Shown: positions 1 through 30,616 of the stretch, in pieces | Position numbering within the stretch: position 1 is the stretch's first letter | Layout of the letters: the number at the start of each line of letters is the position of its first letter | Source of the DNA: a virus | Lineage: Duplodnaviria > Heunggongvirae > Uroviricota > Caudoviricetes | IMG/VR virus record: IMGVR_UViG_2671180357_000001 | Location: 1 to 30,616 of that record | Strand: one strand, 5' to 3' | Length of the DNA stretch: 30,616 bases | Program-made: the position numbers and the translations under genes | The notes under the pieces: generated by a model | Told to the model about the DNA's origin: nothing | What the model saw: only the letters and a program-made list of their open reading frames with translations | The model's database searches: none

Positions 1-338
1 TGATCTGGGTCGTACTTCAGCACATTAGGAAAATAGAACTGCTGCGCACCATATGCATCATAAACAGCCATAGAGTGGCCTTGCACAGTTACGAACTTGG
101 CAATCTGTCCGTTATATACCGGATATCCGGCAGCGTTAATGATGATTGGTTGTGAAACAGGAACGTGAGAACCATCCTCATTCTCCACATAAACCTGAAT
201 CTGGTTTTCAGGATTTACCGGGTCAGTGTCAATTTTTCCTATATAAATTTTGCCATTGGCAACCGCTTTAAAAGAACGAGCCATAGTGAAGAGTTGCGAA
301 GGCATGCTTACCACAACATTTGCGGTGATATCTGACAT
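1..338 (-). CDS. Tailspike protein, N-terminal head-binding domain (5' part only; gene continues beyond the window start)
   Basis: Minus-strand translation from ATG at 338 reads [61 protein letters not shown]..., matching the recalled P22 gp9 head-binding domain; GGAG 7 nt upstream. Not in the ORF track because it is open at the window edge. Confidence 0.8.
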
Positions 339-363
339 TTCATTGCTCCAGACGAATGATATG

Positions 364-386
364 ATGCAACCATGATGTGATTGCAT
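364..386. promoter_or_regulatory. Inverted repeat ATGCAA-N11-TTGCAT in the mnt/tailspike divergent intergenic region; candidate operator
   Basis: Perfect 6-bp inverted arms read in the sequence between two divergent starts; function inferred only. Confidence 0.25.
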
Positions 387-459
387 ACAGAAATGGTACT
401 ATTGAGTATTTATCCAGTAGGTTACGATGCCATTCCACCCAACTGGTGAGGCATCAAGG

Positions 460-720
460 ATGTACAGCAAATACGACGAGGCGCAGTTTCACTTGAGACT
501 TCCGCATGAACTCCACGCGAAAATTAAACAGCGTGCGAAGATGAATAACAGGTCGCTGAACTCAGAGATAATTGCAGCGATTGAAGAATCATTGACTAAA
601 CAAAGCTCTGCATCAGTTTACATTGACGATGCAGAGCGTATTGCAGACCAACAATCCGATATGGTAAAGAAAATTGTCTTTGATACGCTCAGAGATTTAT
701 ATAAAAAAGACTGCAACTAA
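460..720 (+). CDS. mnt: Mnt-like ribbon-helix-helix repressor
   Basis: ORF 427..720; from Met12 the product aligns with recalled P22 Mnt, especially the C-terminal DAERIADQQSDMVKKIVFDTLRDLYKK; GGTGAGG upstream of ATG 460. Confidence 0.75.
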   Translation: MYSKYDEAQFHLRLPHELHAKIKQRAKMNNRSLNSEIIAAIEESLTKQSSASVYIDDAERIADQQSDMVKKIVFDTLRDLYKKDCN

Positions 721-737
721 CCATCCGTGGCTTTCCG

Positions 738-2969
738 TTACTTCTGGTTATCATCACTGTTCATCCAGTACATGATGCCTAGCCTTGATATGGTTTTCTT
801 ATCTGATTCTGGAAGTGAGTTGTAAAACGGGCGCCAAGCAGAAGAGCGTCTTACAGTTGTATCAACGATGCTTTCTGGTGCTTGTTTTACTGCCAGCCTT
901 GCTGCTTTCTGGAATTCTGGTGAGCTAATTAGCTTTTCTGCAGATTCCATTGATGCAGCGCCGCCCATCGCCCTGATTTTGCTGGCGACTTTTGCCCCAA
1001 TTTCTGACCCAGCAACAGCACCTACTGCACTGAACGGTCCTGACACAGTTGAACCAACCGCAGTGCCAATGCGTTGGGAATGGTTAGCAACAAATTCATT
1101 TGCCGCAGTGACGCGATTAAACCGTTTGACGAACTCGTTTAGTCTTCCTGTAGTTATCTCGTAAGATTTTGCGTCTTTGATAGCCTTTGCGACCTTATAT
1201 ACATCGCTCAGACCTGACATAGTCTCTTTTGGTAAATGTCGGGCAAGATTGCGCATCTGCCCGTTTGCTAACATGTTTTGATACCAGTCAGCAAACCCTG
1301 CAGGATTAAAATCAGCGCCACGTTTTCCGTTCGAAAGCATATCCCGAAGACCTGTTCCCAGTAGCTCGGTTCTTAGCTTCCTGGACGGCGTGTTTTGCAT
1401 CAATTCACGAAATCCTTTGGCATCGCCTTTCGACATTGCCTGTAGTGCTGTAGTTGCTTTGCGAGAAACATCACCGTTCAGCGTTCTGCCAGTTAGATTA
1501 ATCATTTGCTCTTCCATGCTTTTTCGCATCTGAACAAGCCTCTGAGCAACTTCAAAATCACGTAATGCATTTGTCTCTGACAGCGCCGCCTTTTGATCAT
1601 CGGCGAGCGAACCGTAAAGCCTCGATAAAGCAGCGCGATCAGCATCTTTATATGGTCCAGAATTCTTATGAAGTGCATCACCAACAAGTCGTCGTTGCTT
1701 ATTGAGATTTGCATAAGTTAATGCGCCGTTCTTGCCTGGATTAACTGCCCGAAAGACTCTCTTTTCAATAGGGTCAAGGTTTTTCATCCCGCCAAGATCT
1801 TCTGCCACCTGTTTGAGCATTGACCTTGTTGATGGCGCATCAATTTTTGCACCTGCAGGCATCGCCTTTTCAACATTGCGATAAAGCTGGTCGCTTCGTT
1901 TCATCAGCGCAGACATTCTTCCATTGACCGTATCAATAAACTTGTCGCTCATACCAAGAGCATCTTTTGCACCGGAAACGCGATCAATTATCTCCCCCGC
2001 GCCCTGTGCTAGCTGCCTGATTGCTTCATTTTCCTGCACCTGTAGAGCAGAACCCGCACGGGACTTGATTGCTTGCTCAACTGCCTTGTATTGCTCGTTC
2101 CCGGAAAAGTGTGAAGGGAGTAATGAATCAACATTAAGCCTTTCAGCAGACTCCAGAACTTCAGCCTGAGGATTGATATCTAGTTCATCAAGTGATGAAG
2201 CGAGATTTGGCCTTTTTTGTGCTGCTACTGTGCGAACGACTTCCTCTGGGTTCCTCGTCGCAGGCGTCATTGGTACACCTTGTGCTACTCTTGCCTCTGC
2301 GGCATGAACCGCAGGATTTGTTGCTGCAGCGGCATCACCGGAGAATGGTGATGTTTCTGTTGGCGCAGTGGTCGCTCTCTGTGCAGATGTTTTATTGCCA
2401 CTAATTATATTTGATGCACCACGAACACCACGGGTAACGCCATTTATCAGGCCATGCGTAGCAATGTTAAGTCCGGCATTAATAGCGGCATTTTCGGCAA
2501 AATCACCCCGTTGATTCGCCGCGTCAGCGAGAGAACCAATGACCATGTTTCCAGCTACACCTGCTCCAGGAACAAGATAACCGCCTATTGACTCTCCAGC
2601 TTGCGCGTAGGGGTCTGTCGGTCTGTCTACTGGACGATAAACATCATCCAATACTTTTGGCCCCCCAAGCCCCTGACTGATTGCATTAATCAGACTTGCG
2701 CCACCCTGCAATACGTCAAATGGTATGTTTACCAGACCACGACCAGCCTGTTCTGCAATTTGCCCTGCACTTTGACCACCAGTGAGCCAATCGCCAGCTT
2801 GTTGCATCAATGATGGTTCTTCCCGTGTTGGTGCATTATTGGCCTGATTAACTGTTTGTTGCTGAACAGCCTGACCAGCAAAATACTCATCAATGGCGGT
2901 GCCAATATCTTCGGTGCTCGTACCATCAGGAAAGGTAAATGTCTTACCGTTTGCAGTTACTTTCATCAT
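738..2969 (-). CDS. Ejection/internal protein, P22 gp16-like
   Basis: Last gene of the gp7-gp20-gp16 order; N-terminus [15 protein letters not shown]; 743 aa with Ala/Gly-rich low-complexity stretches. Confidence 0.7.
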
Positions 2970-4432
2970 TCCACCGTAAATTGAATGCCTGATTTTGAGG
3001 TATATGATCCGGATTGACTCTGCTGCTGTTGGGTATTTGTCGGTTGTTGACTATTGCTCTGTTGTTGACTATTTGCAGCACTTGAAACCACCAAAGCATC
3101 ATAAACGCGACCAGACTGACCACGTAATGAGTTATATTGGCCCTGCATTTTTCGCATTTTTGTTTCAGTAGCAGCCTTGGAATCACCGGGCTGAGGCAGG
3201 TACATTTTGGAATACTCCTGCATCTCTGGCAGAGTAATTGCTGCACCTGTTTCTGGGCGCAAAATTGCATACAAGGCGTCTCTCGCATTTACCATATATT
3301 GCTGCTCCGCTGGTGATAGGCTTAAATTTGCAATAGTCCCATCACCAAGAGAGCGATTTATTAATGCAACTCGCTTAGGGTCAATGCTTTTACTAAGCTG
3401 ATTCATTGAGTCCATTGAATCTTTTAATCGCAAAGCAAATCCCGCCGCCTTCTTGGAACCCTCATTAGCCTTATCTATGATGCTTTGCGCTTGTGGCAAG
3501 CTAATTGGTTTAATGCCATCACCAGATATAGGTTGGTTTAGTTTTCCGGCTTCCTCGCTGCCATCGGTGTAATACTTAGTTACCGAGCCATCAGGATTGG
3601 TTTCAACCTTAAGTAATTTCTTAGCATTGGGATTAATTCCCGCCGCTGCCGCAAATGCCGCTGCACCATCTGGATCTACCTTTAACATTTGCGCGTACTG
3701 ATTGTAATTCTGCATTGCGGCTGTTGGTGCATATGCTGACGTTAACGCATTTGCTCGGCTAATATCCTGCCCTCTCGCCTGAAGTGCTTCACCAGCCTGA
3801 TTGCTGCGGATTGTCTCTGCCAGTCTGCCTCGGTCAATCTCACGACCAGCCATCTTGTCCTGAACATTGAAGTAATCAATCGGACCAAGAGCAGCCATCC
3901 CAAGGTGATCAACAAACTCACCAAATCCTGAAGGATTCTGCTGATACATCTGAGCAACGCTGTTAGGGTCAACACCGACGCGAGTCAGTTCCTTGGCGTT
4001 GTTTTGCAGCCATGATTGCATTGCTTCTGGAGACGATGACGCAAGGCGTGCGCCAGCCGCTAAGGTGCCGATAGAATTGCGCTGGTCTTCATCAATGAAT
4101 CCCATGCCTTTGCGAACAGATTCAATCTGGTCTGGATATTGAGTAGCCAACTGACGCAAAGCACCGCGATCACCAGACGCATAAGCATTAGCGTATGCCT
4201 GCTGAAATTCTTTCTGCCGCTGAGCCTGCTTTTCCTGCTTAAACACACCCGCAATACCTGAAAGGCCTTGCAAAGCAGTCAGCCCAACATTGTTAGCGCC
4301 TGAACGCTCAATATCATTGTTCTGCCTGATAAGCTGAAGCGTATTGCCGATGTCATTTACGCTAGGAGCGTTTGAGTTGACGCCACCGATACCAGCCAAC
4401 AATCCGCCATTTGTTCCTTTCCAAGTAGCCAT
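2966..4432 (-). CDS. Ejection protein, P22 gp20-like
   Basis: Position between gp7-like and gp16-like genes; 488 aa, Gln/Ala-rich; stop overlaps the next start. Confidence 0.7.
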
Positions 4433-4441
4433 GATTACCCC

Positions 4442-5137
4442 TTAAAACAACGATCCAAGCAGGCCAAGTCCGCCGCCAATTGCCGCACCTAATCCAGTGC
4501 CAAGTCCGGGAACAATAGAGCCAAGAGCAGCGCCAGTCATAGCCCCTGAAGCTCCACCGCTAATTGCTGTCTGAAGGCCTGATGGTTTATTGGCGTTAGC
4601 AGCGGCAAGTGCTGCGCTTTGCTGCGCAATGCTGCTCATGTTGTTGGCGTATGTCTGCCCGGCGTTCGCCTGACCTTGCAGCGCACCAAGGCCAATGTTT
4701 GCCATATTGTTGTAGTTGCTCATCTGGTTCGACAACCACGACTGACCGAGAGTCGGGGCAATCGTGGCCAGTTGATTGCTTGTAGCTGTCGAACCAAGTC
4801 CGCCAGTCGCCTCCGCAGCAGCAAGACTCTGGTAACGAGCCTGACCTGCAAGGTCTTTATACTGCTGAGAATTGTAATACTGATTAAGTGCCTGCCCCTG
4901 ACCTTCTAAACTGGAAAGATTCTGAAGCTGGTTAACATACTGCTCCGCAAGCGGCGTGAACGGAGCAAGGTTTTTCATGATCGTCTGCCACTGCTGATTT
5001 TGCAGGTCTGCGGCATACTTCTGGGCTTCTGCTGCATACTTTGCGCTTTTATCAGAGCTACCACCTTTCCCGCCTTTTTCAGGACACCAAGGTTCCTCGC
5101 CGCGCAGTTTTCTGCCCAGCTTAAATGCATATAACAT
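4442..5137 (-). CDS. Ejection protein, P22 gp7-like
   Basis: 231 aa, N-terminus MLYAFKLGRKLRGEEP and Gly-rich C-terminus; position after gp14-like gene. Confidence 0.7.
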   Translation of the reverse strand: MLYAFKLGRKLRGEEPWCPEKGGKGGSSDKSAKYAAEAQKYAADLQNQQWQTIMKNLAPFTPLAEQYVNQLQNLSSLEGQGQALNQYYNSQQYKDLAGQARYQSLAAAEATGGLGSTATSNQLATIAPTLGQSWLSNQMSNYNNMANIGLGALQGQANAGQTYANNMSSIAQQSAALAAANANKPSGLQTAISGGASGAMTGAALGSIVPGLGTGLGAAIGGGLGLLGSLF

Positions 5138-5139
5138 GG

Positions 5140-5595
5140 CTATCTCCCGTGATTCAGGAAGTCGATTAGTTCTTCGCGTGTGGCGCTGTAAAAAGTCACG
5201 TCATCCACGCCTTTAAAGTATTTCTTGATGGTTCCGACACGCTTAAGGCCAATCATTGCGCAGTAAATCTGCCCGTGGCGGAATTTGCGTGCGGCGAACG
5301 ATGTGACGCACTGAACGGTGGTGTTAGTCAGAATGTATCGCCAGAACGCCAGCCCGATTTCCTTGCTGAAGCCGCGAATCTCTGGCAGGTACATGGCGTG
5401 GCAATCGAATGTCAGCGGCTGAATCTCCTGATAGTAAACAATGCCGCCGAACTGCCCGTGCACGTTCACCTCAAAGTAACGGCAATCAGGTTTGTAGTCG
5501 TATCCATCACCGTTGTTGCTCCCGGCGATAATGTCAGGGTGATTTCCTACTGCTTCTATCAGGTCGATGTTTCGCGTTGGTTTGAATGTAATCAT
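5140..5595 (-). CDS. Virion assembly protein, P22 gp14-like
   Basis: 151-aa ORF directly after the tail-needle gene, same position as P22 gene 14. Confidence 0.55.
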   Translation of the reverse strand: MITFKPTRNIDLIEAVGNHPDIIAGSNNGDGYDYKPDCRYFEVNVHGQFGGIVYYQEIQPLTFDCHAMYLPEIRGFSKEIGLAFWRYILTNTTVQCVTSFAARKFRHGQIYCAMIGLKRVGTIKKYFKGVDDVTFYSATREELIDFLNHGR

Positions 5596-6296
5596 CAGTC
5601 AATCAACCCATGAGTCCGTAATGCATCTTCCAGAGCTTTGATACGCTGCCGCGCCTGCTGCAATCCTGTAGCCATAGCCGACACCTCAGACCGTGTGTAT
5701 GTGGCACTTACCGTGTATGTCTGGTTAGCGTTGAATGAGCCGCGAAGATCCGTACCTGTAGCCGCTGTCCACCCTGTCTGACGAGCACCAATAACCTTGG
5801 TGCCGCCGACCGAATAGGATGTTGTTACATTGAGGGGAGATGCCAGCGATTGTGTTGCAGTGGCTGTTTTCGATACATAGTCGTCCTGTAATGCAGAAAT
5901 GTTGCTCTCAGCAGTCGTAACCCGGCCATCAAGAGCGCTGACGTCAGCCTGTAAGGTGACTATTTCTCCTTCAGCCGTGGTTAGTCTGACATCCAGCGCT
6001 GCAATTGCCGCAGTATTCGCAGCAATACGGATTTCATGGTCATCTACTTCAATGCGGAGCTGACGAATTCTTTCTTCGTGATCGACCAGAATCACATCCT
6101 GCTCATCGTTCCTGACTTGTGCGTCATAAGCGCCCTGTCCGGCCTCGTTGGCCTTGTTAGCCACGTTACCAACATCAGTGCCCTGTGCGATAACGTAAAG
6201 CAGATACGACTGCGAGAAGATATTGCGTGGAAGGACTGATGTGTCGAGCCGTGTAGCCTGAATGATTACCGGCACATTGAGATTCGAATCAGCCAT
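5595..6296 (-). CDS. Tail needle protein, P22 gp26-like
   Basis: 233 aa; N-terminus [43 protein letters not shown] and C-terminal ALRTHGLID match recalled P22 gp26; heptad coiled-coil core. Confidence 0.85.
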
Positions 6297-7714
6297 TACT
6301 CAATCCTTATCTGGCAGCCTGACAGAGTGACAGGTGACTTCGTGATAACGCGCAATTTGAAACCGACATTTTTCCTGATGCGCCCTACTCGCTTCCACAA
6401 AACGCGTTTGTCGTAAACGAACGGTTCATTCTGCTCAATCATCTGCTCACGTCCGTAATTGATGCCGTCAGTGGTTGCAGAGAGGAACAGGCGGTCGGCG
6501 TACTGCGCAACGCCAGTTGACGATTCAACCTCAAGATCAAAGCATCTGGCATTATCTGCTTTGAACAACGGAGTAAACAGCAGGTGTTCCTGTTGAAGAC
6601 CATACTGGCTGCTGATGTCGAATTGCAATTTCCCGGTCACGGGTTCCAGTTTATCGCCGCACGTTATCTGATTGCCTTCGTAAATGAAGTCGATAGCGCG
6701 GTACACATCGTCATACAGGCCTGTTTTCAGCACACACCATTGCGGACCATTGGCGCTTGAAGATGCGTCGTACACGAGAACATGGCGCGGAAGGTGGATA
6801 ATCAGCAATTCATGAGCATCAAACCGCAACGATTCCATCACGCCATCAGCCAGTTCATCAGCAGTGTAGGAGCGTAGTATTTTCTCAATGCTCGCGCTGG
6901 CGATTGGTGATACCTGACCGGAACCGATGATGTACACAGACGGCGCACCTGTTGCCGGATTGCTGATGAACGCATAAGAATCAGCAAACGGCGTTTTGCA
7001 GTAAGTTCCGGCGATGCCTTTTTGCACCATCAGCGATGGCTGTGCGACATATAAAGCGGCACCAACAGTGGTTGCGCCAGTCAGGGAGAAATATTCAATC
7101 GTCGATGAACCAAAGCAGACGATGAAGTCTCGCCATGTACCTATGCCGATGATTCCGTCAGGCTGAGACTCGGCACGATATTGTGCACTGTAGCGGTCAG
7201 GATGCGATTCGTCTTCAAGGTCAGTGATAAACCATGAATCAGTGCCGTCTTTTGACCACGCATAACGCCCACGTAAGCGCGTAATGTCGCGGACTGAGCC
7301 TAACTCATACTGCGTGAATCCGCTGTCTGTAGGCCAGTTTGAGACGGTTTTAACCGTGCCATCATAGCGATACTCGACCAGTTGACCGTTAACGCCTACC
7401 GCCTGTGATGTCCGACCATGCGCCATTGATACGCGACCACTTCCGGCAACGTCACCGACTTCACTTTCTCCTTTGTACAGCTTGCCACCACACACACGAT
7501 AAACAGCATTCTGCGCCATGTTGTACTCGACGCCGCGAGATACACCGTTCACATCAGAGCGTTTGGCAATGCCCGGGAATGAACGAAGATATCCGCTGCT
7601 GTTGAGTATTTCTTTGGGTGTAGCCAACATATTCACTGGCAGATAGTCGATATAGTCAGCGTTTCTAAAGTCTTTGCCGACACCTTTCATAAGCGGAAGT
7701 TGCTGAATCGGCAT
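6296..7714 (-). CDS. Tail hub protein, P22 gp10-like
   Basis: 472 aa (same length as recalled P22 gp10), between gp4-like and gp26-like genes. Confidence 0.75.
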
Positions 7715-7723
7715 TTATTCACC

Positions 7724-8185
7724 TCACGTACTCGGATCATCTTTCTCGATGTAAAACCGATTCCACGTAAACGCGCTTTTGTTACCACTACCGCGAGGCA
7801 TGTCATTTCGCCGCTCAAGTGGTGGTATTTTGGTTAAAGCGATGCAGATTGTCTGATATGCACTGTCGGCAGCGGTAAGGAGAGCGTCTGACGGCTGAAT
7901 GACGTTATCCATGCACACTTGCACAGCGAGTTTCAAAGCGACGCCATCATTTGCCCATGCAGGGATGCCTGAATCATCGTCAGGTAACGGCATGATGCCG
8001 TTTTCTGTATCAGCAAACTGATACCCAAGCTCGATACCTTTCGCCTGCCATGCTGCCATCATGTCTTCGAGGTCATTAATGGCATCTTCAATTGCCTGAG
8101 GGTCAGCATCTGTCAACGTGGCATTGGAATACAGCCCGGCTTTTCGTAAAGCCTTAAGAACGAGATCACCCTTCGTTTTCGCCAT
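7724..8185 (-). CDS. Tail accessory/head-completion protein, P22 gp4-like
   Basis: N-terminus MAKTKGDLVLKALRKAGL resembles recalled P22 gp4; position after coat gene. Confidence 0.7.
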   Translation of the reverse strand: MAKTKGDLVLKALRKAGLYSNATLTDADPQAIEDAINDLEDMMAAWQAKGIELGYQFADTENGIMPLPDDDSGIPAWANDGVALKLAVQVCMDNVIQPSDALLTAADSAYQTICIALTKIPPLERRNDMPRGSGNKSAFTWNRFYIEKDDPST

Positions 8186-8354
8186 CTTCTTCCGCCTTAG
8201 CCACTTTTTGCTTCGTTGCGGTTTCTTCAGGAGTTTTTACCCAACCTTTTTTCAGGTGAGATTTAACTTCTTCGTCATCAACAATGACGTAATCGACAGC
8301 AAACTGACCACAGGTGATCATGTTGCCAGGCTTATAGAGCATTGTTCGTGCCAT
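8166..8354 (-). CDS. Small hypothetical protein (62 aa) between coat and gp4-like genes
   Basis: ORF 8166..8393 trimmed to Met14 (MARTMLYKPGN...); GGGAGA 5 nt upstream; sits just downstream of the coat terminator. Acidic C-terminus. Confidence 0.45.
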   Translation of the reverse strand: MARTMLYKPGNMITCGQFAVDYVIVDDEEVKSHLKKGWVKTPEETATKQKVAKAEEDGENEG

Positions 8355-8365
8355 TGTCTTCTCCC

Positions 8366-8391
8366 AATAAAAATGGGGCCGAAGCCCCACC
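8366..8391 (-). terminator. Rho-independent terminator immediately after the coat gene
   Basis: Minus-strand GGGGC-UUCG-GCCCC hairpin followed by AUUUUUAUU, read directly from the sequence. Confidence 0.6.
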
Positions 8392-8395
8392 AAAA

Positions 8396-9649
8396 TTACT
8401 GCCCGGCAATAACGATGCCCGTATATTCAGGAACAAGTACAGAGCAACCGTACAGAGTGGTGAAACGAGCAGTGGTTACGCCTTTGATGTGGTCGAAGGC
8501 GTAAGACATGATCAGCGTAGCGCCCTGCTCGGTGGTTGCTGTCATTACCTGTGGACCCTGACCAGTTGGGAACGCCAGCTTGCCGTACATCAGTTCAACA
8601 GAACCATCAGCCCAGAACAGGTTAGCCGGTGCGGCATTTTTGTTGAGAATGGTGATTGCTGCGCTACTTGCCGCATTAGCATCAACGTTTGCATATGGTC
8701 GGCTGGCGACATCCGCGTTGTCAGGCGGCAGAATTTTCGGGGAGATAGTTACTGTCGTTCCGCTTACTGCCAGAACGCGGAATACCTGCGGCTGCCCGGT
8801 GGTATCTTTGGTGATCTGGTGTACAGAATTCACCCCTGCGATGGTAAACGCATCGCCAACCTGCAAACCTTCAGCAGATACCGTAATGGTCCCCTGCCGG
8901 TTATCCACTGGCATATCGTTAGCATCTTTCGCTTCAACCTTGTGCGCAGGTGCTGCTGCCAGCGTAATGGAAGTTGCTGTACCCTTCGGAACACGACCAG
9001 AAATATCGGTCTTGTAGCTATCGAAGGACGCAACCGGAGGGATCTGCGCTTTTTCGTATGCTGTCAGGGTTGCGCCCTGAGCATAGGCACGGTGACCAAG
9101 CTCGCCAGCAAGGTCTTTATAGTTGAATGGGTTCCAGAAAGAGCGGCGGTTGATACCCTGTGGTACACCAATCGCCGTCATGGTGGCATCAATACCTGCC
9201 GCACAGTTCCACAAATCACGGCCCTGTGAACCAGTGTTTGAGTCAGCCATTGTTATCACGTTAGTAGCACGCTGCGTGACCATGGAAATCAGGTCAGAGT
9301 CAATCTGTGCAGCAAGGCGCATACCTGCGGCGCGACCAGCTTCAGTTTTATGTTCCGGGTCACGCATTTCACGCGCATCCAGAGTGTACAGAATGTTTTT
9401 CGGCTCCTTGAACACTGAAGGAACAAGGCGCTGAACCAGTGCTGTTGGCGTTTTGCTGCTGAGATCGAGTCCTTCCTCAATGTTCATGTGGTAATGCTGC
9501 GGACGATACAGAACATCACCTGCTCGCTGCATTGCTGTATCACCGGGACGGAATTTTTTAGCGTTACGGGAAACTACGCAGGCGGCCTCAAAGCCTTCAA
9601 CGTAGTTTTCGAACATGATTTCAAGGTCTTTTGCTAATTGGTTAGCCAT
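8396..9649 (-). CDS. Major capsid (coat) protein, P22 gp5-like
   Basis: 417 aa after the scaffold gene; motifs such as NLFWADGSVEL resemble recalled P22-family coat proteins. Confidence 0.8.
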   Translation of the reverse strand: MANQLAKDLEIMFENYVEGFEAACVVSRNAKKFRPGDTAMQRAGDVLYRPQHYHMNIEEGLDLSSKTPTALVQRLVPSVFKEPKNILYTLDAREMRDPEHKTEAGRAAGMRLAAQIDSDLISMVTQRATNVITMADSNTGSQGRDLWNCAAGIDATMTAIGVPQGINRRSFWNPFNYKDLAGELGHRAYAQGATLTAYEKAQIPPVASFDSYKTDISGRVPKGTATSITLAAAPAHKVEAKDANDMPVDNRQGTITVSAEGLQVGDAFTIAGVNSVHQITKDTTGQPQVFRVLAVSGTTVTISPKILPPDNADVASRPYANVDANAASSAAITILNKNAAPANLFWADGSVELMYGKLAFPTGQGPQVMTATTEQGATLIMSYAFDHIKGVTTARFTTLYGCSVLVPEYTGIVIAGQ

Positions 9650-9667
9650 GCTTAATGCTCCGATAGG

Positions 9668-10561
9668 TTATTTTTTTGCCTTTTTAGCGGCGAAATACGG
9701 CGTCCAGTCACCAGTTTCCAGCGCCTTGGCTTTCAATTTGTCGAGGTTGTTGATTACTGCGCCGTTGCTCCCCTTAACTGTCGGGGTTGTGGCTGCCGTG
9801 GTTTTTGCTTTTGGCATGATTCTGGCCTTCGATTCGATACGTTCCAGCAGACGACCAATTGCTACGGGGTTGGTAGCTTCTGCCAGTTGCTTGCGCAGTT
9901 CAGCGTTGCGACCGAGTGCCAGAACAACGATTTCCGGCTTCTCTGACTCAAACAGGATCGCGTTTTGTGTCTCGATGGGAATTTCCTCGAGTACGGCCTG
10001 CTCAGCTTCCTGATAGCCAGGAACTTTGAGAGCCTTAACACGTTGCTGATATTTGGATAATCGCTCTTGATAGGCAGCCTGAAGCTCCTGCTCCTTCTGC
10101 TTGCGAGCCATCTCCTGTTGCTGGTACTTGCCGTTATCCTCTGCCCACTTAGCCATGCGTTGCTGGTAGATTTCTTCATCGAAACCGATGTCCTCATCAT
10201 CCAGTTTTGGCATTCGCGGTGGTTGAGTGATTACCGGCTGCTGCTCGACGGGTTTCTGAGACTGACGCATCAGCTCTTTCAGCTCGCGGTCTTTCTCTTT
10301 AATCGTCTTGCGCAGGTGTTTTACCAGTCCATGCTCTGTGCCATCTTCGCTGGTTGGCGAATCCAGCTTTTCGTCACCAAAGTAGAATTCCTGTTCTGAT
10401 TCGTCGTCATCAGTTTCAGTAGCTTCCTCTGCATCATTGCCGGAGGACTCACTGCCATCTTCTGTTTCGACTTCTTCAGCCAGTTCGACATCATCAGGAA
10501 TCTGCTCTGACGCGTCGGTTTCGATTTCAACTTCTGGTGTGTTTTCTGCCATCTGGTCCAT
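9668..10561 (-). CDS. Scaffolding protein, P22 gp8-like
   Basis: 297 aa, highly acidic N-terminus and predicted helical charged body; between portal and coat genes. Confidence 0.65.
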   Translation of the reverse strand: MDQMAENTPEVEIETDASEQIPDDVELAEEVETEDGSESSGNDAEEATETDDDESEQEFYFGDEKLDSPTSEDGTEHGLVKHLRKTIKEKDRELKELMRQSQKPVEQQPVITQPPRMPKLDDEDIGFDEEIYQQRMAKWAEDNGKYQQQEMARKQKEQELQAAYQERLSKYQQRVKALKVPGYQEAEQAVLEEIPIETQNAILFESEKPEIVVLALGRNAELRKQLAEATNPVAIGRLLERIESKARIMPKAKTTAATTPTVKGSNGAVINNLDKLKAKALETGDWTPYFAAKKAKK

Positions 10562-10651
10562 TTGTTACCCCTGTTTACTCGATGTTCAGCCCATCGGAAG
10601 GCAATAGGGTGCCAGGCCTCATAAAGACAGCCATTGCACGTTATGGGTTAA

Positions 10652-20113: not shown

Positions 20114-20513
20114 GGCTTTCACCATTAAAAAGTCGCTTGTAAGCATCAATGTCTCGTTTTGCTTCACCAAGCTTTCGTCTTAATTCCATGTTTTCTGATT
20201 CAAGCTTTTCCATATCTTGCTGGTATCGATCGCGGTGTTCTTTCCATGCTTTTCGATACGCCTTCATGTATGTCGTTTTGGCCTTTCTCTTTGCCTGACG
20301 AACTGCGTGGTGGTTTTCCACAAACCAGTCAGGGTCGTTAAATGCTGCTCTGGCGCATGTATACCAATAATTTGTTGCCTCCCTGTTTAGCCAACAAATA
20401 CTGATAAATGGCAACTGTATCGACACCATTTTTCGTTGAGACTCTTTCTCGCCAAACATGTGCCCTTTTTTGATGCTAAGGCCAAATCCAGGTTGAATTA
20501 AAAGCATTGTCAT
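20106..20513 (-). CDS. Hypothetical protein (about 136 aa) with coiled-coil C-terminus
   Basis: ORF 20106..20549 trimmed to the ATG that overlaps the NinE stop as ATGA; no family recognised. Confidence 0.45.
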
Positions 20514-20686
20514 TTCCTCGCACGATGTCTTAGCCACCGGATATCCCACAGGTGATCCGTGTAGTTGAAGGTTTTTACGTCAGATTCTTTTGGAATTGGC
20601 TTGCGTTTATTTCTGGAGCGTTTCGTTGGAAGGTATTTGCAGTTTTCGCAGATGATGTCGGTGAAACTTCGTCGCTGTCGTCTCAT
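20510..20686 (-). CDS. ninE: NinE-like protein
   Basis: 58-aa ORF absent from the track; [58 protein letters not shown] resembles recalled lambda NinE; ATGA overlap with the ninB stop. Confidence 0.6.
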
Positions 20687-21093
20687 TCGTACCTCCTGTC
20701 GGTAAATCTGACACCCTGACCAATAGCCCAGGCTGTTGTGTACTCGATCAGACTTGCCATACGCTTCACACTCATCTGCGCGCTGCTTTCGCGAATGTTG
20801 ACGTATTCGCCTTCAAGCCCGGGCAAAACATCAGCTTCCTGCTTTGTTGCCACTGCATGACCGCTTATCAACAAAACCTTCCATTGTTCTGGTTTTAACC
20901 ATTTATCGCGCCACTGAACTTGCCTGGCGATATCTGCGACCATCGCGTGAAATTTTGCGTTCTGGTCAAGGTTGCGCTTGTAGTCAGTAATGCGGATGGT
21001 AACTGGCTTGTCTTTATCGAGTGGTGTTGCGAGGATGGCGTTGATTGCGGCTTGCTGTTGTTGCTTAGTTCGGAGGAAGATTGTTTGCTTCAT
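20683..21093 (-). CDS. ninB: NinB/Orf-family recombination mediator
   Basis: ORF 20683..21147 trimmed to Met19 with GAGGTGA RBS; resembles recalled lambda NinB. Confidence 0.75.
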
Positions 21094-21125
21094 TGTCACC
21101 TCAACTAACAAAACGCCACGCCATT

Positions 21126-21281
21126 TTATAGGCTCCATCCATCCCATTTTCTCTCACCAAAAATATGCCTGTGCCATTCTTCCCGCTGCCGTCTCCATAG
21201 TTCCATCATGTCTGGCTGGTTCTTTTCTCGCATTTTTCGAATCTGCTCAAGGATGAACTCTATTTGCTGCTGATTTGTCAT
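21126..21281 (-). CDS. Small hypothetical protein (51 aa)
   Basis: Manually translated: MTNQQQIEFILEQIRKMREKNQPDMMELWRRQREEWHRHIFGERKWDGWSL; AAGGAG 5 nt upstream of the ATG. Confidence 0.4.
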   Translation of the reverse strand: MTNQQQIEFILEQIRKMREKNQPDMMELWRRQREEWHRHIFGERKWDGWSL

Positions 21282-21291
21282 ACTCACTCCT

Positions 21292-21507
21292 TTACTTTAA
21301 ATCCAGACTCCGAATAATTCTGTTGCGCTGAAACTCATTGTTGAGTTTGGACAACCGTCGAAGAACACGGTCACGCGGATAGCGTCGTGCGGCAGGTGAA
21401 TGCTCATACAACTCATCAAGCGGCAAACTGGACGATGAACGATACCGATACCAACGCACCAACTCTTCACGAAAATTAGCCCTGACAAGTTCAGCTATCG
21501 AACTCAT
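21292..21507 (-). CDS. Hypothetical Arg-rich protein (71 aa)
   Basis: ORF with GGAGG RBS; no family recognised. Confidence 0.5.
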   Translation of the reverse strand: MSSIAELVRANFREELVRWYRYRSSSSLPLDELYEHSPAARRYPRDRVLRRLSKLNNEFQRNRIIRSLDLK

Positions 21508-21596
21508 TTCTTAAAGCCTCCAATTACTCTCCCCCAAATAAAAAGGCCTGCGATTACCAGCAGGCCTGTTACAAGCTCAGTGATGTAGATGGTCAT
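21504..21596 (-). CDS. Candidate 30-aa hydrophobic micro-ORF linking helicase and the 71-aa ORF
   Basis: MTIYITELVTGLLVIAGLFIWGRVIGGFKK; ATG directly follows the helicase stop and its stop overlaps the next ATG as ATGA; a terminator hairpin lies inside it, so it may be non-coding. Confidence 0.25.
   Translation of the reverse strand: MTIYITELVTGLLVIAGLFIWGRVIGGFKK
21535..21567 (-). terminator. Rho-independent terminator downstream of the helicase gene (tR2-like position)
   Basis: Minus-strand perfect 8-bp stem AGGCCUGC/GCAGGCCU with 8-nt loop, followed by UUUUUAUUU. Confidence 0.6.
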
Positions 21597-23477
21597 TTAA
21601 TACTCCGTCACGTTTTCCTGTCGCCACGCCTCGTCATATTCCGATTTCGGCATATTGGCGATGTAGCTATATGGAGATCCTGATTCAAGTTGCAGGAACT
21701 GGTGCGATTGCTCGTCAAGGAACAACGGGACACCACCTTCCCAACCTTCGCCGTTACGTTGTTTTTCAAGCATCAAAACAGATGCCGGAGATGCCAGTAG
21801 CTGTTCGTCCTTCTCTGACATTTTTTCACCACTCTGAACTCTCTGTAACGCTCTCTCGCGAGCCTTGTTACGCCAGATGATGAAAAGGTTGTCTGTCAGG
21901 TCTGTTATCGCTCCAGAGCCTTTTACGTCCATTTTCCCGGTTGGTTTTTCTTCGCTGTCTCCTTTTCGCGAGTGAGTAACGAGAATGACGTGGGAGTTTG
22001 TTTTGTTTTTGAAGTCGCAAATCGAGTCAACAAACGCCTTCTGCCCGTTATAGTCATCGTCGCCTATGCCACATTTCATCAGGCTGTCGATGATGAATAA
22101 CTGGATCCCGTATCGGCGGCGAGCGTAGTCGAATATTTCGATCAGCCTGTCGGCTTTCGCCGTTCCGGTCAGGCCAAACACCCAAAGTCTTTCGTCATAA
22201 AATTTAAATGCAGAGTCAATTTCCAGCACTGGCGGCATCTTGCAGCACGTCGCCTGACGGGTAAGGCGCTTAAGGAGAATACCAGGCTTCAGCTCAAGTG
22301 ACGCGATGCACGTCTTCACACCCTGACGCATTGCCTCAAGTGCCATATGCCCGACAACCTCCGTTTTTCCGTGACCGTTCACACCATTGACCAGCGTCAA
22401 CTCGGCCTCACGGAACTGGAATTTATCTGCCAGAGATTCCCACGGTGGATTAAACAGATACTGCTGCTTGCCGTAGAAAGCGTTGATAGTGTCCTGGTAA
22501 AACTCTCGCGCGCTGTAGAGTTCTTCAGGATCGAAGTAGGATGCCGTGCCAATGTACTGCCAGATTTCATCCTCGGTAACACCGTTCATCAGGCATTCGT
22601 TGATGTCTTTGTACGGCAGAGTAACAAGACGGCAACGATGTTCACCGAGTCGGCTTGCGATTTCCCTTGCGGCTTCACGACCAACATCATCAACGTCCAT
22701 CGAGATAAATATTTCCTCAAACCTGTCGAGGTTGTGATACTCAAACTCAATCCACTGCTGCTTAGCGCCTTTCCCGCCACCAAACGGCACGGATAACGCC
22801 GAGATGCCGTATTGCGCATAGCTCATACAATCAATTTCGCCTTCGCAAAGTACAACTGCCCTCACGCCAGCGTCCAGAGCCTGCCATCCGAACAGACAAG
22901 GTTCGCAATCACCTTCTGCCATAATGACTTTCTTCCCGTCCGGGCGCTCAGTGCTGATTCGCTTGACCTGCAACAACTCACCATCGCGTTTGTACGGAAT
23001 CACCAGAGCATCCAGTTCCCGCTCTCCATTCCACACCTTGCCGCTGACAACCTCGTAGCGCTTTACGACTTCTGGCGATATGCCACGCGATTGCAGGTAC
23101 TCAAGATGGGATTCTGTCCTGGTAACGTAGCGGGCGATTTTCTTGCGATCAGGTCTGGAGAATTTCTTCTCACGTTTGGCATCGAAATGGTGATCGTCAT
23201 CCTTGATTCCGAGAAATGCTTTCGCTTCCTGCATCGCCTGATGCAGGTTAATTCCACGACATGCCATCCACAAATCAAGCATGTCACCGCCGTCTCCCTC
23301 AGCGAAATCAGCCCATTTTTTCTTGCCGCTAAGGTTGACCTTAAGGCTGTTTCCCTTGTCACCGTTGACGTTACCGGCAACCCACTCATGCCCCTCTTTC
23401 TTGCCGTTTGGCAACAGGTGCGGAGCCACCCTGTCAACCTGCGCCCAAAGCAGGTCGCTAAGTTCACTTGGCCTCAT
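21597..23477 (-). CDS. Bifunctional DNA primase/replicative helicase
   Basis: 626 aa; N-terminal zinc-binding/toprim-like region and C-terminal helicase with Walker A GVNGHGKT; occupies the lambda P / P22 gene 12 position. Confidence 0.8.
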   Translation of the reverse strand: MRPSELSDLLWAQVDRVAPHLLPNGKKEGHEWVAGNVNGDKGNSLKVNLSGKKKWADFAEGDGGDMLDLWMACRGINLHQAMQEAKAFLGIKDDDHHFDAKREKKFSRPDRKKIARYVTRTESHLEYLQSRGISPEVVKRYEVVSGKVWNGERELDALVIPYKRDGELLQVKRISTERPDGKKVIMAEGDCEPCLFGWQALDAGVRAVVLCEGEIDCMSYAQYGISALSVPFGGGKGAKQQWIEFEYHNLDRFEEIFISMDVDDVGREAAREIASRLGEHRCRLVTLPYKDINECLMNGVTEDEIWQYIGTASYFDPEELYSAREFYQDTINAFYGKQQYLFNPPWESLADKFQFREAELTLVNGVNGHGKTEVVGHMALEAMRQGVKTCIASLELKPGILLKRLTRQATCCKMPPVLEIDSAFKFYDERLWVFGLTGTAKADRLIEIFDYARRRYGIQLFIIDSLMKCGIGDDDYNGQKAFVDSICDFKNKTNSHVILVTHSRKGDSEEKPTGKMDVKGSGAITDLTDNLFIIWRNKARERALQRVQSGEKMSEKDEQLLASPASVLMLEKQRNGEGWEGGVPLFLDEQSHQFLQLESGSPYSYIANMPKSEYDEAWRQENVTEY

Positions 23478-23584
23478 GATTCCCTCAGATTGAGATTTTT
23501 AAACCAGAAATCGACAAACGAAATACTTAACCAGCCGTGGTTATAACCAGCGACCAGTAGCGATTTGATTTTTGATTTCATGGT

Positions 23585-24445
23585 TCACCTGTCGAAAAAC
23601 ACGTAGCCAGTTTTCGATACGGTGATTGCGGATGATGGTTTGGATTGTGGTTGAATAGTTTCTGGCTTCTCGTCGTTCCAGCGCTGACCGTTCAGGTAGC
23701 TCGATGGTAACAACCTGTCGAATCCGAACTGCTTACCATTCCTGCATGCGATGTCTTCTGCCAGCATCGTGGCAAACTCGCTTGCCGTACCCCTGGTAGT
23801 TTTACGCCATTCCCTGAACTGTGTTCTGAATGCCGAAGCTGCGTTTTTCTTCCCGGCTTTCCGCATGCCTGCACACCAGAATATTTCCTCGAATGCCTTG
23901 TCGGTTTCTTCGTGACGGTCAGATGATTTTTCACACTCCGTCCGAACACTTTCGGACATAGTGTTTTTATTATTTCTTTTTTCTTTTGTAATAGTTTCTT
24001 TTGTGTGTCCCTGTTTTGGTGACAGCGCTGTCACCGTTTTGGTGACACTTTTTGTCACCAATGCAGTGACATTATCACCAGAGTAGTGACACCCTTCGAT
24101 TTGCCATTCCTCGATGTTCTTGTTAGGCCCGATTTGCTGGCCTTCGCGAAGGATTACCTTCATCGCGATAAGCTCATTCTTGGCCTTGTTTACCTTCTGT
24201 CTTGGCAGCCTGGTAATTTGAGCTAACTGACTATCAGAGATGCGATCCATCTTTTTACCGTAGCCGTATGTTTTACGGCATATGGCGTGGGCAACCTTGC
24301 TCTGATTTTTCGTTAAATCTGCGCCGATAAGCTCTTCATACAGGGCATTTGCAAGACGGGTATAACCATCTTCAACTTCTGCCACACGACGCTCCACAGG
24401 CCGTTGTGAAGGCCTTAAATGTGTTACGGTTGCAAGATTACTCAT
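23585..24445 (-). CDS. O: Replication initiator, lambda O-like N-terminal domain
   Basis: N-terminal region ([53 protein letters not shown]) resembles recalled lambda O; origin iterons lie inside the gene. Confidence 0.8.
23957..24075. promoter_or_regulatory. Replication origin: palindromic GGTGACA/TGTCACC iterons plus adjacent AT-rich region, inside the O gene
   Basis: Perfect 18-bp palindrome GGTGACAGCGCTGTCACC, a 19-bp GGTGACACTTTTTGTCACC and further half-sites, followed on the O coding strand by an AT-rich stretch. Confidence 0.6.
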
Positions 24446-24584
24446 GACCTTTCTCCTTCTGCATCAGCTTCACTTTTTCCAACTCAGCCCGGAATCGACC
24501 AGGCTGCTTGAAGCTGGACAGGAAGCGATCACGTAGTATGTGTTTGTGAATTTTGTCCTGGTAAGGACTGAGTTGTTTTGTCAT
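24438..24584 (-). CDS. Small basic hypothetical protein (48 aa) between cII and O
   Basis: [48 protein letters not shown]; AGGAG 5 nt upstream of the ATG; 3' end overlaps the O start. Confidence 0.4.
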
Positions 24585-24616
24585 AATGACTCCTGTGGAT
24601 TGATCCAGTAATTACC

Positions 24617-24913
24617 TCAGAATTGCATATCAATTTGCTTAAAATCCTCGGTGGCGGCCGGGGATTTTTTCTTTGTGATTTCATCAAGCGCATACTTAAA
24701 AGCCCTGCTAATCGGACTGATGTCTGATGCCATTCCGAAAGCACACAAGACCGAAGCAATAAATCTCCAGTCCGTTCTGCTTATCTTCGATTCATGACAG
24801 CCAATCATCTTTGCCAAACCGCGCTGGGTAAGCGTTGACAGGTTGATGAGTAAATCTGTTTCTGCGCGATCAACGTCGCGCTGTGATAGTTTGCTGTAAC
24901 TTGTTTGTTCCAT
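24617..24913 (-). CDS. cII: CII-like transcriptional activator
   Basis: 98 aa; HTH region and C-terminal KKKSPAATEDFKQIDMQF resemble recalled lambda CII. Confidence 0.75.
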   Translation of the reverse strand: MEQTSYSKLSQRDVDRAETDLLINLSTLTQRGLAKMIGCHESKISRTDWRFIASVLCAFGMASDISPISRAFKYALDEITKKKSPAATEDFKQIDMQF

Positions 24914-24977
24914 TTCTTACTATTTCCATAGGTAAATAATCACTAATACTCATCTTTCGATGAGTGATTAATTAGTT

Positions 24978-25011
24978 ACCGCGTTGTCGGCGGTGCAGAT
25001 TGATAAAGAGC
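24978..25011 (-). promoter_or_regulatory. nutR: boxA (GCTCTTTAT) and boxB hairpin (ACCGC-CGACAAC-GCGGU) between cro and cII
   Basis: boxA matches the nutL boxA; boxB loop shares the GACAA core with the nutL boxB; placement as in lambda and P22. Confidence 0.55.
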
Positions 25012-25022
25012 TGATCCGCTTA

Positions 25023-25238
25023 TTAAGCGGCTTTGTGTTCCGGCGGGAACACGTCATCAAGACTGACTTTTGCGCCTAACTTGTTTAGGCACGCAACAAG
25101 AGCACGGCATGTTTTAAGGTCTGGGAAGCGACGACCAGATTCCCAATGTCCGATAGCTCCCTGTGTGCATCCAACCGCCTTAGCAAGTGTTGTTTGAGAG
25201 ATATTCAGTGACTCTCGATATTTTCGTAGGTTGCTCAT
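25023..25238 (-). CDS. cro: Cro-like HTH repressor
   Basis: ORF 25023..25409 trimmed to Met58 (MSNLRKYRESLNISQTTLAKAVGCTQGAIGHWESGRR...), GGAGGG RBS; divergent from cI; recognition helix nearly identical to the cI N-terminal helix. Confidence 0.75.
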   Translation of the reverse strand: MSNLRKYRESLNISQTTLAKAVGCTQGAIGHWESGRRFPDLKTCRALVACLNKLGAKVSLDDVFPPEHKAA

Positions 25239-25264
25239 ATGCCCTCCATAGTAACCATGAAACA

Positions 25265-25293
25265 ATAATACGATATGTACTTTTGGAATGCAA
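25265..25293 (-). promoter_or_regulatory. pR candidate promoter (TTGCAT-N17-TATTAT) driving cro
   Basis: Minus-strand -35/-10 hexamers with 17-nt spacer; the spacer closely resembles the pL spacer. Confidence 0.5.
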
Positions 25294-25340
25294 ACAAAAA
25301 ATACATCTTGTGCATGGATGGTTTTAGTACAGAGCGTAAT
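25267..25340. promoter_or_regulatory. oR: three candidate 15-bp repressor operator sites (about 25267-25281, 25300-25314, 25326-25340)
   Basis: 6-3-6 sites of the form A(A/G)TACA-N3-(C/T)GT..., e.g. AATACGATATGTACT; the same motif recurs three times at oL. Confidence 0.5.
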
Positions 25341-25355
25341 AATAAGGATATGAAG

Positions 25356-26009
25356 ATGAAATGGTATGAACTGGCTAGATCCAGAATGAAAGAACTCGGC
25401 ATAACTCAAGAGAAGTTAGCTGAAGAGCTTGGTATGACGCAGGGTGGAATTGGTCACTGGTTGCGCGGATCTCGTCATCCATCTCTTGACGAGATTGGTG
25501 TGGTGTTTAAATACCTTGGTATTGATAACGTCTCATTCAACCACGACGGTACATTTTCACCTGTTGGCGAATACTCATCTGCCCCCGTTAAAAAACAATA
25601 TGAGTACCCTGTTTTTTCTCATGTTCAGGCCGGGATGTTCTCGCCTGAGCTTAGAACCTTTACCAAAGGTGATGCGGAGAGATGGGTCAGCACAACCAAA
25701 AAAGCCAGTGATTGTGCGTTTTGGCTTGAAGTTGAAGGTAATTCCATGACCGCACCAACAGGATCCAAGCCAAGCTTTCCTGACGGGATGTTAATTCTCG
25801 TTGACCCTGAGCAGGCTGTTGAGCCAGGTGATTTCTGCATAGCCAGACTTGGTGGTGACGAGTTTACCTTCAAGAAACTGATCAGGGATAGCGGTCAGGT
25901 GTTCCTACAACCACTAAACCCGCAATATCCAATGATCCCATGCAATGATAGCTGTTCCGTAGTAGGGAAAGTTATCGCCAGCCAGTGGCCTGAAGAGACA
26001 TTTAGTTAA
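25356..26009 (+). CDS. cI: CI-type prophage repressor (S24 LexA-like autopeptidase); C-terminal domain lambda cI-like, N-terminal HTH domain distinct
   Basis: ORF 25275..26009 trimmed to Met28; residues from [21 protein letters not shown] to the end are near-identical to recalled lambda cI, including the Ala-Gly cleavage site; N-terminal HTH differs. Confidence 0.85.
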
Positions 26010-26041
26010 CAGCCTCACCACTCTAAAACACACAACAATAA

Positions 26042-26069
26042 CCCGACCTTAGCGTCGGGTTTTCTTTTT
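26042..26069 (+). terminator. Rho-independent terminator after cI
   Basis: CCCGAC-CTTAGC-GTCGGG hairpin followed by TTTTCTTTTT. Confidence 0.6.
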
Positions 26070-26088
26070 CCAAAATATAAATCAATAA

Positions 26089-26161
26089 AATACAAAGTGT
26101 TATAAAAAACTAACCACATTTAGAACATTTTGTATTGACTCAATAAAGTACACATCGTACT
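26089..26161. promoter_or_regulatory. oL: three candidate 15-bp operator sites (about 26089-26103, 26122-26136, 26147-26161)
   Basis: AATACAAAGTGTTAT, AGAACATTTTGTATT and AGTACACATCGTACT; the last overlaps the pL spacer and -10 and matches an oR site at 13 of 15 positions. Confidence 0.5.
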
Positions 26162-26163
26162 AT
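26135..26163 (+). promoter_or_regulatory. pL candidate promoter (TTGACT-N17-TACTAT)
   Basis: Good -35/-10 hexamers with 17-bp spacer, upstream of nutL and N. Confidence 0.55.
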
Positions 26164-26209
26164 TTAGCCATCAGCAGGAAGCTGGAAGCCAAACGGAACA
26201 GATTGGCAG

Positions 26210-26243
26210 GCTCTTTAACTTCGATGGGGCGCTGACAAAGCGC
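26210..26243 (+). promoter_or_regulatory. nutL: boxA (GCTCTTTAA) and boxB hairpin (GCGC-TGACAAA-GCGC)
   Basis: boxB matches the recalled P22 nutL boxB; boxA-like element 10 nt upstream; lies between pL and the N start. Confidence 0.65.
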
Positions 26244-26362
26244 AAACAGATACCAAACGAGATGGGTTTGGCGGTGATGTGAATTGCAGCTGCAACGACA
26301 GCAACCAGAAGATCAGCACCTGGCGCATCACCACCAAAGCCATTTCACATGAGGAAAATATC

Positions 26363-26671
26363 ATGACGGTAATCGTGTACGGGAAATCAACATTTGCAGG
26401 AAATGCCAAAACTCGCCGTCATGAGCGGCGCAGAAAGCTGGCTATCGAGCGTGATGCTATATGCAACATCATCGATTCGATCTTCGGCACAGACAGTGAG
26501 GAACCTGTTCAGGAAGCCCCGAGAAAACGTTTAATCCTTTCTGAAAAAGCAATATCACTCGGCAACATTCGTAACCAAAATACCGACGAATGCAGTGGAA
26601 GTATTTGCCTGCCAAACGTAGCTCTTTACGCGGCAGGCTACCGGAAATCAAAACAACTGACGGCGAGGTAA
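26363..26671 (+). CDS. N: Antitermination protein N, P22 gp24-type
   Basis: ORF 26279..26671 trimmed to Met29 (MTVIVYGKSTFAGNAKTRRHERRRKLAIERD...), an arginine-rich motif matching recalled P22 gp24; GAGGAAAA RBS. Confidence 0.75.
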   Translation: MTVIVYGKSTFAGNAKTRRHERRRKLAIERDAICNIIDSIFGTDSEEPVQEAPRKRLILSEKAISLGNIRNQNTDECSGSICLPNVALYAAGYRKSKQLTAR

Positions 26672-26674
26672 GTG

Positions 26675-26899
26675 ATGAATCAGACATACATTCCATCATG
26701 CTTGAGAAATCTGCCAAAGCAGAAAGCAAAGCCCAGCAAGCAAGCCATAAAGGACGCTAAGGCAGAGGTTATTGATCAAGCAATACAATTGCTCAGGGAG
26801 GAGTTAAGAAGTGGCAAGCTCGAAGGAATGATGATGCCCTATCAGCGCGGATATCTATCGGCGATTAGTAAGTTGGAAGTATTGAAGAGTGAATTATGA
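26675..26899 (+). CDS. Hypothetical protein (74 aa), first gene downstream of N
   Basis: ORF track 26672..26899 begins at GTG; ATG at 26675 with GAGG upstream; Lys-rich, predicted helical; no family recognised. Confidence 0.5.
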   Translation: MNQTYIPSCLRNLPKQKAKPSKQAIKDAKAEVIDQAIQLLREELRSGKLEGMMMPYQRGYLSAISKLEVLKSEL

Positions 26900-26961
26900 A
26901 CTATCTGGAATTTCCGGATGGTTCATTATTTTGGCAGCAAACCACTTATTTGAGGTGAGAT

Positions 26962-27048
26962 ATGGAAGAAGAATTTGAAGAGTTCGAAGAGCATCCGCAG
27001 GATGTGATGGAACAATACCAGGACTATCCTTATGACTACGACTATTGA
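26962..27048 (+). CDS. Candidate acidic/aromatic micro-protein (28 aa)
   Basis: MEEEFEEFEEHPQDVMEQYQDYPYDYDY; GAGGTGA immediately upstream; 3' end overlaps the ral start by 17 nt; may be a coupling leader. Confidence 0.3.
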   Translation: MEEEFEEFEEHPQDVMEQYQDYPYDYDY

Positions 27049-27232
27049 TAAAAATCAATGGTGTGGACAATTCAAGCGATGCAATGGATGCAAGCTGCAA
27101 TCGGAATGCATGGTTAAGCCTGAAGAAATGTTTCCTGTAATGGAGGATGGGAAATATGTCGATAAATGGGCAATACGAACGACGGCAATGATTGCCAGAG
27201 AACTTGGTAAACAGAACAACAAGGCTGCCTAA
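27032..27232 (+). CDS. ral: Ral-like restriction alleviation protein
   Basis: 66 aa, MTTTIDKNQWCGQFKRCNGCKLQSECMV... matches recalled lambda Ral; position downstream of N. Confidence 0.7.
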   Translation: MTTTIDKNQWCGQFKRCNGCKLQSECMVKPEEMFPVMEDGKYVDKWAIRTTAMIARELGKQNNKAA

Positions 27233-27368
27233 TGGTGGCCTTTATTTTTGGCATAAACAACAGAATAAACACTGCACTGTGTATTCATTCCAACGAGTGA
27301 ATACACGGAGCAATGTCGCTCGTAACTAAACAGGAGCCGACTTGTTCTGATTATTGGAAATCTTCTTT

Positions 27369-27395
27369 GCCCTCCAGTGTGAGGGCAATTTTTTT
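27369..27395 (+). terminator. Rho-independent terminator just upstream of the EAKR-protein gene
   Basis: GCCCTC-CAGTGT-GAGGGC hairpin followed by AATTTTTTT. Confidence 0.55.
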
Positions 27396-27407
27396 GACGG
27401 AGGATAT

Positions 27408-28376
27408 ATGAGTGAAGTAACAGATTTAGTTGTTATTGAAAAAGCAAATGCAATGACTGTATTTCAGTCTGCCGACCAGATTGAAGAAATCCTTCAAAGG
27501 GTTGAACGTGAAGTTATGTCCTTTGTGCCTGATATCACAACGGCAAAGGGCAGAAAGGAGATCGCTTCTCTGGCGTATAAAGTTGCGCAGACGAAAACAT
27601 ATCTCGATGGTCTTGGCAAAGACCTTGTTGCTGAACTGAAGGAAATTCCAAAGCTAATTGATGCCAACCGCAAGACAGTGCGCGATCGCCTTGATGAACT
27701 GAAAGCCAAGGCACGCCAGCCTCTTACTGATTATGAAGAGGAACAGGCGCGGATTAAAGCCGAAGAAGAAGCTAAGGCAGCAGCTGAAGCTCTCGCAAAG
27801 CAAATTGAGTCTGACCATGAAATAGCGATTTTGATGGATCGCGAATTTGACCGCCAAAGAGAAGAGGCAAGACTCAAAGCGGAGCAGGAAAAGCGAGAGC
27901 ATGAAGAACGCTTAAAAAGAGAAGCTGAAGAGAAAGCCAGAGCAGAAGCCGAAGCAAAGGCAAAAGCCGAAATTGAAGCAGCAGCAAGGCGAGAAGCAGA
28001 AGCTAAGGCCGCAGCGGAACGTGCAGAGCGTGAACGCATTGAAGCCGAGCAACGAGCACAGCGCGAAGCAAAAGAGGCAGCAGAACGAGCTGAAAGAGAA
28101 AAGCAGGCGGCAATTGAAGCAGAACGCCGAAAAGCACAGGAGGAGGCGGAACGAATCCGGCGCGAGGCTGAAGCAAAAGAGCAAGCCAGAATAGCAGAAG
28201 AAAAAAGAATCAAGGACGAAGAAGAGCGCAGAGCAAAGGATAAAGCTCACCGGAAAGAAGTAAATAACAAAATACTTGCTGACCTTATCAAGGTTGGCGC
28301 ATCAGAAGATGTTGCTAAAAATATCATAACAGCCATCGCAAAAGGCGAAGTATTCGCAACAAAAATAACCTACTAA
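27408..28376 (+). CDS. Hypothetical coiled-coil protein with long Glu/Ala/Lys/Arg-rich central repeat region (322 aa)
   Basis: ORF 27354..28376 trimmed to Met19 (GGAGGA RBS); about 110-aa N-terminal region, about 170 aa of EAKAEAEARRE-type low complexity, short C-terminal region. Confidence 0.6.
   Translation: MSEVTDLVVIEKANAMTVFQSADQIEEILQRVEREVMSFVPDITTAKGRKEIASLAYKVAQTKTYLDGLGKDLVAELKEIPKLIDANRKTVRDRLDELKAKARQPLTDYEEEQARIKAEEEAKAAAEALAKQIESDHEIAILMDREFDRQREEARLKAEQEKREHEERLKREAEEKARAEAEAKAKAEIEAAARREAEAKAAAERAERERIEAEQRAQREAKEAAERAEREKQAAIEAERRKAQEEAERIRREAEAKEQARIAEEKRIKDEEERRAKDKAHRKEVNNKILADLIKVGASEDVAKNIITAIAKGEVFATKITY
27760..28280. repeat. Low-complexity GAA/GCA/AAA/CGN-rich coding repeat encoding the EAKR tract
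   Basis: Imperfect short repeats visible in the nucleotide sequence; they generate spurious antisense ORFs 27731..28213 and 27912..28250. Confidence 0.6.
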
Positions 28377-28400
28377 TAAAACCAACATAAGGAACCACCC

Positions 28401-28532
28401 ATGATTTACGCAATCGCGGGAGGCGCTCGCATGGGTGCCTTCCAACTAAATGAATCTTTACTTGAACGAATCACCCGTAAATTACGTGACGGATGGAAAA
28501 GAGCTGAGGTCTTATTATGCGCAATGAAATAG
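28401..28532 (+). CDS. cIII: CIII-like protein (FtsH-inhibitor family)
   Basis: 43-aa ORF absent from the track: MIYAIAGGARMGAFQLNESLLERITRKLRDGWKR..., central helix matches recalled lambda CIII; AAGGAA RBS. Confidence 0.7.
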   Translation: MIYAIAGGARMGAFQLNESLLERITRKLRDGWKRAEVLLCAMK

Positions 28533-28669
28533 CCATCAATCACCAGATGCTTCGTGCTGCACAGAACAAAGCAGTAATAGCCAGATTTATTGGTGATTCA
28601 AAAATGTGGCTTGAAGCAAATAAAGCGATGAAATCAGCTATCAACATTCCGTGGTATCGCAGGAAATGA
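28517..28669 (+). CDS. kil: Kil-like protein (candidate host cell-division inhibitor)
   Basis: 50-aa ORF overlapping the cIII end: MRNEIAINHQMLRAAQNKAVIARFIGDSKMW... resembles recalled lambda Kil. Confidence 0.6.
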   Translation: MRNEIAINHQMLRAAQNKAVIARFIGDSKMWLEANKAMKSAINIPWYRRK

Positions 28670-28824
28670 GTTTTACAGATAGCTGGTCAGACGAAGAATT
28701 CATTCGTCAGATGAAAGAATTAATCGGTAACGAAGGAGATATTCATGTCACTTGCAACCACAGTGAAGGAGAGCAAGTTACAGAGACGCATGTACACGCA
28801 GAAAGCTCTCTGGTATCGCCATAA
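28666..28824 (+). CDS. Small acidic hypothetical protein (52 aa)
   Basis: ATGA overlap with the kil stop; MSFTDSWSDEEFIRQMKELIGNEGDIHVTCNHSEGEQ...; overlaps the next ORF, so one of the two may be spurious. Confidence 0.3.
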   Translation: MSFTDSWSDEEFIRQMKELIGNEGDIHVTCNHSEGEQVTETHVHAESSLVSP

Positions 28825-28915
28825 TGGCGACCGCGAAGGAATGCGGGTATGCCTTAATTTGTCACGAGTCGAAGTATTAAATCAGCGTTATTTCCTTGGG
28901 CTATGTCCATTCTGA
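28745..28915 (+). CDS. Small basic hypothetical protein (56 aa) immediately upstream of the recombinase
   Basis: AAGGAG 6 nt before the ATG; MSLATTVKESKLQRRMYTQKALWYRHNGDREGMRVCLNLSRVEVLNQRYFLGLCPF. Confidence 0.4.
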   Translation: MSLATTVKESKLQRRMYTQKALWYRHNGDREGMRVCLNLSRVEVLNQRYFLGLCPF

Positions 28916-28923
28916 GGTGAATT

Positions 28924-29631
28924 ATGGATTTGAACAAATTCGATGAGCCATTCAGCCCTGAAGATATCGAATGGCGAATACAGCAAAGCGGTAAAACACG
29001 CGATGGCAAGGTGTGGGCTATGGTGCTGGCTTATGTCACGAACAGGGCAATCATGAAACGCCTGGACGATGTTTGCGGCAAAGCAGGATGGCGCAATGAA
29101 TACCGCGATATTCCCAACAACGGAGGCGTTGAATGCGGCATATCAATCAGGATTGATTCCGAATGGGTAACCAAATGGGATGCTGCTGAAAACACGCAGG
29201 TAGAAGCCGTAAAAGGTGGTCGTTCCGGTGCAATGAAGCGCGCTGCCGTTCAGTGGGGAATCGGTCGGTATCTGTATAACCTTGAGGAAGGTTTCGCACA
29301 AACATCTCTCGACAAAAAGCAGGGATGGCACAGGGCAAAACTCAAGGATGGAACAGGATTTTACTGGCTCCCTCCATCGCTGCCGGGCTGGGCAATCCCA
29401 GCATCAGATAACAAACCATCACCAGAAAATACCAACCAGAAATCTCCATCGGTTGACTGCGAACAAATCCTGAAAGACTTCAGCGATTATGCGTCAACAG
29501 AAACTGATAAGAAAAAACTCATCGAGCGTTATCAGCGTGACTGGCAATTAATGGCTGGCAACGAGGAGGCGCAGGCTAAATGCGTTCAGGTAATGAACAT
29601 CAGAGTTAACGAACTAAAACAGGCGGCATAA
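28924..29631 (+). CDS. Single-strand annealing recombinase, Rad52/Sak-type core with Erf-like C-terminal tail
   Basis: Rad52-family signature (KRAAVQWGIGRYLYNLEE); C-terminal about 60 aa (TETDKKKLIERYQRDWQL...KCVQVMNIRVNELKQAA) resembles the recalled P22 Erf C-terminus. Confidence 0.8.
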   Translation: MDLNKFDEPFSPEDIEWRIQQSGKTRDGKVWAMVLAYVTNRAIMKRLDDVCGKAGWRNEYRDIPNNGGVECGISIRIDSEWVTKWDAAENTQVEAVKGGRSGAMKRAAVQWGIGRYLYNLEEGFAQTSLDKKQGWHRAKLKDGTGFYWLPPSLPGWAIPASDNKPSPENTNQKSPSVDCEQILKDFSDYASTETDKKKLIERYQRDWQLMAGNEEAQAKCVQVMNIRVNELKQAA

Positions 29632-30147
29632 ATGGCAAGCAGAGGCGTAAATAAGGTGATCATTATTGGTCGCCTTGGGCATGATCCAGAAATCAGATAT
29701 TCACCATCAGGAACGGCATTTGCAAACCTTACAGTTGCTACGTCAGAGCAATGGCGTGATAAGCAAACTGGAGAGCAAAAGGAGCAGACGGAGTGGCACC
29801 GCGTGGTAATGAGCGGGAAACTGGCAGAAATTGCCAGCGAATATCTGCGAAAAGGCTCTGAGGTTTATCTTGAAGGCAAATTGCGGACAAGAAAATGGCA
29901 GGATCAAAGCGGACAGGATCGGTTCACTACCGAAGTTATCGTAGGAGTTGGTGGAACCATGCAAATGCTTGGTGGCAAGCAAGGAGGCAATGAACAGTCT
30001 TCACCTCAGCGAAATAACGGTAAGCAACAAAAACAGCAATCTCAGCAGCAGGGGAATCACAGCGAACCACCTATGGATTTTGACGACGATATACCCTTTG
30101 CACCAGTAACTCTCCCCTTCCCTCGTCACGCTATTCACGCAATTTAA
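29632..30147 (+). CDS. ssb: Single-stranded DNA-binding protein
   Basis: OB-fold N-terminus ([23 protein letters not shown]...), Gly/Gln-rich linker and acidic C-terminal tail DFDDDIPF; start overlaps the recombinase stop. Confidence 0.9.
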
Positions 30148-30160
30148 TCAGGAGAAAATC

Positions 30161-30457
30161 ATGCCAGCGCCTCTGTATGGTGCGGATGACGCGCGCCGCT
30201 GTTCCGGCAATTCCGTATCGGAGGTGCTGGATAAATTCAGGAAAAACTACGACCGGATAATGTCTCTACCGCAGGAAACGAAAGAGGAAAAGGAATTTCG
30301 CCATTGTATATGGCTTGCAGAGAAAGAAGAACGCGAGCGAATTTACCAGACATCAATCCGACCATTCCGCAAAGCCACATATACCCACTTCCCTGAATAT
30401 ATCGACCCGCGCCTGCGTAATTACCGCTCACGCTATGGCGCTATCAGTAATGACTGA
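30161..30457 (+). CDS. Hypothetical protein (98 aa)
   Basis: ORF with GGAGAAAA RBS directly after ssb; no family recognised. Confidence 0.5.
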
Positions 30458-30467
30458 GGAATTTACC

Positions 30468-30616
30468 ATGAGAGGACTTGCATACAATCCCGGCATTCTT
30501 CCGGCAGAAATGATTATTCGCCAACGCGTAAAGCCAATGCCATCGAGAGAGGAATTGCTTAAGAGAAATAGTTTCGGTTCTGTTAATGACAACAAATATC
30601 TGAATGCGATGTGGCG
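30468..30616 (+). CDS. Hypothetical protein, 5' part only (runs off window end)
   Basis: ATG at 30468 with GAGGAA upstream; [39 protein letters not shown]..., open to the window edge. Confidence 0.4.

Follow-up and report, generated by a model that had tools for sequence, protein, structure and literature searches.

Positions 339–737 of the window (the whole stretch of 30,616 nucleotides analyzed here) appear, by a modest balance of probability, to be a minimal "ant moron", i.e. the mnt end of the immI region, in which an intact Mnt with its own promoter and operator forms a chiefly self-contained autoregulated unit. The open reading frame at positions 460–720 is a genuine and intact Mnt-family repressor that displays both defining domains. 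It is the only gene held by the 339–737 segment, as in the Mnt-only "ant morons" of the ST64T/L/ST104 type (Villafane 2008).

The mnt locus

The window is a P22-like (Lederbergvirus) genome of the E. coli/Shigella prophage type. Its positions 1–1200 display 95.7% DNA identity to Shigella phage Sf101. The features are:

1–338, minus strand: 5′ part of the tailspike gene (P22 gene 9 homologue, N-terminal head-binding domain), which exits the window at the left edge
346–349, minus strand: tailspike Shine-Dalgarno GGAG, 8 nt ahead of the AUG, predicted from sequence
364–386, minus strand: ATGCAA-N11-TTGCAT, a probable hairpin with a 9-bp stem AUGCAAUCA/UGGUUGCAU with a 5-nt loop in tailspike-sense RNA
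385–399, no strand assigned: candidate Mnt operator, 15-bp dyad ATACAGAAATGGTAC, family consensus rTACCnAAAnGGTAy
402–428, plus strand: predicted Pmnt, −35 TTGAGT (402–407), 15-bp spacer, −10 TACGAT (423–428)
426–455, plus strand: inverted repeat GATGCC-N18-GGCATC with inner CACC/GGTG, from the −10 end to the mnt Shine-Dalgarno
445–451, plus strand: mnt Shine-Dalgarno GGTGAGG, 8 nt ahead of ATG 460, aligning with P22 GGAG
460–720, plus strand: mnt homologue of 86 aa, ribbon-helix-helix head and Mnt tetramerization coiled coil, divergent from the tailspike
738–2969, minus strand: DNA-ejection protein at the P22 gene 16 position, from the open reading frame and synteny (Sf101, E. coli prophages)
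19219–19944: Rha and KilAC gene, which starts 8 nt inside a NinF-like open reading frame of the nin operon

The tailspike ATG is at positions 338–336 of the minus strand, and the translation gives the conserved P22-type head-binding domain. This N-terminal sequence matches the tailspikes of P22, Sf101 and Gally, and the gene is annotated "tailspike" in Sf101, HK620 and Sf6. The block CTGGAGCAA at the tailspike Shine-Dalgarno shows no variation in any relative. The ejection gene is convergent with mnt, with 17 bp separating the two stop codons; PGAP names it either "P22-gp16 family phage DNA ejection protein" or "lytic transglycosylase domain-containing protein". Thus mnt occupies the slot between the gene 16 and gene 9 homologues and is transcribed away from gene 9, as seen from the open reading frame map and from synteny with P22, Sf101, ST160 and Gally. 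A preliminary description of this DNA had placed an mnt-like open reading frame divergent from the tailspike across 121 bp, and both the coordinates (intergenic region 339–459, gene 460–720) and the content are as it claimed.

The Mnt protein

For mnt the best start is ATG 460, with a stop at position 720; PGAP gives genes of the same 261 bp in E. coli relatives. An upstream in-frame ATG at position 427 was rejected as a start. It lies within the −10 region, and its counterparts in the relatives from Buttiauxella and ST160 are in another frame or run into a stop codon.

The 86 aa sequence is similar to P22 Mnt in PDB entry 1mnt at residues 6–79 (E = 7.9e-20) and to the tetramerization domain in entry 1qey (E = 2.8e-9). 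Pfam places the ribbon-helix-helix domain (Arc, PF03869, E = 7.2e-15) at residues 7–49 and the C-terminal coiled-coil tetramerization domain (Repressor_Mnt, PF11423, E = 8.6e-15) at residues 57–82, so that the head extends over approximately residues 7–49 and the coiled coil over approximately 56–84. The helix-B N-cap motif NNRSLNSE is kept. Identity with P22 Mnt is 51%, and the match of Arc to this protein is weak (E approximately 1e-3). The earlier assignment to Mnt is therefore sound.

The label "partition protein ATPase" or "chromosome segregation ATPase", which is found in RefSeq, GenBank and PHROG_795, was rejected, as the 86 aa chain displays only the Arc and Repressor_Mnt domains. The PHROG_795 name is borne by P22 mnt itself in NC_002371, and the label is thus a misnomer. 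The Sf101 genome paper does not mention the gene (Sf101 gp14).

The DNA-reading strand is (K4)Y5..Q9-F-H11-L-R13, compared with R2..H6-F-N8-F-R10 in P22 Mnt. The four residues Arg2, His6, Asn8 and Arg10 of P22 Mnt align with Tyr5 (with Lys4 beside it), Gln9, His11 and Arg13, and are not the set expected for a protein of P22 Mnt specificity. In the work of Knight and Sauer from 1989 and 1992 these P22 residues are said to read GGTCCAC-C-GTGGACC. The Q-F-H-L-R strand together with a different N-terminal arm sets the protein in a specificity class apart from P22 Mnt.

The candidate operator

The dyad at positions 385–399 sits where Omnt is annotated in P22, 1–2 bp upstream of the Pmnt −35 (2 bp from TTGAGT here). 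It is retained in relatives that were found independently of the motif (Sf101, IME10, L010–L014, JEP4, VSe13, L135 and L137–L139), the upstream flanks of which differ or are unrelated, and it is present in Escherichia, Salmonella, Buttiauxella, Citrobacter and Serratia. Across 78 protein-selected loci, TACC and GGTA never vary except in the window allele (2/78). Perfect symmetry of the dyad is seen in JEP4, L011 and L012 (TACCGAAACGGTA) and in L137 (GTACCAAAATGGTAC). In the Citrobacter relative L138, mnt has a stop at codon 5 and the operator is damaged too (GGTA to AGTA).

The operator also co-varies with the reading strand over three Mnt classes:

H-F-N-F-R (P22 Mnt): dyad GGTCCAC-C-GTGGACC
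Q-F-N-L-R: dyad AGACCAC-N-GTGGTCT
Q-F-H-L-R (window): dyad TACCnAAAnGGTA

This agrees with the preliminary description, which had noted a reading strand unlike that of P22 Mnt and expected a different operator; the residues do differ, and the candidate operator differs with them.

The window copy carries the change C389A in the otherwise invariant left half-site, the consensus form being ATACCGAAATGGTAC. The change is common to the window, seven E. coli genomes and 2 of the 78 IMG/VR loci. Because it alters an otherwise invariant base, binding of the half-site is probably weakened, and this particular copy of Mnt may be a poor binder of its own operator.

A search of the window for a second operator, allowing up to three mismatches to the 15-mer, gave a sole other match, inside the coat gene, and TACC-N5-GGTA with one mismatch was found nowhere in the window close to a promoter. 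An exact-motif scan of IMG/VR gave at least 55 matches that adjoin mnt; the others lie mostly in coding DNA (at least 120 stretches listed). A motif pair ahead of small open reading frames in one unrelated phage group was matched by nothing in the collections of phage and E. coli genomes and was treated as coincidence.

From homology and conservation, the Mnt operator is likely the dyad at 385–399 and not the repeats named in the preliminary description. Mnt would most likely bind it as a tetramer.

Absence of arc and ant

A tblastn search of the whole window with P22 Arc, Ant and SieA gave nothing beyond a match of the Ant C-terminus at E = 0.25, which falls inside the nin-region KilAC gene. 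Sufficient flanking sequence is present in 78 of 80 protein-selected IMG/VR relatives. All 78 read tailspike(−), an HNH gene in 9 cases, then mnt(+), and none of these loci contains arc, ant or a KilA/Rha gene of the JEP4 type. Thus arc and ant are absent, as had been proposed, and so is sar. The "KilA" gene beside mnt in JEP4 and the 241-aa open reading frame of the window are of equal length and are not homologous.

The left edge of the window is within the tailspike gene, so there is no arc/ant pair just past the edge in this arrangement, a case that the preliminary description had named as one that would speak against an orphan Mnt. The equivalent sequence of Sf101 beyond the edge is the remainder of the tailspike followed by oac.

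It had also been suggested that Mnt may control a distant ant, i.e. the KilA-C gene at position 19944. As the start of the Rha/KilAC gene overlaps the upstream NinF-like open reading frame of the nin operon, it has no separate promoter region, and no operator-like site (up to three mismatches to the 15-mer) is found near positions 19944–20120. The gene therefore appears to be outside of Mnt control, and this suggestion did not hold.

Inverted repeats and RNA hairpins

The two inverted repeats of the preliminary description are present where it had placed them: ATGCAA at 364–369 with TTGCAT at 381–386, and CCAGT at 414–418 with ACTGG at 442–446. Neither is beyond chance when taken alone. Shuffled 121-bp sequences contain two or more six-base repeats in 19% of trials and seven or more five-base repeats in 7%. 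As operators they are poor candidates. ATGCAA-N11-TTGCAT is missing from JEP4, VSe13, L010–L012 and L137–L139, which have the same Mnt DNA-binding head and all retain rTACCnAAAnGGTAy beside the −35, and CCAGT-N23-ACTGG is gone in the JEP4-type lineage and is not conserved.

ATGCAA-N11-TTGCAT is kept in the lineage of the window, where 55 of 78 loci are identical over the 25 nt ending at TTGCAT. Its nature is indicated by the sequence changes that it has sustained. Escherichia sp. L135 displays the double compensatory change ATTCAA/TTGAAT, and its Mnt residues are unchanged (Q-F-H-L-R). Since the two arms changed together and the Mnt residues did not, an RNA hairpin fits better than an Mnt site. 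In the L021 and L123 variants pairing survives only as G.U on the tailspike-sense strand. The hairpin at 364–386 ends 25 nt ahead of the tailspike AUG, and its 9-bp stem is found in both the minimum free energy and the centroid folds of the minus strand. Other lineages, P22 among them, have at the same distance from the AUG a non-homologous hairpin, CCGUAGC-CAU-GCUGCGG, which is 94.5% paired and whose wobble pairs are valid only on the tailspike-sense strand. ATGCAA-N11-TTGCAT is thus probably a hairpin of the tailspike 5′-UTR and not an Mnt operator.

The explanation in which one or both of these repeats are the operators, or in which Mnt controls the KilA-C gene, is highly improbable. The presence of both repeats, the retention of ATGCAA/TTGCAT in the window lineage and its one compensatory change are on its side. 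Against it are the chance level of the repeats, their loss in relatives with the same Mnt head, the co-variation of the L135 arms while the Mnt residues stayed the same, the better pairing on tailspike-sense RNA with a non-homologous hairpin at the same place elsewhere, and the position of the KilAC gene in the nin operon.

The GATGCC-N18-GGCATC repeat in the mnt leader has an outer helix that is 97% paired over 13 sequences representing three Mnt classes, and covarying changes in it are few. As an RNA structure it was rejected (fold energy z = −1.1, sparse covariation) and it is kept as an observation only. An Rfam scan of positions 1–1200 gave no match.

Promoters and transcription

The predicted Pmnt, with an expected start at approximately position 435, is the positional homologue of the Pmnt annotated in P22 (TTGAGA-17-TATCAT). 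All Mnt classes share, without variation, TTG in the −35 and T, A and T in the −10. Pmnt is the top mnt-sense match to a position weight matrix (8.5 bits); the same matrix recovers P22 Pant (16.8 bits) and P22 Pmnt (14.4 bits) as the top match on their respective strands. The spacer is 15 bp in 72/78 relatives and 17 bp in 6/78. A 15-bp spacer gives the predicted Pmnt a poor look.

P22 Pant is TTGACA-17-TATATT. The homologous hexamers here are ATGGCA and TAAATA with a 15-bp spacer, and the −10 equivalent reads CAAATC in sister lineages with the same Mnt head. The equivalent of Pant thus appears to have decayed in the window, and a complete immI region, with arc and ant behind an Mnt-controlled strong Pant, is not found here.

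A different explanation is a functional tailspike-directed promoter, either descended from Pant or ancestral to it, that starts in the operator and is repressed by Mnt directly, so that upon relief the prophage tailspike is expressed independently of the late operon. This is unlikely. The geometry is P22-like, and the best tailspike-sense match, ATGGCA-17-AATACT (7.0 bits), would start inside positions 385–399; the placement of the operator, between mnt and the tailspike 5′-UTR, is the same across all lineages and genera. However the candidate is weak (8 of 12 consensus bases) and is not conserved, as sister lineages have CAAATC and the best scores in ST160 and Gally are at most 5.8 bits and at non-homologous positions. 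A consensus scan of positions 1–3200 gave no minus-strand promoter.

Evidence from other phages also bears on this explanation. Villafane et al. suggest a possible influence of Mnt/Arc on tailspike levels. Gally, an LF82 prophage, has an orphan mnt that belongs to the Q-F-N-L-R class, and transcription of its mnt/tailspike end is independent of that of the late genes (bioRxiv 10.1101/2022.10.28.514194); by RNA-seq in macrophages mnt and the tailspike are up 7- to 50-fold and terS, terL and portal are down. This co-induction could mean that orphan modules have a regulated tailspike-directed promoter that is underrated by promoter scoring. The strandedness of the Gally data is not stated, however, and an extra same-strand gene upstream could give read-through.

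Distribution and selection

Positions 320–740 of the window are matched in 282 of 5426 complete E. coli genomes (approximately 5%), and the 121-bp intergenic region in 245 of 5426. All 52 distinct coding sequences of this Mnt class are intact, with lengths of 84–97 codons (86 in 31/52). The dN/dS values of mnt relative to the window copy are 0.14–0.83, mostly 0.2–0.5, from small counts. The mnt gene and its operator thus appear clearly maintained and under selection.

The cassette could instead have lost its function and be a relic of an immI region in decay, a possibility raised by Zaworski et al. for phage L. The loss of arc and ant, the decay of Pant, the altered invariant base in the window operator, the 15-bp promoter spacer and the pseudogene in L138 are in line with this. 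It is nevertheless very improbable in view of the intact coding sequences with dN/dS below 1, of an operator, −35 TTG and −10 T/A/T that are kept across genera while adjoining DNA turns over, and of the frequency of the module in E. coli.

Function of the lone Mnt

Under the preferred explanation, that of a chiefly autoregulated unit, Mnt would be made from its own weak sigma-70 promoter (402–428), probably in the lysogen as in P22. A tetramer would occupy the single 15-bp dyad that abuts the Pmnt −35, between mnt and the tailspike. The strong leftward promoter under this operator (Pant in P22) would have decayed here, and because of this decay the cassette would now be chiefly a self-contained repressor/operator unit. 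At most, bound Mnt would also shut off a weak start that remains within the operator and is directed toward the tailspike. Transcription of the tailspike itself would come from the late operon, in which it is the last gene, and would read antisense straight through mnt. No terminator-like sites were found in positions 339–760 on either strand, and their absence between gene 16 and the tailspike was counted in favor of late read-through. The operator, promoter and start site in this scheme are predictions based on homology and conservation.

A repressor that acts only on itself has no obvious selective value, yet the gene and operator are maintained, which suggests that a target outside of the window has likely been missed. 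Such a target could be in an incoming phage, another prophage or the host genes.

Related to this, the lone Mnt may be a trans-acting immunity factor that silences the ant promoters of superinfecting or co-resident P22-like phages and so shields the resident C2 from foreign Ant. P22 Mnt does act in trans on Pant and has a maintenance function against Ant (PMC7380047, PMC2629481), antirepressor cross-talk between prophages is documented, and mnt is under purifying selection without a cis target. On the other hand, no operator of this class is found ahead of ant, arc, Rha or KilA among the at least 120 IMG/VR matches listed, nor at the promoters of the ant operons in JEP4, Citrobacter L138 and Serratia L139, where C2-like or ribbon-helix-helix repressors of their own are used. 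In classical P22/L genetics phage L, which has an orphan mnt, is not known to protect against P22 Ant, and this also counts against trans-acting immunity. The explanation is unlikely.

A more speculative possibility, and a very unlikely one, is that mnt-operator-tailspike is an ancestral and still-working switch, in which Mnt gates a stress-responsive tailspike promoter independent of the late operon, and that the arc-ant of P22 was inserted behind it later. A hint in this direction is that mnt and the tailspike of the Gally prophage are induced together in macrophages. If it were so, lysogens could make free tailspike (O-antigen depolymerase) without lysis.

Mnt and Arc are textbook models of beta-sheet DNA recognition. 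With Q-F-H-L-R and the predicted operator rTACCnAAAnGGTAy, the module contributes a third natural class of Mnt specificity and extends the Arc/Mnt recognition code. It also sharpens the question of why selection retains Mnt in thousands of P22-like prophages in which there is no antirepressor for it to control. On the practical side, a propagated misannotation is corrected and a conserved tailspike 5′-UTR hairpin is flagged. The current understanding of P22-like phages is left unchanged by these findings.

Comparison with known systems

P22 Mnt displays the same two domains, lies in the same gene 16/9 slot in the same orientation, and likewise has a dyad that abuts its own −35. It differs from the window protein in its reading strand (H-F-N-F-R), N-terminal arm and operator (GGTCCAC-C-GTGGACC). 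The immI region of P22 has arc, sar, ant, sieA and a strong Pant, whereas the window is without these genes and its Pant is degenerate. P22 Arc has the same ribbon-helix-helix fold, and its strand, Q-F-N-L-R, is nearer to the Q-F-H-L-R of the window than that of P22 Mnt is. However Arc is 53 aa long, is without a tetramerization tail (the window protein has the PF11423 tail) and has a 21-bp operator between −35 and −10.

There is nothing unusual in the arrangement, as reports from 2008 and 2020 describe Mnt-only "ant morons" in ST64T, ST104, Para1 and L (PMC2629481, PMC8022706). In ST64T, ST104, L, SE1, ST160, Gally and Proteus phage Brookers a lone mnt is divergent from the tailspike, with a dyad beside Pmnt and without arc or ant. 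Unlike that of the window, the Mnts of these phages are of the Q-F-N-L-R class with the dyad AGACCAC-N-GTGGTCT, and one or two extra small genes usually lie beside mnt, whereas in the window mnt is alone. The tailspike 5′-UTR segment of the window also differs from those of the Q-F-N-L-R orphan modules. The finding, although real, is an ordinary one, since modules of this layout are frequent and have been reported before.

The nearest relatives are Sf101 gp14 and the unannotated homologues in IME10 and APC_JM3.2, which are the same gene with the same intergenic region as the window; Mnt protein identity to the window is 90.7% in Sf101 and 91.9% in IME10. The E. coli "Arc family DNA-binding protein" beside P22-like tailspikes is also the same gene as the window mnt. 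Copies of the Sf101/IME10 type have the consensus operator ATACCGAAATGGTAC, whereas the window has C389A.

Gene layout and identity of Mnt

The window comprises most of a P22-like (Lederbergvirus) genome in reverse orientation. The tailspike start, three ejection-protein genes, the tail and head genes, the terminase, the lysis genes and the nin region are on the minus strand and the C2-type repressor is on the plus strand. Positions 1–1200 display a 95.7% identity over the full length to Shigella phage Sf101, and positions 1–728 a 93% identity to E. coli phage IME10. The features around mnt are as follows.

338, minus strand: tailspike ATG; the product opens with the conserved head-binding domain
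385–399: candidate Mnt operator, ATACAGAAATGGTAC, from dyad homology and conservation; its centre is ~43 bp 5′ of the expected transcript start
402–428: predicted Pmnt, TTGAGT-15-TACGAT, from the weight matrix and homology/conservation
426–431 and 450–455: arms of the inverted repeat GATGCC-N18-GGCATC, which encloses a CACC/GGTG pair and reaches from the last bases of the Pmnt -10 up to the mnt Shine-Dalgarno
460–720, plus strand: mnt, ATG to stop, 86 aa, preferred start

With the tailspike ATG at 338 and the mnt ATG at 460, the intergenic region is 121 bp (339–459), as first described. A Shine-Dalgarno sequence, GGTGAGG, is found 8 nt 5′ of ATG 460, and the 261-bp equivalent gene called by PGAP in E. 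coli prophages agrees with this start. An in-frame ATG at 427 is the less likely start: it is inside the -10 region, and in remoter relatives it either is not in frame or has a stop after it.

Among solved structures, the window protein hits both parts of Mnt, the N-terminal domain (1mnt, E = 8e-20) and the tetramerisation domain (1qey, E = 3e-9), and Pfam returns Arc and Repressor_Mnt. The Mnt assignment of the preliminary description is thus solid. The names “partition protein ATPase” and “putative chromosome segregation ATPase” that RefSeq, GenBank and PHROGs give to Mnt (Sf101 NC_027398 gp14, P22 NC_002371 mnt, PHROG_795) are a propagated misannotation; in IME10 and APC_JM3.2 mnt is left without annotation.

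P22 Arc, Ant and SieA as queries give no match anywhere in the window, which bears out the description of an orphan mnt without arc or ant. The left edge of the window falls within the tailspike gene (the next gene in Sf101 is oac), thus an arc/ant pair cannot hide past the edge in the present arrangement. The locus encodes an intact Mnt-family protein with an altered DNA-reading strand, alone between gene 16 and the tailspike gene and widely conserved. There is no terminator-like site on either strand separating gene 16, mnt and the tailspike gene, and the late transcript should therefore read antisense across mnt into the tailspike gene.

Candidate operator and specificity classes

Alignment of the mnt-upstream sequence of P22, whose record annotates Omnt, Pmnt, Pant and Oarc, with those of ST160, Gally and ten window-class members shows a -35 (ATTG...), a -10 (TA..AT) and a dyad directly 5′ of the -35 in common columns. 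The dyad sequence varies by class and tracks the DNA-reading strand. P22 and epsilon34 have the reading strand H-F-N-F-R and the dyad AGGTCCAC-C-GTGGACCT, whereas ST160, Gally and Brookers have Q-F-N-L-R and AGACCAC-N-GTGGTCT; the window's class has Q-F-H-L-R after a different N-terminal arm, and the dyad rTACCnAAAnGGTAy. The core CC-N5-GG is invariant in all three classes.

Relatives of the window's class were collected without use of the motif (by DNA similarity, tblastn or a protein-pattern search). All of these keep the dyad, and the DNA just 5′ of it is of at least three unrelated sequence types. Some copies are perfect palindromes: TACCGAAACGGTA in JEP4 and two related loci (L011 and L012), and GTACCAAAATGGTAC in a Buttiauxella prophage. 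In 78 loci selected by protein similarity, only the window's allele departs from TACC and GGTA. The changed residues and the class-specific dyad are consistent with the expectation that the operator should differ from that of P22, and the site at 385–399, placed by homology, should replace the earlier operator proposal. New here, if modest, are a third class of natural Mnt specificity, for which an operator is predicted, and the operator-variant allele in the window. In this allele, C389A, the half-site TACC, elsewhere without variation, becomes TACA. The same change is seen in 7 complete E. coli genomes and in 2 of the 78 IMG/VR loci; the window and these two loci have three different Mnt protein variants, all intact. 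In the Citrobacter locus L138, mnt (4001–4252) has a stop at codon 5 and the invariant GGTA half of the dyad (3925–3939) is changed (ATACCGAAATAGTAC), which suggests that gene and dyad are decaying together.

The exact 15-mer ATACCGAAACGGTAC is also present in unrelated phage contigs of 54% GC (L019, L024, L048, L059, L087, L096, L103 and L124); six of these eight have two copies spaced by 515 bp. Each copy displayed comes just behind a TATATA box, with a small ORF ~22 nt further on. For L019, the sole such contig with ORFs listed, the next large ORF (534 aa) is putatively a terminase large subunit by resemblance. Nothing in the phage and E. coli collections matches these contigs, and no Arc/Mnt homologue is found in the fetched flanks; the occurrence is probably a coincidence.

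Inverted repeats and a probable tailspike leader hairpin

The preliminary description named two inverted repeats, ATGCAA-N11-TTGCAT and CCAGT-N23-ACTGG. Both are present where they were placed, but neither is a leading candidate for the Mnt operator; taken on their own they are within the range of shuffled sequence, with p of about 0.19 and 0.07, respectively. CCAGT-N23-ACTGG is not conserved. ATGCAA-N11-TTGCAT (364–386) is confined to the window/Sf101/IME10 lineage and is unlikely to be an Mnt site, since it is missing from lineages that share the Mnt head.

The 364–386 repeat does look functional. An Escherichia sp. relative has both arms changed (ATTCAA-N11-TTGAAT), and in two further variants pairing survives solely through G.U on the tailspike-sense strand, where the repeat folds as a 9-bp stem that ends 25 nt before the tailspike AUG. 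A stem-loop is found 25–27 nt 5′ of this AUG in all P22-like lineages examined. The hairpin of the window lineage, AUGCAAUCA...UGGUUGCAU in minus-strand RNA, is non-homologous to the P22-type hairpin, CCGUAGC-CAU-GCUGCGG, which is located 27 nt before the AUG in the other lineages, P22 (L004, about 1085–1105), epsilon34, ST160 and JEP4 among them. The P22-type hairpin is 94.5% paired in 13 sequences, and eight one-sided changes keep pairing by wobbles and are mismatched on the other strand. Because of the strand-specific pairing and the analogous hairpin elsewhere, the 364–386 repeat is read as a probable lineage-specific version of a conserved tailspike 5′-UTR hairpin, also a modest novelty. 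A role in mRNA processing or stability is a guess.

P22 L004 displays at about 1085–1230 a direct repeat of ~20 bp, (a)gc(a/g)tggctacggtgaatttt, whose two copies closely follow the ant terminator and closely precede gene 9, respectively. The enclosed ~120 bp is absent from epsilon34 and looks like an insertion or duplication scar.

GATGCC-N18-GGCATC, a third repeat that the preliminary description did not name, is conserved in all three Mnt classes, with weak energetics and covariation; P22 has CATGTCA...TGGCATG at the equivalent position. As its 5′ arm is upstream of the predicted Pmnt start, RNA pairing could occur only in read-in or antisense transcripts.

Promoters and the possible target of Mnt

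Promoters were scored with a simple sigma-70 weight matrix from Hawley-McClure base frequencies. In P22 the top site of either strand is the annotated promoter, Pant at 16.8 bits and Pmnt at 14.4 bits. In the window, as in three further orphan modules, the Pmnt homologue is always the top mnt-sense site, at 8.5–11.8 bits. The window lineage (72 of 78 relatives) has a 15-bp spacer (408–422), against 17 bp for JEP4-type lineages, the two differing by a 2-bp “tt” indel immediately 5′ of TACGAT; because of the 15-bp spacer Pmnt of the window is predicted to be weak.

Tailspike-sense sites in the same four modules reach at most 7.0 bits and are not conserved in position. The window hexamers homologous to Pant are ATGGCA and TAAATA; the promoter controlled by Omnt in P22 is decayed in the window. 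A 7.0-bit candidate, ATGGCA-17-AATACT, has its predicted start inside the operator, as does P22 Pant, and for this reason there may be a weak, Mnt-repressed start directed at the tailspike gene.

The preliminary description also proposed that Mnt may regulate a distant ant, i.e. the KilA-C gene at 19944.

19219–19944, minus strand: Rha + KilAC gene, 241 aa, flanked by NinB-like and YbcO-like genes
20113–19937, minus strand: NinF-like ORF, 58 aa, cysteine-rich, overlapping the Rha/KilAC start by 8 nt; it is not in the ORF lists, which were run at ≥90 aa

From these neighbors and the overlapped start, the Rha/KilAC gene belongs to the nin operon and lacks a separate promoter region, and no operator-like site is found at it. 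The proposal of a distant ant finds no support. The ant morons of JEP4, Citrobacter L138 and Serratia L139 differ in containing Rha/KilA/Bro-type genes, upstream of mnt.

L005 (JEP4), 2770–4861: antirepressor region
L138, 4308–6467: antirepressor region
L139, 1072–3431: antirepressor region

Each has two antirepressor-type genes (Rha and KilA in the JEP4 annotation), transcribed toward mnt and tailspike, with mnt convergent; a divergent C2-like or ribbon-helix-helix repressor of their own precedes them. No Mnt dyad is found at the promoters of these genes.

The work of Vershon and colleagues from 1987 reportedly had P22 Mnt at Omnt leaving Pmnt unblocked, the known output being repression of the divergent promoter. 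By this P22 biology, Mnt in the window would likewise repress a divergent promoter and leave Pmnt unblocked. As the divergent promoter is decayed, the simplest account is a repressor/operator cassette that is self-contained and probably autoregulated, any tailspike-directed target being weak. Such a cassette leaves the selective benefit unexplained, and thus both direct control of the tailspike gene by Mnt and trans-immunity against foreign Mnt-controlled antirepressors keep real weight as rival readings.

Maintenance, occurrence and relation to known phages

All 52 distinct window-class mnt coding sequences collected are intact. Pairwise dN/dS against the window is 0.14–0.83, mostly 0.2–0.5, from small counts. 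A nearly identical DNA-binding head (residues 1–45) is found on three different C-terminal tails (related loci L003, L005 and L014 versus window 460–720), which implies recombination at the domain boundary; the head and operator would thus move as a unit.

Mnt homologues are present in 90 of 50,697 phage records by tblastn. ST160, Gally and Proteus phage Brookers have a lone mnt divergent from the tailspike gene, and SE1 has an Mnt of their class. The window's own module is also in Sf101, IME10 and 282 of 5426 complete E. coli genomes. IMG/VR loci (80) were chosen by protein similarity alone and 78 have sufficient flanking sequence; all 78 show tailspike (minus), at times an inserted HNH gene, then mnt (plus), and arc, ant and JEP4-type KilA/Rha genes are absent from all of them.

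The HNH endonuclease gene, on the mnt strand between tailspike and mnt, is present in 9 of the 80 loci (L140–L219). It is also in the related locus L013 (2496–3005), where a copy of the window-type tailspike start and intergenic segment is found just 5′ of mnt, downstream of the HNH gene and ~730 bp away from the locus's own tailspike start.

In Gally, the E. coli LF82 prophage, the mnt/tailspike end is 7- to 50-fold up in macrophages, strandedness being unstated, and terS, terL and portal fall in RNA-seq (bioRxiv 10.1101/2022.10.28.514194). Such orphan modules are therefore transcriptionally active in prophages; the Gally mnt is of the Q-F-N-L-R class, and Gally has an extra neighboring gene. 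ST64T, ST104 and Para1 hold mnt and one small gene only (Villafane et al., PMC2629481), and the mnt-only arrangement is already in the literature (Zaworski et al., PMC8022706). The original observation of a lone mnt is correct; as a variant of the P22 ant moron, the arrangement is common and has been described before.

Follow-up and report, generated by a model that had tools for sequence, protein, structure and literature searches.

A terminator-type hairpin and an orf69-like small gene at the coat–adaptor junction of a CUS-3-type P22-like phage

What do a terminator-type hairpin and a very short open reading frame (ORF) do between the coat gene and the gp4-type adaptor gene of a tailed phage? 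The question is raised by a viral DNA of 30,616 nucleotides (IMG/VR record IMGVR_UViG_2671180357_000001; this whole stretch is referred to as the window). In a first-pass annotation made from its sequence alone, a GC-rich hairpin with a U-tract was described directly behind the coat stop codon, followed by a 62-aa ORF with its own ribosome-binding site, an acidic tail and no assigned function, and the hairpin was proposed to set the stoichiometry of coat versus downstream gene products. The 2-kb stretch around this junction has 94-99% nucleotide identity to the Escherichia phages Kapi1, Huey and JEP4, Shigella phage Sf101 and CUS-3, and the gene order of Kapi1, Sf101 and CUS-3 is identical to that of the window. 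By these sequence comparisons, the window is a CUS-3/Kapi1/Sf101-type P22-like phage of the genus Lederbergvirus. The coat gene, the small ORF, the gp4-type adaptor gene and the gene for a Q-type antiterminator are all on the minus strand (Table 1). Both the hairpin and the small ORF are already known, being long-annotated standard features of P22-like phages, and the junction is the standard place in the late operon of such phages where the procapsid genes (portal, scaffold, coat) give way to those for head completion (gp4, gp10, gp26).

Table 1. Features of the coat–adaptor junction and of the head of the late operon (positions in the window)
Feature	Coordinates	Strand	Evidence and details
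gp4-type head-tail adaptor gene (P22_Tail-4 / Ad3)	7724..8185	-	PF11650 E 7e-41; phrog_637 'head-tail adaptor Ad3' E 5.7e-70; ATG at 8185
62-codon gene, orf69-like (phrog_1175)	8166..8354	-	ATG 8354; stop TGA 8168..8166
Shine-Dalgarno GGGAG (GGAGG-like)	8361..8365	-	6-nt spacer to the ATG of the small ORF
U-rich tract AUUUUUAUU	8366..8374	-	recognised as a U-rich tail in both terminator scans
Intrinsic-terminator-type hairpin GGUGGGGC-UUCG-GCCCCAUU	8372..8391	-	starts 4 nt (four U) past the coat stop
Coat (major capsid) gene, CUS-3 sequence type, 417 aa	8396..9649	-	PF11651 P22_CoatProtein E 4.9e-75; phrog_283 E 2.2e-121; stop TAA 8398..8396
Terminator-like hairpin with U-run	17543..17560	-	follows Q at ~340 nt and closely precedes the holin gene
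Q-type late antiterminator gene	17900..18388	-	PF06530 Phage_antitermQ E 1.3e-24; head of late operon

The coat gene, whose counterparts in Kapi1, Sf101 and CUS-3 are annotated as coat or major capsid protein, is followed on its own strand by the hairpin with its U-tract, as described in the first-pass annotation. The stem consists of 8 pairs (5 G-C, 1 U-A and 2 G-U), is closed by a UUCG tetraloop and is followed by UUUAUU. The first three bases of the U-rich tract belong to the foot of the stem, and the 3' end of the tract abuts the ribosome-binding site of the small ORF. The element possesses the sequence features of an intrinsic terminator, namely a G+C-rich stem, a short loop and a 3' U-tract. 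A bidirectional terminator was considered and rejected; read on the plus strand, the stem leads into AAAATTAC and not into a T-run. A sub-threshold Rfam match to MicA on the other strand (positions 7600-9000 were scanned) was taken as chance.

Folded in isolation, the hairpin has a predicted energy of -13.6 kcal/mol, compared with -7.1 +/- 2.4 kcal/mol for dinucleotide shuffles (z = -2.7; 1 of 200 was as good), and the fold of the 71-nt context is uninformative (z = -1.1). A strict terminator scan of the whole window, with minima of 7 pairs, 5 G-C pairs and 5 T among the 8 bases that follow the stem, yielded 10 sites, against 1.1 +/- 1.0 in 30 dinucleotide shuffles. Only two of these sites are situated within the late operon: the coat hairpin and a second one at 16177..16157, after the Rz gene.

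The small ORF is indeed situated between the coat gene and the gp4-like gene. Its 62-aa product, MARTMLYKPGNMITCGQFAVDYVIVDDEEVKSHLKKGWVKTPEETATKQKVAKAEEDGENEG (MARTMLYKPG...EEDGENEG), has 12 acidic and 9 basic residues, and the acidic tail and the separate ribosome-binding site are as first described. An alternative 75-aa reading from a TTG at 8393 starts within the foot of the hairpin; this is the form annotated in Kapi1, and the copy in E212 is unannotated. Because all homologues start at the M-x-x-x-MLYK position, the ATG start of the 62-aa form is regarded as correct. Compared with a diverged Escherichia coli prophage (L017), codons 1-26 show a pN of 0.19 and a pS of 0.74 (pN/pS ~0.26; corrected dN/dS 0.08). 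For codons 1-45 compared with a Serratia prophage, pN is 0.32 and pS is 0.65 (pN/pS ~0.49; corrected dN/dS 0.28). Judged by these substitution patterns, the small ORF is a genuine protein-coding gene under purifying selection. A 128-aa ORF on the plus strand (8118..8504) is antisense to two conserved genes and, being without support, was rejected as a gene. The small gene does not have the organization of a moron either: the minus strand showed no promoter-like site from the coat gene to the ORF, the terminator is situated upstream of the gene, not downstream, and the gene is present in all lineages examined.

The junction is explained by comparison with P22, Sf6 and CUS-3, the phages that the first-pass annotation had named for this purpose. 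In the closest relatives (ECRS218_0017 of CUS-3 and the copies in Kapi1, Sf101, JEP4 and Huey, among others) the small gene is the same, with essentially no difference; the window protein matches CUS-3 ABQ88397 at 100% identity and most other close relatives at 98%. The hairpin and the spacer behind it are identical to those of the window in Kapi1, Sf101 and CUS-3, the three phages compared. P22 (P22-pbi, GenBank AF527608) has the same order of coat gene, annotated 'RNA stem-loop', orf69 and overlapping gene 4, although its coat protein is of a different sequence type (29% identity to that of the window). The P22 hairpin reads CAGGGGC-UGCG-GCCCCU and is followed by a U-rich stretch. The P22 orf69 protein (69 aa) and the 62-aa window protein share the motif MLYKPG...G...VID...GW and belong to the same family, phrog_1175, although their global identity is only ~23% and their tails differ: the tail of orf69 is basic (KPRKGRKPK), whereas this motif is deleted in the window protein and the tail is acidic.

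In Sf6 (GenBank AF547987), a stem-loop after the coat stop is annotated as the likely transcription terminator 't coat', and gene 6, a 61-aa ORF, overlaps the gp4 homologue gene 7 by 26 nt. HKbT of HK620 and an unannotated ORF of APSE-1 have the same position and layout as Sf6 gene 6. The hhalign comparison of Sf6/APSE gp6 (phrog_3251) with the orf69 family was not significant (E 0.098, probability 0.6%), and by sequence the Sf6/APSE counterparts are positional analogues only. A longer form of the gene occupies the same position in epsilon34 (gene 6), phage L (orf186) and ST104 (ORF54), grouped as phrog_3769. It shares the N-terminal domain (MGVMLYKQG...DGW) and the C-terminal end, which overlaps gene 4, and behind the coat gene these phages have the same hairpin. 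The epsilon34/L-type protein is 186 aa long and contains a WDGH domain insertion (PF25311, E 1.7e-40), which is absent from the window protein. The P22 gene has been described as an internal deletion of the longer epsilon34-type form and is dispensable in the laboratory (PMC2629481).

Profile comparison places the window protein in phrog_1175 over residues 2-56 (E 2.7e-28), as it does P22 orf69 (E 4.5e-31). A profile search of 1.84 billion cluster representatives (clustered at 50% identity) revealed at least 123 relatives at E <= 0.001, and tblastn with the family consensus added no further phage records. Pooling both protein searches gives a set of family sequences with a median length of 70 aa. 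In the members, a conserved N-terminal domain of ~45 aa (MLYKxG...DYxIVD...GW..P.E) precedes a charged tail that varies strongly. In both alignments (43-45 members), G37 and W38 are invariant, and M5, L6, Y7 and G10 reach at least 90% conservation; for D21 and V25 this holds only in the 43-member alignment. All of these core residues are present in the window protein. The AlphaFold2 model of the 62 aa (mean pLDDT 80.9, about 90 over residues 1-40) comprises a beta-hairpin at residues 3-26, a helix at 27-35, a G-W turn and a less confident tail helix at 42-57. The small protein would thus consist of a beta-beta-alpha domain with a variable charged tail.

The first-pass statement that the ORF has no assigned function agrees with the Pfam and NCBIfam scans of the 62-aa protein, which matched no family. 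A PDB sequence search with the family profile gave noise only (E >= 0.04). When the AlphaFold2 model was submitted to Foldseek, no PDB entry scored below E 2.5, and the BFVD matches were uncharacterised phage proteins only. Among longer family members, Pfam detected WDGH in epsilon34 gp6 and a sub-threshold Rho_N match (E 0.0015), and nothing else. AT-hook-like basic tail motifs (KKPGRKPK, RGRP) are carried by 19 of the 145 family sequences, and P22 orf69 has one as well. The tail of the window protein (...TATKQKVAKAEEDGENEG) lacks the basic motif and is not of the AT-hook type; if anything, the window protein is a minimal form of the family without this motif.

Synteny with the adaptor gene is the strongest regularity of the orf69-like family. 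The window adaptor, which matches the solved chains of Sf6 gp7 and P22 gp4, has its start codon inside the small ORF, with a 20-nt overlap. The neighbour was identifiable in eight lineages, and in seven of them the small ORF is located immediately upstream of a P22_Tail-4/Ad3 gene; the short contig L012, whose neighbour is not identifiable, was left out of this count. The adaptor-adjacent lineages are the window, the E. coli prophage L017, P22, Serratia, Ralstonia phage RSK1 and the assembly or metagenome contigs L010, L011 and L013/L014. In L015, one 142-aa ORF separates the small gene from the adaptor gene. At the junctions of small ORF and adaptor gene there is either an overlap of 10-29 nt or a gap of at most 6 nt. 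Because the small ORF overlaps the gp4 start, translational coupling is suggested. The small ORF would be translated from its own GGGAG right after the hairpin, so that translation restarts past the structured spacer, and ribosomes that finish it may be passed to gp4 via the overlap.

This arrangement could also mean that the small ORF is only a leader that loads ribosomes after the hairpin for the benefit of gp4, its peptide being functionless. The gp4 overlap, the tight spacing to the next gene in the lineages examined and the dispensability of the gene in P22 would all fit such a leader. However, the amino acid sequence is under purifying selection, the domain is recognisable in 123 diverged cluster representatives, and the fold is confidently predicted over its first 40 residues (pLDDT about 90), and a mere leader is therefore very unlikely. 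A conserved, well-folding domain implies that the peptide itself is selected.

That the 62-aa protein forms part of the virion structure is likewise improbable, if slightly less so. Such a role is suggested by the RefSeq product name of Sf101 gp06, 'virion structural protein', and by the position of the gene among structural genes. No support for this product name was found: the remaining records say hypothetical, and the Sf101 paper contains no proteomics. Although virion structures of P22 and Sf6 that include gp4 and gp7 have been deposited, neither the family profile, which covers P22 orf69, nor Sf6 gp6 has a match among the PDB chains. In phage L, virion proteomics detected 22 phage proteins; the text gives the names of 13, with orf186 absent from them, and does not list all of the other nine. 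The small gene is not mentioned in the Sf101, Kapi1, PhiGT1 and Sf6 cryo-EM papers.

A role in head completion is the best guess for the small protein because of its fixed partnership with the adaptor gene, and it is probably a dispensable accessory factor in this process. A bolder version, which we regard as rather doubtful, is that the orf69-like proteins are an unrecognised ancient accessory factor of P22-type head completion, acting as a chaperone or timing factor for gp4 or contacting the last-packaged DNA end. If the chaperone or timing version were true, gp4 would be kept monomeric until it docks on the DNA-filled portal. The fixed position and the coupling to gp4, which extend to Ralstonia phage RSK1 and to uncultured metagenome phages, would then reflect a functional partnership and not mere gene order.

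The hairpin has a distribution of its own. It is found where the coat gene or coat block ends in 12 lineages (the window, the E. coli and Serratia prophages L017 and L009, P22, epsilon34, Sf6, APSE-1, phiSG1, RSK1, and the contigs L010, L011 and L013), whose coat proteins are as little as 29% identical. A GGGGC/GCCCC core is common to most of the enterobacterial hairpins. The stems of RSK1 (GCCGCCC/GGGCGGC), L011 (GGAGCC/GGCUCC), APSE-1 (GGGCGC/GUGCCC) and L010 differ and still pair. Across ten lineages, 90% of the alignment cells are paired and 6 of 8 pairs are changed on both sides, a covariation count that is biased towards structure by the manual registration of the alignment on the loop. 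Half of the hairpins (6/12) have the UUCG tetraloop, and a good U-tract is missing from three (phiSG1, L010 and L013). In RSK1 and L010 an extra ORF lies between the coat gene and the hairpin; in L011 the hairpin directly follows the coat gene, two genes upstream of the small ORF. By this placement, the hairpin goes with the end of the coat block and not with the small ORF. PHROG scans gave no function for the extra ORFs between the coat gene and the small ORF in RSK1, L010 and L011, and provided no support for decoration proteins.

The transcriptional context of the junction is that of a lambdoid late operon. The gene for a Q-type antiterminator is situated at its head, followed by a hairpin with a U-run that occupies the position of lambda tR'. 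The genes for holin, lysozyme, Rz, a Rha-family protein, the small and large terminase subunits, portal, scaffold and coat follow in this order on the same strand. By gene content (Q, terminator-like hairpin, lysis and morphogenesis genes), this is a Q-antiterminated operon, in which late transcription would begin downstream of Q and has to run on into the essential genes behind the coat hairpin. A scan of the minus strand between the coat hairpin and the head-completion and ejection genes found no promoter-like site. Because the operon is headed by Q, the genes downstream are essential and no promoter-like site lies past the hairpin, any termination at the hairpin is expected to be only partial. 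Polymerase modified by a lambda-type Q is largely resistant to terminators, and a small effect on transcription itself is favoured for this reason.

On this evidence, we hold it to be moderately probable that the hairpin is a leaky terminator and/or a 3' stabiliser of RNA in the Q-antiterminated operon, and that the ORF is a non-essential accessory gene coupled to gp4. The hairpin would end a fraction of the transcripts and/or shield the 3' end of processed coat mRNA from exonucleases. Coat RNA would thereby outnumber or outlast the RNA for the low-copy head-completion proteins. The P22 virion contains ~415 coat subunits and 12 copies of gp4, which makes a role in dosage attractive. The proposal of the first-pass annotation, that the hairpin sets the stoichiometry of coat versus downstream products, is reasonable, and the idea is already published; a role in stabilising the RNA 3' end or in insulation is equally possible. 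For phage L, the same predicted terminator has been noted at the end of the procapsid module, with partial termination or a block of non-antiterminated transcripts proposed as its function (PMC8022706). In the searchable literature, no transcript 3'-end, RNA-seq, reporter or proteomic data on the junction, and no measurements on such stem-loops in P22-like phages, were found.

The action of the hairpin could also be purely post-transcriptional: it would block 3'-to-5' exonucleases after mRNA cleavage and so prolong the life of the portal-scaffold-coat segment, with no termination of Q-modified polymerase. The Q gene at the head of the operon and the essential downstream genes without a promoter-like site of their own are in line with this, as is the very stable UUCG loop in the lineages that possess it. 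The hairpins of phiSG1, L010 and L013, which keep the stem without the U-tract, fit an RNA-stability element better than a terminator. However, a canonical U-tract is kept in most counterparts, including the window, and a pure stability element needs none; a solely post-transcriptional hairpin is possible and clearly less probable than the combined role.

A further proposal is that the hairpin mainly insulates the head-completion, ejection and tail genes from stray polymerase not modified by Q, originating for example in a lysogen or from weak internal promoters. This is one of the two possibilities proposed in PMC8022706, and the strong hairpins of the late operon are indeed situated at module boundaries (after Q, Rz and coat). 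However, low-level expression of gp4 or gp10 has no obvious cost, and dosage accounts better for a hairpin placed exactly behind the most abundant structural gene in phages that differ widely, so that insulation is unlikely to be the main function. In the leaky-terminator and/or stabiliser reading that we prefer, the hairpin would also halt polymerase unmodified by Q, and insulation would be a side benefit.

For annotation, the ATG at 8354 (62 aa) should be taken as the start of the ORF in place of the TTG within the hairpin, the product should be named as a member of the orf69 / phrog_1175 family, and the hairpin should be marked as an Sf6-type 't coat' element. Two wider questions are touched by this junction, neither of them new. 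One is how hairpins within Q-antiterminated late operons affect expression, and the other is what role is played by a small protein that is kept beside the gp4-type adaptor in very distant podoviruses, yet is dispensable in P22. The window gives no special handle on either question.

The arrangement has parallels outside the P22-like phages, where intra-operon stem-loop terminators follow major capsid genes: T-phi after gene 10 of T7 and the stem-loops after the head genes of HK97 and HK022 are of this kind. Such strong capsid-gene hairpins are situated directly after the most-needed structural gene and are read through for lower expression of the genes downstream. T7 employs its own RNA polymerase and a class I terminator, whereas the window phage uses the host polymerase, presumably modified by a lambda-type Q.

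Comparison of the window with an E. coli prophage locus (L017) places a mosaic (recombination) junction within the small orf69-like ORF that lies between the coat gene and gp4, the head-tail adaptor gene. The two scaffold proteins are 97% identical, whereas the coat proteins share only 67% identity. Codons 1-26 of the small ORF have also diverged (pS 0.74), whereas from codon 27 on, through gp4 and gp10, protein identity is 99%. A single patch, made up of the coat gene, the hairpin that follows it and the small ORF's N-terminal half, has been exchanged.

A further mosaic break is the sharp gp4/gp10 boundary. The gp10 homologue (7714..6296) has 93% identity to P22 gp10, and the neighboring gp4 has only 40% identity to its P22 counterpart. 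The gp4 and gp10 proteins are in mutual contact within the tail.

Features located in the window and in related genomes
Feature	Sequence	Position	Strand	Context
Mosaic (recombination) junction	window	8280-8300	minus	within small ORF
Sharp mosaic boundary gp4/gp10	window	7714-7724		protein identities to P22
Strong hairpin with U-run	window	16157-16177	minus	directly 3' of Rz lysis gene
Strong hairpin with U-run	window	17543-17560	minus	about 340 nt downstream of Q gene, just before holin gene
Hairpin AACCCGAC...GTCGGGTT	window	26040-26061	both	T-runs on either side
ORF5	Ralstonia phage RSK1 (L004)	2725-3432		between coat gene and orf69-like gene
Extra ORF	contig L010	1161-1766		between coat gene and orf69-like gene
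Extra ORFs	contig L011	2486-3635		between coat gene and orf69-like gene
Gene 6 (small-ORF homologue)	epsilon34 (L016)	948-1508		

Annotation of the coat/small-ORF/gp4 junction is inconsistent across public records. The small ORF is called in Kapi1 (MT813197) as a 75-aa product whose TTG start codon lies within the hairpin, is left without annotation in E212 (MZ043897), and is designated 'virion structural protein' in the RefSeq entry of Sf101 (NC_027398). In EC.P3 (PQ657771) gp4 is labelled 'peptidoglycan hydrolase', and in phiv205-1 (MN340231) the coat gene is apparently named 'terminase small subunit'.

The late-operon hairpins after Q (the late antiterminator gene), after Rz and after the coat gene are all three situated at module boundaries, and the one following Q resembles lambda tR' in its location. 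The early-region hairpin obtained a terminator score in both directions in a strict scan for hairpins with T-runs. Its probable role is that of a bidirectional terminator separating convergent genes. No tRNA genes were found by ARAGORN in the window (1-30616), and its Q-to-holin spacer (17900..17548) contains only hairpins; in the close relative Kapi1, two tRNAs immediately ahead of the lysis module have been reported (Kapi1 paper). An Rfam match to the MicA sRNA at 7767-7831 on the plus strand, which overlaps the gp4 3' end in antisense orientation, scores below threshold (23.2 bits against a gathering score of 41, E 0.74) and was taken as a chance hit.

In some distant phages with a P22-type module, the coat gene is separated from the orf69-like gene by one or two additional ORFs, of 201-304 aa and of 76 aa. 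PHROG searches with these matched families of unknown function or gave no match; decoration proteins could be a candidate role.

The C-terminal tail is extremely variable in the small-ORF family (proteins P0046-P0160). AT-hook-like KKPGRKPK or RGRP motifs are found in 19 of 145 family sequences, other tails contain lysine-rich runs or acidic coiled-coil-like inserts that reach 184 aa, and a small number end in a helix-extension-helix or Rho_N-like segment (one weak Pfam match, E 0.0015). These tail motifs hint that some members, the window's version excepted, may bind nucleic acids. The homologue in epsilon34 and phage L (orf186) differs in being 186 aa long: a WDGH domain (PF25311, E 1.7e-40), for which no function was found in the searchable literature, is inserted between the conserved N-terminal domain and a C-terminal KKPGPKPK tail.

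Follow-up and report, generated by a model that had tools for sequence, protein, structure and literature searches.

The locus at positions 21,504 to 21,596 of the window (the whole stretch of viral DNA analysed, 30,616 nucleotides) raises the question of why a strong transcription terminator should lie entirely within a short open reading frame that is joined, stop to start, to the genes on either side. The first-pass annotation of this DNA had offered two answers: a small membrane peptide, or a device in which ribosomes crossing the ORF modulate formation of the terminator alongside N antitermination. Judged from its sequence, the feature is the terminator tR2 of phage lambda inside ninA (lambda orf26), an element already known, annotated and experimentally studied.

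Organization of the locus

The early-right operon of the window, as read from the sequence and the ORF list, is encoded on the minus strand, to which the coordinates below refer unless otherwise stated. The gene upstream of the micro-ORF (21597-23477, 626 aa) encodes a Toprim primase / DnaB-like helicase, as indicated by the ORF list and by the Pfam domains Toprim_2, AAA_25 and DnaB_C, and its counterparts in homologous records are labelled toprim domain-containing protein or DNA primase-helicase. The TAA stop codon of this gene (21599-21597) directly adjoins the ATG of the micro-ORF (21596-21594), forming TAAATG, while a Shine-Dalgarno motif, GGAG (21603-21606), begins 10 nt 5' of this ATG, within the 3' end of the helicase gene. 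The micro-ORF itself (21504-21596, 30 codons, MTIYITELVTGLLVIAGLFIWGRVIGGFKK) was identified as a ninA / lambda orf26 homologue from the ORF list, tblastn and PHROG. At its other end, the ORF list and the sequence show its TGA (21506-21504) overlapping the ATG of the next gene (21507-21505) as ATGA (21504-21507), and the Shine-Dalgarno sequence of that gene, GGAGG (21517-21521), is found in the sequence of the micro-ORF tail. The next gene (21292-21507, 71 aa) belongs to the DUF7301 family (Pfam PF23975, E = 1.2e-23; phrog_1785; RefSeq annotation). Both junctions are thus as the first-pass annotation had described them, and its suggestion of translational coupling is upheld by the stop-start arrangement at the two ends of the ORF. 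Its placing of the element between the helicase and the nin genes holds for the upstream side, but on the downstream side the neighbour is the DUF7301 gene, which bears no nin name, and NinB follows two genes later.

The terminator detected in the same stretch has the perfect 8-bp stem and U-tract previously claimed for it (21567-21536; terminator scan and inverted-repeat search). Its hairpin (21544-21567), which both searches found and which is identical to that of lambda tR2, comprises a 5' arm AGGCCTGC (21567-21560), an 8-nt loop TGGTAATC (21559-21552) and a 3' arm GCAGGCCT (21551-21544), with six G-C pairs among the eight and a computed dG of -15.1 kcal/mol. The terminator scan places the T-tract TTTTATTT (21536-21543) immediately after it, 5' of the micro-ORF stop codon, and a purine run GGGGGAGAG (21527-21535) forms the final conserved part of the block, as defined by alignment with lambda and with the block variants. 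Hairpin and T-tract are therefore wholly contained in the ORF (21596-21504), again as had been claimed, the hairpin occupying codons 10-18 of the 30. The distance from the micro-ORF ATG to the end of the T-tract is 57 nt, and the helicase stop lies 29-30 nt before the hairpin (30 nt by the definition of Li et al.).

The surroundings are those in which N antitermination would be expected to operate, as had been supposed. The gene order of the window is N, cI, CII, O, helicase, ninA/tR2, DUF7301, a 53-aa ORF, NinB, NinE, NinF, Rha/Ant, YbcO, RusA, Q and the lysis genes; N (N_peptide, Pfam) lies at 26279-26671 on the plus strand, Q (domain search) at 17900-18388 on the minus strand, and a Phage_rep_O domain is present in the early-right operon. 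This early-right layout is canonical for a lambdoid PR operon, with tR2 in its usual place, after the replication genes and before the nin and Q genes.

Identity with lambda tR2

Folding statistics alone would not prove terminator function here, because the generic terminator scan of the window has a high background, with 27 sites where shuffles would give 13.6, and the fold of 101 nt around the hairpin gives z = -0.83, a value that is uninformative for a short hairpin within a long context. The significance of the terminator therefore rests on homology, that is, on identity with lambda tR2 and on conservation. Hairpin and T-tract match lambda tR2 at 32/32 nt, and what had been called a strong "tR2-like" terminator is tR2 itself; the hairpin is also that of the tR2 oligonucleotides used in the experiments of Li et al. 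2016. The likeness extends over a block of about 70 nt, from the ATG to GGGGGAGAG, which differs from lambda 40567-40636 at three nucleotides, all in codons 5-9 (window/lambda: ATC/ATT, CTT/CTA and GTA/ATA). Read directly, lambda itself has the order ren-ATGA-orf26/ninA (26 codons)-ATGA-ninB, with tR2 within. At the protein level, tblastn against lambda 40568-40636 gave 22/23 identities (96% over residues 1-23).

The element is also widespread. Among 50,697 phage records searched by tblastn with the micro-ORF peptide, 427 were matched; database scans found the tR2 block conserved in hundreds of lambdoid phages, and about 36% of complete E. coli genomes have a match to the 700-nt region. A scan of genome contigs for the hairpin returned matches that were nearly all lambda-DNA contamination contigs and added no taxonomic breadth. 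The Rfam and tRNA scans of the window gave no matches.

The behaviour of this sequence in lambda is well documented: its termination efficiency in vivo is about 0.9 (PMC4824070), it serves as a standard terminator in vitro (PMC6624301), and in N- phage the transcripts that get past tR1 are described as ending at tR2 (PMC7084815). In the window, transcript 3' ends are expected in the T-tract at 21543-21536, a position that would follow from the general mechanism of intrinsic termination.

Previous annotation of the ORF

The micro-ORF matches the PHROG profile phrog_5907 (E = 4.4e-17) and has been named in several GenBank records. It is called ninA or NinA in those of P22, Sf101 and 24B; in HK620 ninA carries a "terminator tR2" feature inside it, and in phage 21 an ORF with "similarity to lambda Orf26" likewise has a terminator feature within. 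The ES18 counterpart, gp63, is annotated as "similar to P22 NinA", and the identical 30-aa product of PhiR12_1 (tblastn 100%) is labelled "NinA protein". According to the papers that cite it, the location of tR2 in ninA/orf26 was described with the sequence of the lambda nin region (Kroger & Hobom 1982). The first-pass annotation had been made without recognition that its micro-ORF was this named gene. As an element that is known, annotated in several phage records and already used by Li et al. 2016 for the study of ribosome-terminator interplay, the locus has a low discovery value; nevertheless, Pfam and NCBIfam contain no model matching the peptide and RefSeq/PGAP leaves the ORF uncalled, a reminder that this annotation omits ninA.

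Conservation in mosaic contexts

The comparison covered 209 copies from IMG/VR, for which the 5' part, the hairpin and the HK97-type variant each served as anchor in a scan of its own, together with reference phages; the GE_vB_TR variant was left out, its record being marked "UNVERIFIED" and showing homopolymer-length differences. The left edge of homology falls exactly at the micro-ORF ATG. Upstream of it, seven junction types were distinguished, involving about five unrelated gene families (ren, the P22 gp12-type helicase, DnaB-like P, the toprim primase-helicase and ES18 gp62 / 24B_14), and in all seven the upstream stop lies at most 4 nt from the ATG (ATGA, TGATG or TAAATG). The right edge lies just past GGGGGAGAG, beyond which 23 downstream junction types were found; in nearly all of these the ORF stop falls in the interval from -23 to +6 nt relative to the next start, the commonest junctions being ATGA or an 8-nt overlap. 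In lambda and P22, GGGGGAGAG is the ribosome-binding region of ninB. In the HK620-type junctions about 200 nt separate ninA from the annotated ninB, and coupling would there go to another small ORF, not to ninB.

The same comparison bears on the simplest reading of the locus, namely that the frame lies open over the terminator by chance and is untranslated. About 0.24 of random sequences of this length would stay open at 30 codons, and the lack of a RefSeq/PGAP call would fit such a frame. However, GGAG or GGGG begins 10-13 nt 5' of the ATG in 7/7 upstream junction types, whereas its frequency at control positions in the same genes is 1.8%; moreover, the ninA start codon is kept in all of the approximately 200 copies, stop-start coupling is found at both ends of the ORF, and the NinA start was functional in a reporter (Li et al., PMC4824070). 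An untranslated chance frame is accordingly barely credible.

The hairpin itself may be exchanged without loss of the frame. In 85 contigs, an HK97-type allele (HK97 gp56 / HK544) carries an unrelated stem (AGGGGCTATT / AGTAGCCCTT, dG -12.1 kcal/mol) that swaps exactly 18 nt, so that the reading stays in frame and the T-tract is still translated as LF(I/Y)W. The stems of the tR2-type and HK97-type alleles pair in registers offset by one nucleotide (i+j = 81 vs 82), and because of this offset the change of allele would be a replacement and not the outcome of stepwise compensatory evolution. Within each allele variation is slight. Two of the three stem variants (C32T and C50T) are synonymous and G.U-preserving, and Leu codon 8 is seen as CTT, CTA, CTG, TTA and TTG, never as TTT. 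One further variant (type C, MTIYITELIAGLSLLMVLTVYIIKYILYANKKTN) was considered as a terminator-less hydrophobic peptide and rejected: it is the 5' end of an AT-rich insertion that carries an HNH-endonuclease gene, and an intact tR2 hairpin follows 695 nt further on.

The comparison shows how sharply the block of about 70 nt stays conserved in mosaic contexts, and that start signal and reading frame are kept even where the hairpin is swapped. This pattern indicates that selection acts on the start signal, on the openness of the frame and on the hand-offs from stop to start; for the peptide sequence, beyond what the RNA elements dictate, the alignments do not clearly point to it.

Significance of the peptide

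On a second reading, NinA would be a small membrane peptide with a function of its own and a single transmembrane helix, and its coding sequence would have made room for the terminator. The peptide is indeed hydrophobic (mean Kyte-Doolittle value of 2.02 over residues 3-21, followed by basic residues) and is encoded in the sole open frame; the N-terminal MTIYITEL(I/V)TG is common to both hairpin alleles, and a PHROGs family, phrog_5907, exists. Furthermore, in the hairpin-anchored sample, codons 2-10 show 7 synonymous change types and 7 nonsynonymous ones, the latter all conservative, where 26% synonymous would be expected (p = 0.046). This excess, though weak, would also fit a selected peptide.

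Against this, residues 10-21 are fixed by the hairpin and the T-tract, and neither conservation nor hydrophobicity in that part needs selection on the peptide. The N-terminal 21 residues are conserved among the copies and the C-terminal tail is free to vary: after W21 it differs in nearly every junction type (GRGKS, GRVNRG, GRVIGGFKK, GGEK, IRNRVR and others), and ORF length ranges from 20 to 34 aa. A variable tail and length are not what a functional peptide would lead one to expect, nor are the disruptive alleles, which include L13Q in 8 contigs, a stop at W21 in one contig, an allele (L072) in which the ORF is fused in frame to a 100-aa gene, and a variant in which insertion of an HNH gene substitutes everything past codon 10. 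Neither Pfam nor NCBIfam models such a family, and lambda nin5 is viable although its nin region from ren to ninI, ninA included, is deleted. On balance, a membrane function for NinA is doubtful.

The hydrophobicity is most likely a by-product of in-frame reading of the G+C stem and the U-tract, since by the genetic code the stem reads GLLVIAG and the U-tract LFI, and the micro-ORF frame is the only one open.

Translation and termination at tR2

The interplay between ribosomes and this terminator has been addressed by Li et al. 2016 (NAR, PMC4824070), who placed lambda tR2 between RFP and GFP with the natural upstream lambda sequence as spacer; the lambda ninA-tR2 segment agrees with the window in hairpin, T-tract and 5' arrangement. 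Termination efficiency climbed with the distance from the stop codon to the hairpin (W8 0.25, W13 0.53, W18 0.73, W23 0.83 and W28 0.916) and was 0.15 when the stop lay 5 nt from the hairpin (W28p); with a stop codon at least 28 nt upstream, tR2 was not masked (PMC4824070). The W48 construct, which includes the NinA Shine-Dalgarno sequence and AUG, terminated with an efficiency of 0.721, and mutation of the NinA RBS or AUG raised this to 0.862 (W48-up1) and 0.870 (W48-up2) (PMC4824070). The authors concluded that the NinA start is "not weak" and that ribosomes do not repress a terminator located within the first 100 nt of an ORF (PMC4824070).

These results bear directly on the view that the locus is an attenuator, in which re-initiating ribosomes would trail the polymerase closely and block the hairpin, so that translation status would set the read-through alongside N, as in pyrBI and pyrE. 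The terminator does lie inside an ORF, and the start of that ORF is coupled to the stop before it; in the lambda reporter, read-through of about 13% becomes about 28%, roughly twice as much, when NinA is translated (efficiencies of 0.87 and 0.72, respectively, PMC4824070), and the near abolition of termination by stops 5-8 nt before the hairpin (W8 0.25, W28p 0.15) shows that ribosomes can in principle mask tR2. Nevertheless, the measured effect of NinA translation is small, and the authors argue that the first 100 nt of an ORF are too short a stretch for a ribosome to draw level with the polymerase (PMC4824070). The natural junctions, moreover, all have 26-30 nt between upstream stop and hairpin, which is the range in which repression is lost (W23 0.83, W28 0.92), and by the definition of Li et al. 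the spacers of the window (30 nt) and of lambda (26 nt) are both at or beyond the distance where ribosomal repression disappears. On inspection of the sequence, the nine codons before the hairpin (TIYITELVT) hold neither repeats of a regulatory codon nor a U-run at which the polymerase might pause; no pause site and no metabolite-sensing codon run is evident there, and classical genetics describes tR2 as a block to N- phage (PMC7084815). An attenuator is therefore unlikely. What stands of the earlier proposal of a ribosome-modulated terminator is a small effect on lambda tR2 (0.72 vs 0.86-0.87); the notion of a switch does not survive the W28 value of 0.92 (PMC4824070).

The measurements concern de novo initiation at NinA, not re-initiation by a ribosome ending at an overlapping stop (PMC4824070), which could be faster and could mask the hairpin to a greater degree than that measured. 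Moreover, their context is that of lambda, from which the window differs in having a primase-helicase gene in place of ren upstream and a TAAATG junction.

The same experiments suggest a further consequence of the geometry. When NinA was translated, upstream RFP was halved and RBS or AUG mutations restored it, which the authors attributed to non-stop mRNA and trans-translation; RFP mRNA measured by qPCR was only modestly lower, at 0.79 (PMC4824070). It may thus be asked whether, in the absence of N, transcripts terminated before the micro-ORF stop would stall ribosomes, recruit tmRNA and so hasten the breakdown of replication-gene mRNA. The 3' end predicted at 21543-21536 does precede the stop codon at 21506-21504, and the halving and recovery of RFP agree with such a trigger. 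However, the attribution to tmRNA by Li et al. is indirect, the fall in RFP mRNA is modest, and lambda, which has the same block, nevertheless plates on ssrA mutants, only lambda-immP22 hybrids needing tmRNA. Non-stop transcripts would then be a side-effect of the geometry, selection for such a role being unsupported, and a non-stop trigger is very unlikely.

More generally, the overlap might be functional in itself, either because NinA is a genuine conserved membrane peptide or because an ORF laid across tR2 deliberately turns every terminated early-right transcript into a non-stop mRNA; this broader proposition is quite improbable. Were its non-stop version true, trans-translation would clear ribosomes and shorten the life of replication-gene mRNA without N, linking tmRNA to lambdoid development; the reason why lambda-immP22 needs tmRNA is still described as poorly explained in the sense that it is not understood.

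Proposed role of the locus

The reading that best accounts for the locus, and that we consider probable, is that tR2, the terminator of the lambdoid early-right operon, lies embedded in the micro-gene ninA, is suppressible by N and is crossed by a translated ORF that couples its neighbours. [quoted passage not shown] The helicase stop codon, 29-30 nt before the hairpin, would uncouple the leading ribosome from the polymerase, so that the hairpin could fold in time, and re-initiation at the ninA ATG would be too slow for a ribosome to catch the polymerase over the 57 nt to the end of the T-tract. In the presence of N, the polymerase would read through, and ribosomes leaving the helicase gene would start again at the adjoining ATG, open the hairpin as they translate across it and finish where the following gene has its ATG. 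Ribosomes would in this way pass from gene to gene with no untranslated stretch in between, in keeping with the nin region's "chain of interlinked genes". Translation of ninA would slightly weaken tR2, reporter read-through being about doubled, which would amount to a modest modulation and not to a switch.

The function of ninA as a bridge is inferred from the architecture. We know of no phenotype of a ninA start-codon mutant. The chaining of genes by ATGA is typical of all lambdoid nin regions, as far as the work of Kroger & Hobom 1982 is reported in PMC8022706.

Comparison with known systems

The pyrBI and pyrE attenuators of E. coli likewise place a terminator inside a short translated ORF or at its end, and there too a ribosome close to the polymerase can block the hairpin (PMC4824070). 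In those systems, however, UTP-sensitive pausing of the polymerase lets the ribosome catch up and the regulation is large, whereas the window shows no evident pause signal of this kind, and lambda tR2 responds only slightly to translation of the ORF. By analogy with lambda, the weakness of the NinA-translation effect (0.72 vs 0.86-0.87) would argue against membership of the pyrBI type.

Closer relatives are found among the lambdoid phages. The allele of HK97 gp56 and HK544 gp48 shares with the window the first 10 codons, the coupling to neighbouring genes and the frame of the T-tract (LFYW vs LFIW), but carries an unrelated hairpin sequence in the identical 18-nt slot. Lambda tR2, in orf26/ninA (40567-40647), has the same hairpin, loop, T-tract and GGGGGAGAG as the window, the same position in the PR operon and stop-start coupling at both ends; within the first 23 codons a single residue differs (V9 in the window, I in lambda). 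The differences lie in the flanks and the tail: the upstream gene is a toprim primase-helicase ending in TAAATG in the window and ren ending in ATGA in lambda, the spacer from stop to hairpin is 30 nt against 26 nt, the ORF tail is VIGGFKK (30 aa) against GKS (26 aa), and the downstream gene is that of DUF7301 against ninB. Finally, the ninA genes of P22, HK620, Sf101, ES18 and 24B (phrog_5907) share with the window both the ORF family and the embedded terminator, only the mosaic flanks being different.

Variation in and around ninA

One rearrangement of the ninA region is the insertion of a gene for a 203-aa HNH_3 + AP2 endonuclease, located after codon 10 of ninA and before the tR2 hairpin (L118:3454-4180 among the collected loci; also loci L014 and L089, and Stx2 phage 1717). 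The homing target of this endonuclease may be the conserved ninA block. The inserted gene ends in a TAA stop codon placed 1 nt 5' of the hairpin and, since the efficiency of tR2 rises with the distance from stop codon to hairpin (Li et al. 2016, PMC4824070), this rule predicts that, in the phages bearing the insertion, translation masks most of the terminator's activity.

A different type of variation affects the terminator itself. In the HK97 gp56-type allele, found in phage HK544 (L152, 32472-32570) and in 85 IMG/VR contigs, a stem of sequence unrelated to that of tR2 occupies exactly the same 18-nt slot, and the first 10 codons of ninA, directly ahead of the swapped stem, are the same. One variant of this allele (locus L072) shows a compensatory pair change, from U-A to C-G, and its ORF is fused to the next gene through a 1-nt deletion.

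Upstream of ninA, phages of the 933W/24B/ES18 type have an additional gene, coding for about 90 aa, that separates ninA from the primase-helicase gene (24B 16342-16611, locus L002; ES18 gp62, locus L151). The end of this gene again overlaps the ninA start as ATGA, and the gene brings a GGAG of its own.

Database representation of ninA and tR2

The ninA ORF carries a name in curated phage records. In the RefSeq entry of E. coli TW10590 (L001:3304-3395) it was left uncalled by NCBI PGAP between the toprim and DUF7301 genes, and NCBIfam holds no model for it; as a result, ninA is absent from most RefSeq prophage annotations.

Exact matches to lambda tR2 were also found in public genome assemblies of Pseudomonas, Shewanella, Oceanobacillus, Bradyrhizobium and others, lying in low-coverage contigs of ~48.5 kb or in short contigs (loci L156, L159, L164, L168, L169, L173 and others). 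These are almost certainly contaminating lambda control DNA.

Other features of the window

The NinB ORF, as listed, spans 20683-21147 (minus strand). Its Pfam NinB match begins at residue 19, so that the ORF is 18 residues longer than the model at the N-terminus. The genuine start codon is probably the ATG at 21093, in which case the 53-aa ORF at 21126-21287 (phrog_18758) would be clear of overlap with NinB.

Further hairpins were located in the window. On the minus strand, the Q antiterminator gene (17900-18388) is followed, after ~340 nt, by the hairpin GCCCACCGCGCCGTGGGC and then TTTTTTATTG (17543-17560); this is probably tR', the late-operon terminator overridden by Q. The hairpin AACCCGAC...GTCGGGTT (26040-26061, both strands), with T-rich runs flanking each side, may be a bidirectional terminator; it sits between the N gene and the cI-like repressor gene. 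Finally, in antisense orientation to the 3'-terminal part of cII (24617-24913, minus strand), the plus strand carries a 12-bp stem with a T-run behind it (24641-24668); in lambda, the oop antisense RNA terminator has this position.

Follow-up and report, generated by a model that had tools for sequence, protein, structure and literature searches.

The O-like initiator gene of the phage DNA analysed here very probably contains a functional lambda-type replication origin, situated in the linker-coding part of the initiator's own gene. The stretch under study, hereafter the window, comprises 30,616 nucleotides, and the whole element, including a palindrome beyond its AT-rich block, occupies approximately positions 23933-24091. 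Its anatomy, its positional and sequence homology to the lambda ori and the co-inheritance of its parts all point to this function, and from these likenesses binding by the initiator, unwinding and helicase recruitment can be predicted. Judging from sequence, the arrangement is a textbook one that already exists almost base for base in published genomes. What is new here is apparently only the iteron sequence, that is, the specificity class, and we found no description of a TGTCACC-N5-GGTGACA iteron class in the literature. An earlier note on this DNA had proposed an origin at 23957-24075; it designated the right region, but its end at 24075 truncates the iteron at 24073-24091.

The window represents an E. 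coli phage or prophage of P22-like or lambdoid kind, and as a whole it matches most closely the phages E212, vB_EcoP-720R6, CUS-3, Sf101 and similar. The O-like gene belongs to an early-right (pR-type) operon on the minus strand, which begins with a cro-like HTH ORF upstream of cII and continues with cII itself (24617-24913, PF05269), a small DUF2740 ORF (24438-24590), O, a 35-aa ORF, a primase-helicase gene, DUF7301 and NinB. An S24 repressor gene (cI-like, 25275-26009) is divergent from this operon. The gene order cro-cII-O within a pR operon thus places the element where a lambda-type ori is located, and its activation by transcription is predicted.

Two further features of this operon deserve mention. 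The DUF2740 ORF (minus strand), which is similar to P22 orf48 and HK97 gp53 and overlaps the start of O, carries the label 'tail protein' in both PHROGs and RefSeq; because it sits in the early-right operon, this label is almost certainly a propagated misannotation. We also detected a homologue of the lambda oop antisense RNA on the plus strand (24597-24673, with its promoter region at about 24578-24596), which overlaps the 3' end of cII. It is 87% identical to the oop strand of lambda and has both the pO -10 element (TCATAAT) and the terminator hairpin (24641-24668); Rfam contains no family for it.

The initiator itself (23585-24445, minus strand, 286 aa) matches the Pfam family Phage_rep_O (PF04492, E 1.1e-37, residues 20-114), as expected from the earlier note, which had called it O-like. 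Residues 1-180 correspond to PHROG 277 ('replication initiation O-like') and residues 157-286 to phrog_33384. The protein appears as a mosaic of a predicted N-terminal origin-binding domain (about aa 1-118) and a predicted partner-specific C-terminal domain (about aa 166-286), joined by a linker (about aa 119-165) that is encoded by the ori. The C-terminal domain is of the type found in phage ES18; it is covered by phrog_33384 and has no Pfam family. The iterons take up codons 119-147, between the two mosaic domains. A sequence search of the PDB returned no solved relative of O.

The repeat unit is TGTCACC-N5-GGTGACA, present in four 19-bp dyad-symmetric copies that all have a 5-nt spacer. Counted along the O coding strand (minus), these are iteron 1 (TGTCACTACTCTGGTGATA, 24073-24091, two mismatches to the consensus), iteron 2 (TGTCACTGCATTGGTGACA, 24053-24071, one mismatch), iteron 3 (TGTCACCAAAACGGTGACA, 24029-24047, a perfect dyad with no mismatch) and iteron 4 (TGTCACCAAAACAGGGACA, 24006-24024, two mismatches), whose right half is degenerate. 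Iterons 1 and 4 are the degenerate members of the array. Their starts lie 20, 24 and 23 bp apart, or roughly two helical turns, and the half-sites, beginning at 24006, 24018, 24029, 24041, 24053, 24065, 24073 and 24085, alternate in orientation. Allowing up to three mismatches, the 19-mer has seven matches in the window where 1.13 are expected, a number reached by no shuffle, and four of the seven are adjacent (24006-24091). A stretch of 96 bp holds eight half-sites with at most one mismatch, where 0.23 would be expected (Poisson 1.4e-10), a count that includes one at 24087, which overlaps another and is no iteron half-site, and excludes the degenerate one at 24006. The degenerate right half of iteron 4 belongs to a block common to lambda and ES18 (CAAAACAGGG..ACACAAAAGA), and it is there that identity to ES18 starts. 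This half (CAAAACAGGGACA) is nearer to that of lambda ITN4 (CAAAACAGGGGGA) than to the window's own consensus.

An Rfam scan of the whole window matched no family, so no RNA element accounts for the repeats. Separately, a promoter and terminator scan flagged the iteron palindromes as 'terminator-like' on the plus strand; we rejected these candidates, which lie on the antisense strand of O and whose T-runs are the iteron spacers and the AT-rich block.

The same origin can be read in another register, that of the earlier note, in which O would bind GGTGACA-N4/5-TGTCACC palindromes (24018-24035 and 24041-24059) and the outer half-sites would be orphans. The palindromes of the note exist: the 18-bp GGTGACAGCGCTGTCACC at 24018-24035 is perfect, with overlapping 11-nt arms that are 100% complementary, and the 19-bp GGTGACACTTTTTGTCACC at 24041-24059 has 7/7 complementary arms; the further half-sites that it mentioned are also present (24065, 24073, 24085). 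These are indeed the two most perfect palindromes of the region. As repeat units, however, they are out of register and straddle neighbouring iterons; the spacers of this register measure 4, 5 and 1 nt and two half-sites lack a partner, against four units with 5-nt spacers in the TGTCACC-N5-GGTGACA register. In the lambda reference genome (NC_001416), ITN1-4 are annotated at 39034-39118, and the ori, made up of ITN1-4 and the AT-rich region, occupies 39034-39160, within gene O. Relative to the beginning of a 107-nt block that extends just beyond a conserved CACAAAAGA motif, the iterons of the window begin at offsets 19, 39, 63 and 86, which are exactly the offsets of the annotated ITN1-4. Lambda carries the same out-of-register palindrome (GAGGGATAAAACATCCCTC) between ITN2 and ITN3, at offset 51 as GGTGACACTTTTTGTCACC in the window, yet the units annotated there as bound by O are ITN1-4, whose positions match those of the TGTCACC-N5-GGTGACA units. 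Because of this lambda precedent, the two palindromes are best regarded as a geometric consequence of tightly packed dyad iterons and not as binding units, and we consider the alternative register quite improbable.

In the register of four TGTCACC-N5-GGTGACA iterons, the last one is directly followed by a 48-bp putative unwinding region (CACAAAAGAAACTATTACAAAAGAAAAAAGAAATAATAAAAACAC, 23958-24005, minus strand), A-rich on the O strand. Its GC content falls to 17.5% in a 40-bp window, and on the O coding strand A makes up 31 of 46 nt. Only one 40-mer of the 30.6-kb window is less stable than the one in this block, which lies about 4 SD above the mean stability and which, alone among the six least stable 40-mers, falls within a long gene. 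This composition and stability agree with the AT-rich stretch that had been proposed next to the repeats on the O coding strand. The least stable and most AT-rich 40-mer of the window (26072-26112) is intergenic, just downstream of the cI-like repressor gene. The ACACAAAAGA start of the block is also kept in P22, mEp213, phiEt88, Proteus phage V3 and Midgardsormr38. Just past the AT-rich block lies an imperfect palindrome (23933-23964, core GTCCGAA-AGTG-TTCGGAC) with 14-nt arms that are 86% complementary; it contains a 7-pair stem at 23940-23957 and is common to ES18.

The next large gene after O encodes a fused primase-helicase of 626 aa (21597-23477, minus strand) similar to T7 gp4 and Twinkle, and we found no homologue of P after O in the window. 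This is the pairing that had been anticipated, with a primase-helicase in place of a P-type loader. The protein combines a Toprim domain (Toprim_2, E 3e-12, residues 209-296) with an SF4 helicase domain (AAA_25/DnaB_C, residues 355-594) and matches phrog_239 ('DNA primase/helicase', E 2.5e-171). Among structures in the PDB, residues 191-539 align with T7 gp4 (5ikn, E 2.6e-23; 6n7i; 1q57; E values from 1e-21 to 1e-23), and the alignment with Twinkle (8e2l, E 6e-14) starts from residue 165. No Pfam family matched residues 1-204 even at E<=1, the first 180 residues or so hold only one Cys, and the Cys4 zinc ribbon of T7 gp4 is not detectable in the first 190 or so. Since no zinc ribbon is detectable, primase activity of this protein, and hence independence from DnaG, is uncertain. 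The acidic motifs of the Toprim domain look intact. Metazoan Twinkle offers a precedent for a member of this family without a zinc finger.

Between O and the primase-helicase gene lies the 35-aa ORF (MKSKIKSLLVAGYNHGWLSISFVDFWFKNLNLRES, 23474-23581, minus strand), a homologue of ES18 gp60 (phrog_21848, E 4e-26). It was matched in 78 loci, in 77 of which it is full-length or one residue short, and it travels with the primase-helicase module. This small protein could be an adaptor.

By megablast, the relatives of the left half of O differ from those of its right half. The window combines a TGTCACC-type N-domain and iterons with an ES18-type C-domain and the primase-helicase; PhiR12_1 has the same N-domain and iterons with the lambda C-domain and P; ES18 has the lambda N-domain and iterons with the ES18-type C-domain and primase-helicase; and lambda has its own N-domain, iterons, C-domain and P. 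All four combinations of N- and C-domain thus exist, and therefore the iterons follow the N-domain and the helicase partner follows the C-domain, which on sequence grounds corresponds to the classical two-domain model of O. PhiR12_1 is 100% identical to the window from the start of O down to about 23970, and ES18 is 83-100% identical to it from about 24025 through the O stop codon and on into the primase-helicase gene. Protein alignment and identity profiles place the mosaic breakpoints within 24025-23970, which corresponds to the AT-rich block and the right half of iteron 4. These two elements are common to all lambdoid O types, and this shared core of the ori appears to serve as a homology patch for module exchange.

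The same co-inheritance was seen among viral contigs. In IMG/VR, the iterons and AT-rich block are kept, in 10 sequence variants, in all 80 contigs whose N-domain is 99-100% identical to that of the window, although these loci are almost identical and their conservation carries little statistical weight. An ES18-type C-domain is accompanied by the primase-helicase in 72 of the 80, and a further contig joins a lambda-type C-domain to P, which brings the concordant loci to 72 + 1. An ES18-type C-domain for which no partner gene was found accounts for six more, and the remaining contig gave no match. Among complete E. coli genomes, the O allele is present at a coverage of at least 80% in 170 of 5426 (about 3%).

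The viral contig scan returned only N-domains of 99-100% identity and hence no covariation, and more divergent relatives were therefore drawn from a phage collection. At 59-65% identity these relatives have four iterons in the same place, with changes that affect both half-sites symmetrically. Proteus phage vB_BPM-V3 has four TGTCACC-N5-GGTGACA iterons and a DnaB-type helicase as partner; its iterons are 81% identical to those of the window, against 65% for the DNA coding for the N-domain. The Erwinia phages Midgardsormr38 (locus 2520-2600) and phiEt88 (locus 2860-2940) each have four TGTTACC-N5-GGTAACA units, a symmetric change of one base, and Citrobacter phage Omnitron (locus 2400-2500) has four iterons with TGTATCC/GGGAACA half-sites. 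These symmetric changes add to the 2x2 mosaic and the concordant viral loci as evidence that the iterons are inherited with the N-domain and the partner with the C-domain.

These data also bear on the idea that the iterons in O are a vestige, and that phages with a primase-helicase start replication elsewhere, for example at a transcription-dependent or helicase-specific site, with O having another role or none. T7-type gp4 proteins load themselves on single-stranded DNA, and T7 uses promoter-linked origins, both of which would suit such a scheme. We also found no experimental origin mapping for ES18-type modules in the literature; more generally, the searchable literature, to which the original ES18 paper does not belong, holds genome-annotation statements and no experiments on TGTCACC-N5-GGTGACA iterons or on modules of O and primase-helicase. 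Against this, every one of the 80 viral loci, and likewise 170 E. coli genomes, has inherited an intact O together with intact iterons and an intact AT-rich block, and comparison with Proteus V3 shows stronger conservation of the iterons than of the coding DNA around them. In addition, partner protein and type of O C-domain go together, and this implies that O and its partner interact functionally. A vestigial role therefore seems extremely improbable to us. That the repeats have no function at the DNA level, being either a chance cluster or a coding artefact of a V-T-K peptide repeat in the O linker, can practically be dismissed: the encoded linker peptide is repetitive, but frame analysis rules out the peptide explanation, as the starts of the four units are distributed over three codon positions (1, 3, 3 and 2) and the units are therefore DNA-level repeats, dyad symmetry is a property of DNA, the homologous positions of lambda hold unrelated iterons that encode another peptide, and a chance cluster has a Poisson probability of about 1e-10.

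For a functional lambda-type origin within O, homology to lambda suggests that dimers of the O N-domain would bind the four TGTCACC-N5-GGTGACA iterons and assemble an 'O-some'. This complex would destabilise the adjoining 48-bp AT-rich block, on supercoiled DNA under transcription from pR, and the O C-terminal domain would then bring in the replicative helicase. In lambda, the counterpart of this last step proceeds via P, which hijacks the host DnaB. Because the ES18-type C-domain is co-inherited with a T7 gp4-like primase-helicase, it would most likely recruit the phage's own enzyme to the opened AT-rich DNA, possibly helped by the 35-aa ORF. Initiation would then be independent of P, and probably also of DnaB, DnaC and DnaG.

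Concerning the recruitment step, co-inheritance leads us to lean slightly towards the view that the O C-domain recruits the primase-helicase directly, although the 35-aa ORF or some host factor may act as an adaptor between the C-domain and the helicase. A more specific proposal, for which we see the chances as about even, is that the ES18-type C-domain is itself a dedicated adaptor. It would load a zinc-finger-less gp4/Twinkle-like primase-helicase directly at a lambda-type origin, bypassing P, DnaB/DnaC, remodelling by DnaK/DnaJ/GrpE and perhaps DnaG, with the 35-aa ORF maybe as a third component. If this is true, the natural 2x2 domain swaps would make the interface easy to map, and the TGTCACC-N5-GGTGACA class with its one-base variant TGTTACC/GGTAACA would provide a simple system for the recognition code of the O N-domain.

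The value of these results is mostly one of annotation, as they place the origin of a common P22-like/lambdoid prophage module at 23933-24091 and give its iteron consensus; a specialist in phage replication would find nothing surprising here. Nevertheless, the swaps between the window, PhiR12_1, ES18 and lambda illustrate the two-domain logic of O cleanly. They are also ready material for studying how a primase-helicase that is complete in itself, and not P with DnaB, takes over the origin opened by a lambda-type initiator. Likewise, the TGTTACC/GGTAACA and TGTATCC/GGGAACA variants form a short series of natural variants from which the DNA-recognition code of the O N-domain could be read.

Among known systems, the Salmonella phage ES18 (AY736146) has the same type of module. 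Its O-like gene 59 contains an annotated rep_origin (37998-38082), described in the record as 'similar to lambda ori', and lies near gp60 and gp61, the latter a 'putative primase/helicase; similar to phage T7 gene 4'. At the DNA level, the C-terminal half of O, the AT-rich block and adjoining palindrome, the 35-aa ORF and the primase-helicase gene are 92-95% identical between ES18 and the window, but ES18 has a lambda-type N-domain with lambda-type iterons where the window has the TGTCACC type. The phages epsilon34 and g341c and the Anderson typing phages STMP5/17 group with the ES18 replication module, and modules of O and primase-helicase of this kind have been described for epsilon34 (PMC2629481) and the Anderson typing phages (PMC10307801). 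The module of the window itself is found in Sf101, mEp043, SEN22 and vB_EcoP-720R6, where O, the iterons and the primase-helicase gene are 98-99.8% identical to it in DNA sequence. PhiR12_1-5 share its N-domain and iterons (98-99.8% DNA identity over O and the iterons) but have the lambda C-domain and P. The Sf101 and PhiR12_1 records that we inspected carry no annotated origin, and the Sf101 paper says only that its replication module resembles that of mEp043. The accessible portions of two reports on the 'Eru' replication types of Stx phages (PMC8044961, PMC8951638) gave no match to the module of the window, Eru1-3 being without O and P.

The plan of iterons followed by ACACAAAAGA... AT-rich DNA within an O-like gene is also that of P22 gene 18 (BK000583, rep_origin 32840-32984) and of the HK97/mEp213-type and phiEt88-type O genes. 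Their iterons differ from those of the window, being TTTACC..GGTAAA in P22, TTAGCT-type in mEp213 and TGTTACC-N5-GGTAACA in phiEt88, and the partner in these three modules is a DnaB-type helicase, unlike in the window. It was previously reported that lambda, P22 and L each have their own iterons inside an O-like gene (PMC8022706).

Lambda remains the closest model for the origin itself. There, O binds four iterons, an O-some forms and unwinding needs the AT-rich tract (PMC7466680, PMC3349717, PMC8022706). The lambda ori likewise occupies the linker-coding middle of a Phage_rep_O gene, has four dyad iterons of about 19 bp and lies in the pR operon, where it is preceded by cII and an oop-like antisense RNA. 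Its AT-rich block (ACACAAAAGAnACTATTACAAAAGAAAAAAGAAA) is almost base for base that of the window, with a similar A-strand bias, and to its right lies a different palindrome in the place taken by 23933-23964 in the window. The Phage_rep_O match and the position-for-position alignment with ITN1-4 and the AT-rich region thus bear out the lambda ori-in-O arrangement that the earlier note had recognized. The differences concern specificity and partner: the half-sites are TCCCTC/GAGGGA in lambda and TGTCACC/GGTGACA in the window, the O N-domains are 53% identical and the C-domains unrelated in sequence, and the partner is P in lambda and a gp4-like primase-helicase in the window.

Follow-up and report, generated by a model that had tools for sequence, protein, structure and literature searches.

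Between the genes for a cII-like activator and an O-like replication initiator in the 30,616-nt phage sequence analysed here (the whole stretch, hereafter the window), a short open reading frame fills the intergenic space and runs into the initiator start, which raises the question of whether it encodes a genuine small protein or forms part of the initiator leader and affects initiator translation. The frame, here called orf48, occupies positions 24438..24584 on the minus strand, starts with ATG, ends with TAA and comprises 48 codons. Its ATG is preceded at a distance of 5 nt by a Shine-Dalgarno sequence, AGGAG (24590..24594, minus strand), which was recognised from the sequence and from the alignment with lambda, and the gap between the end of the cII-like gene and orf48 measures 32 nt. 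On the same strand lie, upstream, the gene for the cII-like transcriptional activator (24617..24913; 98 aa; Pfam Phage_CII, 110 bits) and, downstream, that for the O-like replication initiator (23585..24445; 286 aa; Pfam Phage_rep_O, 128.8 bits, and TIGR01610), followed by the third gene of the replication module, which encodes a 626-aa primase/helicase (21597..23477, minus strand; Pfam Toprim_2, AAA_25 and DnaB_C; PHROG 239). The original prediction of a 48-codon frame with an AGGAG ribosome-binding site, located between cII and O and overlapping the O start, proved exact in its coordinates, and the product is basic, as had been proposed, with a pI of 10.09 (8 K, 4 R, 2 D and 4 E; net charge about +5.8; mass 5.8 kDa).

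Identity and distribution of orf48

The coding sequence was assigned on the basis of the ORF list, Pfam PF10872, DNA identity, dN/dS and AlphaFold. Its product matched PF10872 (DUF2740) with 99.4 bits against a cut-off of 27 (E 9e-29), residues 6-48 covering profile positions 1-43 of 43, and it matched PHROG 1913 with an E value of 2.7e-28 over positions 1-48 of 48. In tblastn, the protein showed 100% identity with the products of HK022 orf48 and HK620 hkaW, and 85.4% with that of P22 orf48. In VT2-Sakai the gene is named H0097. The genes of all four phages are the same gene, and those of HK022, HK620 and P22 also share the length, the position and the ATGAGTAA overlap with the initiator. The HMM score, the near-identity to the founders, the genomic position and the purifying selection described below all agree with membership of this family, and 24438..24584 is this phage's copy of orf48/hkaW, Pfam DUF2740.

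The gene is already known, as an annotated but uncharacterised conserved gene in the P22, HK022 and HK620 records. In the HK022 record U02466, the identical ORF bears the name orf48, with the remarks that it is well conserved in P22 and "unknown"; the curated P22 genome BK000583 places orf48 at the same site with an 8-nt overlap with gene 18; and the mEp043 record labels the same gene DUF2740. The layout cII-oop-orf-O-P, together with a lambda that lacks orf48, has been described (PMC3349717). Our literature search found no paper mentioning DUF2740 and no functional or experimental work on orf48, other papers merely naming the gene, and a search for 'hkaW' returned unrelated words only. The 'orf48' of Silas et al., the O-antigen modifier gnarl1, was considered and rejected, being an unrelated protein, ATI16509.1 of Klebsiella phage KpV79; in that study 'orf48' only numbers a library entry, and the supplements do not contain the DUF2740 motif. 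What the present analysis adds is a quantitative proof of coding, the constant fusion to the initiator start and a model of coupling.

The orf48 region matched 192 phage records in megablast, and among the early genes of P22/HK022-type and Stx-converting phages orf48 is very common and highly conserved. The phage of the window is itself a mosaic relative of vB_EcoP-720R6, mEp043 and Sf101. The DUF2740 family is narrow, comprising 54 clusters at 90% identity in the first search and 85 when divergent members were used as queries, and an exhaustive profile search of 1.8 billion proteins yielded 19 representatives only, at 50% identity. No informative fusion of DUF2740 was found in that exhaustive search: P0056 was rejected as a c1-orf48 read-through, and P0061 and P0070 as repeat proteins. 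The hosts are Enterobacteriaceae and close relatives, save for one 386-bp contig labelled Xanthomonas pisi, and the genera are Escherichia, Salmonella, Citrobacter, Klebsiella, Cronobacter, Pluralibacter, Atlantibacter, Shimwellia, Erwinia and Biostraticola. PHROG 1913, from a widely used annotation resource, carries the label 'tail protein', which we rejected for this gene of 48 aa, since it lies between cII and the initiator in all loci and within a structural module in none; the label is apparently an annotation error. It has been copied into RefSeq phage records.

Selection on the frame and the predicted protein

A chance origin of the orf48 frame is unlikely: when the 179 nt that separate the cII stop from the O start were subjected to mononucleotide shuffling, 173 of 20000 shuffles (0.9%) gave an ATG-initiated frame of at least 48 codons on the orf48 strand. 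The decisive evidence is the conservation of the frame across relatives. For this comparison, 21 distinct orf48 DNA variants were analysed by the Nei-Gojobori method over codons 4-41, and dN/dS medians were taken from pairs with dS > 0.1. The results showed a median dN/dS of 0.22-0.24 for the orf48 frame, whereas four of the five remaining frames of the region gave values of 0.86 or more. The fifth, an antisense frame, also scored low (about 0.31-0.39), and this low score is attributed to shared third positions; the frame carries 25 stop codons. Pooled pN/pS was 0.32 in the orf48 frame versus 1.19 and 1.59 in the other forward frames, and the 21 variants contained no stop in the orf48 frame, compared with at least 20 in each other frame.

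The distribution of the changes agrees with these values. Variable sites numbered 24, 18 and 33 at codon positions 1, 2 and 3, respectively, and synonymous codons are used at conserved residues, with six codons at Leu22 and five at Arg30. Furthermore, the motif H-K-x-I-x-R-D...R-x-R-x-E persists down to about 35-47% identity, and Q9, H13, K14, I16, R18, D19, L22, F25, R30, R32, E34 and K39 are invariant in the most distant members. A loss of the frame in related phages, without a synonymous-site pattern, had been named as the outcome that would speak against a gene. Since the frame is instead conserved, with a clear synonymous-site pattern, orf48 is a genuine protein-coding gene under purifying selection. 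The proposal of a genuine small protein is thus borne out by in-frame purifying selection, by the stop-free frame and by the motif kept in distant members.

The product is predicted to be a basic two-helix hairpin. AlphaFold2, run with the family alignment, placed helices at residues 7-23 and 28-44 with a mean pLDDT of 81.6, and the predicted helices are joined at a conserved Q-P-G turn. A Foldseek search against the PDB gave no match at E <= 10, a result that includes the solved Rop structures, and a search against the BFVD viral models gave matches at E > 1 only. The only sequence match in the PDB, a weak one to the C-terminus of PhnI (E 0.07), was rejected as homology, for it ends in the C-terminal EK-x-H residues. 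In orf48 these residues are encoded by the Shine-Dalgarno sequence and ATG of the initiator, and our guess is that the 3′ end of phnI is built likewise.

The junction with the initiator and the oop region

The junction at which orf48 ends and the initiator begins reads ATGAGTAA (24438..24445, minus strand, from the sequence and the ORF list). The initiator ATG lies within the last orf48 codons, and the orf48 TAA follows 5 nt past that ATG (AUGAGUAA). The initiator has a Shine-Dalgarno sequence of its own, AAGGAG (24453..24458, minus strand), located within orf48 codons 43-44 and 7 nt before its ATG; relatives carry a purine-rich Shine-Dalgarno sequence in the same place but in other letters (AAGAGG, AAGGGT, AGAGGT).

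In about 110 loci, orf48 was located immediately 5′ of the replication initiator gene, and GGTCATGAGTAA was found in 102 of 104 loci. Among the divergent loci, the overlap with the initiator measures 8 nt in L107, L109 and L110 and 4 nt (ATGA) in L108, and an 8-nt overlap is also present in the Klebsiella, Pluralibacter, Erwinia phage, Biostraticola and Cronobacter members. An extra gene is inserted between cII and DUF2740 in L101, L102, L104, L107, L109 and L110, encoding a ParB-HTH protein (265-266 aa), a 178-aa protein or a 249-aa protein, whereas no gene lies between DUF2740 and the initiator in any of the about 110 loci. As inserts occur on the cII side only, orf48 is tied to the initiator start and not to cII/oop.

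The genes on either side of orf48 vary. Of about 100 loci first fetched, 77, including HK022 (L001), share an identical 147-nt orf48 DNA, and the flanks of these 77 comprise several cII types and two dissimilar initiator types in all combinations. Initiators of one type belong to Phage_rep_O and start MSNLATVT..., and those of the other, the HK022 type, start MSNISNLAEAR... and have no Pfam match. Mosaic breakpoints fall at both ends of the ORF, the megablast matches spanning query positions 1-310 or 139-401. The third gene of the module varies as well, being lambda-P-like, DnaB-like or the 626-aa primase/helicase. The window combines an O-like initiator with the 626-aa primase/helicase, as do mEp043 and Sf101, whereas HK022 has O and P, and P22 has gene 18 and gene 12. 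These comparisons showed that orf48 is invariably joined to the initiator gene across dissimilar initiator types. Because this near-invariant protein occurs with dissimilar initiators, helicases or loaders and cII types, a common target is likelier than a single phage partner, and the orf48 protein more likely acts on a host factor or nucleic acid common to these phages.

Alignment with lambda clarified how the region is related to the arrangement without orf48. The end of cII, the oop sequence, the Shine-Dalgarno sequence and the ATG of lambda are homologous to those of the window; ACTGGATC.ATC.ACAGGAGTCATTATGAC is common to both, and ACAGGAGTCATTATGAC is identical. In lambda this start opens O (MTNTAK...), whereas in the window it opens orf48 (MTKQLS...), and the window initiator begins 140 nt beyond the site homologous to the lambda O start. 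As lambda O works without orf48, initiators of this class can do without the gene, and its product is therefore accessory rather than a core replication factor.

On the opposite strand, homology with lambda oop, whose coordinates we take to be 38675..38599, points to an oop-like antisense RNA at 24595..24671 (plus strand, end approximate). Its 5′ nucleotide is complementary to the base adjoining the orf48 Shine-Dalgarno sequence, its 3′ part overlaps the end of cII, and a terminator-like hairpin with a T run (24641-24668) marks its end. By the same homology, CATAAT at 24582..24587 (plus strand) represents the -10 element of pO, which overlaps the orf48 ATG on the opposite strand just as its lambda counterpart overlaps the ATG there. 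In P22, the annotated oop promoter reaches from 3 nt upstream of the orf48 ATG through codon 9, and the annotated oop terminator lies within the end of c1. A scan of 24300-25100 for consensus sigma-70 promoters called no site, and Rfam searches, permissive over 23000-26500 and at the gathering threshold over the whole window, returned no family for oop or for the ORF, so that oop and pO rest on homology with lambda and P22. The sole Rfam match, Mu-gpT-DE (E 0.22), falls inside the O gene and was dismissed as chance.

Predicted masking of the initiator start and known systems

The mRNA across the junction is predicted to fold into a long-range helix that would hide the initiator start. The 5′ arm in the RNAalifold consensus, ACUACGUGAUC, corresponds to orf48 codons 16-20 (24527..24537, minus strand), and the 3′ arm, GGUCAUGAGU (24440..24449, minus strand), found both by RNAalifold and in single-sequence folds, contains the initiator AUG. 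Folding of the window, of P22 and of the Erwinia phage recovers the helix in the MFE or the centroid structure. Of the 21 variants, 19 give it a pair probability of 0.7-1.0, and in 20 the probability that the initiator AUG is unpaired does not exceed 0.09. In synonymous recodings (100 per variant), the mean unpaired probability of the AUG ranged from 0.08 to 0.59, and the natural value fell below the mean in 20 of the 21 variants; it ranked 0-2 of 100 in the most divergent sequences and 5-14 in many others, these variants not being independent of one another. The Arg18 codon, within the 5′ arm, is CGT in 24 of 25 variants.

In the distant members L107 and L108, too, the AUG pairs with the homologous codons, through partly different base pairs. 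Three loci depart from the pattern. L109 has CGA at the Arg codon and the helix is lost; there and in L101 the AUG is paired with the orf48 start region instead, and L085 shows local pairing. No compensatory covariation or double-sided change was detected in the long-range helix among the variants. As both arms are under coding constraint, their conservation by itself proves nothing for the helix. RNAalifold also predicted a conserved internal hairpin, CAGCCUGG-UCGAUU-CCGGGCUG, in orf48 codons 27-34 (24485..24506, minus strand), for which 96.9% of cells are paired with one G-C/G-U alternation. Synonymous changes occur in the loop of this hairpin but are suppressed in its stems, and no compensatory change was seen in it among the variants.

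Based on these predictions, we propose the following model. orf48 would be transcribed within the early-right (pR) operon, where cII and its antisense oop precede it and the initiator follows, and would be translated from the AGGAG-N5-ATG site that in lambda serves O. Its codons 16-20 would base-pair with the initiator AUG and mask that start, and ribosomes travelling on orf48 would unmask the initiator start and deliver ribosomes there, which amounts to translational coupling. We consider such a functional coupling of orf48 and the initiator reasonably probable on the folding models. The initiator keeps a good Shine-Dalgarno sequence and might be translated independently. The suggestion that the frame belongs to the O leader and may affect O translation is compatible with the data and receives some support from the overlap in 102 of 104 loci and from the predicted masking of the AUG. 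The fixed overlap with two initiator types, taken together with the predicted masking, offers a hypothesis for the control of initiator synthesis.

The explanation that we favour, and hold to be probably correct, is that orf48 is a true gene, coupled to the initiator, whose protein has a common target. Its main competitor accepts the gene and drops the coupling: the small protein would act in trans only, the overlap would be ordinary packing, the initiator would use its own AAGGAG, and the helix would be a by-product of two protein-constrained sequences that are complementary by chance, UCAUGA itself being a palindrome. We regard this as possible, if somewhat doubtful. That the initiator Shine-Dalgarno sequence is kept in all variants agrees with it, as do the lack of covariation in the long-range helix, the exceptions L085, L101 and L109, and the R-D residues of the 5′ arm, which are conserved as protein even in the most distant members. 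It accords less well with an overlap that is kept in essentially every locus across unrelated initiators, with the use of CGT for Arg18 in 24 of 25 variants whereas Arg30 uses five codons, and with a natural AUG less accessible than the mean of its synonymous recodings in 20 of 21 variants.

The two remaining alternatives deny the peptide a function of its own. If orf48 were purely a leader peptide or uORF of the kind seen in R1 tap, only the act of translation would matter; the position and overlap with a replication initiator, the end of an oop-like antisense RNA beside the orf48 Shine-Dalgarno sequence and the masking of the initiator AUG in predicted folds would all suit such a role, yet a dN/dS of 0.22 with many synonymous changes at conserved residues, the retention of the motif at about 35-47% identity and a product confidently predicted to be folded make it highly improbable. 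Scarcely credible is the notion that the stretch is non-gene DNA, a 'linker' that combines a recombination joint with the oop promoter at a module boundary and is open by chance. The divergent copies vary mainly synonymously and never by stops or frameshifts, the gene persists where it no longer adjoins cII/oop, and pO spans only about 26 of the 147 nt, even though the 147 nt are identical in 77 loci while both flanks differ, mosaic breakpoints coincide with both ORF ends, and pO overlaps roughly the first 9 codons. An elaboration of the favoured explanation, in which orf48 would serve two purposes, in cis as a tap/repY-like gate formed with oop and the helix, and in trans as a basic hairpin acting on a shared host factor or RNA, is in our estimation rather unlikely.

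The organisation of the locus recalls the control of plasmid replication. In the systems tap-repA-CopA of R1 and repY-repZ-Inc RNA of ColIb-P9, a leader peptide is coupled to the replication initiator, and the tap and repY peptides are considered unimportant as proteins. As in these plasmids, a short ORF ends at the initiator start. Moreover, an RNA structure hides the initiator start there until the short ORF is translated, a structure that for orf48 is only predicted, and an antisense RNA ends at the ribosome-binding site of the short ORF, which for orf48 is indicated by homology with lambda. The phage and plasmid systems differ in that they share no homology, in that the orf48 peptide is under purifying selection, and in that loci carrying an extra gene downstream of cII have lost the link to oop. 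What oop is known to target is the cII mRNA. By analogy, orf48 may work in cis in the way the R1 and ColIb-P9 leaders do, but it is more than a mere leader peptide.

A second and speculative analogy concerns Rop/Rom of ColE1, a small RNA-binding protein with the shape of a helical hairpin. Sequence and Foldseek comparisons gave no similarity between the two proteins; the likeness would consist in a small two-helix hairpin, predicted for orf48, in a replication-control region beside an antisense RNA. Should orf48 indeed serve in cis and in trans at once, its trans product would tune the onset of replication or the choice between lysis and lysogeny, and these phages would possess a plasmid-style circuit of antisense RNA and leader peptide that lambda itself has lost.

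A hairpin within orf48 and a putative oop-like antisense RNA

Analysis of 21 distinct DNA variants of orf48, the 48-codon gene between the cII-like gene and the O-like initiator gene, revealed a conserved 8-bp hairpin, CAGCCUGG-UCGAUU-CCGGGCUG (24485-24506, minus strand), spanning codons 27-34. Synonymous sites in the stem were near-invariant (CCT in 21/21 variants, CGG and GCT in 20/21 each), and five codons were in use for Arg30 in the loop. A single G-C/G-U alternation and no compensatory change were found in this hairpin.

On the opposite strand, alignment to lambda and the annotation of P22 led us to infer an oop-like antisense RNA at 24595-24671 (plus strand), equipped with its own putative promoter, whose −10 element would be CATAAT (24582-24587), and with a predicted terminator hairpin at 24641-24668. 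The base adjoining the orf48 Shine-Dalgarno sequence is complementary to the 5′ end of this putative RNA. No Rfam family matched the RNA, and pO was not called by the consensus promoter scan.

Family label and atypical occurrences

The orf48 family (window 24438-24584) is named 'tail protein' in PHROG 1913, a label that has passed into RefSeq phage annotations (NC_002371, which is P22, NC_019706, NC_027398 and NC_070949). This label looks wrong for a gene that encodes 48 aa and is invariably located between cII and the replication initiator.

Two atypical occurrences were also observed. In Salmonella phage PSP2-22 (ON886116, UNVERIFIED_ORG; locus L094), orf48 is fused in frame with a DUF4752 protein at 2438-2908, and the neighbouring genes encode a T7-like ligase and RNA polymerase; this arrangement probably stems from a chimeric assembly or from a deletion. 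In a 386-bp contig of the Xanthomonas pisi DSM 18956 assembly (locus L086; protein P0048), the encoded residues 4-48 are identical to those of the E. coli phage orf48 protein; this contig is most likely a contaminant, and not evidence of a genuine homologue in Xanthomonas.

Gene order around the initiator junction

In some relatives, cII and the DUF2740 (orf48) gene are separated by an additional gene, which encodes a ParB-HTH protein of 265-266 aa in loci L101 and L109, a 178-aa protein with no Pfam match in L102, L104 and L110, and a 249-aa protein in L107. Despite this insertion after cII, the DUF2740-initiator junction is kept. In L101, L107 and L109 the end of the inserted gene shares 4 nt with the start of DUF2740, and in L101 and L109 the predicted partner of the initiator AUG is the DUF2740 start region instead.

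Downstream, the replication module (21597-24445, minus strand) comprises the O-like initiator and a 626-aa Toprim/DnaB-like primase-helicase. The 107-nt gap between their genes holds a putative 35-codon ORF, MKSKIKSLLVAGYNHGWLSISFVDFWFKNLNLRES (23474-23581, minus strand), which ends 4 nt into the primase/helicase gene, covering its ATG (start 23477); this ORF is not annotated in mEp043. The same module type is found in mEp043, Sf101 and ES18 (gp61), whereas lambda has the O-P and P22 the 18-12 arrangement, and the same orf48 lies upstream of all three kinds of module.

Follow-up and report, generated by a model that had tools for sequence, protein, structure and literature searches.

Which phage lineages supplied the parts of the immunity region in the window (the whole stretch of viral DNA analysed, 30,616 nucleotides), and does their combination amount to an immunity specificity of its own? 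The first-pass annotation had described a mosaic, in which a lambda-type C-terminal domain of cI is joined to a different DNA-binding domain with matching tripartite operators. That observation is confirmed, and its interpretation, a distinct specificity built from lambda and P22 parts, is partly supported. The region is very probably the immunity cassette of a P22-like lambdoid coliphage or prophage, most likely close to the lambda switch in its working. The cassette is already known and ordinary, and represents textbook lambdoid mosaicism. Its features are collected in Table 1.

Table 1. Features of the immunity cassette and its flanks, in window coordinates
Feature	Position	Strand	Evidence or remark
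cII-type activator gene	24617-24913	-	Pfam Phage_CII, E = 5e-32
TTGC-N6-TTGT box at the cII 5' end	24891-24904	+	likely pRE site
nutR, P22-type	24978-25011	-	boxA GCTCTTTA 25004-25011; boxB ACCGCCGACAACGCGGT 24978-24994
Immunity cassette (cro-oR-cI-oL/pL)	about 25023-26183		
cro, 71 aa, HTH_3 type	25023-25238	-	Pfam HTH_3, E = 4e-12; annotated as cro in AP005153 and 720R6
Predicted pR	25265-25293	-	consensus scan; -35 TTGCAT (25288-25293), 17-nt spacer, -10 TATTAT (25265-25270)
oR1, AATACGATATGTACT	25267-25281	.	overlaps pR -10 and spacer; annotated operator in AP005153
oR2, AATACATCTTGTGCA	25300-25314	.	weak site; annotated in AP005153
oR3, AGTACAGAGCGTAAT	25326-25340	.	overlaps predicted pRM core; annotated in AP005153
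cI gene	25350-26009	+	
cI N-terminal HTH_3 DNA-binding domain and linker (aa 1-83)	25350-25598	+	Pfam HTH_3, E = 8e-11
cI C-terminal S24 autocleavage/oligomerisation domain, lambda allele	25599-26009	+	Pfam Peptidase_S24 (PF00717), E = 9e-29
Intrinsic terminator 3' of cI	26040-26069	+	terminator scan; homologous to the lambda terminator following rexB
oL3, AATACAAAGTGTTAT	26089-26103	.	matching operator annotated in AP005153
oL2, AGAACATTTTGTATT	26122-26136	.	overlaps pL -35; matching operator annotated in AP005153
Predicted pL	26135-26163	+	consensus scan; TTGACT, 17-nt spacer, TACTAT
oL1, AGTACACATCGTACT	26147-26161	.	overlaps pL spacer and -10; matching operator annotated in AP005153
nutL, P22-type	26210-26243	+	boxA GCTCTTTA 26210-26217; boxB GCGCTGACAAAGCGC 26229-26243
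N antiterminator, P22 gp24 type	26363-26671	+	Pfam N_peptide, E = 7e-40

Repressor, Cro and their lineages

The Pfam domain search finds HTH_3 and Peptidase_S24 in cI, HTH_3 in Cro, and N_peptide and Phage_CII in the neighbouring genes. The start codon of cI is ambiguous and is placed at 25314, 25350 or 25356 in public annotations; the alternative ATG at 25356 is preceded by an AAGGA Shine-Dalgarno sequence. The C-terminal domain is identical to that of lambda cI (J02459) in 133 of 136 residues by BLASTP and per-domain alignment, and the DNA at 25599-26003 is identical to lambda cI DNA in 94.3% of 405 nt, a near-identity at both levels that identifies the lambda allele. Similarity to lambda cI DNA is not detectable 5' of 25599, and the N-terminal domain with its linker, which is shorter than that of lambda, shares only 19 of 83 residues with it (23%). 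Aligned separately, one domain matches lambda and the other does not, as the first-pass annotation had claimed. The Ala94-Gly95 cleavage site, Ser132 (GNSM) and Lys175 (FKKL) are present and are aligned by BLASTP with the lambda cleavage site, serine and lysine (A111-G112, S149 and K192). Domain and motifs place the protein in the LexA/S24 class of autocleaving repressors, the class of lambda cI. From the 98% identity to the lambda C-terminal domain, we infer that cI would undergo RecA-stimulated self-cleavage at Ala94-Gly95 through Ser132 and Lys175, leading to SOS induction. The window lacks rexAB, and the homologue of the lambda rexB terminator sits after cI (window 26032-26067 and lambda 35799-35834 are 89% identical).

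Comparison of the N-terminal domain among phages gives identities of 80/83 with cI of the Stx1 phage, 46/82 with g341c, 40/83 with phage L and 18/82 with P22 c2. Casjens-type practice predicts shared specificity only at an identity of at least 92% (PMC2629481). Together with 93% DNA identity and operators at the same positions, the value of 80/83 assigns the cassette to the Nil2 / Stx2-II type. The PDB offers no closely related structure for the N-terminal domain: its best matches (E ~1e-4) are generic HTH_3 proteins, the lambda repressor N-terminal domain among them.

Cro, whose coordinates are corrected in Table 1, is of the 434/P22/L style and has no lambda Cro fold. It aligns with Cro of phage L, with which it shares a TQGAIGH(W/Y)ESGRR helix, and its match in the PDB is an 82-aa "lambda repressor-like protein" (28tn, E = 5e-17). 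The N-terminal domain of cI had been said to resemble Cro closely; this is true of the recognition helix, where TQGGIGHW of cI and TQGAIGHW of Cro in the helix 2-3 stretch agree in 7 of 8 residues, but overstated for the domain as a whole (22 of 62 identical, 35%, E = 8e-13).

Specificity of the lambda or the P22 type is rejected. The window carries no 17-bp TATCACCGC-type operators, and the lambda operator consensus has no match within 3 mismatches anywhere in it. As for P22, the repressor, Cro and operators of the window are unrelated to the c2/cro system, Cro not being alignable beyond the HTH. The PWM derived from the window operators picks out neither the lambda nor the P22 oR/oL operators. 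An immunity specificity unlike both lambda and P22 is supported by these comparisons. The parts that would set it, namely the N-terminal domain, Cro and the operators, derive from a third lineage of Nil2 / Stx2-II type, related to Salmonella phages L/ST64T, epsilon34 and g341c. Lambda contributes the oligomerisation/autocleavage domain only and P22 the antitermination module only, which contradicts the earlier statement that the specificity itself was assembled from lambda and P22 parts.

Operators, promoters and nut sites

Six 15-bp sites of the 6-3-6 form, three at oR and three at oL, share the consensus A(G/A)TAC(A/G)-N3-(C/T)GTA(C/T)T. The three pseudo-palindromes on each side of cI lie over divergent promoters, which is the lambdoid tripartite operator architecture. 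The pattern ARWACANNNYGTAYT, allowing at most 1 mismatch, has 10 matches in the window against 1.48 expected from shuffles, and 8 of the 10 fall on five of the six sites. In the leave-one-out PWM analysis five of the six also score above all remaining positions of the 30.6-kb window. The exception is oR2, whose score is low and is equalled or exceeded at four unrelated window positions. Its half-sites are invariant in relatives while its central triplet changes, and an equivalent weak site occurs at the same position in phage L; oR2 is backed mainly by conservation and position.

Comparison of six related cassettes reveals variable columns at 4 of 72 half-site positions, 5 of 18 central-triplet positions and 40 of 114 other intergenic positions. 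The contrast between conserved half-sites and drifting centres and flanks gives a Fisher p of 2e-6, with columns that are not independent because the six sequences derive from roughly two lineages. Purifying selection seems to act on the half-sites. The shuffles, the leave-one-out PWM and this conservation footprint rule out chance as the origin of the 15-mers. The same three approaches uphold the claim that oL and oR each carry three sites of one family, with oR2 as the weak member, and the 15-mer is not equally frequent elsewhere in the window. The annotation of AP005153, which probably stems from a 2003 J Bacteriol article describing the genome of the Stx1-converting phage, was made independently and has its operators and promoters where the window has them.

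The sites are spaced 33 and 26 bp apart at oR and 25 and 33 bp apart at oL. The distance of 33 bp between the centres of oR1 and oR2 is in contrast to the 24 bp of lambda. oR2, centred near position -43 relative to the cI ATG, is upstream of the pR -35 and does not overlap it. Lambda-style pairwise cooperativity at oR1-oR2 is not guaranteed, since the spacing is 33 bp and oR2 is off the pR -35.

The predicted pR coincides with the "putative major rightward promoter" of AP005153. The 17-nt spacers of pL and pR share 12 of 17 bases, and the blocks from -35 to -10 share 21 of 29, because O1 is embedded in both promoters; the spacers are similar for this reason, but near-identical, as they had been called, is too strong. 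The hexamers of pRM are poor, and pRM is absent from the results of the consensus scan.

The assignment of N and the nut sites to the P22 type holds. Each nut site is identical to the annotated P22 site at 32 of 34 positions (2 differences), with boxB identical and boxA GCTCTTTA common to both phages. N is 69% identical to P22 gp24 overall, with an identical arginine-rich motif, GNAKTRRHERRRKLAIERD, and a diverged central part. This motif, boxA and the P22 boxB downstream of both pL and cro define P22-type antitermination, in which N acting at nutL and nutR would antiterminate the early transcripts. At gathering thresholds, Rfam gave no match anywhere in the window.

Distribution and relatives of the cassette

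The same cro-oR-cI unit is present in the Stx1-converting phage and Stx2 phage II (AP005153, AP005154), Nil2 (AJ413274), 2851, 1717 and the PA phages. The 93% DNA identity extends over window 25005-26009 in the Stx1-converting, Stx2 II, Nil2, 2851 and PA phages, and the cI proteins are alleles that differ by few residues (C-terminal domain, 132 of 136 identical). Three oR and three oL sites occupy the window positions in the Stx phages, as do the putative operators of AP005153. The Stx phages differ from the window in having ~1.4 kb of extra ORFs between cI and oL, where cI of the window is followed directly by the terminator and oL, and in an N of HK97 type rather than P22 type. The immunity of the Stx1-converting, Stx2 II, Nil2, 2851, 1717 and PA phages is the CI "clade I" of Fagerlund et al. 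2022, for which an identity of 61% to lambda CI is given (PMC8951638).

The P22-like coliphages Dewey, Louie, vB_EcoP-720R6, vB_EcoP-683R2 and phi458 (Lederbergvirus) share 98% DNA identity across the cassette, and cI of 720R6 is identical to the window protein. They also share the toprim/helicase replication module and the P22-like virion genes. The 98% identity to Dewey, Louie, 720R6 and 683R2 is confined to window 25023-26183, and the similarity to the group ends ~13 bp downstream of the pL start, beyond which their N/nutL module is a different one. Cassette and P22-type N do occur together in E. coli chromosomes, for example in VR50 (98.8% over 24400-26964). The limits of identity to Dewey, Louie, 720R6, 683R2 and the Stx phages indicate that the cassette is transferred as one unit. 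Its mosaic origin, by recombination in the interdomain linker, in the conserved C-terminal domain and at nut-proximal boundaries, is typical for lambdoid phages.

Salmonella phages L/ST64T (immC) and epsilon34/g341c have an N-terminal domain and Cro of the same family, with N-terminal domains 48-56% identical to that of the window. The recognition helix is nearly identical, and the half-site ATAC(A/G), the 3-bp centre and the oR/oL spacing are common. Phage L carries a P22-type C-terminal domain that is 47% identical to that of the window, and those of g341c and epsilon34 belong to the lambda family at an identity of only ~79%. The specificity of phage L, epsilon34 and g341c is presumably different from that of the window. 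For the phage L / epsilon34 / Nil2 family, the union of a lambda-like C-terminal domain with a different N-terminal domain was noted in print in 2008. In epsilon34 the C-terminal domain is ~80% identical to lambda, the N-terminal domain is ~50% identical to L, VT2-Sa and Nil2, and the operator consensus is WTACRAWWTGTAT (PMC2629481).

The specificity predicted by the first-pass annotation, although distinct from lambda and P22 in the operator scans, is not new: many sequenced phages and 776 of 5426 complete E. coli genomes (14%, ~1 in 7) carry the same cassette. It is found many times in GenBank with operators annotated, and its architecture has been discussed in print. A literature search for biochemical work on its immunity type turned up genomic descriptions only, and no binding, footprinting or transcript data. 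The locus is a clean natural case of domain-level mosaicism in a lambdoid repressor and, as a discovery, minor. It has some practical value, since many Stx1 and Stx2a prophages in E. coli O157:H7 are under the control of this cassette; a footprinted operator map and the cooperativity at the unusual 33-bp spacing would bear on the induction of Shiga-toxin phages. It is also a natural counterpart to engineered repressor chimeras for asking which domain sets cooperativity.

Proposed working of the switch and alternative readings

Lambda has the same layout: oR and oL hold three sites apiece, O1 overlies the lytic promoter, O2 is ~42-43 bp 5' of the cI start, and the immunity transcript is followed by a terminator. 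The domain identities, the sites with their enrichment and conservation, and the motifs for catalysis and cleavage are read directly from the sequence; homology and this geometry suggest each functional step of the switch, including binding, order of occupancy, cooperativity at the 33-bp spacing, looping and activation of pRM. Dimers of cI would read the 15-bp pseudo-palindromes through the HTH_3 domain of the Nil2 / phage L family. The C-terminal domain would provide dimerisation, pairwise cooperativity and oL-oR looping over ~0.85 kb. At pR, oR1 would cover the -10 and the spacer; pL would be covered by oL1 and oL2. Bound repressor would thus block the early operons in both directions, the - strand operon cro-cII-O-P and the + strand operon from N onward. 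From oR2, placed ~43 bp 5' of the cI ATG as is lambda OR2, repressor could activate a weak and probably leaderless pRM, which oR3 should switch off at high repressor level. Cro, with its near-identical recognition helix, should compete with cI for the same sites.

A functional cassette is strongly preferred over one left behind by the decay of a cryptic prophage. Prophage origin of the window is possible, its closest full-length matches being chromosomal, and defective prophages are frequent in E. coli, but the ORFs of cro, cI, N, cII, O and P are intact, each with a full-length family match, and the virion genes, a full P22-like set, are 94-96% identical to those of isolated phages. The 98% identical cassette of Dewey, Louie, 720R6 and phi458 comes from phages recovered as virions, and the operator half-sites seem to be maintained by selection; decay is therefore highly improbable. 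There is equally little chance that the lambda-like C-terminal domain arose by slow divergence of an ancestral repressor under strong constraint, without recombination. Its motifs are common to all lambdoid S24 C-terminal domains, and g341c and epsilon34 join the same N-terminal-domain family to a lambda-family C-terminal domain, so the pairing is older than the window phage. Constraint alone, however, would not keep synonymous sites. Identity to lambda DNA leaps from undetectable to 94-97% within ~30 bp at 25599, the C-terminal-domain DNA is nearer to lambda (94%) than to its counterpart in the Stx-phage version of the cassette (~91%), and the terminator that follows rexB in lambda recurs after cI. 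The most economical account has two steps: this N-terminal domain was joined long ago to a C-terminal domain of the lambda family, and homologous recombination with a lambda-like phage has recently replaced the allele.

Another reading, which we consider unlikely, denies the cassette a specificity of its own: its repressor and that of Salmonella phage L/ST64T would read the same half-site, which would make the two homoimmune or cross-immune in part. The recognition helix of phage L, TQGAIGHWLNG, is nearly identical to that of the window cI, and those of Cro are TQGAIGHWESGRR in the window and TQGAIGHYESGRR in L. The PWM built from the window alone ranks three oR and three oL sites of phage L at the top of its 3.2-kb locus, with scores of 15-17.8, which equal or exceed those of the window sites, and with nearly the same spacing (34/26 and 25/30 bp). 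On the other hand, overall identity of the N-terminal domains, at only 40/83, is far below the 92% demanded for shared specificity, and preferences for the central triplet and flanks or contacts outside helix 3 can split specificities, as in 434 and P22. The cooperativity partners also differ, because the C-terminal domains are of lambda type in the window and of P22 type in L, and cross-immunity data between the window type and L/ST64T were not found. A separate specificity of Nil2 / Stx2-II type remains the preferred reading, with cross-immunity across genera through the common helix and half-site as a possibility.

E. coli commonly harbours prophages whose repressors have a lambda C-terminal domain, this cassette alone being in 14% of complete genomes, and in lambda-family repressors that domain is the main site of dimerisation. 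Given this and the near-lambda C-terminal domain, cI could conceivably form mixed dimers or higher oligomers with the repressors of such co-resident prophages, although we regard this as doubtful. If formed, mixed dimers with two different DNA-reading heads would bind neither set of operators well, and heteroimmune prophages would destabilise each other's lysogeny or couple their induction.

The repressor and the early-region map

The window is a 30.6-kb P22-like (Lederbergvirus-type) lambdoid coliphage or prophage that shares 94-96% identity in its virion and replication genes with Escherichia phages E212, vB_EcoP-720R6, CUS-3 and Sf101. Compared with the standard lambda map, its early region is inverted; in window order, N is followed by a 75-aa ORF, ral and genes for recombination.

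Features of the early region and predicted operator sites
Feature	Position	Strand	Remark
toprim/DnaB-like primase-helicase	21597-23477	-	626-aa fused protein
O-type initiator	23585-24445	-	
DUF2740 ORF	24438-24584	-	
cII	24617-24913	-	
nutR	24978-25011	-	
cro	25023-25238	-	
oR	25267-25340		
oR1	25267-25281		
oR2	25300-25314		
oR3	25326-25340		
cI	25350-26009	+	
terminator	26040-26069		
oL/pL	26089-26163		
oL3	26089-26103		
oL2	26122-26136		
oL1	26147-26161		
nutL	26210-26243		
N	26363-26671	+	

The first-pass annotation had described a mosaic cI, in which a lambda-type C-terminal domain is carried by an unrelated DNA-binding domain. Alignment with lambda (GenBank J02459) bears this out: 133/136 residues of the C-terminal domain are identical, up to the C-terminus, in contrast to 19/83 for the N-terminal domain and linker. 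Over 25599-26003 the DNA has 94.3% identity to lambda, and 5' of 25599 similarity of the cI DNA to lambda is undetectable; sliding-window identity rises at this point from ~0.4-0.5 to 0.97 within ~30 bp, in the interdomain linker ~10 residues ahead of the Ala-Gly cleavage site. The three substitutions, of C for S in ASDSAF, D for E in CNESC and S for the terminal G, leave the cleavage site Ala94-Gly95, Ser132 and Lys175 untouched. Pfam assigns the N-terminal domain to HTH_3 (E = 8e-11), which places it in the same broad fold class as that of lambda, but its recognition helix is different. The closeness of this domain to the window's own Cro holds for helices 2-3 (TQGGIGHW versus TQGAIGHW, 7/8), where the likeness peaks; overall it amounts to 35% over 62 residues (E = 8e-13).

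Public annotations differ in the cI start. ATG 25314 (231 aa; RefSeq and the Stx1-converting phage record AP005153) sits inside oR2, ATG 25356 (217 aa; 720R6 annotation) has an AAGGA Shine-Dalgarno sequence, and ATG 25350 is compatible with a leaderless pRM transcript in the lambda fashion.

Operators, promoters and nut sites

Six 15-mers fit A(G/A)TAC(A/G)-N3-(C/T)GTA(C/T)T, three at each of oR and oL, in agreement with the tripartite 6-3-6 operators proposed earlier. With at most one mismatch, the degenerate pattern has 10 matches in the window versus 1.48 ± 1.52 in shuffles, and eight of the window matches coincide with five of the six operator sites. In a leave-one-out half-site PWM, five sites score above all other 15-mers of the window; oR2 is weak, its score being reached or beaten at four unrelated window positions. 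Independent support comes from column conservation in both intergenic regions of six cassettes (the window, 720R6, the Stx1-converting phage and three E. coli chromosomes, VR50, UTI89 and R6). Half-sites vary at 4/72 columns, central triplets at 5/18 and the remaining intergenic DNA at 40/114 (Fisher p = 2e-6, the six sequences representing about two lineages). In the same alignment of roughly two lineages, the half-sites of oR2 are invariant, with changes at two of its three central bases. We also note two operator-like 15-mers beyond oR and oL, AGCACGGCATGTTTT in cro (25101-25115) and TGTACAGAATGTTTT in a virion gene (9385-9399), which score 12-13, on par with oR2, and are probably chance matches.

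O1 (oR1 or oL1) spans the spacer and -10 of both predicted promoters, pR (TTGCAT-17-TATTAT) and pL (TTGACT-17-TACTAT). Their spacers, described earlier as near-identical, have only 12/17 bases in common. The P22 character of N and the nut sites is confirmed: N is of the P22 gp24 type (69% identity, identical arginine-rich motif), and each of nutL and nutR agrees with its annotated P22 counterpart at 32/34 positions, with an identical boxB hairpin.

Spread and source of the immunity cassette

The region is a mobile immunity cassette. The P22-like coliphages Dewey, Louie, 720R6 and 683R2 share it at 98% identity over 25023-26183, a stretch that begins at the cro stop codon and extends ~13 bp beyond the pL start (720R6 ends 3 bp short, at 26180), and the cI protein of 720R6 is identical to that of the window. 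Many Stx phages (AP005153, Stx2 II, Nil2, 2851, PA series) share 25005-26009 at 93%. N lies outside the cassette, being of the HK97 type in Stx phages, another type in 720R6 and the P22 type in the window; the cassette occurs together with P22-type N in E. coli VR50 (98.8%). The segment from cro through oR to the cI N-terminal domain is present in 776/5426 complete E. coli genomes, among them UTI89 and O157:H7 strains. AP005153 annotates three putative operators at each of oR and oL, plus pR, pL and pRM, at the positions derived independently here. The earlier observation was correct and its main interpretation sound; the cassette belongs to a widespread lambdoid immunity type that was already known and annotated, and is an ordinary case of lambdoid mosaicism.

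A perfect 6-bp-stem hairpin, CCGCTTATTAAGCGG (25016-25030), overlaps the cro stop codon directly upstream of nutR boxA and falls on the left boundary of the cassette. The slot between cI and oL (26010-26088) holds a terminator directly after cI that is homologous to the post-rexB terminator of lambda. This is in contrast to lambda, where the slot holds rexAB, and to relatives with unrelated cargo: several small ORFs (Stx1 phage), a DUF1828 gene pair (UTI89) and two ORFs (g341c). On comparison with the loci of relatives (L002, 2506-3990; L008, 3488-5000; L010, 2161-2930), the slot has the look of a hot spot for accessory genes expressed from the prophage.

The first-pass annotation derived the specificity from lambda and P22 parts, and this attribution has to be replaced: the N-terminal domain, Cro and operators come from neither phage. 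In tblastn with the N-terminal domain, the Stx-phage group (96-100%) is followed at ~54% by the Salmonella phages g341c, SPN9CC, epsilon34 and L. The phage L repressor and Cro have nearly the recognition helices of the window proteins. A PWM built from window sites only gives its best scores in the phage L locus to three oR and three oL sites, with centre-to-centre spacings of 34/26 and 25/30 bp (33/26 and 25/33 bp in the window), and finds nothing comparable in the lambda and P22 operators. These results identify the N-terminal domain, Cro and operator set as members of a known family, that of phage L and Nil2. The epsilon34 repressor was reported to have a C-terminal domain ~80% identical to lambda and HK97, an N-terminal portion ~50% identical to L, VT2-Sa and Nil2, and the operator consensus WTACRAWWTGTAT (Villafane et al. 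2008, PMC2629481). Stx-phage repressors of the window type have been assigned to CI clade I and share 61% overall identity with lambda CI (Fagerlund et al. 2022, PMC8951638), and the immC of phage L is reviewed as having a distinct specificity (Zaworski et al. 2020, PMC8022706). We found no footprinting or EMSA on a Nil2-type repressor in the literature.

The family N-terminal domain is joined to a P22-type C-terminal domain in phage L (47% identical to that of the window), to a lambda-family one in g341c and epsilon34 (~79%), and to almost the lambda allele in the Nil2/window lineage. The simplest account is that the N-terminal domain was long ago fused to a lambda-family C-terminal domain, whose allele was recently exchanged by homologous recombination with a lambda-like phage. 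This account is argued from the C-terminal-domain DNA, which is more similar to lambda (94%) than to the cassette's Stx-phage copy (~91%), and from the match of 26032-26067 to the lambda terminator downstream of rexB, as if cI and this terminator had been joined without rexAB.

Predicted switch and neighbouring features

Whereas site enrichment, conservation, motifs and domain identities are direct observations, binding, cooperativity and promoter use are inferred; the layout predicts a lambda-like switch. The centres of oR1 and oL1 lie at about -16 from the predicted pR and pL starts, and oL2 (about -41) overlaps the pL -35, so that cI bound to the O1 sites and oL2 should occlude RNA polymerase at both promoters. 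oR2 is centred ~43 bp ahead of ATG 25350 of cI (42 bp for lambda OR2) and is thus well placed for bound cI to activate a pRM that is weak and probably leaderless. The cI N-terminal domain has an acidic helix 2, which resembles the positive-control patch of lambda. oR3, centred at about -17 and overlapping pRM, would mediate negative autoregulation, and the lambda-allele C-terminal domain would provide dimers, tetramers and octamers, oL-oR looping across ~0.85 kb and RecA-dependent cleavage. The 33-bp oR1-oR2 spacing departs from lambda and leaves the pR -35 uncovered by oR2. Its retention in phage L despite a different C-terminal domain suggests that the spacing is functional.

The replication module, a lambda-O-type initiator beside the fused toprim primase/DnaB-like helicase, is a further mosaic joint adjoining the cassette, the fused protein being unlike both the lambda P loader and the P22 gp12 helicase. 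Four tandem 19-bp palindromic iterons (TGTCACC-N5-GGTGACA, 20-24 bp spacing) inside the O-type gene, at 24006-24091, form the origin of replication that a lambdoid phage is expected to have. A TTGC-N6-TTGT box at the cII 5' end (24891-24904, +), on the strand reading towards cI, is the expected CII-activated pRE site. An ORF of ~320-340 aa (27354-28376, +), whose central part is a long, repetitive stretch rich in E/A/K/R and highly charged, gave no Pfam match and may be the counterpart of the repeat-containing orf232 reported for phage L/ST64T. The gap after ral (27269-27296) contains a 9-bp inverted repeat, GTGTATTCA-N10-TGAATACAC, without a T-run.

Follow-up and report, generated by a model that had tools for sequence, protein, structure and literature searches.

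[quoted passage not shown] The small frame that overlaps the start of ral in lambda, orf28 (lambdap47), surfaced in the literature that we searched only in one strain table and one CRISPRi table. It was deleted together with ral in Delta(orf28-ral) strains (PMC2327257), and it is carried as lambdap47 "hypothetical protein", non-essential by CRISPRi, where the absence of a plaque defect refers to a polar knock-down in a host without an active type I system (PMC10695390). Linkage of the orf28 family to Ral and Lar genes, as described below, appears to be unreported in the literature searched. The frame has been carried as "hypothetical" in a textbook genome for four decades, and the comparative evidence presented here points to a selected micro-protein. 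The window analysed (the whole stretch of DNA, 30,616 nt) belongs to a lambdoid phage and contains two micro-ORFs before ral, hereafter ORF A and ORF B, the second being the homologue of orf28.

Results

Organization of the early-left region

The early-left operon lies on the + strand of the window, and the cassette of interest is ordered as terminator-like hairpin, linker with a Shine-Dalgarno (SD) sequence, orf28, ral, and terminator (Table 1). It is preceded by an N gene whose product carries an arginine-rich stretch (GNAKTRRHERRRKLAIERD) that we take to be of the P22 type, and by a 75-aa ORF annotated as "hypothetical" in phi296, mEp506, and mEpX2. The terminator that closes the orf28-ral cassette overlaps the last ral codons (..AAGGCTGCCTAA..). 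A promoter scan gave no promoter-like site within the cassette from hairpin to terminator, so expression of orf28 and ral should depend on N-antiterminated transcription from pL.

Table 1. Position of genes and sequence elements in the early-left region of the window
Feature	Position	Strand	Remarks and basis
cI-like repressor	25275..26009		Early-left region of lambdoid phage
N gene	26279..26671	+	ORF listed from GTG 26279
75-aa ORF (phrog_5305)	26672..26899	+	Directly 3' of N; TGA at 26897..26899, at the hairpin base
Terminator-like hairpin and T-run	26896..26934	+	Terminator scan, inverted repeat, folding
Micro-ORF A, 20 codons	26896..26958	+	ATG at 26896, TGA at 26956..26958; overlaps hairpin and linker
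Linker / mosaic joint TTTGGCAGCAAACCACTTATTTGAGGTGAGATATG	26930..26964	+	Homology breakpoints, cassette comparison
SD of ORF B (GAGGTGA)	26952..26958	+	
ORF B, lambda orf28 homologue, 28 codons	26962..27048	+	Stop at 27046..27048; identity, phrog_16060, selection
AGGA, likely ral SD	27020..27023	+	8 nt before ral ATG; sequence reading
ral, 66 aa	27032..27232	+	PF11058, E = 1.6e-48; phrog_1055
Hairpin over ral start	27033..27069	+	Folding, -13.0 kcal/mol
Terminator-like hairpin and T-run	27221..27252	+	Terminator scan; -13.9 kcal/mol

The initial annotation had described both micro-ORFs, and their positions were all confirmed, including the overlap of the ORF A start codon with the preceding stop, the GAGGTGA ahead of ORF B, and the overlap of ORF B with the start of ral, which amounts to 17 nt. 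ORF A and ORF B lie in one frame, with only a TGA and a single codon between them. In mEp506 a change from TGA to TGG joins the two into an annotated 50-aa ORF, and similar fusions occur in public protein sets (P0086, P0100).

Identity of ORF B and evidence for coding selection

ORF B encodes a 28-aa peptide (MEEEFEEFEEHPQDVMEQYQDYPYDYDY) with 12 acidic and 7 aromatic residues, no Lys or Arg, and a net charge of about -12, and its ATG is served by a very strong SD. It is already known as an annotated ORF: the peptide is identical at 28/28 positions to lambda orf28 (lambdap47, AAA96576.1), with nucleotide differences restricted to two synonymous Pro codons, and lambda J02459 has these 87 nt annotated as a CDS (complement 34271..34357, AAA96576.1). 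That CDS is mislabelled 'ral' in the lambda record. An exact-sequence look-up of the peptide led to AAA96576.1, UniProt Q38269, and 182 contigs, under names that are all 'hypothetical' save for the inherited 'Ral' mislabel. The gene is left unannotated in the records of P22, BTP1, and many E. coli prophages, and modern annotation pipelines mostly omit it.

Residues 1-28 align to positions 1-28 of phrog_16060 (hmmscan, E = 7.1e-19), a 28-position family of unknown function, and no relative of ORF B was matched in Pfam, NCBIfam, or PDB. Rfam (E <= 1) gave no match at ORF B either; the only hit, MicX downstream of ral, was sub-threshold and taken as chance. By megablast against the phage collection, a stretch that begins at about 26926-26937 and ends with ral is 96-98% identical in lambda, 21, Sf6, HK544, DE3, and many Stx phages. 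A tblastn search of the same collection with the 28-aa peptide gave no match, presumably owing to low-complexity filtering. A 111-nt region was found in 899 of 5426 complete E. coli genomes.

Selection was analysed in eight sequences that had been obtained via Ral or ral-region nucleotide similarity, using the 18 codons outside ral; retrieval of this kind is not biased toward the protein sequence of the micro-ORF. The loci compared here that were retrieved in this way all carry the micro-ORF in frame, and the homologues adjoin Ral genes from Salmonella, Providencia, Kluyvera, Pantoea, and Erwinia. The peptide of P22 is identical to that of lambda, those of phage L and BTP1 have 2 and 4 substitutions, respectively, and further variants are found in Providencia (MEEDIEEFDEHPDDDMRQYQDYPYEYDY), Pantoea (MDEEEFDEHPADDMSQYQDYPYEFDY), Erwinia (MEEFDQHPDDDMSQYQDYRYEY), and Kluyvera (GTG start, 23 aa, in-frame deletions of 9 and 6 nt). 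The conserved core reads [DE][DE]F[DE]EHPxD[DV]MxQYQDYP[YF][DE][YF]DY, within which HP..M.QYQDYPY is invariant. A contig scan for Ral mostly recovered lambda-like contigs assigned to unrelated genera, with a Ral 100% identical to that of the window, which we read as contamination with lambda DNA, and only L028-L036 were useful. Homologues were searched with a tandem of three natural orf28 variants as the query, and a profile search of 1.84 billion representative proteins yielded only 23 members, all of them <=80 aa and the named ones all from Enterobacterales.

The pooled Nei-Gojobori pN/pS of the 18 codons was 0.15 in the frame of ORF B, compared to 4.35 and 1.2 in the other two frames, and variable alignment columns were distributed as 3/5/16 over codon positions 1/2/3. 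These values bear directly on the idea that the stretch is conserved at the nucleotide level only, as a non-coding recombination linker or RNA element. Such a role would fit a region that adjoins a mosaic joint and in which the 87 nt of ORF B differ less between lambda and P22 than ral does (three synonymous sites in ORF B vs. 83% nucleotide identity in the matched ral region). However, variation falls mostly on third codon positions, the low pN/pS is confined to the frame of ORF B, indels are in-frame, and an Rfam match is lacking. The codon-position and pN/pS test effectively refutes nucleotide-only conservation, which we consider extremely unlikely. With its conservation, codon-position bias, and PHROG match taken together, ORF B far exceeds what chance would produce and, judged by the pattern of substitutions, is a protein-coding gene whose peptide is under purifying selection across Enterobacterales phages.

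Copies without ral and linkage to Lar genes

A degenerate-codon scan of IMG/VR for HPDDDMxxYQDYP recovered 18 loci. Half of them (9/18) have ral downstream of the micro-ORF with an overlap of 17 or 11 nt, and the other nine are devoid of ral, their micro-ORF stop being directly followed by a hairpin (GGCTGCCTAACCCGCAGCC) and a T-run. The same GGCTGCC..T-run element that closes orf28-ral in the window sits directly 3' of the micro-ORF stop in the ral-less loci, further metagenome loci among them. Codons of the ral-less copies that were free of the search pattern show synonymous or conservative (Y/F, D/E) changes, including the C-terminal YDYDY codons that overlap ral elsewhere. Immediately upstream, every ral-less IMG/VR locus encodes a Lar-family zinc-ribbon protein (PF14354, 33.8 bits vs. 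a cut-off of 28.6; phrog_599), and in L130 there is a 14-nt overlap between this gene and the start of the micro-ORF. Scanning metagenomes brought a further four Ral-linked, two Lar-linked, and two stand-alone loci, the latter (L226, L236) with their own SD and terminator and with neither Ral nor Lar.

There is also a longer form of 51-69 aa (P0115, P0116, P0118, P0126, P0128), in which a Cys/His knuckle (PHECCxKCRxYxxPxxRxxHxC) precedes the same acidic tail. Two of these, P0116 and P0118, represent a 56-aa form common in Klebsiella and are located directly 3' of a 57-aa Lar with an ATGA overlap, downstream of DnaB and in a different genome neighbourhood. This 57-aa Klebsiella Lar is 33% identical to the Lar of the ral-less short-form loci. 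Another 56-aa form (P0115) lies directly before Ral with a 17-nt overlap. AlphaFold2 modelled the knuckle of the Klebsiella long form with moderate confidence (pLDDT about 78) and its acidic tail without secondary structure (pLDDT about 62), and the model of a natural orf28-Ral fusion (P0011) was of low confidence (mean pLDDT 62, acidic part 51-55). By the former model, the acidic module of the micro-protein is predicted to be disordered, and the latter was regarded as uninformative. A MAFFT alignment that put the acidic proteins onto Ral instead of the fusion N-terminus was discarded.

Among neighbour-independent retrievals, with duplicate contigs removed, the micro-ORF overlaps a Ral or Lar gene in 24 of 26 cases (Ral 13, Lar 11, neither 2), although many of these loci are close relatives, which leaves about four independent architectures instead of 24, and the counts are inflated by the early-left slot being a general hotspot for accessory genes. 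The four architectures are the short form before Ral, a 77-aa Lar before the short form, the 57-aa Lar before the long form, and the long form before Ral. Profiles of Ral and Lar are unrelated according to hhalign (probability 0.6%). Counter-examples exist as well: in a Citrobacter prophage lineage of Ral, the place of the micro-ORF is taken by a 66-aa ORF unrelated to it, the K-12 Rac prophage has rcbA and no acidic ORF after its ralR (Lar) gene, and the two most divergent long forms have neither Lar nor Ral as neighbour. Micro-ORF loci with neither gene imply that any partnership is not obligatory.

These stand-alone copies with their own expression signals would be expected if the peptide acted independently in host takeover or anti-defence, on some other host target, and only shared the slot after N with ral. 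The peptide might then imitate DNA or an acidic C-terminal tail. The pL operon encodes several small host-directed peptides, e.g. Kil and CIII, Ral and Lar each also occur without the micro-ORF, and the slot behind the linker accommodates at least eight unrelated cassettes (see below). On the other hand, independence does not account well for the overlap with Ral or Lar in nearly all neighbour-independent retrievals, for the recurrence of the pair of Lar and acidic protein in a different Klebsiella phage neighbourhood, or for a long form that is found with either partner. We therefore regard an independent peptide as rather unlikely.

The tight, translationally overlapping gene pairs, which occur in both orders, and the extreme acidity of the peptide also bring to mind an antitoxin-like neutraliser that would bind the small Cys-rich partner and keep it from binding or cutting DNA. 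RalR of Rac is annotated as an endodeoxyribonuclease toxin, and its antitoxin in K-12 is the sRNA RalA, at a locus where the acidic ORF is absent. An adjacent, overlapping gene of a toxin family is present at Lar-linked loci, while the partner in the window is Ral, which is only mildly basic and not known to be toxic. Together with the stand-alone copies, this makes neutralisation of a toxin an unlikely function of the peptide.

The start of ral and translational coupling

The likely SD of ral is formed by conserved Gln-Asp codons of ORF B, and this CAGGAY is also kept in loci without ral. A hairpin (-13.0 kcal/mol, z = -3.95) covers the last codons of ORF B with its stop, the UG in the ral start codon, and ral codons 1-12. 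Hairpins at this place reach -13 to -19 in lambda, P22, and L types, where they are strong (in P22 and L at least as strong as in the window), and are weak or different in Providencia, Pantoea, and L122. The hairpin was consequently rejected as a conserved feature of the family.

The initial annotation had considered that the acidic ORF may serve as a leader for coupling to ral or may encode a genuine micro-protein. In its pure form, the former would mean that ORF B only unmasks ral or delivers ribosomes to it and that the peptide has no function. The arrangement lends itself to such a role: the ORF B stop falls within the start region of ral, the ral SD lies inside ORF B, a stable hairpin holds the ral AUG together with the ORF B stop, and all Ral-linked loci retain 17 or 11 nt of overlap. 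A leader alone, however, would be tied to its downstream gene and free to drift in sequence, and the observations are the opposite. The peptide is conserved (pN/pS as above), it persists with synonymous turnover where no gene is next, i.e. after Lar or alone, its fixed 20-residue motif is not needed by a leader, and the hairpin is not kept in distant Ral loci. Since the peptide is conserved and present where ral is absent, ORF B is more than a ral leader. Coupling of ORF B translation to ral is plausible in this window, with ribosomes that finish ORF B melting the hairpin that holds the ral AUG and so helping ral initiation, but comparison of the loci suggests that coupling cannot be the sole reason for the existence of ORF B. 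Of the two proposals, the micro-protein was upheld by purifying selection and by retention without ral, whereas the pure leader is quite improbable.

ORF A, a terminator-like hairpin and a shared linker

As an ORF, the 20 codons of ORF A (MNYLEFPDGSLFWQQTTYLR) are unremarkable, with 55 ORFs of >=20 aa present within the surrounding 3 kb, and no Pfam or NCBIfam family was matched. The first 31 nt (26896..26926) form a perfect 14-bp stem with a 3-nt loop, followed by TATTTTGG in the terminator scan, which is the stable stem-loop directly before a T-run that characterizes an intrinsic terminator. The hairpin was also detected as a 19-nt inverted repeat with 84% complementarity, and its minimum free energy of -20.2 kcal/mol (z = -5.4) was not reached by any of 200 shuffled sequences. 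This terminator-like element lies downstream of N and the 75-aa ORF, at the place where a first leftward terminator would be expected.

The 3' part of ORF A lies within a linker (GGCAGCAAACCACTTATTTGAGGTGAnATATG) that constitutes a mosaic joint, with homology breakpoints at 26926-26937. N genes of various kinds lie upstream of this linker, and downstream of it come at least eight unrelated cassettes that all begin from the same ATG (including orf28-ral, mEpX2_040, Stx2-II p114, mEp213 gp45, and an IME10 ORF), its strong SD (GAGGTGA) and ATG being used by whichever cassette is next. In 80 IMG/VR loci with the 5' end of ORF A, the first 45 nt are essentially invariant, as seen with a search pattern that itself required a near-exact 26-nt match. 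Depending on the cassette, ORF A in these loci is 12, 16, 18, 20, 23, or 25 aa long or fused to the next gene. One copy (L205) has a nonsense codon (TGG to TAG), and where the N gene is of another type, the open frame is a different, tiny one (MKLGSKPLI). A weak match to phrog_37429 suggested that ORF A might be what is left of a longer gene, an idea that was dismissed as annotated in-frame fusions to the next cassette explain the match better.

The initial annotation had seen two coupled micro-ORFs here, a view that was not supported for ORF A, whose 5' half is the hairpin, whose 3' half is the shared linker, and whose C-terminus varies with the downstream cassette. A related possibility is that ORF A is a translated spacer, which by termination-reinitiation would bring ribosomes that have finished the 75-aa ORF to the SD of the cassette behind it. 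This would agree with the ATGA overlap with the upstream stop, with a stop in or near the SD or ATG of the next gene in almost every context, and with a frame shared with the next gene in which natural TGA to TGG fusions are tolerated. Nevertheless, ORF A has no recognisable SD and its AUG is buried in the hairpin stem, there is no synonymous variation demonstrating coding, the C-terminus is not conserved and can be lost to a nonsense codon, another frame is open after other N types, and an open frame of 20 codons is at chance level. A translated spacer is accordingly improbable. The sequence of ORF A appears to be conserved because a terminator-like hairpin follows the 75-aa ORF and is in turn followed by a shared linker with a ribosome-binding site, and ORF A is probably not a gene, merely a by-product of these two elements.

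Discussion

The reading that we favour, and hold to be likely though far from settled, combines a genuine micro-protein encoded by ORF B, acting as a disordered partner or modulator in restriction alleviation by Ral or Lar, with an ORF A that is not a gene. The orf28 peptide would be made from the N-antiterminated early-left transcript and might present a short linear acidic and aromatic motif that binds a conserved partner. Gene linkage makes Ral, Lar, or their common target, the type IA methyltransferase, the likeliest partners. The peptide could bind Ral or Lar, both of them small and Cys-rich, or else the host target that they act on. The stronger proposal that the orf28 family is an overlooked component of restriction alleviation, working together with Ral or Lar as a binding partner or as a co-effector at the HsdM/HsdS complex of the type IA enzyme, is one we put forward only tentatively.

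The location of orf28 next to two unrelated families of restriction-alleviation proteins, with overlapping starts and stops, raises the question of whether Ral and Lar are one- or two-component systems. If orf28 is a component of alleviation, this would help to explain a mechanism of Ral left unresolved since 1986. A caution for scans of micro-ORFs also follows from this locus, as an ORF with an ATGA overlap can be a mere terminator hairpin joined to a recombination linker. We suggest that ORF A be relabelled as terminator-like hairpin and linker and be dropped as a gene candidate.

The closest known counterpart is orf28 of lambda itself, with the same 28-aa peptide, an equivalent SD (AAGGTGA/GAGGTGA), the 17-nt overlap with ral, and the same terminator downstream. 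The two loci differ upstream, where lambda has sieB and its promoter region and the window has the P22-type N, the 75-aa ORF, and the terminator-like hairpin. Coupled upstream ORFs and leader peptides resemble ORF B in being short, in having a strong SD, in ending just inside the next gene, and in preceding a start located in a hairpin that upstream translation would open. Conservation of the orf28 peptide and its retention without the downstream gene are, however, unexpected for a mere coupling device. Ral (PF11058) and Lar/RalR (PF14354) are the genomic partners of orf28, and all are tiny early phage proteins, yet the micro-protein is homologous to neither. The DNA mimics Ocr of T7 and ArdA are likewise encoded by phages or mobile elements, very acidic, early, and found in the context of type I anti-restriction. 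They are folded dimers with about 100 or more residues per chain. In contrast, the micro-protein has only 22-30 aa, is predicted to be disordered, and showed no sequence relationship to them in the Pfam, NCBIfam, and PDB searches. The DDDIPF tip of SSB is an acidic C-terminal tail for protein interaction, and we presume a similarity with orf28, which is likewise disordered by prediction, acidic, of linear-motif length, and equipped with aromatic or hydrophobic residues at its extreme C-terminus, although the motif itself is a different one (YQDYPYDYDY).

Recombination joint in the early-left operon

The linker of approximately 35 nt that carries an SD and an ATG is a recombination joint, 3' of which at least eight unrelated gene cassettes were found in different lambdoid phages. 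The products of several of these cassettes share the C-terminus ..(N/D)KAA*, as in Ral (..NNKAA), Stx2-II p114 (..YNKAA) and mEp213 gp45 (..VDKAA), because their last codons build the stem of a shared downstream terminator. The orf28-ral module is of lambda type (~97% identity), while the N gene carries an arginine-rich motif that we take to be P22-type, and the homology breakpoint lies within ORF A, the 20-codon micro-ORF.

Features of the window and of a related locus
Feature	Position	Remarks
Bidirectional terminator-like hairpin, AACCCGACC..GGTCGGGTT	window 26040..26061	between cI-like gene and N leader
N gene	window 26279..26671	
Stop codon of 75-aa ORF and terminator-like stem	window 26897..26926	
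orf28-ral module	window 26926 onward	
Linker with SD and ATG, ~35 nt	window 26930..26964	loci L008-L011, L140-L219
Long ORF, Glu/Ala/Lys/Arg-rich product	window 27354..28376	probable start ATG 27408
Second terminator-like hairpin	window 27367..27388	
SSB-like phage ORF	window 29632..30147	
ORF A fusion	L003 (mEp506) 1725..1877	TGA->TGG in SD

Fusion and naming of micro-ORF products

Mutation of TGA to TGG in the SD joins ORF A in frame with any following cassette (L003, L152, L203; P0086, P0100), and such fusions are annotated in databases as proteins of 50-106 aa; phrog_37429 probably rests on them. Fusions of the acidic orf28 peptide to Ral, either natural or assembly variants, were seen in proteins P0001, P0005 and P0011. 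They arise by a 1-nt deletion in CAGGAC, giving MEEEF..MEQYQTIRMTTTID.. (76 member sequences in the cluster, from Logan assemblies), or by an in-frame deletion joining the full orf28 to Ral residue W10. The orf28 CDS of the original lambda GenBank record (L001, J02459, 1225..1311) is labelled 'ral(restriction alleviation;66)', a wrong name that was passed on to UniProt/UniRef (UniProt Q38269).

Hairpins and neighbouring ORFs

The 75-aa ORF directly after N has its stop codon at the base of the terminator-like stem, and a ribosome terminating there would cover the 5' arm, so that translation of this ORF could modulate termination. The hairpin preceding the N leader is flanked by T-rich sequence on its + strand side. 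The second hairpin is immediately followed by the long ORF, whose product, extreme in its Glu/Ala/Lys/Arg content, is probably a coiled-coil protein; its repeat composition accounts for long spurious ORFs on the opposite strand. In the SSB-like ORF, the canonical acidic tip MDFDDDIPF is followed by 15 further residues; if this tip has to be C-terminal, such an internal position is unusual.

Relatives with other gene arrangements

In a Citrobacter freundii prophage (L137-L139), the acidic micro-ORF before Ral is replaced by an unrelated 66-aa ORF (MAKITFGFCSAEKAH..) without a Pfam match, which overlaps the Ral start by ATGA. A Klebsiella prophage (L242/L243) encodes Lar paired with a 56/57-aa knuckle-plus-acidic-tail protein outside the early-left operon, after DnaB in a nin-like region, and the next gene, beginning MTTDIT.., shows the same overlap, ATGACTACTGA, as is found at ral starts.

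Follow-up and report, generated by a model that had tools for sequence, protein, structure and literature searches.

The 74-codon open reading frame that directly follows the antiterminator gene N in a lambdoid early operon is, on comparative sequence evidence, a genuine and conserved accessory phage gene. Its family is already catalogued, yet it has no described function, structure or phenotype. The gene (26675–26899, plus strand; ATG at 26675, stop codon TGA at 26897–26899, 225 nt) lies in a window of 30,616 nt, which is the whole stretch of DNA analysed here, and is predicted to encode a basic helical-hairpin protein (PHROG 5305). A sequence-only reading of the window had placed a 74-aa gene at these positions, and its coordinates are right. 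The role that ranks first, tentatively, is that of an accessory, non-enzymatic, immediate-early binder of a polyanion, most probably of nucleic acid or of a nucleic-acid-handling complex. A protein–protein inhibitor comes a close second, and a 27-nt palindrome at the stop codon raises questions of its own.

The window belongs to a lambdoid phage or prophage whose early genes resemble those of P22, and its leftward early operon is read on the plus strand. The order is repressor, pL-like promoter, boxB-like hairpin, N, the 74-aa ORF, a 28-aa acidic ORF and ral. The LexA-family cI-type repressor ORF (25275–26009) is followed by a terminator-like hairpin. Consensus scanning places a pL-like sigma-70 promoter (TTGACT-17-TACTAT, plus strand) at 26135–26163, the sole plus-strand promoter-like site between the repressor gene and the 74-aa ORF. 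Reading of the sequence locates a nutL boxB-like hairpin, GCGCTGACAAAGCGC, at 26229–26243 (plus strand), which we take to be identical to P22 boxB. The antiterminator N (26363–26671, plus strand, 102 aa) is of the P22 gene-24 type, with the P22-type arginine-rich motif GNAKTRRHERRRKLAIER; its earlier naming as N is borne out by Pfam N_peptide (7.3e-40) and PHROG 271 (3.6e-39). Consensus and terminator scans find neither a promoter-like nor a terminator-like site between pL and the 74-aa ORF, and the gene, which precedes the operon's first terminator-like hairpin, is predicted to share the pL transcript with N. Farther along come ral (restriction alleviation; 27032–27232, plus strand, 66 aa; Pfam Ral 1.6e-48, PHROG 1055), a terminator-like hairpin with a T-run found by terminator scan after it (27221–27250, plus strand) and, past both, a 322-aa ORF; the annotation of its E. 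coli counterpart describes a coiled-coil protein. The operon then continues with cIII (28401–28532) and kil (28517–28669), both identified by Pfam family matches, a Rad52-family recombinase gene, ssb and abc2.

Translation of the gene appears closely tied to that of N. Its ATG lies 3 nt beyond the N stop codon (TAA, 26669–26671), and a Shine–Dalgarno GAGG (26665–26668, plus strand) sits within the end of N, 6 nt upstream of the ATG. The junction GAGGTAAGTGATG, which comprises the N stop codon, the Shine–Dalgarno element and the ATG, is preserved in most of ∼80 related viral contigs or loci; in a few of them CAGG or TAGG replaces GAGG, or GTG replaces ATG. The earlier description of the ORF as the first gene after N in the pL operon is correct. 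An in-frame GTG at 26672 would extend the product to 75 aa; in RefSeq and GenBank, the ATG is the annotated start of its relatives. The gene would be translationally coupled to N.

Selection on the coding sequence argues for a real product. Among 36 distinct 225-nt alleles, the variable sites number 30 at third, 20 at first and 6 at second codon positions, with a pooled pN/pS of 0.19, and comparison with the Enterobacter allele gives dN 0.078, dS 0.66 and dN/dS 0.12. Although a chance ORF of this length is possible, the gene can be considered real because purifying selection is strong and third-position variation dominates. The least credible of all the readings weighed here holds that the ORF is conserved but functionless or spurious, kept merely as part of a recombination linker between N and the variable slot downstream. 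It would account for the conserved linker DNA flanking the gene and for the absence of a known function, but not for the low dN/dS, nor for a protein conserved down to 31–40% identity in unrelated genomes, contexts and hosts. Judged by these comparisons, it is largely refuted.

The gene belongs to a mosaic block. The last ∼28 codons of N (from ∼26588) co-travel with the 74-aa ORF behind at least four different N N-termini, namely P22/HK620-like, phage-21-like and two other arginine-rich-motif types. Since similarity to other phages starts ∼28 codons ahead of the N stop codon and the N N-termini differ, the C-terminal end of N and the 74-aa gene form a single block. In E. coli lambdoids the gene invariably follows N at constant spacing. 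On its other side, a linker of ∼60 nt is conserved, and from +66 nt more than 12 alternative genes occur behind the same GAGGTGAnnATG: the acidic 28-aa ORF with ral, or genes of 156, 107, 83, 149, 80, 98, 60, 55, 104 or 147 aa, and others. On this alignment of loci, the 74-aa gene is the last constant element ahead of a hypervariable accessory slot. In the window, the first slot occupant is the highly acidic 28-aa ORF MEEEFEEFEEHPQDVMEQYQDYPYDYDY (26962–27048, plus strand; PHROG 16060, 7e-19), which is mostly found ahead of ral and sometimes without it. The linker also holds a 20-codon mini-ORF, MNYLEFPDGSLFWQQTTYLR (26896–26958, plus strand), which overlaps the stop codon of the 74-aa gene through ATGA and has its own stop within the Shine–Dalgarno element of the next gene. 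In a few loci that have lost the TGA it is fused to the downstream gene. The idea that the mini-ORF (MNYLEFPDGS...) is the N-terminus of a larger ancestral gene was rejected, as its long versions are read-through fusions to whatever gene follows; it is probably a linker by-product or a coupling device.

Relatives of the protein form a small family with no assigned function. The match to PHROG 5305 (‘unknown function’) covers residues 1–74 against profile positions 1–71 of 71 (2e-37, 128 bits), and all 27 of 27 diverse relatives match the same profile. The identical protein, RefSeq WP_053292540.1, is a ‘hypothetical protein’ within a 316-member cluster at 90% identity. At the 90% level of identity the family splits into 40 clusters, and from 1.84 billion proteins 23 representatives are obtained at the 50% level; a profile search of genome contigs with the narrow family alignment gave 4 loci. 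All homologues detected are unannotated. The earlier note, which knew of no homologue, needs amending here: homologues exist, and none is characterised according to Pfam, NCBIfam, PADLOC, PDB and Foldseek.

The family is confined to phages and prophages, including lambdoid prophages of E. coli, Enterobacter, Citrobacter and Erwinia. E. coli lambdoid carriers are mEpX2, mEp506, mEp213, ECP1, JEP4, APC_JM3.2, a Stx2c phage and, with a 98.6% identical copy, the podoviruses phi296 and phi367; the homologues of Erwinia phage Midgardsormr38 and of HK225 share 54% and 47% identity, respectively. Non-lambdoid carriers (36–47% identity) are the virulent T1-like Henu8 (Drexlerviridae) and Sasha, Sergei, Solent, Bas82, swi2, SeSz-2, D10 and Bas81, eight phages whose gene context suggests that they are virulent. 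The gene is also present in Pseudomonas PS-1 and Vibrio pYD38-B. Only 5 plasmid records contain it, and for this reason its interpretation as a plasmid leading-region gene was dropped. Of 5426 complete E. coli genomes, 145 contain the 3′ end of the gene with the adjoining hairpin, and 59 complete E. coli genomes have the exact arrangement of N end, ORF and ral seen in the window. The gene is missing from the majority of phage records in which the flanking N and ral DNA is found and, on this distribution, is dispensable and accessory.

Genomic contexts outside the E. coli lambdoids differ. In Enterobacter prophages, the place held by N in E. coli lambdoids, immediately upstream of the homologue, is taken by one other gene, either a 56-, 114- or 62-aa ORF or an Nmad5-domain gene. 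The lambdoid HK225 has no annotated N, and its homologue is the first annotated gene past an annotated upstream promoter. In Sasha, swi2, Henu8 and pYD38-B, the homologue resides in small cassettes of genes without known function; in Sasha and swi2 it adjoins the terminase genes. Owing to these differences, the tie to N is not obligatory. The partner gene found upstream of the homologue in Sasha, swi2 and Henu8 (PHROG 8009) has no function in the catalogue either, and with the other neighbours uninformative, a conserved partner was dropped as a functional clue. In one further locus (L099), an apparent second homologue was rejected, the 74-aa ORF after N there being unrelated.

Characterised relatives were sought with a range of libraries. 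Pfam-A returns no family for the protein at E up to 1, and over 27 family members at E up to 10 no Pfam family is common to more than two of the 27; one distant member shows a sub-threshold HLH match (E 0.045). The best NCBIfam match reaches 14 bits against a cut-off of 87. PADLOC-DB 2.0 gives no defence-protein match, the only alignment being a 14-residue one to PDC-S05 (E 0.015, 13 bits). Queried with the protein or its family profile, the PDB sequences yield nothing beyond chance matches (E ≥0.2; four for the profile at E up to 10). Foldseek, run with two AlphaFold models against PDB and BFVD, retrieves only generic helical hairpins at E above 0.7, and so the fold provides no functional lead. 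A literature search with the PHROG number, peptide strings and accession numbers of the family found no paper. Clear homology to a characterised protein was found by no library or structure search used here.

Comparison with the known accessory genes of pL operons assigns the gene to no known type. It shares with Ral, SieB, Kil, CIII and Abc2 the operon, the size class and predicted early expression, as well as the optional presence in a mosaic region. It has no sequence similarity to any of them, and Ral, CIII, Kil and Abc2 are separate genes in the window; the Pfam families Ral, Kil and CIII do not match the 74-aa protein, and each matches another ORF of the window.

The composition and predicted structure of the protein are the basis of the preferred reading. 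The 74 residues include 9 Lys (12%), with 13 Lys plus Arg in total (4 Arg), against 8 Asp plus Glu, for a pI of 9.6. The label ‘Lys-rich’ given earlier is true, with the enrichment moderate, and the charge is concentrated in residues 1–30 (net +6), whereas residues 31–74 have a net charge of −1. The same partition is seen in 27 members, down to 31% identity, with a net charge of +5 to +9 (mean +6.9) in the N-terminal part and a mean of −0.1 in the hairpin. AlphaFold2, given two alignments, converges on the same model with mean pLDDT of 85 and 87, which agrees with the earlier prediction of a helical protein. In this model, residues 1–20 form a non-helical arm with a one-turn helix at 8–11, followed by helix 1 (21–45/46), a loop and helix 2 (54–73), which pair as an antiparallel two-helix hairpin. 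In the model built from the deeper alignment, the arm has a pLDDT of 81–85, and it may pack on the hairpin instead of being a free nucleic-acid-binding arm.

Conservation follows this architecture. R45 and A63 are the only invariant residues across the 27 members; I37 and I64 come close, and further positions in both helices are hydrophobic in all members; we infer that these positions would sit in the helix–helix interface of the model. Most members have the N-terminal motif Y-[IM]-P-x-C-L-R-x-[LI]-P-K, with a near-invariant Cys, within a conserved arm of the form Y-I-P-x-C-L-R-x-L-P-K-x-K-x-K-P-R-K, and start helix 2 with R-G-[YH]-[YL]-S-A-I-[ST]-x-L-E. At position 21, the near-invariant Arg of the family is replaced by Ser in the copy encoded by the window. 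The most distant members have lost the YIPxCLR motif and keep only the basic stretch and the hairpin.

These features suggest an 8.4-kDa non-enzymatic protein that would display a conserved Lys/Arg arm on a charge-neutral two-helix hairpin. An action by binding is favoured because the product has 74 residues, two helices and no match to a catalytic family. The basic arm would bind a polyanionic target stoichiometrically, and the hairpin would serve as a scaffold, possibly as an oligomerisation module. The likeliest target would be nucleic acid, either DNA or RNA of the phage or of the host, or else a complex that handles nucleic acid; such targets are ranked first, at a level of confidence below an even chance, because the polycationic arm is the sole feature conserved throughout. 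The benefit to the phage would be of the host-takeover or counter-defence type and would involve no core regulatory step; a host-takeover role, as suggested earlier, is possible. The predicted order of basic segment, helix 1, loop and helix 2 recalls the architecture of ColE1 Rop and of basic helix-loop-helix proteins. This likeness is an analogy, and neither gives a significant sequence or Foldseek match to the protein.

The second reading centres on the N-terminal motif. YIPxCLR resembles a peptide for protein docking more than a contact with nucleic acid, and it is possible, if somewhat doubtful, that YIPxCLRxLPK docks into a host protein (a defence system, or else a housekeeping enzyme such as a protease, nuclease or polymerase) that the hairpin would then block or sequester. 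The gene would in that case encode a new anti-defence or takeover protein. The sharp conservation of this short motif with its near-invariant Cys is consistent with docking, as are the modelling of the arm at pLDDT 81–85, the early accessory position beside ral, with abc2, kil and cIII further along the operon, and the occurrence of the family in small cassettes of early genes in temperate as well as virulent phages. OrbA, a protein of the vibriophage ICP1, is a BREX inhibitor, and many known DNA-mimicking inhibitors are acidic; the 74-aa protein, unlike the latter, is basic. Also against docking, several distant members have the basic stretch yet no YIPxCLR, the gene is rare on plasmids and PADLOC does not recognize it. 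Likewise, a DefenseFinder anti-defence scan of phi296 and phi367, which contain a near-identical copy, reported only a methyltransferase, Ral and Gam (PMC12502783).

A cyclic-oligonucleotide sponge related to T4 Vs.4/Acb2 is a further candidate. This very improbable relationship is suggested by the presence of Vs.4 bound to cGAMP (7uq2_A) among the top Foldseek matches of the first model (probability 0.80, TM 0.57), and by the fact that both are small helical early phage proteins. The match is weak, with E = 2 and 12% identity, and aligns the two-helix core alone. It is not reproduced by the second model, which, like chain B of 7uq2, aligns badly (probability 0.10–0.11), and it has no sequence counterpart in the PDB search. 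In addition, no Pfam family match at E up to 10 connects the 27 members to such proteins.

Exclusion of competing phages was raised in the earlier note and is not favoured here. The λ gene sieB lies in this general region of the pL operon and has its own promoter. Between pL and the start of the 74-aa gene the consensus scan finds no promoter-like site, a suggestive difference from sieB, and for this reason a repressed prophage should not express the gene, which disfavours exclusion. The occurrence of relatives in virulent phages points the same way. A second form of the idea is an inter-phage competition factor like Rip1, a prophage pore-former that senses small terminase rings. Like Rip1, the protein is a small phage or prophage product, and its homologues in Sasha and swi2 adjoin terminase genes; such a terminase-adjacent place is where Rip1 was described (review PMC13434031). 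Rip1 of HK446 (9oox_A) also appears in the Foldseek list, but as noise (probability 0.12, TM 0.42, rmsd 11.4). The family profile run against PDB sequences at E up to 10 gives four chance matches and no Rip1, and the protein is hydrophilic and basic, with no long hydrophobic stretch on inspection, and is encoded in a repressed early operon. HK446 does not appear with a homologue in the tblastn list, and its genome has no gene between the terminase genes. An exclusion factor of either form is therefore quite improbable.

The time of expression would depend on the hairpin at the end of the gene. A terminator scan detects a 14-bp hairpin followed by UAUUUUGG (26896–26934, plus strand), whose stem (26896–26926) begins in the stop codon of the 74-aa gene and which is the first terminator-like structure of the pL operon. 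Its RNA fold has an energy of −24.1 kcal/mol (z = −3.7). If the hairpin terminates unmodified polymerase, we infer that N and the 74-aa gene would constitute an immediate-early unit, whereas ral and the genes beyond it would need N. The protein would then, like N, be made in the first minutes of infection without antitermination. Termination, and hence immediate-early status, is tentative, because the 3′ run (UAUUUUGG, or UGUUUUGG in relatives) is a short and interrupted U-run, next to a stem base rich in A and U, and because other copies of the same palindrome have no U-run after them. In Sasha and swi2, the homologue is directly followed by a hairpin with a T-run and so ends a transcription unit.

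This hairpin is a copy of a 27-nt palindrome with a distribution of its own. Every close locus has it, and so do the relatives in Enterobacter, Citrobacter and an Erwinia phage, in which its stem shows stronger conservation than the coding sequence. When IMG/VR was scanned for exact occurrences of the pattern TCYGGAATTTCCGGATRGTT, at least 120 stretches matched, against an estimated chance expectation of <1 for a 20-mer. Among the matches listed, the consensus is (C/G)AACT-N-TCCGGAA-T-TTCCGGA-N′-AGTT(G/C), the information content drops to zero just beyond the 27 nt and the flanking GC content ranges from 22 to 76%. The N/N′ position covaries (A–T, G–C and T·G), and the copy in the window has two U·G pairs, which would work on the mRNA strand only.

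The palindrome has copies in Providencia, Morganella, Vibrio and Erwinia phages, and in lambdoid genes annotated as DUF551 or Eaa. In P1, P7, D6 and SJ46, the palindrome lies immediately ahead of the pmgU start codon, within the annotated pmgT. In ∼25 contigs, it is found between Q or methylase genes and lysis genes, flanked by two other hairpins. It even occurs within coding genes of Mycobacterium phage MalagasyRose, where it is read as NFPEFPESS, and of Synechococcus phage Yong-M3-232, where it is read on the other strand as ELSGNSGQL. Its strand relative to nearby ORFs is 46 versus 23 in a crude count of contexts that are not independent, from which no conclusion is drawn. Rfam at E up to 1 gives no match in this region of the window or in five other element-bearing loci, no tRNA is found and a literature search for the palindrome string found no paper. 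The palindrome may be a site that stabilises or processes RNA, a terminator, a site for recombination or of a mobile element, or a 9-codon unit that can be inserted in frame.

The adjacency of gene and palindrome invites the proposal that the protein is a phage-internal regulator that acts on its own pL transcript or DNA, for example by binding the palindrome at its stop codon, or that modulates N. Through the palindrome it would tune termination, mRNA stability or expression of the variable slot. The two stand side by side in the E. coli, Enterobacter, Citrobacter and Erwinia-phage lineages and at a single, more divergent locus of IMG/VR. Conservation is higher in the palindrome than in the coding sequence, and in E. 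coli lambdoids the gene is never without the last ∼28 codons of N. If the model holds, a palindromic site would suit a basic arm carried by a helical scaffold that may be dimeric. This role is nonetheless decidedly unlikely. The family is present at only 20–21 of the matches listed, invariably directly upstream of the palindrome, and ∼100 of the 120 matches listed have no family member in the surrounding DNA examined (∼1 Mb); for this reason, the family as a dedicated palindrome binder was dropped. Reciprocally, the palindrome is absent at the homologues of HK225, Sasha, swi2, Henu8, PS-1 and pYD38-B. Homologues also occur in phages without N, and in Enterobacter other genes stand between N and the homologue.

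A bolder joint reading would take both elements as new: the gene would found an uncharacterised class of immediate-early phage proteins, and the palindrome would be an undescribed pan-phage structured element that marks unit boundaries. Proteins of this class would be produced alongside N ahead of antitermination and would use a basic arm on a helical hairpin to neutralise a nucleic-acid-directed function of the host, such as defence, and the class would be common to temperate lambdoids and virulent enterobacterial siphoviruses. The palindrome itself is found in phages of Proteobacteria, Actinobacteria and Cyanobacteria, in coding as well as non-coding DNA. This combination is unlikely as a whole, though we would not call it negligible.

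Taken by itself, the 74-aa gene is one among very many ‘hypothetical’ early phage genes, and nothing about it is exceptional. The 27-nt palindrome, which no terminator, RNA family or repeat class checked explains, may matter more than the gene. Small early genes near N, such as ral, kil and abc2, are tools of lambdoid phages against host nucleases, restriction and cell division, and the 74-aa gene is also found in what appear to be virulent Salmonella and E. coli siphoviruses of phage collections (BASEL Bas81 and Bas82). In this setting, the gene can reasonably be put forward for a new function in counter-defence or in interaction with the host.

N, the P22-type antiterminator gene at 26363-26671 (+), is a mosaic gene. 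Its C-terminal ∼28 codons (window ∼26588-26671) travel with the target gene at 26675-26899 (+), and at least four different N-terminal (RNA-binding) types are joined to these same codons, which agrees with the modular C-terminal parts of N described for phages L and P22 (PMC8022706). Phage mEp213 (L100) carries two different annotated N genes in one early-left operon (740-1072 and 2225-2497), and the target homologue comes after the second. The target protein itself, 74 residues long, has Ser at residue 21 in the window (codon 21, 26735-26737), within a conserved K-P-R-K stretch; this position is occupied by Arg in nearly all relatives.

The target homologue of Sasha, swi2 and Henu8 is preceded on its 5′ side by a conserved partner gene (L005 2310-2498, L086 2856-3011 and L088 2813-2998), encoding a protein of 51-62 aa assigned to PHROG 8009, a family of unknown function. 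The start and stop codons of partner and homologue overlap, and in Sasha and swi2 the cassette adjoins the terminase genes.

At the 3′ end of the target gene lies a palindromic element (window 26896-26926) that begins within the stop codon. Its 27-nt consensus reads (C/G)AACT-N-TCCGGAA-T-TTCCGGA-N′-AGTT(G/C), with covariation at the N/N′ position. At least 120 copies occur in IMG/VR, and 134 phage records have matches; further copies are found, for example, in the comparison loci L220 (1501-1527), L221 (2504-2528), L222 (1201-1229) and L223 (1201-1227). These copies are both intergenic and within coding regions, the GC content of the flanking DNA ranges from 22 to 76%, and the host range of the phages bearing them includes Proteobacteria, Mycobacterium, Gordonia and Synechococcus. 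The element corresponds to no Rfam family, and no description of it was found in the literature searched.

Farther along the early-left operon, a 28-aa, extremely acidic ORF (MEEEFEEFEEHPQDVMEQYQDYPYDYDY, window 26962-27048; PHROG 16060, 7e-19) extends over the start of ral, the restriction alleviation gene. It mostly accompanies ral, occurring without it in some cases, and could encode a leader or a small acidic peptide acting as a mimic. Beyond ral, an Ala/Glu/Lys-rich ORF of 322 aa (window 27408-28376) has an E. coli counterpart annotated as a coiled-coil protein and relatives annotated as ‘TolA-like’. At the corresponding position, an Enterobacter prophage (L094) encodes a 324-aa protein that matches Pfam Gad1; the 322-aa ORF of the window has no Pfam match at E up to 0.01. 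The remainder of the operon (28401-30457) comprises cIII (28401-28532), kil (28517-28669), a Rad52-family recombinase gene (28924-29631), ssb (29632-30147) and abc2, of the P22 anti-RecBCD type (30161-30457).

Between the target gene and these functions, a 20-codon mini-ORF (MNYLEFPDGSLFWQQTTYLR followed by a stop codon, window 26896-26958) overlaps the target stop codon (ATGA) and terminates inside the Shine-Dalgarno sequence of the next gene; in a few phages the TGA is lost and the mini-ORF is fused to the gene downstream. A conserved linker of ∼60 nt gives way here to a hypervariable slot (window 26927-26965 and onward), and more than 12 unrelated genes, differing from phage to phage, have their starts at +66 nt, each preceded by the same GAGGTGAnnATG. 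Together, linker and slot look like a recombination ‘boundary sequence’ or a cassette site.

Follow-up and report, generated by a model that had tools for sequence, protein, structure and literature searches.

The four small ORFs packed on the plus strand at positions 28401-28915 of the window (the whole 30,616-nt stretch of viral DNA that was analyzed) are best read as the cIII - kil - arf-like - hkaM-like part of the leftward early (pL) operon of an Sf6/HK97-type lambdoid prophage, an explanation that, taken together with the reading of ORF3 and ORF4 developed below, we consider likely as a whole. An earlier note on this DNA had described the four ORFs, and its coordinates were all confirmed. 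Their stretch is 98.6% identical in DNA sequence to Shigella phage Sf6, in which ORF1 to ORF4 are annotated as genes 32, 31, 30 and 29 (AF547987; Table 1). When 701 nt spanning the four ORFs (window positions 28300-29000) were used as a query for their spread, 355 phage records and 2180 of the 5426 complete E. coli genomes (~40%) matched part or all of it. A first viral scan returned 80 near-identical loci, and divergent queries were used instead; a scan of genome contigs gave only seven loci.

Table 1. Coordinates of the four small ORFs, of elements within them, and of the recombination genes that follow in the window.
Feature	Position	Strand	Description
cIII (ORF1)	28401..28532	+	43 aa, pI 10.0; Sf6 gene 32
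kil (ORF2)	28517..28669	+	50 aa; Sf6 gene 31
ORF3	28666..28824	+	52 aa, pI 4.4, net charge -9; Sf6 gene 30, HK97/HK022 gp42.1
ORF3 conserved core	28666..28731	+	Residues 1-22, MSFTDSWSDEEFIRQMKELIGN; homologous to the P22 Arf N-terminus
ORF4 Shine-Dalgarno AAGGAG	28733..28738	+	6 nt before the ATG; within ORF3 codons 23-25 (E-G-D)
ORF4	28745..28915	+	56 aa, pI 10.0, net charge +5.6; Sf6 gene 29, HK97/HK022 gp42
ORF3/ORF4 overlap	28745..28824	+	80 nt; ORF4 codons 1-27 and ORF3 residues 27-52
ORF4/recombinase junction	28913..28926	+	TGAGGTGAATTATG; ORF4 stop overlaps the recombinase ribosome-binding site
Rad52/Rad22-family single-strand annealing protein	28924..29631	+	Pfam Rad52_Rad22, E 7e-26; Sf6 gene 28
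Phage SSB	29632..30147	+	Pfam SSB, E 2e-38
Abc2, anti-RecBCD protein	30161..30457	+	Pfam Anti-RecBCD_p2, E 4e-61

The arrangement is more than chance, as seen from its spread and from frame-specific purifying selection on both ORF3 and ORF4, and, as judged from sequence, all four ORFs encode proteins. There is nothing out of the ordinary in the region, which has been catalogued before. ORF3 and ORF4, which the earlier note had listed as unknown, carry annotations in Sf6 (genes 30 and 29) and in HK97 and HK022 (42.1 and 42), and ORF4 alone is also annotated in HK620 (hkaM).

The first two ORFs had been called CIII-like and Kil-like, and both calls were borne out by scores above the Pfam cut-offs. 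ORF1 matched Lambda_CIII (PF02061) with 54.7 bits (cut-off 25.7, E 1e-14), its residues 2-34 aligning to profile positions 1-31 and covering the conserved central amphipathic region, and it fell within phrog_550 (E 1e-19); cIII is also annotated in Sf6 and in RefSeq. By homology, ORF1 would be an FtsH-inhibitory lysogeny factor that stabilizes CII. ORF2 matched Lambda_Kil (PF06301; 72.6 bits, cut-off 27.6, E 1.7e-20) and phrog_2055 (E 3e-35), Kil being an inhibitor of host cell division. The 16-nt overlap between kil and cIII is identical in HK97, HK022 and Sf6.

ORF3 begins at an ATG that overlaps the kil stop codon (ATGA), so that its start is coupled to the kil stop, and it belongs to phrog_2123 (E 1e-40); it is annotated in Sf6, in RefSeq and in HK97/HK022. 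Its only conserved part, at the level of aligned sequences, is the first 20-26 residues, and the first 22 of these are homologous to the N-terminus of P22 Arf (47 aa, phrog_2445), with which they share the motif W/F-S/N-D-E/D-E-F-I. Alignment of the ORF3 family with Arf by hhalign gave 94.3% and E 1e-7 over columns 1-22, and the phrog_2445 HMM matched six ORF3-family sequences in a constant register (E 0.00085-0.06), the ORF3 of the window by itself reaching only E 0.05 against this profile. The two families are bridged by the Arf protein of Klebsiella phage RCIP0034, which is 48% identical to ORF3 over 21 aa (BLASTP, E 2e-6) and 50% identical to P22 Arf (E 1e-12). Both ORF3 and P22 Arf are small and acidic, and both are encoded directly after kil and ahead of the annealing-protein gene; the comparison with P22 Arf drawn in the earlier note was apt for this ORF. 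Unlike Arf, ORF3 lacks the conserved C-terminal half of the P22 protein (AERQNPIIGWDEFAG) and has an unconstrained tail that overlaps ORF4. This half (NL-AERQNP-I-WDEFAG) was absent from ORF3 and from all of its relatives, the alignments ending at column 22-25. In HK140, the ORF3 core occurs alone, without ORF4, in an unannotated 35-aa ORF with a different short tail.

ORF4 is 98% identical to Sf6 gp29, lies within phrog_1723 (E 1e-34, residues 1-56) and belongs to the same family as HkaM of HK620 (hhalign 99.6%, E 2e-23; BLASTP 32%, E 7e-10). Its frame is intact down to ~30% identity in Escherichia, Salmonella, Enterobacter, Citrobacter, Serratia, Yersinia, Pantoea and Erwinia, and in an HMM search of 1.8 billion representatives the family grew only among small enterobacterial-type proteins. 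A few weaker matches in this search (E 3e-7 to 8e-4) fell in longer proteins of 149-383 aa. The strong ribosome-binding site noted earlier for ORF4 was found as an AAGGAG element (Table 1), and GAAGGAG is kept in aligned Sf6, HK97 and Enterobacter-phage sequences; it is missing in Erwinia phage 59, which has no overlap between the two ORFs. The predicted structure (AF2, mean pLDDT 90.9) contains helices at residues 7-26 and 30-49, and ORF4 is thus predicted to form a helical hairpin followed by a flexible C-terminal tail that always ends in Pro-Phe. In an alignment of 51 ORF4 sequences, no variation is seen at S10, A21, R25, E43, N46, P55 or F56, and the full-length distant members retrieved all end in PF, following the pattern ...F-L-x(2-6)-P-F-COOH. 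Pfam and NCBIfam searches gave no match for ORF3 or ORF4; a search of PDB sequences with the 51-sequence ORF4 profile gave nothing better than E 2, and Foldseek comparison of the ORF4 model with PDB and BFVD returned only generic helical hairpins, with E of at least 0.2.

The same four ORFs occur with the same order and overlaps in Sf6, HK97 and HK022, where in the latter two phages they are named cIII, kil, 42.1 and 42. In Sf6, they are followed by recombinase, SSB and Abc2, as in the window, which lacks the HNH endonuclease gene (gene 26) that Sf6 has between ssb and abc2. In HK97 and HK022, the block is paired with Erf, whereas in the window it is paired with a Rad52-like protein, and in HK97 a frameshift, unlike in the window, fuses 42.1 to 42. 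P22 has the order kil, arf, erf, with arf abutting erf and no HkaM-type gene, in contrast to kil, ORF3, ORF4 and the Rad52-like gene of the window. HK620 HkaM (NP_112046), which was first labelled 'arf' by position, directly follows kil without an ORF3. Its gene immediately precedes sak4, which encodes the annealing protein, and the pairing is with Sak4 and an SSB of the DUF669 type. HkaM shares the C-terminal Pro-Phe of ORF4 but differs in length and tail (62 aa ending ...SELPF, compared with 56 aa ending ...GLCPF).

The position of ORF4 with respect to the recombination genes is nearly constant in the loci sampled. Wherever a downstream ORF could be scored (184 loci of the sample), the next gene after ORF4 encoded a Rad52-like, Erf or AAA_24/Sak4 annealing protein, and among three very divergent ORF4 members an annealing-protein gene came next in two, the contig of the third having ended before the next gene. 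In 75 distinct junctions, CCN TTC TGA/TAA is followed by GG or AAGG, with an ATG 5-12 nt on and five recombinase types downstream, and Megablast identity in many phages stops at query position 617, which is window position 28916. From these alignments, the ORF4/recombinase junction is a point of module exchange between phages. ORF4 is also always beside the cIII/kil block, and adjacency alone fits a role in recombination or another early role in host takeover equally well.

P22 Arf promotes recombination without being required for it, by a mechanism that is not known (PMC12315714, PMC9836394); stimulation of Erf-dependent recombination has been reported for it, as cited in PMC12315714. By analogy with P22 Arf, we infer that ORF3 and ORF4 would be non-essential accessory factors of phage recombination based on an annealing protein, probably acting by protein-protein contacts, ORF3 through an acidic amphipathic N-terminal helix and ORF4 through its hairpin and Pro-Phe tail. 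Against this reading, ORF4 alleles recombine freely with different types of annealing protein, and the homology of ORF3 to Arf extends over 22 residues only. HkaM has been described as an orphan of unknown function, and because sak4 and ssb of HK620 alone supported oligonucleotide recombineering equal to that of the whole module including hkaM, HkaM is not needed for this process (PMC5928155).

This last result also speaks for the proposal that ORF3, ORF4 or both are unrecognised inhibitors of a host nuclease or of anti-phage defence, of the Gam, Abc or Ral type, and not recombination cofactors. The ORFs lie in the pL operon among host-takeover genes such as ral, kil, cIII and abc2, in the same general region as lambda Gam and P22 Abc2 and, like these, encode small early proteins; furthermore, ORF3 combines a small size with strong acidity, and possible DNA mimicry has been proposed for Arf (PMC9836394). 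However, neither ORF matched any known inhibitor family in Pfam, NCBIfam, PHROGs or PDB sequences, and the fold searches with ORF4 were likewise negative. In particular, no similarity to Gam or to Anti-RecBCD_p2 was found for either ORF in Pfam, NCBIfam or PDB sequences, or for ORF4 in the fold searches. Thus, of the comparisons with Gam, Abc and Arf proposed in the earlier note, that with the Arf N-terminus succeeded for ORF3, while those with Gam and Abc2 failed for both ORFs, and the host-nuclease inhibitor that the note had suspected here found no counterpart in any nuclease inhibitor, abc2 being a separate gene further along (Table 1). Against the proposal, moreover, the module already encodes Abc2, ORF4 is not a DNA mimic because it is basic, and ORF4 is almost always directly upstream of an annealing-protein gene, to which it is apparently translationally coupled. 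We therefore regard an inhibitory function as unlikely.

A more specific proposal is that the HkaM-family ORF4 is a mimic of, or an adaptor for, the C-terminal tip of SSB, with the Arf-like ORF3 as another small protein modulating that step, which we offer as a speculation with a rather low chance of being correct. The tip of bacterial SSB is DDDIPF, and ORF4-family tails end in ...x-P-F-COOH, often as E/D-x-P-F and in some cases as -IPF. In the window, the phage SSB has a DDDIPF tip followed by a 15-aa extension, as seen when C-termini were compared. The tip of the HK620 SSB, NDYPPF, was likened to the ORF4-family tail. Under this proposal, the ORF4 tail would dock in an SSB-tail pocket, either that of the phage annealing protein or that of an SSB-interacting host enzyme such as ExoI, RecJ, RecQ or PriA, and docking would steer SSB-coated single-stranded DNA toward phage recombination. 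If true, ORF3 and ORF4 would represent recombination modulators of very small size, a new class that is widespread in enterobacterial prophages.

ORF3 and ORF4 overlap in two frames, as the earlier note had pointed out, the ORF4 frame being +1 relative to ORF3. Estimates of dN/dS, pooled across non-independent pairs, were 0.38 in the ORF3 frame and 1.1-1.2 in the other two frames for ORF3 codons 1-26, 0.23 in the ORF4 frame as against 1.8 in the ORF3 frame for the 80-nt overlap, and 0.08 for the segment that belongs to ORF4 only. In agreement with these values, ORF4 codons in the overlap show about twice the variability at their third positions that they show at the first and second. Because each ORF is found alone in some contexts (of 149 distinct contexts with ORF4, 48 have no ORF3) and the ORF3 stop is variable, it was concluded that the overlap is unconstrained read-on and not dual coding. 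The dual-frame overlap, which had been described as unusual, is no special coding device: only the ORF4 frame is constrained, while the ORF3 tail is free and its ends vary. The tail carries no detectable sequence constraint, although selection may act on its length or net charge. ORF3 carries no stop ahead of the ORF4 ribosome-binding site and ATG, and therefore ribosomes would continue into ORF4, reading in its -1 frame to a chance stop and producing a variable ORF3 tail, while ORF4 would initiate independently at its own strong Shine-Dalgarno sequence. The overlap would have no function of its own and would have arisen incidentally as modules were shuffled at the ORF4 ribosome-binding site.

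True dual coding, in which both frames of the overlap are functional and the ORF3 tail is needed for activity, would account for the finding that an ORF3-like gene adjoining ORF4 always runs into it, its stop lying 59-159 nt past the ORF4 ATG (101 of 101 distinct contexts), and for the mostly net acidic character of tails that are unrelated in sequence, a property judged by eye and computed only for the tail in the window (about -4). It is nevertheless very improbable given the dN/dS values in the overlap, the variation of tail sequences and stop positions among lineages, and the different short tail that follows the HK140 core where there is no ORF4. Moreover, an open ORF3 frame is about what would be expected by chance, because each sequence has only some two codon junctions prone to stops where this frame crosses the ORF4 start, and examination of these junctions gave no sign of selection keeping the ORF3 frame open over ORF4. 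The purine-rich Lys, Arg and Glu codons of ORF4 automatically yield a Glu/Gly-rich sequence in the other frame.

The possibility that just one member of the pair is genuine and its partner a spurious call has scarcely any credibility; automatic annotation often retains one of the two (in E. coli STEFF_1, RefSeq lists ORF3 and omits ORF4) and just one is annotated in several phage records, but each ORF has a segment under purifying selection in its own frame, has diverged homologues, and is found alone with its frame intact in other phages. A functional product made by programmed ribosomal frameshifting from the ORF3 N-terminus into ORF4, with the 82-83-aa fusions of HK97 (gp42.1) and certain E. 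coli prophages as its hard-wired forms, is extremely unlikely. In HK97, two 1-nt insertions join residues 1-46 of ORF3 to residues about 20-56 of ORF4, and protein-database entries include several 82-aa fusions with different junctions, of which one is found on 36 contigs; such fusions remove most of ORF4 helix 1, and their junctions are scattered, as from random indels or sequencing errors, most of them being on single low-coverage contigs. No frameshift-type heptamer or stimulatory structure was seen, Rfam gave no match, and the predicted RNA fold around the ORF4 start was not unusual (z-score -1.2). A programmed frameshift gene pair was rejected on the grounds that ORF4 is provided with a strong Shine-Dalgarno sequence and an ATG of its own, stands alone in the contexts mentioned above, and is accompanied by no slippery or stimulatory element.

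The reading of ORF3 and ORF4 as two genes with a fortuitous overlap makes the pair a clean case of overlap resolution gone wrong in annotation: in some genomes RefSeq retains ORF3 at the expense of the better-conserved ORF4, and PHROGs labels both families 'recombinase' without any basis. The presence of the Arf N-terminus in ORF3 and the HkaM membership and invariant Pro-Phe tail of ORF4 make these genes easier to study, as does the existence of single-base changes that disable one frame and are silent in the other, although none of these features is surprising in itself. By computation, T28746C abolishes the ORF4 start and leaves the ORF3 protein unchanged, whereas G28765T (at ORF3 codon 34) and C28774T each create a stop in the ORF3 tail and leave the ORF4 protein unchanged. 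To our knowledge, the accessory factors Arf and Abc1 have gone for more than 30 years without a known mechanism. In prophages of E. coli, Shigella and Salmonella, few uncharacterised genes are as common as ORF3 and ORF4, and the two are placed at the entrance to the recombination module.

The + strand of the window carries, at positions 26000-30616, the leftward early (pL) operon of a lambdoid, P22/Sf6-like prophage, and the four small ORFs that the earlier note had described upstream of the recombinase lie exactly where it placed them. Its CIII-like and Kil-like calls hold, as ORF1 and ORF2 exceed the corresponding Pfam cut-offs. The stop codon of ORF2 and the ATG of ORF3 overlap (ATGA), AAGGAG lies 6 nt 5' of the ORF4 ATG, and ORF4 is in the +1 frame relative to ORF3, with 80 nt common to both. 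Pfam and NCBIfam hold no family for ORF3 or ORF4, and the label 'recombinase' that PHROGs attaches to both of their families is unsupported; RefSeq phage records propagate it. The 322-aa protein is named 'cell envelope biogenesis protein TolA' in RefSeq, yet its TolA score is only 9.6 bits (cut-off 59); a homologue lies upstream of kil and arf in Klebsiella phage RCIP0034.

Features of the early operon and their counterparts in Shigella phage Sf6 (AF547987)
Feature	Window position	Strand	Properties	Sf6 gene and annotation
322-aa protein	27408-28376		Rich in Glu, Ala, Lys, Arg; probably coiled-coil; no Pfam domain	33
ORF1	28401-28532	+	43 aa; Pfam Lambda_CIII 54.7 bits, above cut-off	32, 'similar to lambda cIII'
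ORF2	28517-28669	+	50 aa; Pfam Lambda_Kil 72.6 bits, above cut-off	31, 'similar to lambda kil'
ORF3	28666-28824	+	52 aa; pI 4.4; net charge -9; phrog_2123 E 1e-40	30, 'similar to HK97 gene 42.1'
ORF4	28745-28915	+	56 aa; pI 10.0; net charge +5.6; phrog_1723 E 1e-34	29, 'similar to HK97 gene 42'
Rad52/Rad22-family annealing protein	28924-29631		Downstream of ORF4; Pfam E 7e-26	
SSB	29632-30147		Downstream of the annealing-protein gene	
Abc2	30161-30457		P22-type anti-RecBCD protein; downstream of SSB; E 4e-61	

When a 701-nt query spanning the four ORFs (window 28300-29000) was searched, matches came from 355 phage records and from 2180 of 5426 complete E. coli genomes; Sf6 and phage IME10 show 98.6% identity along the full query. 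For a lambdoid phage this is an ordinary feature that has been catalogued before, and ORF3 and ORF4 are not unrecognised: both are annotated in Sf6 and, as 42.1 and 42, in HK97 and HK022. Annotation is uneven elsewhere: in E. coli STEFF_1 RefSeq (locus L003, 1867-2116), PGAP calls ORF3 and omits the better conserved ORF4. An Sf6-type enterobacterial ORF3/ORF4 region on a 3.9-kb contig (JAFADF010000066.1, locus L093) from a MAG labelled 'Actinomycetes bacterium' is probably bin contamination.

Related loci were taken from phage records, IMG/VR and GTDB genomes, yielding 149 distinct ORF4-family contexts. Across Escherichia, Salmonella, Enterobacter, Citrobacter, Serratia, Yersinia, Pantoea and Erwinia, with divergence down to ~30% identity, the ORF4 reading frame is intact except in a few truncated or frameshifted copies, and its third codon positions are ~2x as variable as the first and second, inside and outside the overlap alike. 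Frame-resolved dN/dS (Nei-Gojobori, pooled over 18 representatives with both ORFs) indicates that ORF3 and ORF4 are both real genes: values were 0.38 for the ORF3 frame of the ORF3-only segment (codons 1-26), against 1.1 and 1.2 for the other two frames, and 0.08 for the ORF4 frame of the ORF4-only segment. The earlier note had called the two-frame overlap unusual; within these 80 nt purifying selection acts on ORF4 only (0.23 in the ORF4 frame vs 1.8 in the ORF3 frame). Judged from the sequence, the four small genes are evidently translated, ORF4 by independent initiation, and the ORF3 tail appears unconstrained.

ORF3 and ORF4 are separable genes. The ORF4-family gene occurs without ORF3 in 48 of the 149 contexts, in some of which kil adjoins ORF4 through an ATGA overlap, while HK140 (L010 1501-1608) carries the ORF3 core without ORF4, as an unannotated 35-aa Arf-like ORF (MSFTDNWSDEEFIRQMNKMLNQHKEQEKDDDSDSE) between an annotated 56-aa gene and a 103-aa gene that is followed by recT. 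Where ORF3 stands beside ORF4, no stop of its own ever precedes the ORF4 start; the ORF3 frame closes 59-159 nt inside ORF4, at positions that differ by lineage and with unrelated tail sequences. Because the ORF4 Shine-Dalgarno sequence lies within ORF3 codons 23-25, true protein-level constraint on ORF3 covers approximately residues 1-20. ORF4-synonymous changes could create an ORF3-frame stop at only ~2 codon junctions per sequence, so the open ORF3 frame needs no selective explanation, and the RNA around the overlap matched no RNA family and had no unusual structure. The overlap is best read as unconstrained read-on of ORF3 into ORF4, probably a result of module exchange at the ORF4 ribosome-binding site.

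Frameshifted fusions of the two genes also occur. In HK97 (L006 1405-1656), two 1-nt insertions have produced the 83-aa gp42.1, in which residues 1-46 of ORF3 are followed by the C-terminal two-thirds of ORF4, and the protein database holds several 82-aa fusions with differing junctions, one of them (P0022) on 36 contigs. Programmed frameshifting was rejected, as the junctions are scattered, most fusions are on single contigs and most of ORF4 helix 1 is removed. The fusions of 82-83 aa, natural or artefactual (database proteins P0001, P0005, P0022, P0023, P0027 and P0029), are interpreted as indels or sequencing errors affecting dispensable genes.

In P22, the place of ORF3 is taken by Arf (47 aa, MQHEFSDEEFIALIS...), which lies between kil and erf. 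ORF3-family sequences match the Arf profile phrog_2445 in constant register (E 0.00085 to 0.06), and a profile-profile comparison with Arf gave 94.3% probability (E 1e-7, columns 1-22). An Arf from a Klebsiella phage (MSAAEKWNDDEFIQLMSDAIG...) shares 50% identity with P22 Arf (E 1e-12) and, across the first 21 residues, 48% with ORF3 (E 2e-6). The comparison with P22 Arf in the earlier note is thereby borne out for the slot and the N-terminus. Because ORF3 lacks the conserved C-terminal half of P22 Arf, it is termed Arf-like, with a common N-terminal module, and not an Arf orthologue. P22 Arf helps recombination and is non-essential, its mechanism being unknown (PMC12315714); its acidity led to the suggestion that it is possibly a DNA mimic (PMC9836394).

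The ORF4 family clearly includes HkaM of phage HK620 (hhalign 99.6%, E 2e-23). HkaM was first called 'arf' by position alone and later described as an orphan, of unknown function and not homologous to P22 Arf; HK620 sak4 and ssb alone gave as much oligonucleotide recombineering as the entire module with hkaM (PMC5928155). A confident AlphaFold2 model of ORF4 (51-sequence alignment, mean pLDDT 90.9) predicts a pair of antiparallel helices (residues 7-26 and 30-49) with a tail of lower confidence; fold and sequence searches with ORF4 returned nothing informative. Seven residues are invariant (S10, A21, R25, E43, N46, P55 and F56), and Pro-Phe forms the C-terminus of all full-length members retrieved.

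Wherever the downstream ORF could be scored (184 sampled loci), the gene after ORF4 encodes a single-strand annealing protein: Rad52-like in 107, Erf in 50, a second Erf type in 12, AAA_24/Sak4 in 11 and a second AAA_24 type in 4. Two of three very divergent ORF4 members looked up share this neighbourhood; the third contig ends just past the gene. At the end of ORF4, the stop codon overlaps the ribosome-binding site from which the annealing-protein gene would be translated (TTC TGA GGTG...ATG), and recombinase modules are swapped at this junction. Among 75 distinct junctions, 74 have TTC as the final (Phe) codon of ORF4 and the Pro codon before it varies (window 28910-28926), which suggests nucleotide-level constraint or a conserved recombination boundary.

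Several features of the neighbouring proteins were also observed. A C-terminal domain of ~55 aa (window 29400-29631; loci L006, L096, L099, L117, L192), with the pattern ..L..F...A......L..A....W..L.G.....KA..VY..R..EL, is common to annealing proteins with Rad52-like, two Erf-type and one AAA_24/Sak4-type cores, and led single-linkage clustering to place 180 of the 184 downstream proteins in one group. The window SSB (compare L001 3833-4795) reads ...DFDDDIPF followed by 15 extra residues, leaving the normally C-terminal tip internal; the Sf6 SSB ends cleanly in ...DDSDIPF. The extra residues are identical to the C-terminus of the Sf6 gene 26 HNH endonuclease and recur on the SSB of an E. coli prophage; the extension looks like a footprint of HNH gene gain or loss between ssb and abc2. 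The protein after Erf in HK97 and HK022 (gene 40) and in an Stx2a phage (L191 2587-2970), annotated 'likely analog of P22 Abc1', ends in ...NPEYDDSIPF, an SSB-type tip that suggests an SSB-like protein.

The observation in the earlier note stands, and its interpretation is partly right: the alternative it raised, that ORF3 or ORF4 is a nuclease or defence inhibitor, is a less likely possibility for which no positive support was found. Annealing proteins need the SSB C-terminal tip (PMC5928155), which the ORF4 tail resembles (DDDIPF in the host, NDYPPF in HK620 SSB), with only 2-4 residues alike. Speculatively, ORF4 could occupy SSB-tail pockets; the invariant TTC codon may in part reflect nucleotide-level constraint. 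To the existing annotation are added the frame-resolved selection analysis, mutations that disrupt one frame and are silent in the other, the link of ORF3 to the Arf N-terminus and the assignment of ORF4, with its Pro-Phe tail, to the HkaM family. By analogy with Arf in P22, ORF3 and ORF4 are probably dispensable accessory factors of annealing-protein-dependent recombination, which would act via protein contacts.

Follow-up and report, generated by a model that had tools for sequence, protein, structure and literature searches.

In phage λ, the C-terminal domain (CTD) of the Redβ annealase binds λ Exo and then SSB's C-terminal tail (SSB, single-stranded DNA-binding protein; PMC11611040). Annealases of the RecT family recognise, or rely on, the final 7 residues of SSB, and the CTD of the Erf-like protein Gp77 consists of three helices that lie peripherally above the ring and are dispensable for ring-dependent activation of RAZR. 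Closer to the locus described here, passages of the 2008 genome paper of phage ε34 state that proteins of this kind are named Erf solely for their C-terminal 56 residues, refer to "Erf domain swaps" as a matter already discussed earlier and cite ES18 as reference 33 (PMC2629481). Since that paper states an Erf domain swap, the mosaic that joins an Erf-type tail to a Rad52-type core is already known and in the literature, published in the years 2004-2008. The genome papers of Sf6 (2004) and ES18 (2005) are reportedly among references 31-33 of the ε34 paper.

We analysed a 30,616-nt stretch of DNA (IMG/VR record IMGVR_UViG_2671180357_000001), referred to below as the window, which derives from a P22-like E. 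coli phage or prophage (Lederbergvirus; Sf6/CUS-3/HK620-type). Its minus strand carries structural, lysis, nin and replication genes of P22-like character and its plus strand carries the early left operon. On this plus strand, an N/gene-24 homologue (26363-26671), ral (27032-27232) and a gene for a 340-aa coiled-coil protein equivalent to Sf6 gp33 (27354-28376) are followed by cIII (28401-28532) and a λ-type kil (28517-28669), both assigned with Pfam, and then by two small ORFs, of which the first, of 57 aa (28651-28824; equivalent to Sf6 gp30 and HK97 gp42.1), overlaps the second, of 56 aa (28745-28915; equivalent to Sf6 gp29 and HK97 gp42). A Shine-Dalgarno-like GAGGTG, read from the sequence at 28914-28919 (plus strand), lies 4 nt 5' of the ATG of the recombinase, a single-strand annealing protein of 235 aa (28924-29631, plus strand), and the operon continues on the same strand with ssb (29632-30147; 171 aa), abc2, encoding the 98-aa anti-RecBCD protein 2 (30161-30457; Pfam PF11043, E 4e-61), and an orf56-like gene downstream of abc2. 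An earlier note on this DNA, made from the letters alone, had placed the recombinase and SSB reading frames correctly at 28924-29631 and 29632-30147, and its ssb call is upheld by Pfam (see below), but the overlap that it described between the ssb start and the recombinase stop does not exist: the TAA at 29629-29631 abuts the ATG at 29632 with a 0-nt spacer.

The 57-aa and 56-aa ORFs occupy the place of P22 arf. They match phrog_2123 and phrog_1723, and both are kept in the Sf6, mEp235, E. coli CS5L and HK97 loci, as judged by tblastn. Neither has detectable similarity to P22 Arf, and a search of the window for homologues of P22 Arf and Abc1 found none; the string SDEEFI of the 57-aa ORF, also present in Arf, was rejected as a sign of likeness for being too short. 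The abc2 product is 92% identical to P22 Abc2, and the DNA of the abc2 region is 85% identical. As in a P22-type module, an abc2 homologue stands beside the annealase gene, within the early left operon and 3' of cIII/kil. We conclude that the locus is a standard early-left-operon recombination module of small ORFs, annealase, ssb and abc2, with abc2 completing the set.

The N-terminal part of the recombinase is a Rad52/Rad22-type annealing core with a beta-beta-beta-alpha fold (aa 4-136; 28933-29331, plus strand), assigned with Pfam, AlphaFold2 and Foldseek. The Pfam family Rad52_Rad22 (PF04098) matches at E 7.2e-26 with 91.4 bits (cut-off 20.3) over model positions 7-153 of 153, and the same domain-wise HMM search gave no match to ERF (PF04404) even at E<=10, in line with the Rad52 signature that the earlier note had seen here. 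An AlphaFold2 model of the full-length protein (mb25a5b84e351; 42 homologues, mean pLDDT 82.5) predicts a Rad52-like core and, after it, a small beta element of three strands (aa 126-149), a disordered linker and three C-terminal helices. When compared with the PDB using Foldseek, the top 16 matches were all yeast Mgm101 or human RAD52 (probability 0.91-1.0), the highest-ranked of both reaching 0.99-1.0. The small conserved beta element, recognised in the alignment and the AlphaFold2 model (aa ~122-159; 29287-29400, plus strand), is WW-domain-like and carries the motif GW..AK.KD...FYW.PP.LP.WA.P, in which W148, P151, L153, P154, W156, A157 and P159 are invariant among the 42 homologues, and its predicted strands span residues 126-128, 136-139 and 145-149. 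A profile of the full-length alignment gave no significant match to PDB sequences, the only one, a weak match, being to the Prp40 WW domain over the beta element (E 0.09). The element is followed by a low-complexity linker rich in S, P, N, K and Q (aa ~160-178; 29401-29457, plus strand), which is of variable length and predicted to be disordered; pLDDT falls below 50 at aa 162-175, and both length and sequence of the linker differ among the aligned homologues.

Beyond the linker, the protein ends in an Erf-type CTD (aa 179-235; 29458-29628, plus strand), predicted to be a three-helix bundle and recognised by BLASTP, by DNA match and in the AlphaFold2 model. When the recombinase was aligned with P22 Erf (NC_002371, 27254-27871, minus strand) using BLASTP, only aa 157-235 found a counterpart, Erf residues 134-205, at 63% identity over 79 columns and E 2e-30, a value that excludes compositional bias as the sole source of the alignment. 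Identity rises to 75% over the last 56 residues, and the resemblance to P22 Erf that the earlier note had recognised in the last ~60 residues is far beyond chance. The same limit is visible in the DNA, in which only 29461-29631, the last 171 nt of the recombinase gene, matches erf (78% identity); abc2, cIII, ral and gene 24 match P22 separately, and ssb stands where P22 has abc1. The P22 Erf core belongs to Pfam ERF (PF04404; aa 5-146, 157 bits), a model that stops short of the Erf CTD, and the cores of the window protein and of P22 Erf share 16% identity over 160 aa. In the full-length model the CTD helices lie at 179-192, 196-209 and 214-234, and a model of the CTD by itself (pLDDT 93) places them at residues 7-20, 24-37 and 42-62 of a 63-aa construct; the conserved hydrophobic core consists of L183, F186, Y203, W207 and L231. 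The recombinase is thus a mosaic in two parts, with an Erf-type tail attached to a Rad52-type core, and the joint between them can be seen in the DNA.

To describe the distribution of the tail, we used a CTD profile in an exhaustive search of 1.84 billion representative proteins at E<=0.001. Only 52 clusters were matched, always at the C-terminal end of the protein. A Pfam scan of the longer matches found the CTD on ERF cores (P0148, P0149, P0155, P0158, P0163, P0166, P0167 and P0179) and on RecT cores (P0177, P0169 and P0161); P0177, for example, has 296 aa, with RecT at 27-183, a long P/A-rich linker and the CTD at 243-285. Among named genomes, ERF cores with the CTD occur in P22, HK97, Klebsiella GZ7 and Erwinia Eho49. 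Judged by these matches, the CTD is an accessory module that is portable and accompanies cores of the Rad52, ERF and RecT types. Three further candidates for additional architectures were set aside, namely P0150 (Dam-methylase N-terminus plus CTD) and P0136 (DUF1980 fragment plus CTD) as assembly, frameshift or deletion artefacts, and P0141 as frameshifted.

Gene context was compared across 10 reference loci and two metagenomic look-ups. A Rad52 core with the CTD is followed by ssb and abc2 in the window and in the E. coli CS5L prophage, by ssb, an exonuclease gene and abc2 in ε34 and mEp235, by ssb, an HNH endonuclease and abc2 in ES18 and Sf6, and by abc1 and abc2, with no ssb, in phage L; ssb also adjoins abc2 in HK75, ECP1 and CP-1639. 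The ERF core with the CTD is followed by abc1 and abc2 in P22, whereas in HK97 an ERF core with a divergent CTD precedes the SSB-like gp40 (phrog_44, E 2.7e-25) and abc2. In Klebsiella GZ7 an ERF core with the CTD has an arf-like gene upstream and an abc1-like gene downstream, and in the metagenomic locus L013 a RecT core with the CTD has a DUF3799 nuclease upstream and no Abc2 or SSB nearby. While abc2 was present in eight of the ten reference loci, no Abc2 was found within ±2.5 kb of the CTD-bearing genes of Klebsiella GZ7 and Erwinia Eho49. Pairing of the recombinase with an SSB is frequent without being obligatory: in phage L, abc1-abc2 come after the same recombinase and there is no SSB gene. 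Of the earlier proposal of domain shuffling within a conserved recombinase-SSB pair, the shuffling holds, and extends to ERF and RecT cores, while the conserved pair fails in phage L.

Identity matrices for eight phages (window, Sf6, mEp235, ε34, ES18, L, P22 and HK97) separate the history of the tail from that of its surroundings. P22 and HK97 have cores that are 89% identical and CTDs that are 40% identical, whereas P22 and ES18, with cores that are unrelated, carry CTDs that are 93% identical. Among the Salmonella phages, four in number (ε34, ES18, L and P22), CTD identity is 86-96%, with either ssb or abc1 as the next gene, and the CTDs of the E. coli/Shigella phages (window, Sf6 and mEp235) are 100% identical, even though the SSBs of the window and mEp235 share 71% identity. 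These comparisons indicate that, within the eight-phage sample, the tail is exchanged independently of both the core and the neighbouring gene. Sequence variants of the tail group largely by host genus among the eight phages, and not by core or downstream gene; HK97, whose host is E. coli but whose CTD differs strongly (38% identity), is the exception and makes the host tracking imperfect.

The SSB encoded next to the recombinase consists of an OB fold (aa 6-105), a Q/G-rich linker and the acidic tip MDFDDDIPF (aa 148-156). It matches Pfam SSB (PF00436; E 2e-38, 131 bits, cut-off 26), NCBIfam TIGR00621 (184 bits, cut-off 54), with matches ending at aa 156, and phrog_44. The same nine residues, MDFDDDIPF, end the SSB of the host, E. 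coli. The reading frame continues past the canonical C-terminal Phe for 15 codons and a stop (30100-30147, plus strand), as seen in the sequence and in the phage matches, so that the ...DDDIPF terminus is not free: MDFDDDIPF is internal and 15 residues follow it. The majority of matches among phage SSBs reach no further than aa 156, and the SSBs of ES18 and Sf6 end at IPF. The 48-nt block that encodes the extension is found in 26 phage records, 22 of them at least 99% identical over the matching part. It forms the end of ssb in HK75, ECP1, CP-1639, ε34, mEp235, mEpX2 and others, and the end of an HNH endonuclease ORF inserted directly after the IPF codon in Sf6 (gp26), Huey and Bas106; IME10 and N7 show the same interruption, with no endonuclease gene annotated. 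From this pattern, the site of the extension looks like a homing-endonuclease insertion site or a mosaic boundary. As an observation in its own right, the SSB of this lineage carries a tip that is masked by a 15-residue extension.

Considering what the tail might do, we found that its dN/dS is 0.06 between the window and P22, at a dS of about 2.2 with synonymous sites near saturation, and 0.12-0.17 for other pairs. This strong purifying selection on the CTD implies that it is more than a recombination linker. One could argue that the common 3' end does nothing by itself and is kept as 'linker' homology for swapping recombination modules among lambdoid phages, given that the joint lies exactly at the domain boundary, that mosaic exchange is frequent here and that the neighbouring ssb-abc2 junction is a hot spot of exchange and insertion with a 100% conserved 48-nt block. 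We regard this as highly improbable: with dN/dS values of 0.06-0.17 and near-saturated synonymous sites, selection acts on the protein and not on the DNA, and the prediction of the CTD fold, which has a conserved hydrophobic core, is a confident one. Poteete, Sauer and Hendrix (1983) reportedly found that fragments of Erf without the C-terminal domain still form rings and bind DNA but are not functional in vivo, which also counts against a mere linker. The analogies with Redβ, the RecT-family annealases and Gp77 instead suggest a tethered docking module, and we infer that the tail most likely serves to dock a partner in the manner of the Redβ CTD. The Rad52-type N-terminal core would form an oligomeric ring and bind and anneal ssDNA, and the disordered linker would tether the 57-residue three-helix CTD to it. 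The CTD, in turn, would recruit the annealase to SSB-coated ssDNA via the acidic SSB tip common to host and phage SSBs, or alternatively target a host resection or replication factor, and the source of the ssDNA would be RecBCD modified by Abc2. The abutting TAA/ATG suggests that annealase and SSB may be translated together. Taken as a whole, we assign a probability of about 0.7 to the reading that the locus is a standard module whose annealase combines a Rad52 core with a portable, probably partner-docking Erf-type CTD, the gene having arisen by the mosaic exchange that is usual in lambdoid phages and having its joint at the interdomain linker. Some findings count against this reading. The tip of the window SSB is internal, with 15 residues after it; this would hinder its canonical recognition in the phage SSB, but the host SSB would be unaffected. 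The HK97 CTD is divergent, so that host tracking is imperfect, and the presence of abc2 in eight of the ten loci leaves room for a link to Abc2-RecBCD.

Two more specific partners have to be weighed against this general docking role. The tail could couple the annealase to RecBCD hijacked by Abc2 (or else to Abc1, to Arf or to the small ORFs upstream), so that it is loaded onto resected DNA as Redβ is by λ Exo. The abc2 gene is indeed part of the window, P22, L, ES18, ε34, Sf6, mEp235, HK97 and E. coli CS5L loci, a published model has Abc2 redirect RecBCD to load Erf (PMC9836394), and the Redβ CTD binds its exonuclease (PMC11611040). On the other hand, CTD-bearing loci without abc2 exist and therefore disfavour Abc2-RecBCD as the general partner: in Klebsiella GZ7 and Erwinia Eho49, which possess the CTD, there is no Abc2 within ±2.5 kb, and RecT plus CTD is paired with a DUF3799 nuclease. 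In HK620, conversely, abc2 is paired with a Sak4 annealase. As a core-only RecA-type protein, Sak4 is presumably without an Erf-type CTD, and in Murphy's work Abc2 is said to support recombination also with λ Bet, whose CTD differs. We consider this coupling unlikely. The view closest to the earlier note, in which the CTD would be a docking site dedicated to the SSB of the phage itself and annealase and SSB would form a co-evolving cognate pair, draws on the co-oriented, abutting genes (TAA/ATG), on the recurrence of this adjacency in Sf6, ES18, ε34, mEp235, HK75 and ECP1, on HK97, in which the gene for ERF plus CTD is followed by that of the SSB-like gp40, and on the precedent of HK620, in which Sak4 is stimulated by the neighbouring SSB through the SSB tail. 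However, phage L and P22 possess the CTD and have abc1 in place of ssb, the CTDs of ES18 (next to ssb) and L (next to abc1) are 96% identical while those of the window and ES18, both next to ssb, are 82% identical, and the window and mEp235 combine 100% identical CTDs with SSBs that are 71% identical. In addition, there are RecT plus CTD loci without an SSB gene nearby, and the tip of the phage SSB equals that of the host, so that no private specificity is evident; a private pair of this kind is, in our judgement, quite unlikely. 

A tentative extension, which we think is possible but rather doubtful, is that the Erf-type tail acts as an interchangeable host-adaptation cassette, used by at least three core families, and that the annealase is guided by host SSB while the tip of the phage SSB is masked. 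If this were true, the variant of the tail would be set by the host, for example by host SSB or another replication or repair factor, and not by the core or the neighbouring genes, and ssDNA would be coated by a phage SSB that does not recruit those host proteins that interact with SSB. Were the partner of the tail found, it could help to choose or engineer annealases for recombineering in new hosts.

The module is widespread. With megablast, the 1.2-kb recombinase-ssb segment was found in 93 phage records, at 84-98.5% identity among the records listed, which include Sf6, HZ41, ECP1, IME10, ES18, ε34, g341c, mEp235, mEpX2 and HK75, and in 420 of 5426 complete E. coli genomes. The protein database holds 5591 recombinase homologues at E<=0.001, and the best 120 of these are almost all full-length, with 57-99% identity, and come from across the Enterobacterales (Escherichia, Salmonella, Cronobacter, Citrobacter, Klebsiella, Hafnia, Pantoea, Erwinia and others). 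The word 'hybrid' in the earlier note makes the architecture sound unusual, but it belongs to a large and stable family that was described in print in 2004-2008. The window recombinase matches phrog_1097 over its full length (E 6.5e-130), and P22 Erf is in phrog_155, which has contact with phrog_1097 through the C-terminus only. RefSeq phage entries use the PHROG name 'Erf-like ssDNA annealing protein' because the protein falls in phrog_1097, and the label 'Erf-like' itself derives from the C-terminal tail only, whereas its PGAP name in E. coli genomes is 'Rad52/Rad22 family DNA repair protein'. Users of these annotations should be aware that the two names denote one protein and that only the second describes the catalytic core. 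Since the module is common and its mosaic nature published, the consequence in terms of discovery is small, and our additions are limited to the occurrence of the tail on RecT cores, its variants by host genus in the sample, the purifying selection acting on it and the masked SSB tip.

When compared with described systems, the core of the window protein has its Pfam family and fold in common with RAD52, Mgm101 and Sak of the lactococcal phage ul36, the last being likened by family; sequence identity to the solved structures (RAD52 and Mgm101) is just 14-18%, and the C-terminal regions of all three are unrelated to the tail of the window protein. λ Redβ follows the same overall logic: a flexible linker joins an annealing core of the Rad52 superfamily to a small helical CTD, without which annealing still proceeds in vitro but which is required in vivo. 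No sequence similarity between Redβ and the window protein is detectable, and the partner nuclease is the phage's own Exo in λ and hijacked RecBCD (abc2) in the window system. P22 Erf carries the same three-helix tail after a flexible S/P/Q-rich linker, occupies the same genomic position with abc2 downstream and presumably has the same role as a ring-forming ssDNA annealase, but the flanking genes differ: arf lies upstream and abc1 downstream in P22, and their places are taken in the window by unrelated small ORFs and by ssb. The closest relatives are Sf6 gp28, ES18 gp49, ε34 gp36 and the 'Erf' of L/ST64T (orf235), which at 235 aa have the same length as the window protein and share 94-100% of core residues and 82-100% of CTD residues with it. 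Sf6 gp28 is 100% identical to it in the 160-aa and 56-aa regions compared, and the 'Erf' of phage L is 91% identical. Differences from this group are insubstantial: the ssb-abc2 junction is uninterrupted in the window, whereas an HNH endonuclease is found there in Sf6 and ES18 and an exonuclease gene in ε34 and mEp235. The annealase genes of Sf6, ES18, ε34, L and ST64T likewise lie in the early left operon with abc2 downstream, and the window protein is a member of this group.

In the SSB of the window phage, the product of ssb (29632-30147, + strand), the acidic tip MDFDDDIPF, the same as that of the host SSB, is internal rather than C-terminal and is followed by 15 further residues (SSB aa 148-171 for tip and extension together; 30073-30147, +), as seen from the sequence and from comparison with phage SSBs. 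The 48-nt block encoding the extension was present in 26 phage records, and in 22 of these the portion that matched showed at least 99% identity. An HNH endonuclease ORF is inserted directly after the IPF codon in Sf6, Huey and Bas106, and the same block supplies the 3' end of that ORF, so that the SSB has a canonical end in these phages. IME10 and N7 are interrupted in the same way, with no endonuclease annotated there. Judged from these sequences, the block, and with it the SSB extension, is probably the target or the scar of a homing endonuclease.

The junction between ssb and abc2 is an insertion hot spot when the window is compared with four reference loci. The gap is empty in the window (30147-30161, 13 nt), whereas Sf6 and ES18 carry an HNH endonuclease gene at this position and ε34 and mEp235 an exonuclease-like gene of ~183 aa.

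In the recombinase, homologue alignment and structure prediction delineated an element, GW..AK.KD...FYW.PP.LP.WA.P (29287-29400, +; aa ~122-159), which is strongly conserved and lies after the Rad52 core and before the linker. W148, P151, L153, P154, W156, A157 and P159 did not vary across 42 homologues. The element is predicted to fold into a three-stranded sheet and resembles a WW domain, the sole match being a weak one to the Prp40 WW domain (E 0.09). P22 Erf does not contain this element.

The profile of the Erf-type C-terminal tail also matched three database proteins, P0150, P0136 and P0141, predicted chimeric or frameshifted products with this tail at their end; in P0150 the N-terminus of a Dam-type methyltransferase is fused to an HK97-type tail. 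Their probable origin is either a deletion within a decaying prophage or an artefact of assembly. Separately, a 1698-bp entry labelled 'Staphylococcus phage SA 1298 Kay' (OR850339.1) codes for an Erf tail of the enterobacterial type that shares 87% identity with that of the window; the entry is probably mislabelled or a contaminant.

Further upstream, a 340-aa ORF (27354-28376, +), equivalent to Sf6 gp33 and assigned to phrog_1376, has a long, highly charged, K/A/E/R-rich and coiled-coil-like middle; Pfam and NCBIfam scans of this ORF returned no match. Several long antisense ORFs lie within it, probably as artefacts of its repetitive composition. Just 5' of the recombinase are two small ORFs of 57 and 56 aa (28651-28915, +), which lie in different frames with an 80-nt overlap. 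The loci of Sf6, mEp235, E. coli CS5L and HK97 have conserved both. The annotation in Sf6 names them gp30/gp29 and that in HK97 gp42.1/gp42, and their PHROG label is 'recombinase' (phrog_2123, phrog_1723), the basis of which is not evident. A search for similarity of the two ORFs to P22 Arf detected none, and they occupy the place that arf holds in P22.
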